A model generated the notes under the pieces. The model was not told the DNA's origin. It saw only the letters and a program-made list of their open reading frames with translations, and searched no databases. Shown here piece by piece: positions 1 to 64,000 of a stretch of 64,000 nt of DNA; within the stretch, counting starts at the first letter, position 1; the number at the start of each line of letters is the position of its first letter. A program made the translations under genes and the position numbers. This DNA comes from Hypanus sabinus (taxonomy: Eukaryota), in contig NC_082715.1 of assembly GCF_030144855.1 (NCBI RefSeq), forward strand, positions 80,538,001 to 80,602,000, written 5' to 3'.

Positions 1-888
1 TAGGAGCGAGAAGACAGCATGGCCTGGATGGTAGTTCGTCATGAAAAGGTCAGACCCAATTTATGCCACACTATTCCATTCAGGACCACTGACAACTTAG
101 AAAACTCCACGCTTGTTTGGGATTAGGGTTAAAGTTAGGGTTATAGCCCTATCTATCATGGTTTTAGCGTAATAACTGTTTCTGAACCTGGTGGTGTAGG
201 ACCCAAGGCACCATGTCCCATACCATGGTTCGAGTGTTTCTGCCCAATGGTAGTAGCGAGAAGAGAGCAAGGTCCAGTTTATTCCAAACCTTCTCAAACC
301 CATTCTCTTGCCTTTTACCCATAACCTATGGGCAACTGAAAAAAAACTCCATGCTTTTCCAGTAATGCTGGGATGTGGAGTTTGCGAAGTTGGTGGCAAT
401 GAGTTAGAGCAGCCTGCTACATCCAACTTCAGTTCCACGTTCCCTCTGAAAAACAACCCCTGACTCAACATACAGAGAAGTATTACACCAGGTAGAGATC
501 AAGATATAACAACTTGCATGGCTGGAGGGATGACCAAGAGTTTACTCAAAGAAATTGGCTTTATTGAGGATTTACTTATTATTATATTTTTTGCACTATT
601 TGTCTTCTTTTGCATATTGATTATTTGTCTGTCTGAGTAGTTTTTAATTAATTCTATTGTATTTCTTTGTTCTACTGTGAAACCCTGCAAGAAAATGAAT
701 CTATGGTGACATACAGATAATGAAGTTACTTCGAGCTTTGATTTGAAAAGGAGAAGTAGGCGTGCAGGTTTAGTAGGATCTGGACAGACAAAGGAGGATT
801 AGAGGCACAGAAGAGTACAACACAGAAACAGGCCTTTTGGCCCATTCGGTCTGGTTGGTGGATGAATGAGCAGAACAAGTTCACCTAC

Positions 889-1023
889 TTTCCTCCTCCG
901 GTTCCTCTGTACCAGAAGCTGCATGGTGCCCTCCGTGGACCTGGGCCTGGGGTAAACTGGTGACATCATCCAATGCTTGGTCAGCTTGGTGGTTTACCTC
1001 AACATCCACATCAGGATAATTCT
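889..1023 (-). CDS. PSEN2: Presenilin-2 cytosolic loop exon (ENYPDVDVEVNHQ...GTEEPEEE)
   Basis: 135-bp open exon, phase 1 to 1, TAG acceptor, GTAGGT donor. Ends in the acidic EEE+A that normally precedes RGVKLGLGD. The gene continues left of the window. Confidence 0.85.
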
Positions 1024-1269
1024 CTACACAGGAGAGTAAGGTTCTAAATTGACAAAGGTCTTCAGAAGAATTCCTGTTTAAATAATAAAGTATCTCACAG
1101 ACACTGCTTCAATATATTATTCCTGCTGATGTCCACACACTATTCTGTAGCTACTCTCCCATATTCCCAACACTGGTCACTGAACATGACCAGCCTATAG
1201 TAGCTATCTTCCTCCAGCAATGGGAACAGAGACTTCTCCTTACCTCTTTGGTTGCTTCCTTAGCATCAC

Positions 1270-1775
1270 AGAAGATAGAACAGTACAGCCCAGTACAGGC
1301 CCCTCTGACCACAATGTTGTACTGACCTTTAACCTACTCAAAGATTAATCTAACCCTTTTCTGCCACGTAATCCTCCATTTTTCTTTCAACCAAGTGCTC
1401 TTTCCCCACAACACAATAAAAACAAAGGGGGTTCCGGGTTATAGCTCCTCATCTCTGTCCTAAAGGGGCATCCCTCTATTCTGAGGCTCTGCCCTCTGGT
1501 CCTAGACTCACCCACTCTTGGAAACATCATTTCCACATCTACCCTATCAATGGGTTTCAATGAGATCCTCCCTTAATTCTTCAGTGAGTACAGGCTCAGA
1601 GCCATCAAACACTCCTCATACATTAACCCTTTTGTTCCCAGAATCGTTCTCATAAACCTCCTCTGGACCCTCTCTAATGCCAATACATCTTTTCTTCGAT
1701 AAGGGGCCCAAAATTGCTCACAATACTCCAAGTGCAGTCTGAAGAATGCCTTATAAAGCCTTAGCATTACATATC
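1270..1775 (-). mobile_element. CR1 3' fragment
   Basis: LYKA..HLEYCEQFWAPY..ERVQRRF. Confidence 0.85.
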
Positions 1776-1779
1776 CTAG

Positions 1780-2365
1780 TCCCAGTGAACACTTGTTGTA
1801 GGAAAGGCATTGTCAAGCTGGGGGTGGGGGGGTGGTGCAGGACAGATTTACAAGGATGCTGACTGGGCTAGACGGCCTGAGTTACAGCAAGGGGTTAGCC
1901 ACACTGGACCTTCATTCCCTGGAGAATGAGGGGCGAACTTGGAGAAGTTTATCTGAACAATCATAGTCTTTTTCTCCAGGGTGGAGAGTCCAAAACTACA
2001 GAACATAGATACAAGAGGGGAGAGATTTATTTTCAATTACGGGAATATGGTGTGAAAGTTATTGTACAGTGGAATACATCAAAAAGCTATAACTTCCTAC
2101 AAAATAAATAAATTAGTGCAAAAAGTGAGGTTTAAAGGAGACCCAAGAGGTAACTTCTTTATGTGGACGATGGTGAATACCTGGAATGAGCTGCCAGAGG
2201 AAGCGATCAGGGCAAGTATGATTGCAACACACAAGAGACACTTGGATAGGAACAGGGAGGGAGGGGCTTGGAGGGTTATGGGCCAAACGTGGGTGACTCG
2301 GAATAACAGGGAGGATGCTGTGGTTGGTATGCACCAGTTAGGCTGGCTATATAATCTATGAGACT
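1780..2365 (+). mobile_element. Degenerate CR1 3' fragment
   Basis: RFKGDPRGNFF...WNELPEE. Confidence 0.75.
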
Positions 2366-2732
2366 ATGATTCCGTTTCTGAAGCCAGGTATTTCTAGAAG
2401 CCCTCTGCAGCTCACTGACCAGGCCATCTCTGAGCACAACAGATGGACCAATGTTATTTTAAAGCATTCTTTGCTCACCACTGAAGTCCTGATGGAGGGT
2501 CTCAGCCTGAAATGCTGTCTATACATTTCCCTCCATAGGTGCTGCATGAGCTTGAGTTCCTGCTGCGTTGTGTGTGTTACAGAAAGGTGGTGGATACCAA
2601 AATCAGTCTCTCCCCCCCCACCCCCCACAATATCCAGAATAAAAATGCAACTATCACATTATCATCAGCAGGAGTGTCCAGATGTAGCAATAAGACAGGA
2701 GAATGGAGTTAAGGTGCAGATAAACCACAATC

Positions 2733-3253
2733 TACACTCAGTAGCCACTTTATTAGATACACCTGCTCATTAATGCAGATATCTAATCAGCCAATCATGC
2801 GGCAGCAACTTAATACATAAAAGCATGCAGACATGGTCAAGAGATTCAGTTATTGTTCAGACCAAACATCAGAATGGGGAAGAGATGTGATCTAAGTGAT
2901 TTTGACTATGGAATGATTGGTGCCAGATGGGGTAGCTTGAGTATCCCAGAAACTGTTGATCTCCTGGGATTTTCATGCACAATAGTCTCTAGTGTTTATG
3001 GAGAAGGGTGCAAAAAACAAAGACATCCAGTGAGTGGCAGTTCTGTAGGTGGAAACACCTTGTTAATGAGAGAGGTTAGAGGAGAATGACCAGACTGGCT
3101 CAAGCTAACAAGAAGATAGCAGTAGTTTAAAGAACCACGTGTTACAACAGTGGTGTGCAGAAGAGCATCTTTGTACCACACATCAAACCTTGAAGAGAAT
3201 AGGCTACAGCAGCAGCAGGTCACGAACATACACACAACAGCCACTTTATTAAG
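2733..3253 (+). mobile_element. Non-autonomous Tc1-like DNA transposon
   Basis: TA + cactcagtagccactttattag terminus; transposase HTH remnant MGKRCDLSDFDYGM..ETVDLLGFSCTIVS. Related copies at 28400-28908, 11388-11535 and about 29345-29523. Confidence 0.8.
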
Positions 3254-3411
3254 CCAGTTCCCGCAGAGCTCTGTAGGATTCAATGATAATCAACATAAAT
3301 AATATTGTCATTGCAATAAAAAGGGTCTTGGATCTGTATTCAACAAACTAACCTCCGCCCAAGTCCTAACATGCCTTACTGCAAATCTCCGTGAGTCAGT
3401 CTTACACCAAC

Positions 3412-3489
3412 CTGAATTACATGTGTTGTTCAGAGGCTCCTCAGTGCCCAAATCTCGCTTTGCCATCGTCACCAGCCAGACCATGGTGG
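3412..3489 (-). CDS. PSEN2: Presenilin-2 exon, endoproteolysis region (STMVWLVTMAKRDLGTEEPLNNTCNS)
   Basis: MVWLVxMA motif; CAG acceptor. Donor CAG|GTTGGT chosen because the two neighbouring donors create a TAG at the next junction. Confidence 0.88.
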
Positions 3490-3681
3490 CTGCAGGGAAA
3501 GACATCTGATTAAGAAAGTGTGTCCACTTGCTTGGGTCAAGGCAAATTTAATTTGATTTCCTGTTGTACCAATCTACCCAGGATAGACTGTGATCTGACT
3601 CTCCCATAGATAGCACCTTGGAAATCCCAGATTAGTCCTATTCCACTGTAGATTGTAAATACATTCCACTGTACTCCATTG

Positions 3682-3962
3682 GGCAGTGTGGTAGCGTAGC
3701 AGTTAGCGTAACACTTTAAAGCTCTAGTGATCGATCAGGGTTCCATTCCCACTGCTGTCTGTAAAGAGTTTGTACATTCTCCCTGTGACCATGTGGGTTT
3801 CCTCCAATGTACAAGTTAGGGTTAGTAAGTTGTGGGCATGTTATATTTGTGCGGGCTGCCCCCAACACAACCTCAGACTTTTGATTGTTGACGCAAATGA
3901 TGCATTTCACTGTATGTTTGTTTTGATGTTCCAATGTACATTTGACAAATAAAAACTAATCT
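3682..3962 (+). mobile_element. tRNA-derived SINE (abundant family)
   Basis: A/B-box-like head, gtgggtttcctcc core, tail ending aaataaa. Similar copies near 9357-9650, 12515-12705, 17370-17650(-), 29750-30063(-), 41350-41610, 41910-42190, 56778-57030 and 63497-63965. Confidence 0.75.
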
Positions 3963-4814
3963 TTAATAATCTTCAGACCGGGTCATAAATCCACACTTCA
4001 AAGCACAAACCAAAGTAGCAGTTTTGTTTAATTATTATCATGTTCACCGAAGTATGAGCAGCTCCCAGCCAAATGTGCGTGTCAACAGCCACACAGCTGG
4101 TACAGCTGCTGCCTGACCGCTCCCGAGACCCTTGTTCGTGCTTTCCCTCCCTCTCGTCACTGGCTTTGGACAATTCATGTTTAAGTTAAACTTCCCCAGA
4201 ACACAATGGTGCAATTCTACATTGCTATCATAGACAACATCCTCACATCAGCTATCATTGTCTGTAGTGTTCTCTCACAATATATGAGAACTACAGCAAA
4301 CTGTCAGGTCAGCAGAAAAGGTCATTGGCTGCAGTCCATCATCACCACAGCACTTGTATGTGTCCAGGACAAAGAAGCAGGCAAGAAAAATCACTGCAGA
4401 CACTACCCACCCCGCAAAGTGCACTTTCCAAAAGCTCCCTTCTGGAAAGTGCTATAGGGCTATTAAAACAAAAAACTTCACACCTTCTGAAAAGTTTCTC
4501 CCTACAGAAAGTTAATGTGATCAACTATTCTAGTTATGCCCCCCCCCAATCATCTCTGTCTATTATCCCCATCACTGCACTGCATCGTAAAGACTTCAAA
4601 ACACTTTTCATAATACTGTTTACTGTAAATACATGCTGGTATTTATGAATCTATGCCCATTTTATTCCTTCAATCTCGACCTTTATTAGATATATCTTTA
4701 TTTTCTAAATAGTTTTTATTCTTAATATTAATTGTAAAATGTTGTTTTTTGTTATATGCCATGCCCTGACCAACACACCACAGCAAATTCCAATTACGTG
4801 TAAATACATATGGC

Positions 4815-7310
4815 CATAAGACCATTAAGACTACCAGACATAGGAGCAGAACTGGCTACTCAGTCTATTGACTCTGCTCCGTCATTCCATCATGGCTGAT
4901 TTAGAATCCATCTCCTGCCTCCCCCCCCCCCCCATAAACTTTTAAATCCTAGCTAATCTAGAACCTATCAACCTCTGCTTTAAGTTACTCAATGACACGG
5001 CCTCCACAGATTCACCCCTCTGACTAAAGAAATTCCACCTTAACTCTGTCCTAAATGGACATCCCTCTATTCTAAGGCTATGTCCTCTAGTCTGAGACTC
5101 CCCACTGGAGCAAACATCCTCTCCACATCAACTCTACCTAGGCCTTTCAATATTTGATAGGTTTCAATGAAATCCACCCTCAATCTTCTAAACTCTAATG
5201 AGTACGGGCCTGGAGCCATCATATGTTAACCCTTTGATTCCTGAAATCATTGTTAACCCTTTGATTCCTGAAATCATTTTCATGAACTTCTCTGACCCTA
5301 TCCAATGCCAGCACGTTTTCTTAGATAAGGAGCCCAAAACTACTCATAATATTCCATGCGCGGTCTGACAAATGCCTTATAAAGACACAGCATTACATCC
5401 TTGCTTTTATATTCTAGTCACCTCTGCCACTTCTTTGCCCATTCTTCCAATCTGTCAAAGTCCTTTGGCAGACATGCTGCTTCCTCAACCTATCTGCTAA
5501 CCTGGCCACAAAGCTCTCGATTCCATCATCCAAATCGCTGACACATAACGTGGAAAGAAGCAGTCCCAACACCAATAACAAATGTACTTTGAATCTGGGT
5601 CATTACATAACAACCAGTCTAGAACAGCCTTTCCCTAGGGGGCTCAACCACGAGCTGCTCTAAAAAGCCATCACATAAGCATCCTACAAATTCCCTCTCT
5701 TGGGATCCAGCACCACTCTACCTGCATATTGAAATTCTCTATAACTAACGGAACATTGTCTTTTTGACATGCCCTTTCTATCGCCCATTGTAATTTACAC
5801 TCCACATCCAGATACTATTTGGAGGCCTGTATGTAATTCCCGTTAAGGCCTTTTTACCCTTGCAGTTTGTTAACTCTATCCACAAGGATTCTACATCTTC
5901 CAATCCGATGTCACCTCTTCCTAAGGATTTGATTTCATTTTTTATCAACAGTCACCCCAGTTCCTCTGCCTACCTGCCTGTTCTTTGTGTGCTTGGATGT
6001 TAAGCTCTAACTTTCAGCCACGTCTCAGAAATGTCCACAGCAACGTACCTGCCAATCTCTAACCGCACAAGATCAACTACTTTATTCTGCATATTGCGTG
6101 CATTCAAATATAACACCATCAGTCATGTATTCATCACTCTTTTCAATTTTGACCCTTGTTACACATTAACACATCCCATTGACTGTACTTTTGCCCTATC
6201 AGCTGCTTGTCCTTCCTCACAGTCTCACTACACACTGCATCTACTTGGAAACCAACTGTCCCTTCCTCAGTTGTATCACTCTGGTTCCCATTCCCCTGGC
6301 GAATTAGTTTAACCTTTCCACACAACTCTAGAAAACTTGCCCATAAGGATACTGGTCCCACCCAGGCTCAGGTGTAACCCCTCCTTTTCCTACCGGTCAA
6401 ACCTTCCTCAGGAGAGATCTGAATGATCCAGAAATCTGAAACCCTGTCCCCTGCACCAATTCCTCAGCCACTCATTCATCTGTACCATCATCCTATTTCT
6501 GCCCTGTACTGAATGTGTAACGAGGAGTAATCCAGAGAATATTATCTTGAAGGGGTCACATCTGCCTGTCTGTGTTGTATTTTGTGTTATGAGTTCTCTA
6601 CGGGGAATTTGTTACATGGGTTGGGGTGTGGTAGAAGTAAATGAATATATTTACATATTCATGCTTTGGCTTTAGGTCAGTTTAGTTTAGTTACAGCCAG
6701 GGTAAGTCATGTGGGGAGTGGGGGTGATTTTTTTTGTTGATTGCTAATTATGTTGAATGGAATGCTATTACACTGTTTAATATATAGCTAAGACCGCTAA
6801 CTTCATTATTTCGCTTATTTCATTATCTTCACTCTACCGCTAATTTTAGTTTTGTTAGTTTTTTTTAAATCACTATAAGATCATTCGTCTTTGCTGGTTT
6901 TGTAATAAAGGATCAGAAGTACTTCTTTCAACTTGGAGATTAATTATCTGAGAAGCACATCACACAGTGCCAGCCTCCGCCCTCAGTCGCTCAGCCATTT
7001 GGTTTGTTTTCAAGTAACCCCTACAGTCTCATCCGTGATGTTTCCAGCCTCCCAGATGGTGCAAGTACATTCAGCTCCAGCCTCCAGTGCTTTGACCTTG
7101 TCAGTCAGGAGCTGAAGTTGGCTGAACTTCCGGCAGATGTAGTCACCGAGGAGACAGTCAGATACCCTGACATCTCACATCTCACAGGAGTAGCATTTCA
7201 CTGCTTGAACTACCATCCTGCCTACACTTGTTACACCTCTAACTTCCCAAGCTTAAGCTCTAGCCTCTGTCTGTTCTCACTGGAGCCTGACCACTCGAAC
7301 ACTCACAACG
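4815..7310 (-). mobile_element. Degenerate CR1 pieces (3' end, APE and ORF1 remnants)
   Basis: Sequence similarity to the in-window CR1 at 36000-37600 and to 31195-31930. Confidence 0.75.
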
Positions 7311-8473
7311 GCTGCTCTGCTTCCCTTCAGTTTATTGGTCTCTGCTGAGTGTGTCAAAGGTCACGATGATTGCAGCCTGCCGAAAAATTCTGAAAGGCCT
7401 CAAGCTCTTTTTAAATCTCACGCTGCCTCACCAACAAATACCCTCTCATGACGGTGCTTGATTCACGATTCCATGTGTCCTCTGCGTCTACATGTCTGAG
7501 ATGCTGCTGCAAACAAGTTTTTCATGGTACCTATCTATACCTTACTGTACTTGTGAACATGACAATAAACTTGACTTCACTCTATCTTGACCACCAACAC
7601 TCTGTGCATTTTACACATTTTCGCTGTGACCATATGGGTTTCCCCCAGATGTTCAGCTTTCCCGTTCGGTAAGTTAATTGGCCACAGTAAATTGCCCGTA
7701 ATGTGTAGGCAAGTGGCAGAATCTAGGGAAACATAAGAGCAGAATTAAGCCTTTCCATCATGGCTGATTTATTATTCCTCTCCGCCCATTCTTCTAATCA
7801 GTCTAAGTCATTCCACAGACTCCATTCTTGCTCAACACTGCCAGCCCCTCAGCCTATCTTGGTATTGCCTGCAATCTTGGCCAGAAAGCCCACAATTCTG
7901 TCACCTGAATCATTGGCATGTGGGCAGAATACAACGGGATTAGTGTAAATGGGTAACTGAGAGGCAGCATGCACTCAGTGGGCCATTGGAGCTGCTTCTG
8001 TCTTGGATAACTGTCACACTATGACACCAATGTTTAACAAATTGATATTCCCAACATCAGTTATCAGAATGCCTAAGAGGAGCTGCTACTCTTCCACGCA
8101 GTGGCCTTATCACTTAACCGAATCCCACCAATCCGCTCCATTACTATCACACTGGGAACCACAGAGCCTCACTCCCCCCCCCCCGATTCCACCTCTTCTA
8201 GTTTGCATGGGCCGAGGACTGAGAGGTAGCGTGGGAAGAGACAGACAGAATTTTGCACAGCAGAGGAATTAAGGGTTATGGGGAACAAGAGTGTAGGTCA
8301 GCTAGATCAGCCATGATCTTATTGAACGGCGGAGTGAGCTCGACGGTATAGTTGGCCGACTCCTGCTCCTGTTCTTTGCTTTTATTATCCCGTTAATGAC
8401 TGCAACCTTCCCCAAGTCTGCGAATTTTCCTTTAACAACCAAGTGTGAACAAGAAAATCAAAAGTGGACTTAC

Positions 8474-8572
8474 ATGAATATATCAAGGCTGGGAATATTG
8501 GTTCATTCCTCTCCTGGGCCGTCTCCACGAGCACTCTCAGGGGGCCTTTAGGGCACAGCACTGCGATAAGAT
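8474..8572 (-). CDS. PSEN2: Presenilin-2 exon ([33 protein letters not shown])
   Basis: 99-bp exon; ERNEPIFP is PSEN2-type; CAG acceptor, GTAAGT donor. Confidence 0.98.
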
Positions 8573-8714
8573 CTGGAGTAAAACAGGAACCATCTAGCAT
8601 CAATGTGCTTGTGACCAGTACCTGCAATTATGCAGCTTAAAGGCCATTGCTGACAATGGTCCCGTCACATTCCTAGATGCTAATTTATTGTTGGTACAAT
8701 CTACTACTTTGCCT

Positions 8715-9272
8715 ACAATTGGTTACGGAAACTGCACTGCAACCAACAGGAAAGCCCTACAGCGAGTAGTCAAAGCTGCCCAATGCATTACCGTCACCAG
8801 CCTACCTGCCATCGAGGGCATAGATACAGAAAGGTGGCGGAAAAGGAGCAGTAACATCATGAAGGATCCCACCCTCCCTGCTCAAGATCTGTTTGTCCCA
8901 CTCTCATCAGGAAGGAGGCTATGTAGCATCCACACCAGGACAACAAACTCAAAACCAGTTACTTTTGCCAAGCAGTAAGGCTGATCAACACCTCCACCCA
9001 CTAACCCACACTTCCACACCCCCACCACCACTACTTTATCATTTCCTATCAGTCTCCTTATGCAGAGACTCTCCTGTGCCTAGCGTCACTTTATGGACAT
9101 ACAATCAATCTATGCATATAAGCTATCTTATGCATTTATATTTATTGTGCTTTTATTATTATTGTCTTCTTTAATTGTGTTTTCTTTTGTCTTGCGTCGA
9201 ATCTGGAGTAACAATTATTTAATTTTCTTTTCCACTTTTTTACTGGAAATGACAGTAAACTCTTAAATCATG
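8715..9272 (+). mobile_element. Rex1/Babar-type LINE 3' fragment
   Basis: YGNCTATNRKALQRVVKAAQ..IMKDPT...LSSGRRL. Related fragments near 4200-4815, 14765-15135, 30300-30850, 37918-38165, 53510-54050 (+) and 57810-58090, 59900-60270 (-). Confidence 0.75.
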
Positions 9273-9821
9273 AAGACATTAAATTAGCACAGAAGTCTTA
9301 AACTTATAGAGCACTTCACATTGTGAGCATTCACAGCAGTGTTGGTGTAGAAAATAGGTGGCATAATAGAGTAGCAATTCATACAATTGCTTTACAGTGC
9401 CAGGAAGTGGTCAGTGTTCGACTCCTGCAGCTGTACGTGCTCCCCTTGACCACGTGGATTTCACCCAAGCACCCCGGTTTCCTCCCACATTCCAAACACA
9501 TATGGGTCAGGGCACTAAACTGTAGGCATGCTACGTTGGTGCTGGAAGCCTGGCAACAAGTGGGCTGCCCCAGCACATCCTCGGACTGAGTTGGTCACTG
9601 ACACATTTCACTGTATGTTTTGACATACATTTAACCAATAAAGCCAATCATTCTTTTTTCTTTCCTTACTACACATACTTTCTGTCCATTCCTGGCTCTC
9701 TGCTCTTGAGAACTCTGCCTGAAACTACCCTAATTGAAGCGTTAACTAACGCTAGGCAGTGTTGATGTTACAATGCAATTTCAAAAGCGGGGAGCTGTAT
9801 CGCAGAGGATGACACACATAC

Positions 9822-10042
9822 CATATACTGATATTGCACCAAGAATGACCCAGGCTGACCACTCGGGAAGGTACTTAATGAAGACCAGGGCCATCAGTGC
9901 ACTGATCATGATGAGGTAAGCCTGCTGCAGCTGGAGAGGACCCTTCCAGTGGATGCAGATCATTCCGACCACGCCGAAGTTCCAAATTATGAGGATCAGG
10001 GTCGGGTAGTCCATGGCCACATTGTATGTCTTAAACACTTCA
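9822..10042 (-). CDS. PSEN2: Presenilin-2 exon, TM4-TM6 ([15 protein letters not shown]...[16 protein letters not shown])
   Basis: 221-bp exon; DYPTL and [12 protein letters not shown] are PSEN2-type; the catalytic Asp codon is split across the next intron (G|AT). Confidence 0.98.
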
Positions 10043-10134
10043 CTGCGGGAAACAGGTCAGTCTGTTATCACAGTAACCTACACCAAGCTGCAAAAACTGA
10101 GTTGGAAAAAAAATGGCGGAAGGCAAATACTTAC

Positions 10135-10202
10135 CCTAGGTATATATAGGTGAAGAGAAAAAGTAACAGCAGAGAGGAGAGGATCAACCAGCCGTGAATA
10201 AA
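10135..10202 (-). CDS. PSEN2: Presenilin-2 exon, TM3 (FIHGWLILSSLLLLFLFTYIYLG)
   Basis: 68-bp exon; FIHGW is PSEN2-type (PSEN1 has VIHAW); CAG acceptor, GTAAGT donor. Confidence 0.97.
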
Positions 10203-10721
10203 CTGGAAGACACAGGCACTGTGGTTAGACAGCAGTCCAACAATATCTCTCTTGTTATCATCATAAGACACAAGAGCAAAATTGCTGATATAACGACATA
10301 AGTGTGGTCTGACCAATGCTTTATAAGGCCTCACACTTTTTAAACCCTGGTGGATTGTCACAAGGTCAAATTCCAACCATACCATATCTTAAGATCATAC
10401 TAATCGCAGATCAGGAAAACTTGCTTTCCTCACAAACTGATGTTGTTTGGAGCTAATTAAGTCCTGTTACTCTTGCAATGCAAGAAAAAGACACAGCCAG
10501 TTTTTGCAAACACAACTCCCTCATAATAATTGGACAATCTGTTTTATGATATTGATTAAAGGATAAATGTGGTCACTTTGAACTGGGCGAGAAATTGTTC
10601 TTCATCGAGTTTGTGGAATGGGATGTTCTCTGTCCAAGGGAGGCCTGTCTACATTTAATTCTTCTGAAAAATGGCAGCAACAACAAAGCATCTCACTCTC
10701 TTGAATTCTCTATCTCTCTTT

Positions 10722-10968
10722 AACCCACCCCTCCCCACATCTCCCCTCTACCCCTCACCCTCCCTCCCTAACCCTCTCTACCTCTCCCCTCCCCTCTCAA
10801 CCTCTACACTCCCTCTACCTTTCCTCCTCCCCTCTACCCTCCCTCCCCACCTCTCCTCCTCCCCTCCCCCTCTCTCTACCTTTCCCCTCCCCATCTCTCC
10901 ACCTCTCCTGTCCCCCCCTCACTCCCCATCCCCTCTCTCCCTACCTTTCCTCCTCCCCTCTCCCTCTG
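10722..10968. repeat. CT-rich low-complexity tract
   Basis: Almost purely C/T for about 250 bp in a PSEN2 intron. Confidence 0.9.
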
Positions 10969-11536
10969 TGTTTCTGCTAAGTTTTAGCCTACATCAAATG
11001 CCAAAATCTCAGGACTGAGACCACTTTCCAACTGAGCAAGTGAAAAGCTGTCACTGAGCCAGGGATGACGTCTGCAAAATACTCGTATTAATGGAAGTTG
11101 TCACTTCTTTTCTTCATGCTGTTAGTGTTTTGTGCTCTGGGTGCTTGACACCTGTTGCTGGAGAGTTAAGCGTGAGCTTCTGTTTGCATGGGGAGACAAA
11201 CCTTATTACAGACACAAAAAGCTGGAGGAGCTCAGTAGACCAGGCAACATCCATGGAAAAAAGTACAGGGTTTCGGGCCGAGACCTTTTGGCAGGACAGA
11301 AAACACTGTCTGGAACTGGACTGCATCATGTAAAGGAGCCCAAAGAAGCAGAAATGAGATACTAAACCTCCCTTATTGCATTTGCTGTACCTAATAAAGT
11401 GGCCACTGAGTGTATGTTCACAGCCTTCTGCTGCTGTAGCCCATCTACTTCAAGATTCAACATGTGGTACGTTTAGAGATGCTCTTCTGCACACCACTGT
11501 TGTAACACATTGTTATCTAGGTTAGTGTCACCTACT

Positions 11537-12332
11537 TAGAACAAAGAACATAGAAAGCCTACAGCACAACACAGGCCCTTCGGCCCACAAAGCTGTGCTG
11601 AACATGCCCTTACCTCAGAAATTACCTAGAGTTACCAATAGCCCTCTATTTTTCTAAGCTCCATGTACCTATCGAGGAGTCTCTTAAAAGACCCTATCGT
11701 ATCTGCCTCCACCACCGTTGCTGGCAGCCCATTCCACACACTCACCACTCTCTGAGTGAAAAACTTAACCCTGACATCTCCTCTGTACCTACTCCCCAGC
11801 ACCTTAAACCTGTGTCCTCTTGTGGCAACCATTTCAGCCCTGGGAAAAAGTCTCTGACTATCCACACAATCAATGCCTCTCATCATCTTATACACCTCTA
11901 TCAGGTCACCTCTCATCCTCCGTCACTCCAAGGAGAAAAGGCCAAGTTCACTCAACCTATTCTCATAAGACATGCTCCCCAATCCAGGCAACATCCTTGT
12001 AAATCTCTTCTGCACCCTTTCTATGGTTTCCACGTCCTTCCTGTAGGGAGGTGACCAGAACTCCAAGTGGGGTCTGACCAGGGTCCTATATAGCTGTAAC
12101 ATTACCTCTTCGCTCCTAAATTCATTTCCACGATTGATGAAGGCCGATACACTTTACGCCTTCTTAACCACAGAGTCAACCTGCGCAGCAACTTCGAGTG
12201 TCCGATGGCCTCGGACCACAAGATCCCTCTGATCCTCCACACTGCCAAGAGTCTTACCATTAATACTGTATTCTGCCATCACATTTGACCTACCAAAATG
12301 CACCATCTCACACTTATCTGGGTTGAACTCCA
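11537..12332 (-). mobile_element. CR1 3' fragment
   Basis: MEFNPDKCEMVHFG, RGDLIEVYKMMRG..FFTQRVV..WNGLP, tail repeat. Confidence 0.92.
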
Positions 12333-12791
12333 TTCGTGTCAGCTTGAATTTAAACACTGCCACACCCACATCCCTTAAAAATGAATTTTAAAAACGTGGG
12401 CTTGCGGGGTTTGTCCCAAAATATTGTATAGTTCTGTTCCCATTAGCTGAGCTCCCAGCCCTGGACGAAGAGTGGTTTGACTTTTCTTATGATTTGTTTA
12501 TCTGCAATACTTCTTAACGTGGGTTTCCTTCAGATGCTCCAGTTTCCTTCCACATTCCTAAGACATACAGGTTGGTAAGATGTGGGCATGTTACGTTGCT
12601 GCTGGAAGCACACGAACTCTTACAAGCTGCCCTCAGCACATCCCGGTTGAAACAAACAACACAATTCGCTGAATGTTTTCATGTACCAGTGACAAATAAA
12701 GCTCATGTTTTTGAAAAGGTGAAACATACAGAACTTAATTAGTTTCACTAATTTGAATTTATTACACAAACAGAAATTCAAAAACTCCTAC

Positions 12792-12933
12792 CTTGTAACA
12801 TCGATATTTGTAAAGAAAGACAAGAAGAATTGTCATTATGACAATAACACTGATCATGATCAAAGTGTTAAGGATAGAGTTGAGAATACGCTGTCCAACC
12901 GAGTCAGTATCTTCTGTGAACGGGGTGTAAATT
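12792..12933 (-). CDS. PSEN2: Presenilin-2 exon, TM2 ([30 protein letters not shown]...LYKYRCYK)
   Basis: 142-bp exon with AG/GT boundaries; [16 protein letters not shown] is PSEN2-type. Confidence 0.97.
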
Positions 12934-13404
12934 CTGTGGGAATAGAAGTCAAAAATGTTTAATGTATTTCCAATATTTATAATTAGTCACAAATGTATTT
13001 GGATATCATCTTTAACTTTGCACTTACAATGTAATAAAAATACCCCAAGGCACTTTACTGGAACATTATCCAACAGGAAGTGAACAAGCTAGTGTCCTAG
13101 TGCAATCACAACAACTTGGATCTGAATGTCCTCACTGTGTTGAGGATGCATACCAACTTCAGGAGGATTGTTTCCCCCCTCCACCTGCTCATCACCAATG
13201 ACTTTATGGTCAACACCATTTCTGGTGAATAAAGTTGGTCCCTGATAAACAGATATCATGACAGTCAATGAAAAAGTGTAGCTTTCACACGTGTCATGGA
13301 GGGAGGAAAGAGATGTAGACAGCTAGAGTGGTTTTGGGCAACAGTTGCTAAGCCTGAGGGTTCCACATCAGTGATGGAATGAAAAGCATTGTCCAGATTC
13401 AGAA

Positions 13405-14060
13405 ACACAGGAGATTCTGCAGATGCTGGAAATCCAGAGCAACACACACAAAATGCAGGAGGGACTCAGCGGGTCAGGCAGCATCTACAGAAATGATTAA
13501 ACAGTCGCCATTTCAGGCTGAGACCCTTCTTCAGGACTGGAAAGGAAGGGGAAAGATGGCAAAATAAAAAGATGGGGGGGTAGGGAAGGAGTACAAGCTG
13601 GCTGGTGATGGGCGAAGCCAGGTTGGGGGTGGGAAAGGTGAGACAAATGAGATCATAGAACAGTAGAACACAGGAACAGGGCTTCACCCCATGGTGTCCT
13701 GCTGAACCAGATGGACAACTAAACTAATCCCTTTTGCTTATATAATGTTTATCCATTCCTCTCATGTGCCTGCCTCTAGCACAATACCAGGGCAGTGCAT
13801 TCCAGACACCCACCCCTCATTCCTTGTGTAAAACACGCCTTCACATTTCCTTTGGAGAAGCTGGGAGGTGATAGGTGGAATCGGATAGGCAAGGAGACTG
13901 GACCATGGGAAAAAGGGGAGGACGAGGGGCACCAGAGGGAAGTGAGAAGGAAATGGGTAAAAGGGGAGCCAAAATGGGGAACAGAAAAGAGAAATGGGAA
14001 GTGTGAGAGAAATTATACCGGAAGTTACGGGGATCAATGTTCATGCCAGGTTCAGAGGCA
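13405..14060 (-). mobile_element. Penelope-like element 3' end, interrupted by a short CR1 tail (about 13655-13855)
   Basis: Terminal repeat aaacacaggagattctgcagatgctgg..., degenerate hammerhead motif at 13502-13539, purine-rich segment similar to 23146-23400. Confidence 0.7.
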
Positions 14061-14391
14061 TTTTACGTTGGTAAATCTCTACATTAAGGCATGCTGTTAT
14101 GTAAAAAATTAAACCAGAAGACTACTCTAACGATAGAACTTGGCTCAAAACATGTCAATCATGAGTTGCAGAGCAATGAGTTTACATCCCAGCCCTAGGG
14201 AATGCTGCCCTGCCGAAGGGGGAGACATCTATTAAAATGCACTCTGCAATGCCAGCGAGAGTGAGAACATGGGTGGAACACAAACTGCAGCACAGACCAC
14301 TTGCCACGTGGCAAGTTTCTATGCTAAGAAGGCTAATCTGAGAGATCCTTAAACTGCCCGGCTGCAAGTGGGTGCCGCGCAAGGCACTTAC

Positions 14392-14618
14392 AGCTGGCCA
14401 TCCTTCCTTGTGTAAAAGCTGACAGATTTGATGGTCACCACCACCACGGCCATGCACAGAGTGACTGGTACAAACAGCATGATGACGTGCTTGGCTCCAT
14501 ACTTCAGGATCAGCTCCTCCTCCTCTTCCTCCTCACCTTCTCCGCCCGCCTCTCTGCCTGAGGTCCCGGCCCCCGAACCTTGGCTCCCATCCGTGGGGTG
14601 ACTGGCAGAGGATCTGCT
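14392..14618 (-). CDS. PSEN2: Presenilin-2 exon, TM1 ([26 protein letters not shown]...[12 protein letters not shown])
   Basis: Canonical presenilin motif; CAG acceptor and GTAAGT donor; 227 bp, phase 0 to 2. Confidence 0.97.
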
Positions 14619-15394
14619 CTGCAGGGGTCAGAGAGCACAAGATCATTGGAATTGGAGCTAGTTTATTATTGTCACATATACCATCGTACAGTGAACAGCT
14701 TGTCTCGCGTACCGCTCATACAGTTCAGATCATTACACAGTGCACTGAAAGGAGAATTATCATAGTAGCACCATCATGGACACACGTCTCTCCATCATCA
14801 AGGACACTGATGAAAGATGATGTCTCAAGAAGATGCTGTGCATTGTGAAGCACCCTCACCATCCAAGACATTCCCTCTTTTCACTACTACAACCGGGGAG
14901 GAGGTCCTGCCTGAAGACACAGGCTCAAAGCTTTAGGGACAACTTCTCCCCTCCACCAACAGATTTCGGATCGGTCCATGAACCCATCGACACTACCTCA
15001 CTATCTTGCTCTCCGTTTTGCATCCTTTTTTTATACGGTCCTATTTACAGTGGGTTTTTTTTAAATGTATTTCTCGGTACTGCTCCCACAAAACAACAAA
15101 CTTCACAACACATCAGTGTTCATAAACCTGATTCTGAGAAAGTGTGCGAAAATGCTTTCAACGTGCCGTCATCTTGCACCGATCTTCTATTCTTTTTTGT
15201 TTCCAGATATTTCTCAGTGTGCATCACCAATCTGTTATTTGCGTCTTAGAAATGAAAAATACCATTGTTTTTGAACCACAAGCTACCTCCAACAGATAAG
15301 AATGGCTTAGACGTCCTGCTTAGGGACCTTACACATGGTGGGAGAAGGTTGTAAAGACGGGCCACGGCTGGAGAATGGGCACTGGACATGTGGA

Positions 15395-16462
15395 GCGTCT
15401 TCTGTGTGTGGATTCAGAATTGGTTTGCCCATGGAAGTCAGAGGGTGCTAGTAGATGGAGCATATTCTGCCTGGAGGTCGGTGGCCAGTGATGTTCCACA
15501 GGGAACCCTGTTCTTTGTGATTTTTATAAATTACTTACGTGAGGAAGTGAAAGGTTGGGTTAGTAAATTTGCAGGTGGTATTGTGGATAGTAGTGTAGAA
15601 AGTCAACAGCAGGACAGAGACAGGATGCAGAGCTGGGCTGAGAAATACAGGTGAGGTTCAATCAGGAAAAGTGTGAAGTGATACAACTTGGAAGGTCAAA
15701 CTTAAAGATGGAGTACAGGGTTAATGGCAGAATTCTTAGCGGTGTGGAGGAGCAGAGGGATCTTGGGGTCCACATCCATAGATACTTCAGAGTTGGTGCA
15801 CTAGTTGATAGGCTGGTTAAGAGGGTGCGTATAGTATCTTGGCCTTCATTAGTCAAGGGATTCAGTTCAAGAGCCGTGAGGTAATGTTGCAGATCTATAA
15901 ACTGGTCAGACCGCACTTGGAGTATTGTTTTAATGTTTGGTTGCCTTATTATCGGAAGGATGTGGAGGTTTTTGAAAGAGGAGGAGGAGTATGCTGCCTA
16001 AATTAGAGAGCATGTCTCTCATGGAAAGCTTCAGCGAGCTAGGCCTTCTCCCTTTGGAGCGAAGGAGAATGAGAGGTGACTTGGAAGCAGTGTGTAAGAT
16101 TATAAGAGGCACAGACAGAGTGGACAGCCAGTGCCTTTTACCCCAGGGGCAGTGATGACTAATGCCAGAGGACATCCTCTTAAGATGAGTAGAGCAAGAT
16201 TTAGAGGGCGGGGGGATGTCAGAGGTAGTTTTTTTTTTGCACAGAGAGTGACAGGTGCCTGGAATGCACTGCCAGGGGTCGGAACAGAAGCAGGTACATT
16301 AGTGGTATTTAAGAGACTCTTAGATAGAGCAACGCATGAAAGAAAAATCAAGGGCTATGGACTGTGTAGGAGGAAAGGGCTAGATCGATTGTGGTTTATA
16401 TAGTTCAGCACAATATAATGGGCCAAAGGTACTAAACTATGCTGTACTTTTCTATGTTCTAT
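15395..16462 (+). mobile_element. CR1 3' fragment
   Basis: WIQNW..QRV..DVPQG, FNQEKCEV, FFAQRVTGAWNALP, tail ttctatgttcta. Confidence 0.9.
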
Positions 16463-16888
16463 ATTAAAAGTAGAAACAGTTGAAAACTTCAGCAAGTCAG
16501 GCAGAAACAGGTCATTGAACAGGGATCAGATGAAAGGTCACCAGCTTGAAATGTTAACTCAGTTTCTCTCCCCACAGATGCTGCCCGGCCGGCTGAGTGT
16601 CTCCACCAACCATGGCATTTTAACTCCAGCCTCTTTCAGCTTCGTGAATACAACATAATCTGCACAACTCGACAAGGGACTGTGTAATTCAAGACACTTC
16701 ACATGGTTCAAAATTCCATTTACATTAGATAAAATTAAGATTAGCTTTATTTGACATCATGGACACTGAAACACAATGAAATGCATCGTCTATGTCAATG
16801 GCCAAAACAGGGCGTAGTTTCGCCATGCTTCTGGCACCTATATATACTGAGTTCAGCTGCAGCTCCACAACAGTGCAGCAGCTCTTAC

Positions 16889-17020
16889 CCGATTCCTTCC
16901 CTTGCCGCCGAGGCCATGCACCCCATCCATCTCCTGGTACGAAGGCATGGTCGAGGCGCTGGCTGATATCAGAGCTGTTCGCTCGCTGTACTGGTCGTCT
17001 TCACTGTCTGATGAAATCAT
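16889..17020 (-). CDS. PSEN2: Presenilin-2, first coding exon (MISSDSEDDQYSERTALISASASTMPSYQ...GRNR)
   Basis: Hand translation matches the PSEN2-type N-terminus (SDSE..ERTAL..PSYQ). Acceptor TAG is 11 nt before the ATG (exon starts 17031). Donor CGG|GTAAGA, phase 0. Confidence 0.9.
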
Positions 17021-19559
17021 GAACAAGCTTTCTATAGGCAGCAGTGAGTAATCTCACAGGCACTGGATAAGGCTGAAATGCAGAAAAGACCTATGTTAGA
17101 AATTTGCAATGAGTATTATTATAGAGCCATATATCACGACACACAGAAACAGGCCATCTAGTCTGTGCCGAGCTATTAATCTACAGAGTCCCATCGAGCC
17201 ACACCTGGACCATAGCTCTCCACACTCCTCCTATCCAAAATTCTCTTAACTGTGGAAATCAAACCTGTATCCACTACTTCTCATCGCCCTCTGAGTGAAA
17301 AGAACTCCCACTCCTGTTCCCCTTAGACATTTCACCTTTTATCCTTAACCCATGACCTTATCGTTACATGAAAAGCAAGATTAGCTTTGTTAGTCACACG
17401 TACAGTCAAATGTATAGTTTGCATCAATGACCAATGCAACTGGGGGCAGCCCACAAGAGTTGATATGCTTCCCGCGCCAACATCGTACGTCCAGAATTTA
17501 CTAACCCTTACTAAACCTCTTGGAATGCGAGAGGAAACTGGAGCACCCAGAGGAAACCCACATGGTACATGAAGAATGTACAGGAATTGAACCCCAACCA
17601 GTAGCACTATAAAGCGTTACAATAGCCACTAGGCTACTGAGCCACCTTGTTCCGAGGTACAATGAAAATCTTTGATTTGTATGCCATCCACACAGAGCAT
17701 TTCCCAAAGTCAGTACATTCACAAGTCAGGGTATGTGCATCCCTTGCCGACTATAAAAAGATTAAGAATACTCTTAAAAAGGAAATCAGGAAAGCAAAGA
17801 GGAAATACGAGATGGAGGGTTAAGGAAAATCCCAAGAGTTTCTAAAGCTCTATGGAGGACAGGAGACTCAGAAGGGAATCAGCCCACTTAGAAATCAGCA
17901 GGACTGCCCATGACAAAGCCGCTGAAGATGTGTTGATTTTTCAATAAATATCTCTCCTCAAGTGTTTACTTAAGATTTCACTAAAGGTTTCGACAAACTT
18001 GTGATGAGTAAATTAATCTGATCTGATCTGGAATGTGAGTGTCTCTGGTACCATCGTGAAAGGGTTACTGGAAGCCACAGTATTGAACTCTTACAATCCA
18101 TGTGAAGGTTTTCCCACAACACTCTTGTGCATGTTGTTTCAGGTGTGGGATTATCTTTCCAGGTTAGGAAGGCTAATTAATTGGATGGGATCTTAGAGCT
18201 AGTAGTGGTGCCCTTCTGTCGAAGGAAATGGACAGTCAAATTTTCAGATTGACAAGTCCTGGTGAAGTTCAAGTTCAGGTTTAATTATCATTCAACTATA
18301 CATCAATACAGCCAAACAAAACAGCATTACTCCAGAGGCCAAGGTGAAAACCATAGTACCAACAGCCACACACAGCACAGGGCACATATAGCACATATGA
18401 ATGCAAGCACATACATCATTAACATACAGCAACACAAAAAATATATAGTCTAAGAACCTGAGTCGAACACAATGCAGCTTGTCTTCTGCTGAGCAAACAG
18501 CGGGGACAGTACTGTCTCCAGCTTGGCCGCCACACCTCTGGTGTTGTGCTCCGACTCCAGGGTGGCTGTAAACAGGCGACACCACGGCCTGAGGCCTAAT
18601 CCTCGCTACAACTGAGGCCGCGCAGCTCCCCGCCATCTGTCTATAAATTAGTGAGTCAGACTTGCAGCATTCCACAATGTCCAACAGGGTCTTGCACCAA
18701 GTCTAGCTCCTTCAGATTCTCTGCCAACGAGCAACTCGCTGATGGAGTTAACCTGCAGTACTACAAATTCTTAATTTCCAGCAGGGTTTTGCAATTGTAA
18801 AAAGTATGTTTAAAAGAGTTTTGACCTGAATGTCAACAGTCCAATGTCAACTCAATGCCAGACTCACTGAGTCCCACCAGCATCTTGGCTGTTGCTCCAG
18901 ATTCCAGGACCTTGTGCTTCCATGAAGCAGGGATATAGCCTAATGATATTACATTGTGTATGGGTAGCCTTTGTGACTGAACAGATTAAAAAGGTTCAAA
19001 TCACGTTGGAATCTCAGAATCATACAGGCAGGGACCATTCAGCCTACTCTAACTGTTCAAAAGACCCATCCAGTTCGTTCCATTCACCCTCCTTATTCCA
19101 TAACTCTGCAAGATTTCAAGTTATCCAACTTTTCCAAAAATACTATCATGGACTACCACAGCACAGAAACAGGCCCTTTGGCCCATCTAGTCCATGCTAA
19201 ACTATTATCCTGCCTAGTCTGATCAACCTGCCCCTTCATACACCTCCCATCCAAACTTCTGTGAAATGTTACACTCGAACCCACATTCACCAACTCTGGC
19301 AGCTCACACTACCCTCTGAGTGCAGACATTACCCCTCAAGTTCCCCTTACATAATTCACATTTCACCCTTAGCCTAGTTCTAGTTCCACCCATTTTTAGT
19401 GGGGAAAGCCTATCTATGCCTCTGTCAAATCTCCCAGCTCCAGGGTATGAAGTCCTAACCTATTCAATCTTTCCCGAAAACTCAATACTGGCAGCATTTT
19501 CTCTGCACTTTCTCAATCTTATTGATATCTTGGTACCCACTTCTACACCAACCCGTCCA

Positions 19560-20440
19560 GACTTCGCATCCCACACCATAACAGCTGACGGGTTGGGGGG
19601 AGGGGAGTTACCGGGGCAGGCATTCATAGTCGGGTGCGTACCCGGAGGCTTCATCGAGTGAGTTGTATCACCGCAAACCTCGGCTGAGCACTCAACCCCC
19701 TCGCTATCCAAGGAGAAGTGGATAAACTTCCTCATCCAACCAGCCGGCCAGCTCAAAAGGAAGAGGAAACGAAAGGGAAATCTTGGTAAAAGCTAGCGAT
19801 TTCTCTTCCGGATTATTTTGGTATCGAAAATGCTGCTGGATTTAAAAAACTTGAAATCTTGGAGGGTTAGGGGATAATAGGTGATTAACGTCCGGTTCCT
19901 AGTGAGTTGTGTCTGCTGGGCGCTGGAACATTCCTCGCCGGCGGCCGCTTCTCCGGCTGCTCTGAGGCGCGAACCTGTCGCCTGCCCGCTCGATCCCAAG
20001 GGGCCGAATGAAGGACAGGGGACCCTCGACCAGACAGTACTCCTTTACCGCCTCACGGCTCTGCAAATGGCAGCGGCCTGCAGTGCAGTGCGTTCCAGCC
20101 CGGCCCCCGGCCCTTTATACTTGCCTGGAAGAAGTGTGGAGGGAGAGAAGAAGCCAAAAGCAACGTTGGTGCTTTGATGTCGCTAAATATCTACAGACAG
20201 GAGGAGGACATTCCACAGGCAAAACGATCGACTGCAAAGAAGCCGGACCAGGGAGGGCGACGGTAGTCAGCTGCTCGCATCAAAACATAGCGACCAGGGC
20301 TTTCCCACAAGCCCTACGTCTCATGGGAAATGTCCTTTCCCTGCTCGGCGCTTGGCAATGCGAGGGAGCTGCCCCCTCGCTCGGCTGCACGGTGCAACTG
20401 ACAGCCTCCGAGGCGCTCAACTCTGACCGAAGCGTACGTT
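19560..20440 (-). promoter_or_regulatory. CpG-island promoter of PSEN2
   Basis: Locally high CpG. TATAAA at 20114-20119 (minus). Opposed ZNF143/SBS-like TTCCCA motifs at 20302-20335. YY1-like GCCATTT near 20065-20071 (minus). Confidence 0.65.
20049..20090 (-). other. PSEN2: Probable non-coding first exon (5' UTR) of PSEN2
   Basis: CpG-rich segment. TATAAA on the minus strand at 20114-20119, about 25-30 bp upstream. Ends at donor GCG|GTAAAG (GT at 20048-20047). TSS position is approximate. Confidence 0.6.
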
Positions 20441-20669
20441 TTTGTTTTTCTAAATATGAACCCTCAATGGACTAACTTAAATCGTATAAAATCAGGAATT
20501 AAGTTGTAATATGCCGACTAACTTTCTGCAGAGTGAATTCAATTCCAAAACCAGATTTGCATGATATTGGTATTAGTCGCACAAGAGATTCTGCAGATGT
20601 TGGAAAGCCAGAATAACAGATCAAAGTCAGGAAGTGGTGCTACCAGTGTTCCAAGCTGCGTATATTCCA

Positions 20670-23125
20670 ATGCGAGAAGTATCGAAGGAAAGGCAGATGA
20701 ATCTACATCTGGAATTATGATGTTGTAGCCATTAGTGAGACTTGGCTGCAGGAGGAGAAGGACTGGCTGCTCAGTGTTCTGGGGTTCCGTTGTTTAGAAG
20801 TGACGGGGGGGTGGGGGGGTGGCATCACTAGCTCGGGAAAATGTCAGGACAGACTGGAGAACTCGTCTGGTGAGGCTTATTTTTTTGGGTGGAACTGGGA
20901 AATAAGAATGGAATGTCCGCGTTAACTGGGCCATGTTTTATAGACCACCCAACAATCCATGGGAACAAATTTGTAGAGAGATTGCAGACTGTTGCAAGAA
21001 ACATAAGGTTGTTATAATAGGTGATTTTAATTTTCCACATATTGACCCATACTGTAACAGGACTAGAAGGAATAGTGTGTTCAGGGAAGTTCCCTTCGTC
21101 GGTACATAGAAATCCGACAAGAGGATATGCGATGCTTGATCTGCTGTTGGGGAATGAGAGGTGACAGAAGTTTGTGTAGAGGAACACTTTGCATCCAGTG
21201 ATCATATTGCCATTAGTTTCAAAGTAAATATGGAAAAAGATAGGTCAGGTCAGAGGGTTGAGATTCTAAATTGGAGAAAGGCCAAATTTGATGGTATCTG
21301 AAAGGATCTGGCAAGTGTGGATTGGGACAGGCTGTTTTCTGCCAAAGGTGAGCTTGGCAAGTGGGAGGCCTTCAAAAGGAAGATTTTCAGCGTACAAAGC
21401 GTGTATGTGTTTGTCAGAATAAAAGGTAAAAACAACAGGTTTAGGGAATCTCGGTTTTCAACCGATATTGAGGTCTAGGTTAAAAAAATGGGAGGTGTAT
21501 AGGCAGGTAGGAACAAGTGAGGTGCTTATGGAGTACAAGAAATGCAAGAGAACACTGAAGAAAGAAATCGGGGGCTAAAAAAATGGCATTAAGTTGCCCG
21601 AGCAGACAAGGTGAAAGAGAATCCTATGGGATTCTATAGATTTGTTAAGAGCGAAAGGACTGCAAGGACAAAAATAGTTGGACCTTGTAGACATTACAGA
21701 AGAGGAAGTGTTTGCTAGTCTGAGGCAAATCAGGGTGAGTAAATCACCAGTGCCTGACAAGGTATTCCCTTGGATTTTGCGGGGGGAAATAGCAGAAATT
21801 GCAGGGGCCCTAGTAGAGATATTTAAATCATCGTTAGCAACAGATGAGGTACTGGCAGAATAGGGGATAGTTAATGTGTTCTGCTATTTAAAAACAAACC
21901 AGGAAATAAAAGGCCAGTGAGCTTGACATCGGTGGGAAAGTTATTGGAAGGTATTCTAAGAGACTGGATATATGAGAATTTGGAGAGACAGGGACTGATT
22001 AGGAACTGACAACATGGCTCCATGTGTGGTAGGTCGTGTCTCACCAAACTTATAGAGGTTTTTGAGGAAGTTACCAGGAAAGTCAGTGGAAGTTGTCTAC
22101 ATGGACTTTAGCAAGGCATTTGACAAGGTCCCTCATGGGAGGTTGGTCAAGAAGGTTCACTTGCTCGGCATCCAAGATGAGGTAGTAAACTGGATTAAAC
22201 ATTGGCTTTGTGGGAGAAGCCAGAGAGTGGCAGTGAATGGGTGCCTCTCTAATGAGTGGAGTGCTGCAGGGATTAGTGCTGGGTCCACTGTTGTTTGTCA
22301 TCTATATCAAAGATCTGGATGACAATATGGTTAATTGGATCAGCAAACTTACAGATAACACCAAGACTGGGGATGTAGAGGACAGTGAGAAAGACTATCA
22401 GAACTTGCAGCAAGATCTGGACCTGCTGGAAAAATGGTCTGGAAATGACAGATGGAACTTAATGCAGAAAAGTGCAAGGTGTTGCACTTGAGTAAGTCCA
22501 ACCAGGGTAGGTATTACGCGTCAAATGGTAGGGCACTGTGAGGAGTGTGATAGAGCAGAGGGATCTGGGGATCCAGGTCCACAATTCATTGAAAGTGGTG
22601 TCACAGGTTGATAGGGTTGTAAAGAAAGTTCTTGGCACGTTGGCCTTCATAAGTCATTATTGAGTACAGGAGATGGGATGTTATGTTGAAGTTGTATAAG
22701 ACACTGGTGAAGCCTAATTTTGGAGTATTGCGTGCAGTTTTGGTCACCCACATACAGGAAAGATGTAAATAAGGTTGAAAGAGTAGAGAAAAAATTGACA
22801 AGGATGTTGCTAGGACTGGAGGACCCGAGTTATAAGGAAAGATTGAATAGATTAGGAATGTATTCCTTGAAACATAAGAGATTGAAGGGAGATTTAATAG
22901 AGGTATACAAAACTATGAGAGGTATGGTTAGGGTAAATGCAAGCTGACCTTTTCCACTGAGGCTCGGTGGTCGTAGGTTATGGGTGAAAGGTGAAATGTT
23001 TAAGGGGAACTTGAGGGGAAACTACTTCTTTCAGAGTTGTGAGAGTGTGAAACAAGCTGCCAGCACAAGTGGTGCATGAACTTGATTTCAACCTTTAAGC
23101 AAAGTTTGGATAGGTACGTGGATGG
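20670..23125 (+). mobile_element. Degenerate, internally deleted CR1 ORF2 (APE to RT C-terminus)
   Basis: VVYMDFSKAFDKVPH, SGVLQGLVLGPLLF, EYCVQFWSP, GDLIEVYK. Confidence 0.93.
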
Positions 23126-23129
23126 TCGG

Positions 23130-23700
23130 TGACAGGTGGAGATAGATGATGGAGAAGATGGGTGGGTGGGCTGAAGTGAGAAGCTGGGAGATTAGTGGAA
23201 AAAGTAAAGGGCTGAAGAAGAAGGATCTGAGGAGACAGGACCGTGGAAGAGAGGGAAGGAGGAAGGGCACCAGAGGGAGGTGTTGGGAAGGTGAGAAGAT
23301 GAGAAAGGGTAAGGAGGGAGCCAGAAAGGCAAATGGAAAAGGAGAAAAGGGAGAGAGGTGAGAAATCAACCTTCATGCCATCAGGTTGGAGGCTACCCAA
23401 ATGGAATAGGAGATATTGCACCTCCAGCCTGAAAGTGGAGTCATCACAGCAGTAGGGGGTCCTTGGATCAACATGTCCGATTGGGAATAGGGGGTGCAAT
23501 TAAAATAGCTGTTCCTCCCTGTTGCAGATGGAGCAAAGGTGCTCATCAAAGTGGCTCCCCCAGTCAGTGTCAGGTCCCACCGATGTAGAGGAAGCCACAC
23601 CAGGAACACTGAATAGACAGCCCTGACAGACTTGCAGGTGAAATGCTGCGTTGCCTAGGACTGTTGGCGGCCCTGAATGGTGGCAAGGGAGGAGGTGTAC
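23130..23700 (-). mobile_element. Penelope-like element remnant, GIY-YIG endonuclease end
   Basis: Broken frames give IQCSWCGFLYIGGT and RLEVQYLLFHLGSLQPDGMKVDFS, followed by a pyrimidine-rich 3' region. Alignable to the copy at 52715-53365. Confidence 0.8.
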
Positions 23701-26700
23701 ATCTGTTTGCTGCCCTGAATAGGGGCAAAGGAGGAGGTGTACATCTGTTTGCGGCCCTGAATGGGGGCAAGGGAGGAGGTGTACATCTGTTTGCTGCCCT
23801 GAATAGGGGCAAAGGAGGAGGTGTACATCTGTTTGCTGCCCTGAATGGGGGCAAGGGAGGAGGTGTACATCTGTTTGCTGCCCTGAATGGGGGCAAGGGA
23901 GGAGGTGTACATCTGTTTGCTGCCCTGAATGGGGGCAAGGGAGGAGGTGTACATCTGTTTGCGGCCCTGAATGGGGGCAAGGGAGGAGGTGTACATCTGT
24001 TTGCTGCCCTGAATGGGGGCAAGGGAGGAGGTGTACCTCTGTTTGCTGCCCTGAATAGGGGCAAAGGAGGAGGTGTACATCTGTTGGCGGCCCTGAATGG
24101 GGGCAAGGGAGGAGGTGTACATCTGTTTGCTGCCCTGAATAGGGGCAAAGGAGGAAGTGTACATCTGTTTGCGGCCCTGAATGGGGGCAAGGGAGGAGGT
24201 GTACATCTGTTTGCTGCCCTGAATAGGGGCAAAGGAGGAGGTGTACATCTGTTTGCTGCCCTGAATGGGGGCAAGGGAGGAGGTGTACATCTGTTTGCTG
24301 CCCTGAATGGGGGCAAGGGAGGAGGTGTACATCTGTTTGCTGCCCTGAATGGGGGCAAGGGAGGAGGTGTACATCTGTTTGCGGCCCTGAATGGGGGCAA
24401 GGGAGGAGGTGTACATCTGTTTGCTGCCCTGAATGGGGGCAAGGGAGGAGGTGTACCTCTGTTTGCTGCCCTGAATAGGGGCAAAGGAGGAGGTGTACAT
24501 CTGTTGGCGGCCCTGAATGGGGGCAAGGGAGGAGGTGTACATCTGTTTGCTGCCCTGAATAGGGGCAAAGGAGGAGGTGTACATCTGTTTGCTGCCCTGA
24601 ATGGGGGCAAGGGAGGAGGTGTACATCTATTTGCTGCCCTGAATAGGGGCAAAGGAGGTGTACATCTGTTTGCTGCCCTGAGTAGAGGCAAAGGAGGAGG
24701 TGTACCTCTGTTTGCGGCCCTGATTGGGGGCAAAGGAGGAGGTGTACATCTGTTTGCGGCCCTGAATGGGGGCAAAGGAGGAGGTGTACATCTGTTTGCG
24801 GCCCTGAATGGGGGCAAGGGAGGAGGTGTACATCTGTTTGCGGCCCTGAATGGGGGCAAGGGAGGAGGTGTACATCTGTTTGCTGCCCTGAATAGGGGCA
24901 AAGGAGGTGTACATCTGTTTGCTGCCCTGAGTAGAGGCAAAGGAGGAGGTGTACATCTGTTTGCTGCCCTGAATGGGGGCAAGGGAGGAGGTGTACATCT
25001 GTTTGCTGCCCTGAATGGGGGCAAGGGAGGAGGTGTACATCTATTTGCTGCCCTGAATAGGGGCAAAGGAGGTGTACATCTGTTTGCTGCCCTGAATGGG
25101 GGCAAAGGAGGAGGTGTACATCTGTTTGCTGCCCTGAATGGGGGCAAGGGAGGAGGTGTACATCTATTTGCTGCCCTGAATAGGGGCAAAGGAGGTGTAC
25201 ATCTGTTTGCTGCCCTGAATGGGGGCAAAGGAGGAGGTGTACCTCTGTTTGCGGCCCTGAATGGGGGCAAGGGAGGAGGTGTACATCTATTTGCTGCCCT
25301 GAATAGGGGCAAAGGAGGTGTACATCTGTTTGCGGCCCTGAATGGGGGCAAGGGAGGAGGTGTTCCTCTGTTTGCGGCCCTGAATGGGGGCAAGGGAGGA
25401 GGTGTACCTCTGTTTGCTGCCCTGAATGGGGGCAAGGGAGGAGGTGTACATCTGTTTGCTGCCCTGAATAGGGGCAAAGGAGGAGGTGTACATCTGTTGG
25501 CGGCCCTGAATGGGGGCAAGGGAGGAGGTGTACATCTGTTTGCTGCCCTGAATAGGGGCAAAGGAGGAGGTGTACATCTGTTTGCTGCCCTGAATGGGGG
25601 CAAGGGAGGAGGTGTACATCTATTTGCTGCCCTGAATAGGGGCAAAGGAGGAGGTGTACATCTGTTTGCTGCCCTGAGTAGAGGCAAAGGAGGAGGTGTA
25701 CATCTGTTTGCGGCCCTGAATGGGGGCAAGGGAGGAGGTGTACATCTATTTGCTGCCCTGAATAGGGGCAAAGGAGGAGGTGTACCTCTGTTTGCGGCCC
25801 TGAATGGGGGCAAGGGAGGAGGTGTACATCTGTTTGCGGCCCTGAATGGGGGCAAGGGAGGAGGTGTACATCTGTTTGCGGCCCTGAATGGGGGCAAGGG
25901 AGGAGGTGTACCTCTGTTTGCTGCCCTGAATAGGGGCAAAGGAGGAGGTGTACATCTGTTTGCGGCCCTGAATGGGGGCAAAGGAGGAGGTGTACATCTG
26001 TTTGCGGCCCTGAATGGGGGCAAGGGAGGAGGTGTACCTCTGTTTGTGGCCCTGAATGGGGGCAAAGGAGGAGGTGTACCTCTGTTTGCGGCCCTGAATG
26101 GGGGCAAAGGAGGAGGTGTACATCTGTTTGCGGCCCTGAATGGGGGCAAGGGAGGAGGTGTACATCTGTTTGCGGCCCTGAATGGGGGCAAGGGAGGAGG
26201 TGTACCTCTGTTTGCTGCCCTGAATGGGGGCAAAGGAGGAGGTGTACATCTGTTTGCGGCCCTGAATGGGGGCAAGGGAGGAGGTGTACATCTGTTTGCG
26301 GCCCTGAATGGGGGCAAGGGAGGAGGTGTACCTCTGTTTGCGGCCCTGAATGGGGGCAAAGGAGGAGGTGTACATCTGTTTGCGGCCCTGAATGGGGGCA
26401 AGGGAGGAGGTGTACCTCTGTTTGTGGCCCTGAATGGGGGCAAAGGAGGAGGTGTACCTCTGTTTGCGGCCCTGAATGGGGGCAAAGGAGGAGGTGTACA
26501 TCTGTTTGCGGCCCTGAATGGGGGCAAGGGAGGAGGTGTACATCTGTTTGCGGCCCTGAATGGGGGCAAGGGAGGAGGTGTACCTCTGTTTGCTGCCCTG
26601 AATGGGGGCAAAGGAGGAGGTGTACATCTGTTTGCGGCCCTGAATGGGGGCAAGGGAGGAGGTGTACATCTGTTTGCGGCCCTGAATGGGGGCAAGGGAG

Positions 26701-27474
26701 GAGGTGTACCTCTGTTTGCGGCCCTGAATGGGGGCAAAGGAGGAGGTGTACATCTGTTTGCGGCCCTGAATGGGGGCAAGGGAGGAGGTGTACATCTGTT
26801 TGCGGCCCTGAATGGGGGCAAGGGAGGAGGTGTACATCTGTTTGCGGCCCTGAATGGGGGCAAGGGAGGAGGTGTACCTCTGTTTGCGGCCCTGAATAGG
26901 GGCAAAGGAGGAGGTGTACATCTGTTTGCGGCCCTGAATAGGGGCAAGGGAGGAGGTGTACATCTGTTTGCGGCCCTGAATGGGGGCAAGGGAGGAGGTG
27001 TACATCTGTTTGCGGCCCTGAATGGGGGCAAAGGAGGAGGTGTACATCTGTTTGCGGCCCTGAATGGGGGCAAAGGAGGAGGTGTACATCTGTTTGCGGC
27101 CCTGAATGGGGGCAAGGGAGGAGGTGTACATCTGTTTGCGGCCCTGAATGGGGGCAAGGGAGGAGGTGTACCTCTGTTTGCGGCCCTGAATAGGGGCAAA
27201 GGAGGAGGTGTACATCTGTTTGCGGCCCTGAATAGGGGCAAAGGAGGAGGTGTACATCTGTTTGCGGCCCTGAATGGGGGCAAGGGAGGAGGTGTACATC
27301 TGTTTGCGGCCCTGAATGGGGGCAAGGGAGGAGGTGTACATCTGTTTGCGGCCCTGAATGGGGGCAAGGGAGGAGGTGTACATCTGTTTGCGGCCCTGAA
27401 TGGGGGCAAGGGAGGAGGTGTACATCTGTTTGTGGCCCTGAATGGGGGCAAGGGAGGAGGTGTACCTCTGTTGG
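23661..27474. repeat. 42-bp tandem array (91 units, five of them 39 bp); consensus ctgtttgc(g/t)gccctgaat(g/a)ggggcaa(g/a)ggaggaggtgtac(a/c)t
   Basis: Directly visible periodicity; 91x42 - 5x3 = 3807 bp plus a terminal CTGTTGG. Confidence 0.99.
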
Positions 27475-28399
27475 ATTGCATCCTCAACTCTGGCTGGAGC
27501 AGGCATGTTCTGTTCTTTAAAAATAAACCCTCAAGGACAAACTTAAGTTTGGTTTAAATATTAAAAAGTTATAAATCAATTTCTGTAGAGTGAATTCTAT
27601 TCCAAAACTAGATCTGCATTATATTGGTGTTTGTATTGGTTTACAAGTGTAACAGGTAACAGAATACAGTGAAAAGCTCGTCTTCCATATTGTTCAAATA
27701 GATCAGTGCATTGAGGTAGAACAAGGTAAACTAATAACAATGCAGGGTAACTGCACAGACTGTCCCCAGCACATCCTCAAGACTGTTAACGCAATCAACA
27801 CTTTTCACTCTATGTTTCAAAGTACAAGCGATAAATAAATTGAAATCTGAACACCTGAGTCACTCTGTGGGTCAGGCAGCATCTGTGGAGGGAAATGAAC
27901 AATTCCCCCACTGAGGTCCTCCAGCAGTTTTGTTTTGCTTCAGATTACAGCATTTGCAGACTTGTGTCTTTGCATCAAATTGAGCAATCTGCAAACTGAA
28001 GTCAAATCTAAACTCTTACGTCTGTAGGTTCCTGATGGCTTTCTGACCTAAAGGTTCTTCGCTACTCAGAAATGAGGCACAAAATTTGTTGCTTACAATC
28101 ATCTTATCAAGTGTTACAGGAGCAAAGAATACAAGGGAAGTAAAATAACTTCCCTTCCACAGGTATCAAAGATAGAGAGGAGACAAGTGGAGAAGAGCGG
28201 GGCAGGAGGTGGTGGGGCGTGGGGAGAGCCTCAGGAAAAATAGAACAAAGATGGTCTGATGACATACCACTAATAACAATAAATTCTGGTAACCAATTAA
28301 ATAGTTGGATTTAAGTAACATGATACCTGTTACTGAAACCAAGAGGTTTCCAGAAAAATACAGAGGCAACTGAAAGACACACTGACCAATCACGTGTGT

Positions 28400-28908
28400 G
28401 CTCAGTGGCCACTTTGTTAGGTACACCTGTTCGTTATTGCAAATATCTAATCTGCCAATCATGTGGCAGTAGCTCCGTGCATAAAAGCATGCAGACATGG
28501 TCAAGAGGTTCAGTTGTTATTCAGGCCAAACATCAGAATGGGGAAGAAATGGGATCTTAGACTCTTCCATTGTGGAATAATTGTTGGTGCTAGATGGGAT
28601 GGTTTGAGTATGATCTGGGACTTTCATGCACAACAATCTCTAGAGTTTATAGAGAGTGGTACAAAAAACAAAAAAAAAAAATCCAGAGAGTGGTAGTTTT
28701 TGTTAATGAGAGAGGTCAGAGGAGAATGGACAGATGAGTCCAAGGTGACAGATGCAACAGAGGTGTGCAGAAGAGCACCCCTGAATGCACAACTTGTTGA
28801 ACCTGACCCTGAGATGGATGAGTGACAGCAGCAGCAGACCAGGGACATACACTCAATCGCCACGGTATTAGGTACGGGAGGTATTAGCAATGGAACCACT
28901 GAAGTGTC
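28400..28908 (+). mobile_element. Non-autonomous Tc1-like DNA transposon
   Basis: Alignable to 2733-3253; MGKKWDL..GIIVGAR. Confidence 0.8.
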
Positions 28909-29106
28909 CAGACTATAGGCGATTATATAACAACAAAAGCAAGCATAAGAAAGATAAACTACAAAAACAACAGCAAATCTACGCCCCAATCCAACACATT
29001 AAGCCAAGTTCAAGATCATATTCAAATTTATTCAACTACACACACGTATACAGCTAAACGAAATATCATTCTCTGGAGCCAAGGTGTGAAATACTGTACA
29101 TACACT

Positions 29107-29303
29107 CACACACAGCACATGTAGCTACGATCTGTGCAGTCACACACAGCATATGTAGTTACAATCCAGTACAGTCTCACACAGCTCATATAGCTACGAT
29201 CGGTACAGTCACACACAGCATATGTAGTTACGATCCAGTACAGTCACACACAGCTCATATAGTTACAATCCAGTACAGTAAAAAAAAACACACATAGTTA
29301 CGA
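29107..29303. repeat. 34/35-bp minisatellite, about 5.5 units (cacacacagcatatgtagttacgatccagtacagt)
   Basis: Directly visible tandem units with alternating variants. Confidence 0.9.
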
Positions 29304-31194
29304 CTCAGTTTCGGAGATAGTCAAACCACCCCATCTGACACCAATAGTCATCTCACGGTCAAAGTCACTGCAATCACATTTCTTCTCTATTCTGAGGTTG
29401 GTCTGAACTGCCTGACCATGTCTGCATGCCTTTATGCAGTGAGCCACTGCCACATGATTGGCTGATTAGATATTTGCGTTATGAGCAGGTGTACAGGTGT
29501 GCCTAATAAAGTGGCAACTGAATGCTAACTAATCTAAACATGTGGAGGTTGATCGGCCTCTGTTATCACTGCAAGTGTAGGGTAGGTGACTGGCAGGAAA
29601 AACAGAGACTGTTGATGAAATTATGCAAGAGAACTGATCACAGGGGACAAGTGGGAGTGGTGTTTAAAGGAATTACTGAGAGTCAGCATAAATTCAATGG
29701 GCTGAATGGACTAGTTACTAATTCAAGATAAAGATCTTGAATTAAAAATTTGCTTTATTTGCCACATGTACATAAAAACATACAATGAAATGCATCATTT
29801 TGTGTCAATGACGTAAGGACTGTGCTGGGGGCAGCTCACAAGCATTGCTATACTTTCTGCGCCAATGCAGCATGCTCACAACTTCCTAACCCTAGCCTGT
29901 ACATCTTTGAACTGTGGAAGGAAACTGGAGCCCCCAGAGGAAACCCACACGGTCATGGGGAGAACATACAAACTCCTTACAGACAGTGGCGGGAATTGAA
30001 TCCAGATCAGTGATAGCTGGTGCCGTAAGGCAATTGTGCTAACTGCTATGCTACCGTGCCACCTAGAATTTACAAGTGGCAGGAGGTCATCATGAAATTA
30101 AACAATTTGCCCCTCTGCTTTGCAAAATAATTCTGGAAAAGGATACAGTATTCCTAAAACACCATCAAAATTGTAACAGTGAAAGCAGGCTGCTCCGGCC
30201 AACCAGTCAGTGTTAGTGTACATTTAGTGGATTAATCTCACGTTCTCCCTGTATCCCATTCTCCCTTTTTCTTTCAACAAAGGAAGGCTTAAAAATTCCC
30301 AATACATCACCAGCACCTGCCTATCCACCATCAAGGACATAAAGTATATACAGAAAGGCCAGAATTATCATGAAAGATTCCACCCACCCTGTTCATGGAC
30401 TCTTTGTCCCACTCCCATCAGGGAGAAGGTTAATCAGCATCCATGCCAAGACCACCAGACTCAAAAACAGTTACTTTCACCATGCAGTAAGGCTAATCAA
30501 CAGCTCTACCTACAAACACACCCCACCACCGCCAGTTTATCATTTTCTGTCAGATACTCCTGCTCCTAGTGCAATGTTATGTACAATAAGTATATGAGCT
30601 AATTGTATGTGTTTATAAGGGAATCCACCCTAACAAAATATGTGGATCCTGGATCAGCCTCTACAGCTATCTGAGGACCCACCAATAGACAACCGCTTAG
30701 GAGAGCGTCTTACTGGACTCGAGTTATCGCACTACTACAATGTATTTATATTTATTATGTTTTTTGTGTATATGCTGCATCAGATCCAGAGTAACAATCA
30801 TTTTGTTCTTCACAGTTGCGTACTGGATGAATGACAATAAACAATCTTGAAACTTAACTAGTGTCATGCAACAAACAATCTGCTGGAAGAACTCTAGGAA
30901 TACTGTAGTCAATATTACAGGGCATGACCCCAAACATTGACAATTCCTTTCCTCTCCCAGATGTTGCTTGACCCACTGAGTTCTTCCAGCAGATCTTTTG
31001 TTGTTCCCAGTTCCAGCTCGCGCAGTCTTCCATGTCTCCAGTGACTAATCTCATCATTGCTGAATGAGACTTCATGGCAAGTCAATCGGCTGCTATGTTT
31101 CGAAAAGAACACCTTCCACTTGCAGTTACTCTCTTTAATACAGGGCACAGATTGTTCAAAGAAGCCCAGGGATCATAGCAACAGCATGTCTCTG

Positions 31195-31930
31195 GTGACC
31201 ATAAGACCATAAGATATAGGAGCAGAAGCCGGCCATTTGACCCATCGAGTCTGCTCCACCATTCAATCATGGGCTAATCCAATTCTTCCAGTCATCCCCG
31301 CTCCCCTGCCTTCACCCCATACCCTTTGATACCCTGGCTAATCAAGAACCTATCTATCTCTGCCTTAAACGCACCCAATGACTTGGCCTCCACAGTCACT
31401 CATGGCAACAAATTCCATAGATTTACCACCCTCTGACTAAAGTAATTTCTCCACATTTCAGTTCTAAATGAACTCATTTGACCCTGAAGTTGTGCCCTCT
31501 TGTCCTAGACTTCCCTACCATGGGAAATAACAGCCATATCTAATCTGTTCAGGTCTTTTAACATTCCGAATGTCTCTATGAGATCCCTCCTCATCCAGCC
31601 CAAGAGCTGCCAGATGTTCCTCATATGGTAACCCTTTCATTCTTGGAATCATTCATGTGAATCTTCTCTGAACCCTCTCCAATGTCAGTGTATCCTTTCT
31701 AAAACAAGGAGCCCAAAACTGCACACAATACTCCAAGTGTGGTCTCACGAGTGCCTTATAGAGCCTCAGTATCACATCCCGGCTCTTATATTCAATACCC
31801 TAGAAATGAATGCCAACATTGCATTCGCCTTCTTCACCACCAACTCAGTCTGGAGGTTAACCTTTAGGGTATCTTGCACAAGGACTCCCAAGTCCCTTTG
31901 CATCTCTGCACTTTGAATTCTCTCCCCACA
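31195..31930 (-). mobile_element. CR1 3' fragment
   Basis: (gaccataa)n tail and ORF2 C-terminal similarity. Confidence 0.85.
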
Positions 31931-32507
31931 CATTCTCTACATGTCCATGAACAGGTTGAATTAGTACAATTTTGATGACATTTTCTGGATGTTGTTATCT
32001 GTACGCTGCTGAAGGGTCTCTGACTGAACATCAATGTTTATTCCCCTCCATGAATACTGTGTGGCCTGCTGAGTTCCTCCAGCATATTGTGCATGTTGCT
32101 CTGAATTTCCAGCATCTACGAAGTCTAGGGTTTGGAATTTTTTTCCTTCTTATGTTTTATAATTCAGAATGAGTTAGTTCATTCAGCCCACTGAGTCTCT
32201 GCCAGCTTTCCATACTTTTATCCCCTATTTTAGCTCCCTGTATTCGGTTCCCTTGCCCATTCCCAACAACACCCCTCTTTCTTCTTGCACCAAGTACCTA
32301 GACAAAGTTAAAAGCTGCTGTGTGTGTGTGTGCTTGTTTGGATTTAAAATTGGTAACTTTTCAAAATGAGATGTTTTTAGACCGTGAGCCAATGCAGGTC
32401 AGTTGAGTGAATGATAAATTGATCTGGTTGAAATGCGTGTGCTGACAGCAGAGTTAGAGATAGGCAGAGCTGAGGAGGAGGCTGGTCAGTAGAGAATTGA
32501 GATTGCT

Positions 32508-32765
32508 AGCTTACCATAATACATAGGAACAGTATTAAGTCATTGAGCTCATCAAGTCTGCACCACCATTCCAACATAGCTGATTCATTATTCCTCTCAG
32601 ATACCTTCTGCTGCTTTCTCCCCATAACTTCTGGCACCCTTACTAATCGAGAGCCTCTGCGTTTACTATATTCAATAACTTGACCTGTAATGAATTCCAC
32701 AGATTCATCACTCTGGCTAAAAAAATCCCTCATTTCTATCGTAAAAGGACATACTTCTATTCTGA
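32508..32765 (-). mobile_element. Older CR1 3' fragment, left half (continues at about 37677-37918)
   Basis: Ends in ggacatacttctattctga. The matching continuation (compare 1465-1700) resumes after the long CR1. Confidence 0.75.
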
Positions 32766-35700
32766 TAGAACCTTAGAACATTACAGCACAGAAACAGGCC
32801 CTTTAGCCCTTCTTGGCTGTGCCAAACCATTTTTCAGCCTAGTCCCACTGACCTGCACCGGGGCCATATCCCTCCAAACCCCTTTCATCCATGTACCTGT
32901 CCAAGTTTTTCTTAAATGTCAAAAGTGAGCCCGCATTTACCACTTCATCTGGCAGCTCATTCCACACTCCCACCATTCTCTGCGTGAAGAAGCCCCCCCC
33001 CCCAATGTTCCCTTTAAACTTTTCCCCCTTCACCCTTAACCCATAACCTCTGGTTTTTTTCTCCCCTGTCCTCAGTGGAAAAAGCCTGCTTGCATTCACT
33101 CTATCTATACCCATCATAATTTTATATACCTCTATCAAATCTCCCCTCATTCTCCTACGCTCCAGGGAATAAAGTCCGAACCTATAACTCTGTAACTCAG
33201 TTTCTCAAGTCCCGTCAACATCCTTGTAAACCTTCTCTGCACTCTTTCAACCTTATTAATATCCTTCCTGTAATTAGGTGACCAAAACTGCACACAATAC
33301 TCCAGATTCAGTCTCACCAATGTCTTAAACAACCTCATCATTACATTCTAACTCTTATACTCTGATTTATAAAGGCCAATGTACCAAAAGCTCTCTTTAC
33401 GACCCTATCCACCTGTGACACCACTTTTAGGGAATTATGTATCTGTACTCCCAGATCCCTCTGTTCTACTGCACTCCTCAGTGTCCTACCATTTACCTTT
33501 TACGTTTTACCCTGGTTTGACCTTCTGAAGTGCAATACCTCACACATGTCCGCATATACTCCATCTGCCATTTTTCAGCCCATTCCTCCAACTAGACCAA
33601 ATCCCTGTGCAAGCTTTGAAAACCTTCCTCACTGTCCACTACACCTCCAATCTTTGTATCATCAGCAAATTTACTGATCCAATTTGCCACATTATAATCC
33701 AGATCATTGATATAGATGACAAATAACAATGGACCCAACACTGATCCCTGTGGCACACCACTAGTCACAGGCCTCCACTCAGAGAAACAATCCTCCACTA
33801 CCACTCTCTGACTTCTTCCATTGAGCCAATGTCTAATCCAATTTACTACCTCACCACATATACCATCTAGCAACTAAATCTCCCATGTGGGACCTTGTCA
33901 ATGGCCTTACTGAAGTCCATGTAGACAACATCCACTGCCTTCCCTTCATCCACTTTCCTGGTAACTTCCTCGAAAAACACTAATAGATTGGTTAAACATG
34001 ACCTACCACGCACAAAGCCATGCTGACATTTTCTATTTAGTCCCTGTCTATCCAAATACTGTAGATCCTATCTCTTAGTACTCCTTCCAATAATTTACCT
34101 ACTACCGATGTCAAACTTACTGGCCTATAATTTCCCAGCTTACTTTTTGAGCCTTTTTTAAACAGCAGAACTACATGAGCTATCCTCCAATTCTCCGGCA
34201 CCTGACCCGTGGATATCAACATTTTAAATATTTCTGCCAGGGCCCCTGCAATTTCAACACTAGTCTCCTTCAAGGTCCGAGGGAATGCCTTATCAGGTCC
34301 TGGGGATTTATCTATTCTGATTTGCCTCAAGACAGCAAGCACCTCCTCTTCTTTAATCTGTATAAGTTCCATAACCTCCCTACTTGTTGGCCTTGTTTCC
34401 ATAGACTCCATTCCAGTTTCCTTAGTAAATACAGATGCAAAAAAACCCATTTAATATCTCTCCCATTTCTTTTGGTTCCATACATAGCCGACCACTCTGA
34501 TCTTCAAGAGGATCAATTTTATCCCTTACTATCCTTTTGCTCTTAATACACCTGTAGAAGCTCTTAGGATTATCCTTCACCCTGACTGCCAAGCAACCTC
34601 ATGTCTTCTTTTAGCCCTCCTTTCTTTCTTAAGTATTTTCTTATTTGTTTTATGCTCCTCAAGCATCTTATTTCCTCCCTGTTGCCTATACATGTTATAT
34701 ATCTCTCTCACCTTCTTTATCAGAGTTCCAATATCTCTCGAGAACCAAGGTTCCTTATTCTTATTCATTTTGCCTTTAACCCTGACAGAAACATACAAAC
34801 TCTCAAAATTTCTCCTTTGAAGGCCTCCCACTACATCCTTGCCAGAGAACAACCTGTCCCAATCTACACTTTTTAGATCCTTTCTCATTTCTTCAAATTC
34901 GGCCTTTTTCCAGTTTAGAACCTCAACCTGAGGACCAGATCTATCTTTATCCATGATCAACCATATAACCATATAACAATCACAGCACGGAAACAGGCCA
35001 TCTCGGCCCTCCCAGTCCGTGCCGAACTCTTAATCTCACCTAGTCCCACCTACCCGCCCTCAGCCCATAACCCTCCACTCCTTTCCTGTCCATATACCTA
35101 TCCAATTTTACCTTAAATGACACAACTGAACTGGCCTCTACTACTTCTACAGGAAGCTCATTCCACACAGCTATCACTCTCTGAGTAAAGAAATACCCCC
35201 TCGTGTTTCCCTTAAACTTTTACCCCCTAACTCTTAAATCATGTCCTCTCGTTTGAATCTCCCCTACGCTCAATGGAAACAGCCTATTCACGTCAACTCT
35301 ATCTATCCCTCTCAAAATTACCTCGATCAAATCCCCCCTCAACCTTCTACGCTCCAATGAATAGAGACCTAACTTGTTCAACCTTTCTCTGTAACTTAAG
35401 TGCTGAAACCCAGGTAACATCCTAGTAAATCGTCTCTGCACTCTCTCTAATTTATTGATATCTTTCCTATAATTCGGTGACCAGAACTGTACACAATATT
35501 CCAAATTTGGCTTTACCAATGCCTTGTACAATTTTAACATTACATCCCAACTTCTGTACTCAATGCTCTGATTTATAAAGGCCAGCGTTCCAAAAGCCTT
35601 CTTCACCACCCTATCTACGTGAGACTCCACCTTCAGGGTACTATGCACTGTTATTCCTAGATCTCTCTGTTCCACCGCATTCCTCAATGCCCTACCATTT

Positions 35701-37676
35701 ACCCTGTATGTTCTATTTGAATTATTCCTGCCAAAATGTAGAACCTCACACTTCTCAGCATTAAACTCCATCTGCCAACGTTCACCCCATTCTTCTAACC
35801 GGCATAAATCTCCCTGCAAGCTTTGAAAACCCACCTCATTATCCACAACAGCTCCTACCTTAGTATCATCGGCTTAGTATCATCAAGTTGAAACTAATGG
35901 TGTTACGATCACTGGAACCAAAGTGTTCCCCTACACACACTTCCGTCACCTGCCCTAACTCATTTCCTAATAGGAGATAATATTGCATCCTCCCTAGTTG
36001 GTACATCTATATATTGATTTAGAAAACTTTCCTGAACACATTTTACAAACTCTAACCCATCTAGACCTTTAACAATATGGGAGTCCCAATCAATGTGTGA
36101 AAAATTAAAATCCCCTACAATCACAACTTTCTGTCTCCCGCAGTTGTCTGTTATCTCTCTGCAGATTTGCTCCTCCAATTCTCGCTGACTATTGGGTGGT
36201 CTATAATACAACCCCATTAATGTGGTCATACCTTTCCTGTTTCTCAGCTCCACCCATACGGCCTCAGTAGACAAGCCCTCTAATCTGTCCTGCTGAAGCA
36301 CTGCTGTAATATTTTCCCTGACTAGCAAAGCCACCCTCCTCCACCCTTCATCCCTCTGCCTCTATCACTTCTGAAACATCAGAACCCTGGAACATTGAGC
36401 TGCCAGTCCTGCCCTCCTGTAGCCAAGTTTCGGTAATGGCTATGATGTCATAATTCCATGTGTCAATCCAGGCCCTCAGCTCGTCTGCCTTTCCCACAAT
36501 ACTCCTTGCATTAAAATATACACACCTCAGAAGATTGTTACCACCACACACAACCTTACTATTTGTGACTTTGCATGAACTACTAACATCATTTATTTTT
36601 ACCCCCGTTCCACTATCTGCTCTGGCACTCTGGTTCCCATCCCCCTGCAAATCTGGTTTAAACCCTCCCCAATAACACTAGCAAACCTCCCTGCAAGTAT
36701 ATTGGTCCCCTTGTAGTTCAGGTGTAACCCGTCTCTCTTGTACAGGTCCCACCTGCTCCAGAAGAGGTCGCAATGATCTAGAAATCTGAAACCCTGCCCC
36801 CTACACCAGCTCCTCAGCCACGTGTCCATCCTCCAGAGCGTCCTACTCTTACCCTCACTGGCACGTGGCACAGGTAGCAATCCTGAGATTACCACCCTCG
36901 AGGTCCTGTTTTTCAACTTCCTACCATTCACTCTTCTGTACTCACTCTTCAGGACCTCCTGACTCTTTCTACCTATGTCATTGGTACTGATGTGTACCAC
37001 AACATCTGGCTGATCACCCTCCCACCTCAGAATGCTGTGCACACGATCAGAGGCGTCCCTGACCCTGGAACCCGGGAGTCAACAAACCATCCAGGAGTCT
37101 CTGTCATGACCACAGAATCTCCTGTCTGTACCCCTGACCATGGAGTCCCCTATCACTACTAATCTCCTCTTCTTCCTCCCTCCCTTCTGCACTGCAGAAC
37201 CAGACTCAGTGCCAGAGACCCGGCTGTCGCAGCTTGTCCCAAGTAAGCCATCCCCCCCCCCCCCCCAACAGTATCCAAATCAGTATACCTGTTTTGGAGG
37301 GGAATGGCCACAGGGGAACCCTGCACTACCTGCCCCTTTCCCTTTCCTCACCTGATGGTAACCCAATTACCTGTGCCCTGCTCCTTAGGTGTAACTACCT
37401 CCAGGAAGCTACCATCTGTAAACTGCTCAGTCTCCCGAATGATCCGGAGGTCATCCAGCTCCTGCTCCAGTTCCCTAAAGCAGTCTGTTAGGAGCTCCCT
37501 GACTTCCCACATCCTGTAAGAGGAGCATTCCAACATCCTGCCTGGCATATTCTCTAGTCTGAACAAAAAAAAGAAAAACAGAAACTTACCAGAACCTATC
37601 CTCACCACTGCCTGTTTCTCGCCGAAGCCTGATTGAGCCAAGGCCATCCCACTCCAACGATGGCCGCTACGACAAT
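32766..37676 (-). mobile_element. Near full-length, frameshifted CR1 LINE: ORF1 with SGNH/GDSL esterase, ORF2 with APE endonuclease and RT
   Basis: ORF1 pieces ECSSYRMWE, VVVHISTNDIGR, DGLHLN. APE pieces YFNARSI, AITETW, YYRPPN, IVGDFN. RT pieces NYRPVSLTS, QHGF, YMDFSKA, SGVPQGSVLGP, KFADDTK. 3' tail repeat at 32766. Confidence 0.95.
34961..35881 (-). mobile_element. Young 5'-truncated CR1 inserted into the longer CR1
   Basis: 208-aa uninterrupted ORF2 C-terminal segment, own 3' tail (ccatataa)2, flanked by ATCAA at 34956-34960 and 35882-35886. Confidence 0.93.
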
Positions 37677-37918
37677 GCGTGCCTTCTAGTCTTAGGCCAC
37701 CCACCTCCCCCACATCTTCTCTATGTCCGCTCCATCTAGGCCTTTCAAAGTTTGATAGGCTTCAATGAGATCTCCCCTGTTCTCCTAAATTCCAGTAAGT
37801 ACAGGCTTAGGGCCATCAAATGCTCCTCACACATTATTAACCCTTTAATTTCTGGGATAGTTCTGATGAACCTTCTCTGGACCCTCTCTGATGCCAGCAT
37901 TTTCTTTCTTAGATAAGG
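37677..37918 (-). mobile_element. Older CR1 3' fragment, right half
   Basis: PYLRK..ERVQRRFIRTIPEIKGL..LSLYLLEFRR. Confidence 0.8.
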
Positions 37919-39168
37919 ATCTTCACCACCCAGGCTAAGCCCTCTTCTCATTACTACCATCGGGGAGGAGGTACAGAACATGAAGAGACACATTCAATGT
38001 TTTAGGAATAGCTTCTTCCCTTCGGCCATCAGATTTCTGGATTGTACCTCACTACTCTTTTGCACTATTTGCTTTTATTGTAGCTTATAATAATATTTAA
38101 TGTCTTGTAATGTATTGCTGCCCCAAATTTCACAATATATGTCAGTGATAATAAACCTGATTTTAATTAAAATGTGCAGGTATCTGGGTTGACACAGAAT
38201 CAATAATATCTTACAAAATTTTAAAAAACCTTTTTCGCGAGACAAATAACTGATTCTCAGCTGGTGATGAGGTAGCATACAGGAGTGAGGTAGTTCAGCT
38301 CATTGAGTGGTGTTTCAACAACAACCTTGCATTCAACCAGTAAGACCAAGGGATTGATTGTGGACTTCAGAAAGGGAAATCTCAATCTATCCTGCACCCA
38401 ACACTTTGATACAATCACAAATGCAGCATTTCCAACAGCTCTACTTCATTAGGAGTTTGAGGGAACTTGGTATGGCCTTAACACACTCAACAATTTAGGA
38501 ACTTCTTCCTCTCTGCCATCAGATTTCTGAATGATTAACACAATTGAATGGTTACTAAACTGATTCCACAATCAATGGACTCACTTTCAAAGATTCTGTA
38601 ACTCATGTTCTTGAAATTGTTTATGTATTTATTATTATGGTAATGTTTTCTCTTTTTGTCTCTACACAGTTGTCTTTTGCATATTAGTGTTTTATTCATC
38701 TTTGTTGTGTGTAGATTCTGTTATGTTTCTTGATATTTACTGTGATATACACACACACATATATACATACTCTTTGATAATAAATTTACTTTGAACAATT
38801 TATTTCATTGCATATTTCCATTAACATGAGATAAATAAATCTGAATCTAAACAAATTATAATATATTTTGCACCTTTTTTTGTAATTTTGTTATTAAGAA
38901 CATTTACAGAACTGTATGCTTGCTAAAAAGGGAATCAGCGTGCTATAAAAAAAGTTAAACGACTTTTTGATCAGAGCAAAGTTTTACATGCCACTTTCTT
39001 ATTGACTCCTATCCCTTCTTTTCCAGTACAGATGAAGGATCTCAACGTGAAATGTCGACTGTTTATTCCCAGTCTGCCAGATTTGCTGAGTTCCTCCAGC
39101 ATTTTGTGTGTTGTAAGTTTGGAGTCTCCGCATTCCAGTTGATTTTACAGGTTCATTTGCAGTGCCTT

Positions 39169-39182
39169 CCACTAGATGGCAC
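39169..39182 (+). promoter_or_regulatory. Candidate CTCF binding site CCACTAGATGGCAC
   Basis: Close match to the CTCF core consensus; motif evidence only. Confidence 0.45.
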
Positions 39183-42100
39183 CATTCAACTACCCATCTG
39201 TACAGTTTGCTCAGAAAACAATGAAAACGCGGAAAAATTCCATTAACATGAGATAAATAAATCTGAATCTAAACAAATTATAAATAATACATTTTGCACC
39301 TTTTTTGTAATTTTGTTATTAAGAACATTTACAGAATTGTATGCATGCTATTAGCGAGCTATACAGGTACACAATGTACTGGAAGAAAGCCTTGGACAAC
39401 TTAAAGTCTTTGGCTGGTAAAAGTCTAATACCACACAAGTTATTATCTCCAGCCTAATCTCTCGTCCTTGACATTTTTAAAAAAGATTTTCACAACCAAG
39501 TCTCTTAGACCTTCCTTCTGCCCTCTCGCCCTGCCAAATCAACATCGGGAAGTCAACACTGAGCAGAAACACAAATGGACGAGCTACATGACTACTGCAG
39601 TCAGAACTTGGAAAGGACAATACAGCACAGTACAAGCAATTTGGCCCACAATGTTGTGCCAACCCTTTAACCTACTTTAAAATCAATCTCGCACTTCTCT
39701 CCCAATCCCTCTGCAAGGCTTAAGTCAGAAACGAGATGAAAAATTATGTTCTCGCCAGAATACGCACGGCTGACACCTCGGGAACCTTGAACCATTCCAG
39801 GACAAATCAAATCTGTTTAATTGGCACCTTATCTGTAAATTCTCTCACTCCAACACTGTTGTTACAGTGAATACAAGAGTTAATGGAGACATTTTATAAT
39901 GGAGAACATTTTAGAGATCAGCGACTTCCTGTTTTCTCCTCCTGCATTTTTAAATTGCTTGAAAGCTCGCTCAGCTTGCTTTTGCAAATTCTAGTCCTGT
40001 CTGAAATGTGTTCCTTCAAACATTGGCTCTTTATCATTCCAAGATCTTATCACATCATTAGCAGTTGTGCCTTTACTTGCCAAGACAGTAATCTCTGGAA
40101 TTCCCTTAAAGTTGTCTTTTCCCTTAAATAGTCATTAAACCTCTCTCTTTGCTCTAACATTTATTCCTATCTGCTTTATTATCCCTTGCAGGGACAATAG
40201 ATGAATGTGTGTTAGATTTTGCTAGCATCCCTTACAGCTGTTTATACATGAAATTAATTGCTGGCTACCCTTTCCAGCACATATAAATGAACAAATAAAT
40301 CAGGATGACTAGGACACTCGGCCCCTCCGATCTACCCCGCCATTCAATTAGATCCTAGTTCATCAAAATGTAGCCTTAATTCTGCATTCCTGTCTACTTT
40401 CAATATCTTTTATTCTTTCTCATAAATTCTAACTCTGCTTTAAGATATTCTGCTTCTTCCACTCTTATTAACAGTTCCAAAAACTCACTACCCTCTGAAG
40501 GAAAAGACTACTTCATTGCGGTCTTTAAGAGGGCAGTCTCTTATTCTTCTGTGACGAGTAATTCTAAAGTAACAAGCACAAAATGCTGGAGCGACTCTGG
40601 TCAGGCAGCATCTAAAGAGTCAATGTTTCGAGACGGGACTGTTCATCGGACTTCTTCATTTCCTCCGGCATTGTGTATGTTACCCTGGGCTTCCACCATC
40701 TGCAGAGTGTTTATGATGTACCATTAATCCTAGATTTCCCCACAAGAGGAAATGTCCTGTCCACATCCACCCTGTTGAGATCCATCAAAACAGGAACACA
40801 AACAGGAAGACACAACACAGAAAAACAGGAAAACACCAGCCCCCCCCCAAAAAAAAAACATTTGAAATATGCTAAAATTAAGCTATACTGTATTTTCTAA
40901 AATCAGAAAGCATCACTATTCGATAGTAAAAATAAGCAAAACTGCAAGATTTTCACTGTACAAAAAAGTCACACCCTGCTCTAAAAATGATGATTCTTGG
41001 GATTAGGCTGGGTTTACCTTTTTTAAAAAAAATCGAGAACATCAACTTCTAGCTAATCACCAGTTCCGGCTCTCAGATTATTTCCCGTCAGTACCTGCCT
41101 AAACCAAGGTCGACCATTAGATTTAAACAAAGAACTGGAACATTCAGAGAATAAACCCACCAAACCCAGTTCCAATCAATTAATTTGCTCCTGGTTGCTT
41201 AGAAAATGGAAGCCATTTGGTTCATCAGGTCCATTCCGGCTACCAACAGTATAATCCCGTTAGTCTCATTCCTCTTCACCTTGTTTCCTTATGAGAGAGT
41301 AAAAGCTGCAGGGCTTTATGTCCATTTACATCCTTTGGACCTTTCTTTGCGGCAGCATGGTAATATAGTGGTTAGCACGCTTTACCACACCATTTGTAAG
41401 ATCAGAGTTCGACTCTTGCCTTGTAAGGCATTTGTATGTTCTCCCCCATGACCGTACGAGTTTCCTCCCACAGTCCAATGATGCACAAGTTAGAGTTAGT
41501 TATGTTAAAGCCCAAATTGTGGCAGCAGTTGCACAATCCTTGCTGATTTGACACAAACGACACAGTTCACTGTATGTTTACATGTACATGTTACCAATAA
41601 AGCTTATCTCTTCTTCCCCACCTCCAACCTTCTCCAAGGAGGAATTTACAGTAGCCAATTAACCATCAGCACATTTTGAGAAAGAGGAAAAACCAGAGCA
41701 ACTAGCATAAACTTTTACATCACAGAGAGAAGATGCAATTTCTACATAGATAGCATCCAAGGACAGGATTGAATTTGGGTTGCTGGAGACATGAGGTAGC
41801 ACCTCTAACTATGGTTCCATTCCAAGCCATCCTATGATGATACGGCAGAATAACAAATGATTTGTACTCATTATTTCTCTATTTACATAACAGTGCATGA
41901 AGTTGTGCATGGCAGTATGGTAGCTATCATAATGCTTTACAGAACCCATGATCCGGGATCATTTCCCACTACTTCTGTAGGGAGCTTGTACATGGGTTTC
42001 CACTGGATGCTCGAGTTTCCTCTTACCACGTTCCAAGACGTACAGGTTAGTAAGTTGCGTGCATACTGGGTTGGCACCAGAAGCAAGGCGACACTTACAA

Positions 42101-42854
42101 ACTGACCCCTGCAGATCCTTAGATTGTATTGGATGTTGATGCAAAGTGACACGTTTCACATGCTGTGATGTATAGTACATGTGACAAATTCATGAACAGT
42201 ACATCATTGAATAGTCTTGCTCACAATACATTGAATGATTTTATATCAAGATAGGGAGGAAACAAACTGAGGCTGTTGTTGATTACAATAAACAGACTTG
42301 AGGAAAGCTTTGTAGATTGAGCAGTTAGATGTAAAGGACAAGATGCAAACACAGACAAGTGAGAAATAATCAATTAGTAGACAAGTTACACGAGAGGTTT
42401 CAAGGTGTCTTTTAAAATGAGTCGGTGTGCCTCCCACCCACCCTCAGGAATGCAAAGGTTTCTTTCCATAGTCCAAAGACTTAATAGGTTATTGTAAATT
42501 GTCCTGTGATTAAGGTAGAGTTAAATCAGGGGTTGCTGGTGGTGTGGCTCAAAGGTCTAAATGGGTCTATTCCACACTACATCTCTACATAAAAACTGGA
42601 TATTGATGAGATGAGAAAGTGGGCAGAAATGTGGTAGATTAAATACAATGTGGAGAAATATAAGATCATTCAATTAAGTGTGCAAACCAAAGTTTTATTT
42701 AAAATTTTGATATACTGGGAAATGTTGGTGTGAAGGTATGAGAGCATCCTTCTGTCCACTGAAAGTTAACATGCAGGTGAAGCATTCAAGTATGGAGTAA
42801 ATATGTCATACTGCAAATACCTAACCTTTACTGTGATCCCTGGTTTTAGACGCC

Positions 42855-43026
42855 AACACAAGAGATTCTGCAGATGCTGGAAATCTGGAGTATCACACAC
42901 TTAATGCTGGAGGAATTAAACAGGCCAGGCAGGGTCTATAGAAAAGCCCAAGATGTCAACTATTTATTCCTTTCCATAGACACTGCTTGATGTGCTGAGT
43001 TCCTCCAGCATTTTTTGTGTGTTACT
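42855..43026. mobile_element. Fold-back PLE terminal-repeat derivative
   Basis: aatgctggaggaa ... ttcctccagcatt inverted arms. Confidence 0.7.
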
Positions 43027-43139
43027 ATTATCTCCAAATTGAATCACATCTCCCTCATGCCTCCACTACTATTGTTTCATCCACAGCAAACCCCTTGTAA
43101 AAATATGCAAAAAATCCACATATGCAAAACAATTTAACC

Positions 43140-45423
43140 AAAAACATGTCTGTTACCAGTTTAGGTTTATTATCCTTTAGAAAAAACATCCATGGTTTCT
43201 GTATTTGGTCACTGCATCTTTAAAAGTGAGGTTTAAAAAAAAAATCACAGTATAGGTTTAAAATGTGAAATACACAATATTTGTGCCTTCAACAATAGGC
43301 TAGGCATCAAGGGTTGCTATTTTTCTTTGCTAATAAATTTAATGATGCGAAGTGTTTTCTTCCCAGCTTTGAACCTATTACAATGCATGCAGATTAGTCT
43401 CACATAACCACAACCACTCCAAAGCAATCAAGAGCTAACATTTGAAATATACAAGTGCAAATGGACAAGAAGCATGTTTTAAATTGAATGTCCCAGCTGC
43501 ATAAAAATCCTGCTTTCACTGGACACATTCAGTATAGTAAACTGGAAGACTTGTTGATTTTGCAGTTCATTTAAATAACAAATACAACAGCTGAAATCTT
43601 AAAATTGCACTAAGAACTTAAATGTTAATGGGTAGGAGGCAAGAACAAATGATAGATCATAAGTGTCATTGTCTTTTTTGAAAACATTCTAGTGGTCAGT
43701 GTGATAAAGTGATGTTAAATCCCTTGCAATGTTCAAGGAAAACAAGTTGCTCTCAAAAGGCCATGCACAAGTACCTAGTCTGAAAACTTAATATAGATAG
43801 TCAGCACTTGAAATGCAAGTCCAAAAAAAATCAAAAGTGCTGTGCAAAAGTTATTGAACTGGATTTTCTATCCTCTTAAAGTGTCCTAAACAAAACTTTT
43901 AATATAATTCTGCACCAACTTCATAAATTAGAAATAGTAAAAAAGCTGAATTAATAATTTCAAACACCAAACCTCAAGATACAAAATGACTTGTTATAAA
44001 AACAGCTTTGCAAACCATGAAAGAAACTGCATTTTCAATATAGGGCTCTGTATAGTTAATCAAGTTCACTAAGTGAAGTAGCCCTAGCTGCATGTTTGTC
44101 TTCCATATATAATAAAACAAGTTAAATTTGGTATAAAAACTCTTAATCTCATTAATTAAATTTGTATACTCTTGCTGGGCTTTGATTGTTGTTATTTTAA
44201 AAACCCTAGAGTACCTTAGCAATAGAAGTTTAGAAAAATAAAGTAAATGAAAATAATTATGATTTGATGGAAGAGGTTGGTTCTGATGACAATTCCAGCA
44301 GCACTGTGTTTAACTGTAGGGATTTGGTTCTCTCCTATTTTACACAGAAAACATTTTATTCTGCAGCAAAACATTGCTGTTTTAATAAGTTCAGATAATC
44401 CTATAATCAACTCATTCTTACAACCACCTCAGGGCTAACCTAATTATTCTGTTATTATTCACTAGCAGTTATGCAAATATTTTATTATATCTTTGTAATA
44501 ATTAATATTAAATCATTATTTCTAAACAATTCCCAGGAACTCTTTCACACCAGCTTTATACTTTCCAGCTTGCCAACAAGTTATTTTGCAGTGTGTGTGT
44601 GTTTTGGATCACAAGACCAGGTTAAAAAAACATTTTTTTTCTGGATTAGTGCAGAACAAGAGCACAAAGTTAAATGTAACAAAAGAAAATTATCAGTGTG
44701 ATTCATTCCTACTTCATGTTTACATAAATACACTCCAAATTTACTGCCAAGCTTAATCACTTTCCAGTTTACTGTAATCCAAAACCACTATCTCTCAGCA
44801 AACAGCAAGGGCAGGACAGTCTGACATGCAAAACTGGATTTTATTTACACATGGCAGGGAGTGGACTTCCATTCCAATACAAAACGACTAGAATGATTAG
44901 TTTAATTCTTTTGTGACTATAATCTTGTAATTATTTTAAGAAAAAGTTCTCAGCCCTTAATATGGTAATCACAGTGTTTATATTGTTCAGGCCTACAAAC
45001 TCATTTGCTCAGCTTGAAAATTAAACCTGCCATTTTGATTTCTCAAAGACCACCAACAGCAGCCCAACTCTAGTGCTTCAGCATCTAGAAAAAAAAAGCC
45101 TGGCCCCAACAATAAACTTAAATCCCTGCTTTGGCATTAGCCAAAAACAAATAAATAGTATTTAGCTCAAAGCAATTTGCTCTTTTTGAGTAAAAGACAG
45201 TTAAGTACCAATCTTATCAAATGATCTTTACATGAATGTGTACAATGCTGCCAACTAACACTGCTTAACTTGGCTAATGAAATCTTGTTACTAAAACTTT
45301 CTTTCCATTCTATCTTCTCTCCAGATTAGATTGAGGGCCCCTCCCCCACACTTAAACTTGTTTCCAAAATCTACAATGGTATTTGGTTAGAAACAGTGTG
45401 AAGGCCAAAACTGCAGAACATCT
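43140..45423 (-). other. FAM89A: Probable FAM89A 3' UTR
   Basis: About 2.3 kb of AT-rich sequence with no recognisable transposons after the stop codon. AATAAA on the minus strand at 44355-44360 and 43166-43171. The true end is uncertain. Confidence 0.55.
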
Positions 45424-45687
45424 CTATATGGTAATGTGAAAGGAATCCTGCATCCACTGGTCTCGGGAATTGAGAGTTTTAGGCACTGCGAGATTTGTCT
45501 CCAAGTTGTCAGCTTTCCCATTTTCCACACTTTCCTGGAAATATTCTTCCTCTTCATCGAAGTATCCATTTTCCAGTCCATAGGAGCAATCAGAATTTGC
45601 TGCAGCTGTTCCTTTATATTCCTGAATGGATTCATAAAGAGACCACAGCTGGCAGAGCAATGACATATCCAACTGGCGCAGACCAAC
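45424..45687 (-). CDS. FAM89A: FAM89A exon 2 (VGLRQLDMSLLCQLWSLYESIQEYKG...RDQWMQDSFHITI*)
   Basis: CAG acceptor; C-terminus QDSFHI typical of FAM89A; adjacent to TRIM67 as in human; total 173 aa. Confidence 0.95.
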   Translation of the reverse strand, partial: VGLRQLDMSLLCQLWSLYESIQEYKGTAAANSDCSYGLENGYFDEEEEYFQESVENGKADNLETNLAVPKTLNSRDQWMQDSFHITI

Positions 45688-46946
45688 CTGTTATATTAAA
45701 AAAAGGAGATAGAATTTAAGTGATTTATACATCTTTCACTTAGCTCAATCGTGACACATTAAAACAAACTCAAATGAATGCACGCACAGGAAGTTTACTG
45801 GGAGGAGAAATAGATCAAATAAATAAATCAAATAAATTGTGCTCTTGCAACTAGTCACCACTTTTCACAAAGATGCAGGGATTGGGGTGGGAGGAGCAAG
45901 AAAGGGGGTAGTTGGAAAAAAGACAAAATTCCGCAGCTTTCTACCACAACTGAAGAACAAGCTTGGAAAGTGTAAACAACTGGTCCAGACAAGATTGAGC
46001 CCTAAGATTTTTTTCTAGACACCCAGCTTTTTCCAGAGATCCTGAAGGCAAAAGCTTCTACTGCCTTTAAACGAATCCCACCAGCTCTCTCCATATTGTG
46101 CATCAGAAGGAGCAAACCTGGACCATGAAACTTCCTGTTTCCCTAGGGATCTGCCAGAACATACTATAGACTTGGTCCAATAATCGTTCCAGACAAACAT
46201 ACCATCTTGCTGGCAAATACCTGTGGAATCACAAAGAAAAATTCCATCTGTGATTGCTAGTCTTTTTTACATAACAAATAACTGGAAAGGGGCAAAGATT
46301 GATAGACTTAAATCAATTCCTTCTCCTTCCTTAAATTTTATTTCTACAAATCTGTTCCAAGCTTTCATTGCAAACTTTTATCCATCCTGCCATCTTGTCC
46401 CAAATTCCCTCAAAAGCTTCTGTGCCTCACTCTCTTCCTTAAAACCCAAGTTCACCACCAAGCTTCAAACCCAGTAACAGGCACCAACATCTTCCAAACC
46501 TTAGTTTTCTTTGTGACTATCAATGACCTTGGGCCATTTCCCCTCACAAACCTTTTCAAAAATTGCAGAAACTGCATAAAGGCAATCTGGGCCCAAATTA
46601 ACCCATCAGAAAAAAAAGTTACAGGACAGCAGAGCACCATTGGGTAGTTATTAAATGCAAGACAGCAACGGTGTGAAAAATTCATTCTAAGGTGCTTATG
46701 TGCACATTATTTAGTCATCTAACAAACTTACAGGAACAATGATTAAAATTAAGATCAGAAGTATTAAAATATATTTAATATATAAAGGGAATGTAGATCA
46801 AGATGAAGAAATATACCTTTAATAGTCTAGAAAATGAGATCTTACAAGAAAAGTATAAACATGGTTATCAGCATTTTGTGATCATGAAATTGGGAAAACA
46901 GACTACAGAGGACCTTAAATAAAATTAGCATAAGATTTCAAAAAGC

Positions 46947-47135
46947 AAACACAAGGAAATCTGCAGATGCTGGAAATTCAAGCAACAGACACAAAATGCT
47001 GGTGGAACAAAGAAGGCCAGGCAGCATCTATAGGATGAAGCACCGTCAACGTTTCAGGCCGAGACCCTTCGTCAGGACTCTGATGAAGATGCTGCCTGGC
47101 CTGCTGTGTTCCACCAGAATTTTGTGTGTGTTGCC
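46947..47135. mobile_element. Fold-back PLE terminal-repeat derivative
   Basis: 46982-47029 is the inverted complement of about 47087-47135, flanking the hammerhead motif. Confidence 0.75.
47045..47078 (-). ncRNA. Minimal type I hammerhead ribozyme motif in a PLE terminal repeat
   Basis: Minus strand reads GUC CUGACGA AGG-gucucgg-CCU GAAAC GUU GAC: stem I, intact CUGANGA box, stem II, GAAA, palindromic stem III (AACGUU), GUH cleavage triplet. Activity and transcription not shown. Confidence 0.7.
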
Positions 47136-47523
47136 AGCTGCATTTGTACAATAGCACAGTGGTACTATTGATCTAAGGAAATGACTTAATTCTTTGAGGA
47201 AAAGAGTAGTAGAACTCAAGCAATCAGCAAGCTTCTTGAGATAAGGAATATCAGTCACAGAGATAAAGGCCCTGATCATATTATATATTGATCTCCAATA
47301 ACTGAACAAACTGCAAGATAAGAGACTGGATGAAGTAATGCCTTCACTGAAGGTCTGTGACAGTTTATTTATTATGAAGTTTTAATGGCACTAGATCTCA
47401 ACTCAGCCATTCAGGTTGCTCAAATTACTAGAACTGTGCAAAATATAAATACACATCTATGCTTAAAAACTATTCTTACATTAAGCCCAGTGTTGCAAAA
47501 TGAAGTACAACCACACTAATTAT

Positions 47524-47821
47524 GTGTGGCGCGTGGCCAAGTGGTTAAGATGTTGGACTAGCGATCTGAAGGCCGTGAATTAGAGCTCCAGCCGAGCCAG
47601 CATGTTGTGTCCTTGAGCAAAACACTTAACCACACATTGCTCCAGTCCACCCAGCTGAAAATAAGTACCGCTAAAATGCTGGGGGTTAACCTCGCGATAG
47701 GCTGGCGTCCTATCCGTGGGAGGGGGAACTCTCGTACTCTCAGTCGCTTCACGCCATGGAAACCGCCATAAGCACCAGCCTGATGAGCCTACAAGGCTCG
47801 GGACAGACTTTAACTTAACTA
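47524..47821 (+). mobile_element. tRNA-headed SINE with MetaSINE-like central domain
   Basis: A box tggccaagtggttaag, tRNA-like head, gtgtccttgagcaa..acttaacc, gggggttaacctcgcgat..gcgtcctatcc core, stem-loop tail and (ttaac)n end. Family assignment is from recall. Confidence 0.7.
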
Positions 47822-49939
47822 CACCAAATGTGAAGTAACCAGCATACCATTGATATCATACCTACTGCATATGCAAGGATTTAAGTTCAACTGAATACTA
47901 TAAATATTATTCAGTTGAGAATGCAAGGAGCCAAGATATTTAATGCAGAAGTAATTGTAGAACCAGAGCAAGAAAGAAACTTGAATATTATTTGAAATGA
48001 AACAAAGGAGACAAAATGATCTGGGTTGGGATCTAGCAGCAACAAGACATTTAGGAGAAATTCAGTTACATCAAAAACAAGGCAATGACTTGAGGGGAAA
48101 GTTCTTTTTAAAAACAGGCGGTTCATATACGAAATATACCACACAAAGAGTTGATGAAGTCAAATACCATCACTACATTCAAGAATCATTTAGACAGACA
48201 CTTAAATAGGCAAGTCCTAAAAAGATACAGATAAATGGGCTAAGTGCTAGATGGGCAATTAAGTCAGTATGGACATGTTGGGCTAGGGAGCTGTACAGCA
48301 CAGAAACACCATCTAGGGCCATTTGTTAATTCCGAGCAGAATCAGCCTCAAAGAAATATCAATAACTGACAGGTTTAAAACTGTTGACATTCTGGACCGA
48401 GACCCAATGAAGAGTGTCAGTCCAAAATAGCAACTGTTTATTTCCCTCCATAGATGCTGGCTGACTTGCTAAGTTCTTCCAGCATTTGCTGTGTTACCAT
48501 AAATCCAAATCACAGTTCAGCCATTAACTCGTCAATGAGACGAGTTTAAGGAGTACTGACCCTACACCTGCTTCTATGATCTTAATTGCAATTAAAATTA
48601 ACTTTGATAAACAAACAGGAGAATTTCCCAAATAGGTGTTTGGAAACAGTTGGGAAAAATCAGACCAAGGAAAATCATATTCAAAAGATTGAGCAAAAGC
48701 TACAAAGAAAAAGTAGAGAGCCTTTTCACAGAAATTCAAGGAGCAGGACGGAAGGGAAAGGCTTCATCCTGAAAAGTGAAATTGGTGATAGAGAAATTAA
48801 CACAAGAATTAAACATTCCCAAAGAGAGAATCTAAAGAGCAGTAAACAATTTAATCTGTTGAGAGACAGGAAAAATGGCAGCAATTAAGCAGCTAACAAG
48901 GGCGAGTCTTCTCTCCATAGTAACAGAAGCAGTAGTTTGTCCAAGGCATTATGTTCCATGTTATTTTAAACATTAGGTCATATTGTGGCTTCAAGCCATA
49001 TTTCTAGTCCTTGGGAAACATGTTTGTAAAGAGCTCAAATGGAAATAGAAACCAGTGATCCATGTACTTCTGTGTATCAATGGGAACGAGCTCACTGATA
49101 CTGGACAAAACATCCATTTTGGGATGAAAACAGGGAAAGGAGGATAGAAACCAACTGATGCGGATGCCCAGCAGTGGCCAGTCAAGAGTTATTATACCAC
49201 CTACGAGTGTGAAGTGTTTGCAATTTAACTTAAAGGAAAACCAATCTATGAATGCTAAAGTATATAACAAGGTTAAACTTTTTCCAGGCTTTAATACTGA
49301 GTATTTTGAGAATTGAACCTAGTCTAGGATGCAAGAGAGGGTATGCAGAGAATGATAAGACAGAAATGTCAGATTTTTTCCTTGTTTAATTAGCCTTGGG
49401 GTTTGTTTCTTCCAACAAGATAAACATTGTGCCAAGAATTTGGACCTGTTAAAACATCTGGAATACATTAGGTGAACTGATTTTTTAAAAATTTGAATGC
49501 CTTTTGGTATTTGTATACAGGTAGTGTGTGTGTTACACAAGGATTACTTTTTTTAAGAATTGTCTGGAAACTGATTTTCCACAAGTCAGAAACTAGCTAA
49601 TTGGTGTATTTATTTATTGTCTTCACTTGTATGAAACTCTATGTTTGTGATTGGATGATAACTGCACTCCAAAACAAACACTTAGTTCCCAGCAGTTAAC
49701 CTTCAGCATTACCTGTGATACAACTCACCCAGAGACAATTAAACCAAATTCAGGTTTGATATGAAAAACTGTCTTAACAGCAAACGTTTCTATTTCTTCC
49801 ACACAGAATGTACATCAGCCATGAAATGATGCATCTGTACGTTGTGCTCCACCCAAAGGGAAATTTAACTTGCTGGTTCATAACAGCGTGCTCTGATACT
49901 GAACAACTCCAAGTGCCACAATGAAACCACTCAATGTCC

Positions 49940-50760
<821 letters not shown>

Positions 50761-52289
50761 GTATAGGGCTAAAATGGTTCAGAGCCGCCAAGGACATGTG
50801 TAGTGTGAGTTCTACGGGAAGATGATGATAAATATATTTTATGGTGTATGTAGCGGCCAAAGTGCTTATTCTGGGCCCAGAGCTTGAGCAATGAACATAA
50901 GCACCTGATATTTTCCCATTATTAAAACCTTGACTACTAAAATGTATATGTCCTCCCTTTCTTCCAAGGTTAATGTTCGCTGAGCTGGAATATTCAGTTA
51001 ATTCTGGGCACTACACTTTTTATTTTGACAGAGTAGCATCTCTTTCATTCTGCAGTAGGATGATCAGTTCAGCTTCAAGCGCTCAAGTGTCTGAAATGTA
51101 TCTTGAATCCAAGAGCTTCTGACTCAGACGAGGCTGCTATACGTCGACCGTGGGTGGCACAGTGAAATCATCTTCCACACATCTATCCTTTAAAAAAACT
51201 AAGTTCTTCAATAAGGACGTACCCCTTAGCCGTTCTTTAGAGAATAGTGATAAGCTCGTAAACTAGGGATTCCCAACCGTTTTATGCCATGAATCCCTAC
51301 CACTAAAGGATCCCCGGCTGTAAAGCCTTTCCTGGTGGCGATGTGAACATATGTTTTATGTTTCTCCGCCCATGTCAAACCCCCCTCCCCCTCACAAAAC
51401 GGAACAAGAACATCGATCACCAAAAACAACCCATCCCCCACTCAAAAGCACCTCGGCATCTCTAGGAAAGAATCGCATTTCATATCCGTGTTTTATTTCC
51501 TGGTGTGTAGGAGAATCAATGGGATATACTAGAGACACATGGACGTCTCTCTAAAACTTTCACTATTTTCAGATAATCTGTTGATTTTATGTATCAAAAT
51601 TACATTGAGATATTTTAAATTGAAATAGCTTTTCTTTTTTTTGACAATTTGACTGTTTGGAGAGATGTACCGTGCTCGGATTAAATTACGTAATTTGCTA
51701 CAAACGTCCTGGGCACAATGTTAATTACAAAAAACAGATTTTCTCGTAAACGTTCTAAGTTTGTAAACTGCTGGAATAGCGCCGCCCAAGTTTTTGATCT
51801 CCTCTTTCTGATGAAGACATTGCCCAGCTGAGAACGGTGCAAAACTAAATAAAGAATCGTCACAGTAACCATTTCTGTAATGTCAGCAAACAAAAGTCTT
51901 CATTAATCCTCGTCGAGCCTAGATGAGCATGGTACCAAGCAGGAATCAGAACCAGACGCAAAGTAAGGAGTTCTTTAGCTGACTGGATATAATCCTGTCC
52001 AATTTTTTAATCAATCTAAATTTTACTCATAGTAAAAAATATTTACAAGAATAAGCCGTGCAGATCCCTTACAACTCATAGCCAATGCTTTCCGCACTGT
52101 TCTATTATATTCCTAAACGTCAATAACACTGCAGCAATCATGCGGCCCCTCTCTCAGAATTACCCATGATTCTCAGTATTAGTTGATTTTTTCGAGTGGT
52201 GGTTCCCTTAGTAAATTTTCTAGAACCACTATCACCTTACCTCACATATAACTTTCTATGGGATGCGGATATAAACACAAATCATCCAA

Positions 52290-52612
52290 AACAAGTTACT
52301 AATCCCAATAATTATCCATGTGGGAACGAAGAAGTTCTACAGAGAACGAAAACAAGACGTACATGACTTTTAAAAAATCTGAAAACAGCTGTCAAAATTC
52401 TTTGGACAATCATGCGAAGAGAGACATTAGAACATTTAGTTACAACTGGAAAGCTGGAAGGAAAAAGAAGCAGAGGCTGACAAAGAATGAAAATGATAGA
52501 TGGATTAACATCATGGTTAGAAACAGGGGAGGCAACAACTACAATTCGGAGGGTCAGGGACCGTGATGGATGAAGAGACATGATCGCCCACGCCGAACGG
52601 CAAGGCGCCTGA
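52290..52612 (+). mobile_element. RTE-clade LINE 3' fragment
   Basis: Broken frames read IMRRETLEHLVTTGKLEGKRSRG*QR ... DMIAHAERQGA*. Confidence 0.7.
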
Positions 52613-52714
52613 ACTGGGAATTGCGTTCCTATGACGTCATTGTATTATTACGTCAAAGCATTCAATACAATTCAATTGTTTAACGTCACATCTGGTACAC
52701 TAGTGTAAGGATTA

Positions 52715-53365
52715 CCAGTGTAGAGGAGGCCGCATGAGGAGCACCGGACAACCCCAGCAGACTCGCACTTGAACTGCTGCCTCACCTGGGAGGACTGTTA
52801 GACCTTCTAATTTGGCGGACCACTTCGTCCAGCTCCTCCACAAGCGAGACTTAGCCAAACATTTTAATTCCCATTTCCGCCCCGACGTATCAATCCATTG
52901 CCTTCTCGTGTGCCAAGAAGAGGCCACCCTCAGGGTGGAGGAGCAATACCTTGCATTCCAACCTGAGTACCCTCCATCCCTATGTTTTCTCCTTCCGGTG
53001 GACATATTTCACCCCTCCCCTTCTGACCTTTTACTTCTTCTCACCTGTCTATTACTTACACCCGCGTCCCCTCCTCCTTTCCTTTCTCATATTGTCCACT
53101 CTCCTCCGCTAATTCTGTCCTCTCCAGCCCTTGCCCTTACCCACCCACCTGGCTTCACATATCACCTTCCAGCTAGCCTCTATCCCCTCCCCCACCTTTT
53201 AATGCCGGCATCTTCCACACTTCCTTCTCAGTCCTGAAGAACGAAAACATCCACTGTTTATATTCTTCTCCATGAATACATTCTGCCTGACCTGCTGAGT
53301 TCCACCGGCGTTTTGTATGCGTCGCTTTGGATTTCTAGCATCTGCAGACTTTCTCGTGTTTTTAC
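52715..53365 (+). mobile_element. Penelope-like element 3' remnant with an inverted 5' piece (52715-52803)
   Basis: DHFVQLL..AKHFNSH..VSIHCLLVCQEEATLRVEEQYL (GIY-YIG C-terminal part), pyrimidine-rich UTR, terminal repeat ending ccagcatctgcaga..tgtgttt-type. Confidence 0.75.
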
Positions 53366-54108
53366 TAACAGTAAATATACCTGGAATGTCCAGATTGATG
53401 ATGTTCACCAGTGGAGTAATTGCAGTCACTTTCCTGGCATTGTCTGGAGAAAAGCTGTTGAAACTGGCTGCCTGAAGACAATGTTGAAAATAGTGGCCCC
53501 CATCTTAACTGCGTTTCCCAGGAGCACCATTGAGAGCGTCCTGACAAGTTGCTATGGGAGCAGAAGTCCCTGCAAAGGACTGTGAGAACAGCTGAGAGGA
53601 TCATAGGGGTCTCCCTACCTTCCATCGGAGACATTTATCCGGAGCGCTGCGTACGCAGGGCGCCACCTATCCTTCCAGCACCCTCTTTGACTTTCTAGCA
53701 TCAGGCAGGAGACTACAATGCATAAAAACGAGAACGGTTAGAATGAGAAACAGTTTCTTCCCGCAGGCTTTTAGGCCTCTGAATTTCCAGCCGTATCGTA
53801 CTCGAAGTGTCACTTGTTAGTTAATCTGTTATGTACTTTGCAATATTTAAAATTATGCATCTCAGTTTGTTAGTTATGTGTGATTCATGAGTAAATTTTA
53901 CCCTTACTTTCATAAATTATCGTGTATTATATGTGCTACTGTGCTTTACACCCTGGTTTGGAGAAACATTGTCTCATTTCTGTATATATTATGGTTATAT
54001 ACGTTAGATATACAGTATGTACAGAATGTAGTTAAATGACAATAAACTTGACTAGTGGTAGTTAACTGAGACGGATTTTACGTTGACCGTGTAGCTTACT
54101 GCTGTTCT

Positions 54109-54256
54109 GAACTCAGCTGCTTGGGCAGCATCCGTTGAACTGAGCAGTAGTCAACGTTGACGGCTCATTTCAACAGATGCTGCCCGACGTGCTGAGTTCA
54201 TCCAGCTTGTTTGTGCGTGTTGATTTGACCACGGCATCTGCAGTGTACTTTGTGTT
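54109..54256. mobile_element. Fold-back PLE terminal-repeat derivative (hairpin 54109-54199)
   Basis: Near-perfect inverted repeat centred on GTCAACGTTGAC (54150-54161). Confidence 0.75.
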
Positions 54257-54470
54257 TACTGCTATTCTTGTAGGTAAATGTAAAATGTTGCCCTGTTAAG
54301 GCACAATGATTTAGTTTCCCCTGAAAAATAATTTCAGCTTCCATTGCTACAGCAACAATATCGGAATTTCATACTTATAAGTATGGTAAATTATACCCTC
54401 CGGCTCAGTCCTTGACTAATTTTGGTTTGCTTGTATTTCAGCTTTATGGCATACTGCTACTTTGAAAACA

Positions 54471-54681
54471 TCGGACAAAAAGCTGGAGGAACTCAGCAGG
54501 TCAGGCCGCATCTATGAAGGAAAACGGACAGTGGACATTTCGAGCAGAGACCTTCATCTGGATTCGACCCAGTGCCGGCCCGATACGACGGTCCACTTCC
54601 TTCCGAAGATGCTGCCTGAGTTGCTGAGTTTCTCGCCTTTGTGTGTTGTACAGATTCCTGTATCTGCAGTCTCTTTGTCTC
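54471..54681. mobile_element. Fold-back PLE terminal-repeat derivative
   Basis: gctggaggaactcagcaggtcagg..catct ... agatgctgcctgagttgctgagtt inverted pair. Confidence 0.7.
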
Positions 54682-54848
54682 TATTTGATTAGTTTTAAAC
54701 TCGGGCCACTATACTGTGCGAAGTTAAACCTCGCAATCTGACTCCGGATTCCAAATGAATTTGCACATGCACACCCAATTCGCCTGATTAGCCCAGATGC
54801 ATTTGTAGAATATACAAACCAAAAAGAGTTCGTTATTATTAATACTAA

Positions 54849-55955
<1,107 letters not shown>

Positions 55956-58900
55956 TAGCGACATTCAACCGAGAGAACAGGATTGGAAGGGGGCAAATCA
56001 AAATCTTTGCACCTAGCAGATGGTTAGAGCATGGGTAATAGAGCAATTGGATAAATCCAATCCCTTTCTCGGTTGGTAATCGGGAATCATTATCTTTTGG
56101 TTGTAGGGGTTTGAACAGAAGCTGGGTTGCCTCGCTTCTCAACGTTGACAATTGGCAGTGGGACTGCTTGATGCCTGCATGCCTGGACCACGGTTTGCAT
56201 GTATGCAAGGTTAAAATCAGCTTTGCTTTGTGCGTGACATTTTTGGAACATGCTAAGTGAATTCAAAAGCATCCCACCCCATCCCCCCAGACTTGTCTGC
56301 AGTTCCTAATGAGACACAGTGAAGTTGTACAATATCCGAATGGTCAATCAAATGTAATCTTGGATTTGGAGCGTTTAGCAAGCTGTCTTACAGTTGTTGA
56401 ATGAGTTTGTTAATTGGAGTGCCAATGCAAAGGCTTAGCTGGTCAGATCTCATGCTCAGACTACTCTGATATAATTTGGGTCTGGCTGTTGTATTGTCCC
56501 CTAAGGTAAAAACTGCTGAGATCTCATCACAGAGCCAGTAACTAGGAAATAGCTCCTCATCAGCTTCCTCACAGCATTTGCCTTCAAAGTCTAACTGGGT
56601 TATAAATAATGTTTCAAAAGCCAGTACCTTTCAAAACAAGTTCACATGTGGGTCCAGCTCATTGAGAGCTGGTGCTGACATTATGTTGCTTTGAAGGATA
56701 CATTCTGATCTATGGAAAGTGGATCAGTGAGCATTTATAACTGTCCAGTTCAGATTTGCAAATTATTTTCATTATGGGCAGGACACTAGTATAGTGGTTA
56801 GCATAAGGCTGTTACAATGCCAATGAGATGGGTTCAATTCCTATCACCATCTGTGAGGAGTTTGTTCATTCTCCCCATGACAGCTAGTGTTTCCTCCCGG
56901 ATCCTCTGGTCTCCTCCCATATTACAAAGGCATTTAGGTTAATAGATTAATTGGTCACATGCATGTAAATGGGTGATGTGAGCAAGTTGGACCAGAGGAC
57001 CTGTTACTGTGTTGTATCTCTAAATAGAATAAATAAAATATTGCAGGCATTCAGGCTGAATGAATAATCTTCTAACCTCGGTGAGCCTGCCACTCAGCCA
57101 GCATTTCCTTCTAATCTTTATCTGAAGGAGGTATGGTACATATCCATGAGCATGTGGATGATTGGAAGATGCAGTCAGTCAGAATGTTACAGTATATGTA
57201 AAACCAAAAGCACTGGAAGCCTGAATTCAGTAAATCCGAATCACTGTCCTGTAGTTTGAATATTATTTAAGTGGTGGCGGGAAAAATGTCATTAATCGAG
57301 CAGCTGACCGTATTTGGAGATGGGGTGACTGGCTCGTAACAACCACAATCCCCTTACATTTTACAAACTATGATTCCAGTCAGAGTGTCTTCCCACTGAT
57401 CACAATTCATATCAGTTTTACTGAGGTTTCTCAATGCCGTCTCAGTCAAATGTTGCCTTGAGCAGTCACTGTCACCTCACCTTTCATATTCTGCTCTTTT
57501 ATCTGCTTGGATTTTGACTTTAATGAGGCGACTTGATGTGTATAAGTTTATCTAAGGCATAGACAGAATGGACAGTGAGCAGCTTTTCCTCAGTGTGGCA
57601 GTGCCCAATACCAGATAACATTTGTTTAAGGTGAGTAAAAGAAAGTTCAGGGGAGATATCAGAGGTAGGATTTTGCACATATGTGGTTGGTGATTGAAAC
57701 ACACTGCTGGGGATGGTGGTAGAGGCTGATATTTATAACCTTCCATTTCACAACATTGCATAACCTATTTTACTTACCCTCTATGCTAAGAAAAAATGGA
57801 GGGTTAGATCAGAATCAGGTTCAATATCGCTGACATATGTCGTGAAATTTGTTTACTTTGTGGTTCCAGTACAGTGCAATACATGATAATATGGGGGAAA
57901 AATTGAATTACAGTAAGTATATATGTATATCAAATAGTCAAATTAAATAATTAGTGCAAAAACACAAATAAAAAATGTAGTGAGGTGGTGTTCATGGTTT
58001 CAATATCCATTCAGATATCAGATGGCAGAGGTGAAGAAGCTGTTGCTCAGTTGCTGAGTGTGTGCTTTCAGACTTCTGTACCTCCTTCATTGATCATGAA
58101 GGAAGTTTACAGAAGTTGTCATGACATTGTGTGCCAAAGGGCCTCTACTGTGCTGTTCTGTTTTATGTTCTAGGATGTAACCCAGGGAATTTTCCCTGAT
58201 ATTAGAACAGCTTACTAGGGAAGCAACTAATTTTGGAGTGCAGGTGTTCTGTACTGCAGCTGGGGTGCTCGTTCTTCCCATGGTCTCTGCTGTAGACAGC
58301 TGTTTATTAATACCACGTGGAGTGAATCACATTGGCTGGAGACCAGTCTGGATCTCAGCACTTCTGGCTGAGCGTGTTTGTGAGTCCGTCAGTCATTTCA
58401 TTAGCACTCATATGCTGGGCTCCTCCATTGCTGAGCACGAGAATGCTATTGGAAACTTTCTTCTCCTGCATGTTGCTCAATTGTCCACCACCATTTATCA
58501 GTTGATGGCAAAACAGCGATTAGTCCCAGGCTGGGGGGGGGGGGGGCACTAATGTTGCAGCCCTGCCGAAACAGCTTGGCTGGAGTCCTGAACAGGTCTT
58601 GAGCACAGCCTTAACACTGCAGCCGGAATGTTTTCTAGTGCCTGAGCTTCGGCTCTCAGCTGTGACTTGTTATCACGCGGAACAAATTGAATTGGTTGAA
58701 AATTCATATCTGTGTATGAGTGATCTTAGAGAATGCCAAAATGGATCAGTCTTGCTGTGAATCATTGAAAATGGTTCAGTTTTGCCTTTGGCACTTGTTC
58801 TGGGCTCTGCATGACTGAACATGGGGATATTGTTCTATACGCCTCCTCCTGTTACCTATTTAATAATCCATCACCATTAAATACAGCCTGTCCTAAACAC

Positions 58901-59097
58901 AAGAGATTCTGCAAAGGGTGGAAATATTGAGCAACACATACAAAATGCTGGAGGAACTTGGTGTCAGACAGAATCAGAATAAAGTTTAACATCATTGGTA
59001 TATGTCATAGAATTTGTTGCTTTGCGGCAGTAGTACAGGGCAATACGGTACATAATAAAAAATGTATAAATTACCATTTGAAATATTATATATATTT

Positions 59098-59885
59098 CTG
59101 TGAATTCCAATGTATTCCGTAGGTTCCGGTTAATTGGGCCATCGGTTAATTGGGACAGCTGCTTATTTGGGACAATTCTTAAAGAACAAAAACTAATCAA
59201 GAAAATAGCTGGGTTTCCGGCTTTTGTTGCGGAGCAGTTTCTAACAAGCGTCAGTCATGTGCACTTGTGTGCCTGTTAGACACTACACCGTGCTTAGAGA
59301 GAACAGTTTCTAAATGGCATCAGTGGCATGTGTGTGTGTGTTCAAAAAGCTACGAGTTTTGTCACTGATAGTTGGTGAGAAATAAGCAGTAAGGCAATTC
59401 AGAATTGTTCACTGTGGTTTCAAGCATCGAGGCTTGGGGATGCCAGAAATGGCTGGGAATGAAAATAAAACTACTTCACTACTTCAAAAAGTTCGATATT
59501 ACGAAGATTTGAAGGAATTAACAATCATCTTGAATATACAATGAAAATGAAAATTTGGAGGATGCAATCTTGGCAGGCAGTCCATTACCTACACTAAAAT
59601 TCTGTGCTGATTGTGTTCTTTTACAGTCAAAAGAATGTGACACGGATAAACTCCTTGATCATCAGTATTAGGAACTAATACACGGTCTTCCAGTACTGCA
59701 GTATTATTGGTAGTGTTCTAATTTGTTCTGTATTTCATTTAAAAACGTAATTTTATGCTCAGTTTGTCTTTTTTTTTAATACCTTTTTAACTATTTCCGG
59801 GAAACTTCGGTTAATTTGGGCAGCTGCCTTATTAGGCCAAAATGTACTAGACTCGATGTGTCCCAATTAACTGGAATTCACTGTA
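59098..59885. mobile_element. Tigger/pogo-type non-autonomous element
   Basis: Right end cccaattaactggaattcactgTA is the inverted complement of the disrupted left end ctgtgaattcc..ttccggttaattggg; internal repeated cggttaatt(t/g)gg..cagctgc. Confidence 0.7.
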
Positions 59886-62800
59886 TATACACATGCACTA
59901 TTTACTTAATTTAAATTGTAAAAAAAAAACAAGAAGTAGTGAAGTAGTGTTCATGGGTTCATTGTCCATTCAGAAATCTGATTACGGATGGGAAGACACT
60001 GTTCCTAAAATGATGAGTGTGTGCCTGTCTTCAGGCTCCTTGTACCTCCCTGCTAGTAGCAATGAGAAGAGGGCATATCCTGCATGATGGTTCTTAATTA
60101 TGGATGCTGCCATTTGGAGGCATCGCCTTTTGAAGACGTCCTTGATGCTGGGGAGGCTAGTGCCCATGATGGAGCTGGCTGATTTTGCAACTTCCTGCAA
60201 CATTTTCTGATCCAGTGTAGTAGCCCCTCCATAGAAGACAGTGATGCAACCAGTTAGAATGCTCTGAAATACAGCATCCATGGAAGGGAATAAACAGTCA
60301 ACGTTTCAAGCTGTGATCCTTCATTGGTCCTGGAAAGGAAGGGGGCAGAAGCTAGAATAAGAGGGTGGGATGTAGAGCTGTGCTCTGAGCTGCAGAATAA
60401 TTGAACTGTTTCTCGCATGCTGCTTCCCTTTCCAGTTCTGTGTGGGAGTTTTTCCAGTTTGGTACCTCATTTTGTCTTTTTTGCTGCTGGTGTACCATTC
60501 TGTGCCCCTTATTGAAGGAGGGTTGGTCTCCTGTCTTGACACTGAGTGAAAGGATGTGTCAAGCTATTAGATTAGAGGTTGTGATGGAATATGGTTTTGT
60601 TGCTTGAGATGCTTATAGATACTCAGTTTTGAACTTTTCTTAACTATTTAGCTCAAATCTATTTCCCACCCCCAACACCAAGGATCGACTTTATTTACCA
60701 GATATAATTACTGTACACGTATTTGGAATTTGCCATGTTGTGTTGGTGCAACATGTAACAAAAACAACATTCAAAGAATAACAATTCATGTAAAAATAAG
60801 AGGTTAAAGTACAGATATGGAATAAAATGTGCATAAATATTTAAATGCAAATAAATAATGGAGGATGTCTCTGCATGCAGATAGAACTTTGTGTGCATAA
60901 GCACAGTGTGAAGGCACCTTATCAATACAATAGGTAGTCTCATCTAGATCGGTGAGAACTGAGCTTAAGTACATTTATTAGTTGCCACAGACTGATTGGA
61001 TATCTATTGGATGTAGGATCAGGAATTGTTCATTTAGCCTTGACTCTGCTCCACCATTCAATAGGGTTCCCTTGATTCTCCTAATGATCAAAAAATCTAC
61101 CTCAGCCTTAAATACACCCAAGGGCTCTATCCCTCACCCAGTGTGGCAAAGAGTTCCAAGTTACCTCTTGAAAGTAGAATCCTCCTACCTCAGTCTTAAA
61201 TGGATTCCACCTTGTTCTGAAACCATACCCTCCAGTTCTGAACTCTCCCATGAAAGGAAATAGCTTCTTTTCTGAGTCCAGCCCATAAAAATCTTTATGT
61301 TTTAAAAAAAAGATAAATATCTCTGTCAAGGCACCATCATCACTGATGTTATTAAGCTAGTCTAGTGATTGAAGTCATCCACCCATTGTGTGTCTTTGCT
61401 CTTGCTACTCTCAGTGTTGGAAGTGTATTGAGTCATCAGCTGAAGGAGGATGAGTGTGTGCATTTAGCAGGCTTCTTTGTGCATGTTCCTGATACAATGC
61501 CACAAGACTTTTTTAGATCTGGCATCCATGTTGAAATCCCCAAGGTCACTAGTACCTGATCATATAGCACTGTGCTGCTATTTCTGATCAACTCTGGGAT
61601 TAGGTTGAAGTGTTGGTTAAATCTATGAATTTAGGAATAATGGGCTTTTGCTTGACAGATCTTCAGATTTATCCTTATTGTGTTTATAAGTATTGGGTTG
61701 ACATAAAATACTCAGTGGTTTCAGAGGATTGCTAAAAGTCTGGAATGTATATATATAACCAGATGGGCTTCTAACATAATATGGCAGTTTAATGATCACA
61801 TACACTAGCTTTTGGAAATAAAATGTTTAATCAAACTGAATTTAAATTTCCTAACTGCTGTGATGGGATTTGGACAAGTATCTCTGAATTGATAGTCTTT
61901 GGGTTGCTAGTCTAGTGATGGCCAAACATTTGTTAATTATTCTCCAAATCACAATGGATCATTCAAAAAATGTAACACAAAGGACATAATAGCTGAAAGG
62001 CTCTCAGCGTTAAGGACAAATTCAGCTTTTCAAGTTATTTTGCCATCCACCCACACTGAATGGATACATTCCACGGATAAACTACTGTATTGTTCAGAAG
62101 CCAAAGTGGTCGTAATCTATAGATTGTTGTATAGTTTTTGATTTAATACAAAATAACAGAACCCTGCAGTGCTTAGAAACAAAAGTTTAAAAAAATCGAT
62201 CATAACAGACCTTTGTTGTCCTGGGTCTCTAATACAGTATAAAAGATTAATTCTTTTATTCTTCTCCACTAACATTTGAGATAAGAAGATTTTTTGTATC
62301 AGACAAATGATAAGAGTCAGATGAATGGGCATTTGTATAGTTCCTTATTTTACTCCTGGGATAGCATAATGCACTTGACAGCTATTGAATTCTTTTAAAA
62401 ATGTTGAGAAGAATTCAGTGCATCAAATTCACTATTATCTAGAATGTTGCAGACAATTTACACATAATATGCAATGAAATATAACAATTCAGAAACCAAC
62501 GATTTTTATGTCCATGTGTATCTTCCACATGAATAAATATTTCTAATCACATTCTAGCAGTTTGTTCCTGTATCTGTTCAATCTCTTTTCTTTCATCTGC
62601 TATCCAATCTAATCTTGAATGCTGACCTAGTTTCCTCCTTGGCCACTAATCCTAAAAGTCAATTTCATGCTTTGTAACCCCATGAAGCTGTTCCTCACAG
62701 TTTTAAAATCTCTTGCATTTAATATAGTCCCCTGTTGATCCCACCAAACTATAAGAAGCAGCTTTTTTTCCCTACTTTAATGCATTCTGCCACAGTGCTA

Positions 62801-64000
62801 AAACCTGTACGTTATCCTGTAATTTGAGTATTAGTATAAAGACCCACATTTCTTTGCAATTCTTTCCTATTGAGCAGCATTTCAGTGAATTGCTGGCATT
62901 ATCCTTTCTGAATTCCAATGTCTTTCCTCCACCACAGAGCCCCGTAATACCGCAGAGATTTTATTGAGGTTTTATTTTGGCCGATAATTATTTCTTTCTT
63001 ACATTCCATACTTGTAAGATGAGGCCTACAGTTCTGTGTTTTTTAAAAAGTGCATTATCAAACATGGGTGTTTGTTTTCACTTTTCTTTGGACCTGTAAC
63101 CTAATTTTCTCTGATCTTTCCTATTCATGCAGAGGATTAATTTTGTTACTTTCTTTTATAGAAGTGCATCAAATTACAAGTGATACTACAATTTCATCTG
63201 TTACTGTTTAGCTCCATTGCTCCATCAAATCAATCAATCAATGCTCAACTTACCTTTAATTGGCTAAGACTTAACCATACCCATAACCTGGTATTATTAT
63301 CAAGTTTCAATGCCCTTCCTTCTCGACTCGTGTCCAAGACCCCATGAAAATTGGATGAACAGTAGTTGAATGCTTTTTTGATGGTTGGCGCAGAGAGGAA
63401 TGCTCGCAAGCAGCGCAGTCTGTACCTTGAATTGCGCATGTGGATCTGTTGGTCCAGCTGGTGACTGATGGCATGATCTCTGTTGCTTTGGTAGGTGGGT
63501 GACGTAGTAGCATAGTGGTCGGCACAGTGCTGCCTATCACCAGTCAGGGTTCAATTCCCACCACTGTTCTCCCCGTGATTGCGTGGGTTTCCTCCAAAGA
63601 CATACAGATTAGGGTTAGTAAGTCAGCATGCTATGTCAGTGCCGGAAGCATGTCAACACTTGTGGGCTGTCCACAGCACAATCCTCACTGATTTGATTTG
63701 ACACAAACCAAACTTCAAAATAAATTTATCATCAAAGTGTGTATATGTAACCACATGTTGCCTTGAGATTCATTTTCTTGCAGGCATTCACAGAAGAACA
63801 AAAAAAATACACAATAGAATCAATTAAAACTACACACCAAGACTGACAAGCAACCAATGTGAAACAGAAGACAAACTGTGCAAATAAACACAAATAATAA
63901 ATAAAATAAATGATACAGAGGACATTTCACTGGATGTTTTATTGTACACATGACAAATAAGGTTAACCTCTTTGCTCCAACATCTCCAAGAACATGCTGT

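Follow-up and report, generated by a model that had tools for sequence, protein, structure and literature searches.

A locus-specific 42-bp minisatellite that probably grew from the coding sequence of a truncated Penelope-like element upstream of a presenilin gene in the stingray Hypanus sabinus

The window, a stretch of 64,000 nucleotides from Hypanus sabinus (contig NC_082715.1, positions 80,538,001 to 80,602,000), carries minus-strand presenilin coding exons (Pfam PF01080) near 14.5, 12.9 and 8.6 kb, and a CpG-rich stretch farther along is likely the promoter or first exon of this gene. Beyond it lie the degenerate remnant of a Penelope-like element (PLE) and a long tandem array. The features are given below by position in the window, with X1-X3 denoting sequencing runs of related organisms that are ~3% diverged.

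19601..20400, minus strand: CpG-rich stretch recognised by base composition (GC 0.53-0.58, CpG o/e 0.7-0.9)
22080..23131, no strand assigned: a different interspersed repeat, 77% identical to L057:2255-3321, that abuts the PLE remnant at its 3' end
23130..23660, minus strand: degenerate 3' part of a PLE, with a GIY-YIG region bearing frameshifts and stops and a C/T-rich tail (six-frame translation; homology to PLE loci)
23661..27474, minus strand: 42-bp minisatellite of 91 units plus a terminal 7-mer (TRF; unit segmentation and variants)
23661..23702, minus strand: PLE-adjacent terminal unit, whose 39 PLE bases (23661-23699) end where all PLE copies stop aligning
23737..24575, no strand assigned: recent 10-unit block duplication (419-bp exact repeat, lag 420 bp; unit-label string)
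25955..26793, no strand assigned: recent 9-unit block duplication (461-bp exact repeat, lag 378 bp; unit-label string)
27468..27474, plus strand: flank-side 7-mer CTGTTGG (CCAACAG on the minus strand), identical to 23661-23667 and kept in X2 and X3 contigs
27475..27640, no strand assigned: non-PLE flank, single-copy in the genome, with no PLE match and a depth of 4.5/16.3/9.4 in X1/X2/X3
52702..52799, minus strand: second PLE fragment of the window, covering the same GIY-YIG-proximal stretch and ending at AACAG (alignment)

The array was delimited by TRF at 23661-27472 with a period of 42, 91.1 copies, 94% matches and 0% indels, and its true end is 27474 once the terminal 7-mer is included, giving a total of 3.8 kb. 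Segmentation by hand resolved the 91 units (86 of 42 bp and five of 39 bp) into 23 sequence variants with a mean pairwise identity of 95%, in agreement with the 42-bp, roughly 90-fold array of the original prediction. Within each unit, 39 nt of PLE coding sequence are preceded by a linker of 3 bp, which is ATG in 72 units and AGG in 19. Translated from the minus strand, the PLE-adjacent unit gives YTSSLATIQGRQQ(S), and the peptide pattern YTSS[LF]APIQG[RS]KQ, previously ascribed to all units, slightly overstates the uniformity, as it fits 72 of the 91 while the remainder are one-step variants. The units stand head to tail at one mid-contig locus and fall within the 10-100 bp size range, so that the earlier label of satellite was too strong for what is a single-locus minisatellite; satellite DNA in the strict sense occupies several loci or heterochromatin as a genome-wide family, which this array does not.

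On its PLE side, the last unit runs without a gap and in frame into the remnant at 23130-23660 on the minus strand, exactly as the segment does in single PLE copies, and the seamless join proposed from the sequence was thereby confirmed. Pieces of the GIY-YIG motif are spread over three frames of the remnant (CSWCGFLYIGGT, HFDEHL and LEVQYLLFHLGSLQPDGMKVDFS in six-frame translation), representing YIG(G/E)T, EHL and LGSLQPDGM..DFS. The remnant is 68-73% identical to dozens of PLE copies (loci L030-L058), with homology covering 23129-23699. The predicted alignment to a second stretch of the window at 52715-52803 was recovered as 23566-23665 against 52702-52799, which 24 PLE loci also match; this second fragment includes merely the last 5 nt of the unit-forming segment.

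PLE homology ends at 23695-23699, exactly at the first PLE base of the unit, demonstrating that the copy is 5'-truncated. Such truncation is the rule for these elements, and 28% of ordinary PLE copies are truncated within 80 bp. A BLAST comparison of whole PLE loci and long reference copies with the window returned no PLE sequence at 27475-28400 on the far side of the array, and an internal duplication within a longer PLE copy was rejected on this ground. No hammerhead ribozyme or other Rfam family was matched at E<=0.1 in 21500-29500, which says little about the family because the tail of this copy is cut off by the other repeat at 23131.

The assignment of the source element rests on full-length relatives, since L040, a 476-aa stop-free PLE frame, gave only a GIY-YIG match of 15.9 bits (Pfam), below the cut-off and at the expected place. 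Among these relatives, P0015 showed a reverse transcriptase domain (RVT_1, E=8e-7) at 29.4 bits against a cut-off of 29.6, and PF00078 is precomputed for P0015, P0017, P0018, P0021 and others; the window copy is devoid of this domain because it is 5'-truncated. A C-terminal GIY-YIG domain was found in P0015 and P0017 (PF01541, 25 bits, cut-off 22.6) at residues 706-751 of ~805. In alignment A1, cysteines C344, C348, C351, C375, C383, C386 and C389 are invariant, and C351 and C375 enclose the YTSSLTTIQGPKQ segment, in a Cys-rich CX2C...C linker immediately upstream of the GIY-YIG core.

Comparison of PLE loci of this genome copy by copy revealed more than 25 other copies that contain 39 of the 42 unit bases a single time and in frame, encoding YTSSLTTIQGPKQ. 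The 39-mer (TACACC...AAACAG) is single and contiguous there, in frame with the GIY-YIG region, and sits between ...TGCTACACCTGTCCC and TCCTTCCAGGTGAGG..., that is, between the CX2C knuckle and the GIY-YIG (YIGET) core. At 36 of 39 positions, the majority unit has the base found in most of 22 PLE copies, and the PLE-adjacent terminal unit retains the PLE state ACC at a position where interior units carry CCC. These matches show that the array unit derives from PLE coding sequence, as had been predicted; the similarity to PLE on which that prediction hinged is present, and the elasmobranch peptide it named (YTSSLTTIQGPKQSFQV) is real, as it occurs in ray and shark proteins as well as in PLE copies that are less decayed. 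The three linker bases (ATG/AGG) do not belong to the PLE. CCC+TACACCTCCTCC, which has the normal linker, gave 3,508 matches (control 130), whereas the array-type ATG+TACACCTCCTCC gave 79, including 66 in the array and 13 elsewhere (control 7). An origin of the ATG linker within PLE sequence was rejected, as a single copy (L028) has it and its genome-wide frequency is at background level.

The 7-mer CTGTTGG is present at both array ends (23661-23667 and 27468-27474), as originally noted, so the array takes the form DR-(X-DR)n with the flank repeating the unit end. The flank 7-mer matches the PLE-adjacent unit at 7/7 bases and the majority unit end at 6/7, and homology stops at the eighth base; the chance of at least 6/7 flank bases matching the unit end is ~1e-3. 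The flank-side copy is a candidate for the direct repeat of a founding slippage. The flank is unique in the genome, with no paralogous copies that could display a pre-existing CCAACAG.

The most probable reading, to which a probability of roughly 0.65 is given, is that a locus-specific minisatellite grew from the ORF of an old PLE copy through slippage at its junction. A PLE copy would have inserted 5'-truncated, its first codon being that of the Y in YTSSL(T/A)TIQGPKQ, with three non-PLE bases (ATG) and the flank CCAACAG directly upstream and the element's own C(A/C)AACAG 42 bp downstream. Slippage or microhomology-mediated tandem duplication between both 7-mers, a minisatellite birth of the Haber-Louis type, would then have created the first 42-bp repeat from 3 junction bases and 39 PLE bases. 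The array would subsequently have been expanded and homogenised to ~91 units by replication slippage or unequal exchange, multi-unit steps included, before the split from the ~3% diverged relatives. The microhomology-mediated 42-bp duplication of the original prediction is consistent with the PLE end at 23699, the non-PLE linker and the flank 7-mer, from which we infer it without regarding it as proven.

Several findings count against founding slippage between the two 7-mers. The flank 7-mer could be a mere partial unit left after 5' truncation or deletion, canonical PLE copies carry CAAACAG rather than CCAACAG so that the original match may have been 6/7, and the linker next to the flank, AGG in the assembly, is ATG in the relatives, implying that units at the array edge are subject to change. 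On C24 and C37, arrays built from the same PLE segment lie inside PLE copies, which means that a flank is not needed for array formation. Slippage driven by secondary structure received no support: as ssDNA, the single-copy PLE segment shows no unusual degree of folding (z = -0.6 and +0.4) and the G-rich strand of the array only a mild one (z = -2.5).

Later growth is directly visible, as the array expanded through the exact 9- and 10-unit block duplications. In the relatives, the flank/array junction is spanned by X2 and X3 contigs that preserve the 7-mer unchanged and end 32-39 bp into the array, and the depth of array words is ~60-90x that of the flank in X1-X3, with the same unit variants. 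A single-unit state at the orthologous site was seen in none of X1-X3, where the junction and a multi-copy array were already in place.

A genome search located high-identity arrays of the window type at this locus only. Inside a PLE copy on C24, the same PLE segment has given rise to an array of 43 bp x 55 in almost the same register (CCCC+39-mer), and it forms at least eight arrays of 42 bp in another register inside PLE copies within 65.1-74.2 Mb of C37, 9-19 Mb from a contig end (those at 65.09, 67.15 and 69.92 Mb are left out of the detailed description). The junctions of the C24 and C37 arrays differ, each fitting its own PLE context. Five C37 arrays share one majority unit even though their hosts are just 63-72% identical, and a view of the C37 loci as old segmental duplicates was rejected, the flanks not being colinear outside the PLE part. 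It is conceivable, if rather doubtful, that the ~55-bp stretch of the PLE ORF before the GIY-YIG core is a recurrent site of minisatellite birth, used in three independent registers (C28, C24 and C37) and preferentially near the 5' end of 5'-truncated copies, and that such an array may keep or spread one satellite sequence regionally among old diverged PLE copies. If true, dispersed retroelement copies would offer a satellite homologous sites at which to land or undergo exchange.

These arrays also bear on how the window array came to its place. One account places the origin of the array in the source PLE, with the present copy either cut short (5'-truncated) within the array on insertion or deprived of its upstream part by a later deletion, so that the flank 7-mer is only a partial unit; 5'-truncated insertion of an array-bearing element would yield the same picture. 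The C24 and C37 arrays offer precedents and 5' truncation is usual for these elements; nevertheless, no other ATG-junction array occurs in the assembly, PLE copies are essentially devoid of the ATG linker, and the window remnant is 70% identical to the C24 host, no closer than random copies (68-76%), all of which leaves this account unlikely, though still a serious one. By contrast, a pre-existing widespread satellite that happened to land beside the PLE remnant or was inserted there secondarily is effectively refuted: related 42-43-bp arrays do exist on C37 and C24, yet their junctions are different, the window-type unit is confined to this locus, and its last unit enters the remnant seamlessly and in frame. 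On this point the original prediction holds as regards the single locus of the window-type array, while the singularity that it implied does not stand beside the C24 and C37 arrays.

That a much shorter repeat was mis-assembled, which would have inflated the array or created it altogether, is quite improbable. The two long exact block duplications could in principle be artefacts and the length is known from the assembly; the non-periodic order of the 23 unit variants is, however, atypical of a collapsed or expanded assembly, and the excess of array words over the single-copy flank recurs in three independent related runs. A functional array, be it a coding repeat or a tandem repeat that regulates the presenilin gene, is more improbable still. 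Its unit is 14 codons long, a multiple of three, the frame is open for up to 573 aa and is preserved by the 39-bp variants, the array lies on the same strand ~3.3 kb upstream of the CpG island, and three runs that are possibly RNA contain 12-23% of its words. Against this, an in-frame stop codon is present in six units, the residues R/S/H, L/F and M/R vary freely, the frame is simply inherited from the PLE ORF, the adjoining remnant is frameshifted, and no run on record as RNA contains the array. No sign of function or of importance for the neighbouring presenilin gene was seen, and the array is most likely a neutral tandem repeat. The predicted distance of ~3.5 kb upstream of a putative presenilin promoter, which the original prediction tentatively assigned to PSEN2 among PSEN1 and PSEN2, is plausible because of the CpG-rich stretch at 19.6-20.4 kb.

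With junction slippage as the preferred origin, the array is a clear case of a known route of tandem-repeat birth, and minisatellites derived from transposable elements (TEs) with direct repeats of ~7 bp are already documented. Nearly everything that marks the birth of a minisatellite is still in place here, from the source element and the junction taken up into the unit to the short direct repeat and the recent block duplications, which makes the locus a clean teaching example. Its wider value is that this ray genome, 4 Gb in size and rich in tandem repeats, has several Penelope-derived arrays; these could bear on how far old retroelement copies feed tandem-repeat growth in elasmobranch genomes and on whether the 5' junctions of truncated copies are favoured sites.

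Penelope-like elements have been linked to tandem repeats through non-LTR retrozymes and pLTR-derived repeats (10.64898/2026.07.22.740005; PMC4209133). The stingray array shares this source; those repeats come from the non-coding terminal region with hammerhead ribozymes and may be mobilised, whereas the stingray unit is coding and no ribozyme was detected at 21.5-29.5 kb. Satellites from retrotransposon ORFs include chicken HinfI from CR1 ORF2 and hamster PROsat from L1 ORF2 (reviewed in PMC9659126, whose table holds no PLE case, with 0 occurrences of 'Penelope'). The stingray monomer is likewise homologous to retroelement coding sequence and not to LTRs, TIRs or UTRs, but it is 42 bp long at a single euchromatic locus, while the HinfI/CR1 and PROsat/L1 monomers are longer and form multi-locus satellites. 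In Xenopus, a 52-bp minisatellite from the tail of SINE/tRNA-V was expanded in subtelomeric copies only (10.1101/2021.10.18.464293). The C37 arrays closely resemble it, since there too a single short piece of a TE underwent repeated expansion in several copies of a dispersed element, all confined to a limited part of the chromosome; the Xenopus fragment is a SINE 3' tail in subtelomeric arrays, in contrast to the positions of the C37 arrays far from the contig end and of the window array mid-contig.

The nearest parallel is the survey by Ahmed & Liang 2012 (PMC3389668), in which 300 human TE-derived tandem repeats bear direct-repeat flanks of 5-20 bp, mostly 7 bp, and tandem repeats arising from TEs with short direct repeats are explained by the Haber & Louis slippage model. 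Like those minisatellites, the stingray array has a unit made from a piece of a TE, a 7-bp direct repeat of the modal size, and local expansion after one insertion. It differs from the surveyed cases, mostly human Alu and LTR, in being drawn from a PLE ORF and in a unit that takes in the 5' junction of the element together with three non-TE bases.

The array adjoining the remnant of a Penelope-like element (PLE) is real and lies where the original prediction had put it, Tandem Repeats Finder returning a single array at 23661-27472 with a period of 42, 91.1 copies, 94% matches and no indels. Direct reading of the ends recovered the 7-mer CTGTTGG at both of them, 23661-23667 and 27468-27474, as had also been claimed, and the mismatch to the unit begins at the eighth flank base. 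Since the second 7-mer runs to 27474, this position is the true end of the repeat. The array and its surroundings are arranged as follows.

~14.5, 12.9 and 8.6 kb, minus strand: presenilin exons (PF01080)
19.6-20.4 kb: CpG-rich stretch; the array begins ~3.3 kb upstream of it
23130-23660, minus strand: PLE remnant, with pieces of the GIY-YIG motif spread across three frames
23661-27474, units read on the minus strand: the array
27640-27950: pieces of repeats present in very high copy number, their word depth reaching ~10^4x that of single-copy sequence in every run; beside 27901, loose-end sequences carry a GTCGACGTTTCGGGTCGAGACCCTTCATCA-type motif, which is a hammerhead-like CUGAUGA...GAAAC core in reverse complement
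28408-28611 and 29310-29516: two ~205-bp copies, inverted relative to each other, of a different interspersed repeat, each matching the genome loci L038:3065-3283 and L053:393-669 at 72-74% identity
52702-53390: minus-sense PLE fragment (52702-52799) adjoining a plus-sense PLE 3' part (~52804-53390), head-to-head inverted

No indication of a functional link between the array and presenilin was found.

On the minus strand, the array resolves into an initial CCAACAG and 91 units, of which 86 are 42 bp long and 5 are 39 bp long; the units represent 23 sequence variants with a mean pairwise identity of 95%. Each unit is composed of a 3-bp linker, ATG in 72 of the 91 and AGG in 19, and 39 nt encoding YTSS(L/F)APIQG(R/S)KQ. 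This peptide pattern had been ascribed to all units; it is matched exactly by 72/91, the remainder being one-step variants, and six units contain an in-frame stop. The PLE-adjacent unit translates as YTSSLATIQGRQQ in six-frame translation, identical to the earlier reading. Because the period equals 14 codons, the minus-strand frame is open over up to 573 aa, and gene predictors could annotate a repetitive protein at 23661-27474. The array has no regular higher-order period. Two long stretches recur exactly, one of 461 bp after 378 bp (9 units) and one of 419 bp after 420 bp (10 units); they reveal recent duplications of several units at once, of the sort that unequal exchange or slippage would give.

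A genome search with the last array unit plus the PLE remnant as the query yielded 5,213 first-look candidates, and scoring of 40 of these gave 70-73% identity over alignments that begin inside the unit, at query position 4-8, and extend to position 343. The better-preserved copy L040 retains a 476-aa frame without a stop, whose relatives are ray and shark proteins; those of full length have RVT_1 and, at the C terminus, a GIY-YIG domain exceeding the Pfam cut-off, the combination of reverse transcriptase and GIY-YIG by which endonuclease-positive Penelope-like elements are recognised (summarised in 10.64898/2026.07.22.740005). Protein alignment located YTSSLTTIQGPKQSFQV between a CX2C knuckle and the FTCxS...YCIxCxxCxxxYIGET core, which bears out the motif that the original prediction had placed just before YIGET. 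Four related proteins of Hypanus sabinus and Mobula hypostoma (P0001, P0008, P0009 and P0040) are PLE ORF fragments, some frame-shifted, annotated as host-gene isoforms under names such as 'mucin-2 isoform X2', 'proline-rich protein 36-like', 'divergent protein kinase domain 1C isoform X2' and 'chitinase domain-containing protein 1 isoform X1', and are probably annotation artefacts.

The 39-mer of the unit, TACACC...AAACAG, occurs once per copy in more than 25 other PLE copies, lying between ...TGCTACACCTGTCCC and TCCTTCCAGGTGAGGCAACACTTCAC..., and at 36 of 39 positions the majority array unit has the state that prevails among 22 PLE copies. The PLE state ACC is retained in the PLE-adjacent unit and lost in interior units. 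By sequence comparison the unit is PLE sequence, and its proposed derivation from PLE coding sequence stands. When entire PLE loci, each with 1.5 kb upstream, were compared by BLAST with the full window, every PLE alignment ended at 23695-23699, the T of TACACC, and no PLE-upstream-like sequence was detected in 27475-28400; the copy is therefore 5'-truncated exactly at the start of the repeated segment. CCC followed by TACACCTCCTCC has 3,508 genome matches versus 130 for a reversed-pattern control, and ATG followed by TACACCTCCTCC has 79 (66 in the window array and 13 elsewhere) versus 7 for the control. These counts mark the linker as non-PLE, which makes the unit PLE tip plus junction bases, spanning element and flank as had been supposed. 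The array flank is single-copy, with no other match in the genome.

Sequencing runs X1-X3, whose contigs are ~3% diverged from the window and hence come from relatives rather than from the assembly individual, contain the unique flank at the level of single-copy sequence (depths of 4.5, 16.3 and 9.4). In X2 and X3, one contig spans the flank/array junction with the 7-mer unchanged and ends 32-39 bp into the array, because the k=31 graph meets the repeat cycle there; a single unit would have let it continue into the PLE remnant, so this stop speaks for a multi-copy array. Word depth of the array is ~60-90x that of the flank in X1-X3, a summed contig depth that points only roughly to a multi-copy array and is not a copy number. 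Both X2 and X3 have A at 27466, giving ATG in the flank-adjacent linker, and the AGG of the assembly is therefore derived. Unit variants of the window array are present in X1-X3 as well, and no single-unit state was seen at the orthologous site in these runs. The contigs thus date the array to before the split from the ~3% diverged relatives.

The best-supported reading is the microhomology/slippage origin of the original prediction. A 5'-truncated PLE copy would have been joined to the flank via ATG, leaving CCAACAG of the flank and C(A/C)AACAG of the element 42 bp apart; slippage between these 7-mers would have produced the first duplication, and unequal exchange the later expansion. Slippage between short direct repeats is the Haber-Louis type of minisatellite birth. 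The main rival, in which an element already bearing the array was inserted 5'-truncated or later lost its upstream part by deletion, makes the same predictions at the window locus; the non-PLE linker and the lack of a second array with the ATG junction weigh against it. No evidence was obtained that the single-copy PLE segment is unusually structured as DNA, that a ribozyme lies near the array (Rfam, 21500-29500) or that the array is expressed, as judged from runs recorded as RNA. Three small runs from another organism, guessed to be RNA (X15, X18 and X23), contain 12-23% of the array's sampled words, which may stem from transcription of this array or of PLE copies. The interpretation put forward before is essentially right, except that the array is a minisatellite confined to one locus, of a kind already documented, and not a new class of satellite origin: satellites from ORFs have been listed (PMC9659126), and 300 human TE-derived tandem arrays have direct repeats of 5-20 bp, mostly 7 bp, at their flanks (PMC3389668).

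What chiefly adds to the interest of the locus is that arrays arose repeatedly from this one short PLE segment in the stingray genome. A genome search with six units identified diverged arrays on two other contigs, C37 and C24, none with the window junction. The C24 array (L089, C24:49535170-49537530; 43 bp x 55) has a unit that joins CCCC to the 39-mer of the window unit; the array is embedded in a PLE copy, is itself bordered by a CAGCCC direct repeat, and has a period that is not a multiple of three. C37 features at least 8 arrays of 42-bp period at 65.09-74.20 Mb of its 83.66 Mb (L018-L023, L026, L059-L088), whose unit is drawn from the PLE segment with its register moved 12 bp to the 5' side, namely the 12 nt TACACCTGTCCC preceding YTSS plus the first 30 nt of the 39-mer; PLE sequence flanks both sides of each one examined. 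As the window, C24 and C37 junctions differ and each fits its own PLE context, they represent separate births. The seven array-bearing copies (window at 27474, L089 and five on C37) are all 5'-truncated, with 0, 18, ~50, 60, 62, 75 and 190 bp of the element left upstream of the segment that is repeated. Truncation within 80 bp applies to 6/7 of them versus 28% of 25 ordinary copies, 60% of which are truncated within 200 bp. A link between 5' junctions and array birth is suggestive, with p~0.02 when counted as three independent births in a small sample.

The five reconstructed C37 arrays, with 40-89 units each within the stretches fetched, have one common majority unit differing at a single C/T site. 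From the first base beyond the array, their host PLE copies share only 63-72% identity with one another, and colinearity is lacking in the outer flanks. This pattern points to exchange limited to the arrays, or homology-guided spread among old copies. In this respect the C37 arrays resemble the Xenopus SINE/tRNA-V 52-mer, which expanded in subtelomeric copies only (10.1101/2021.10.18.464293).
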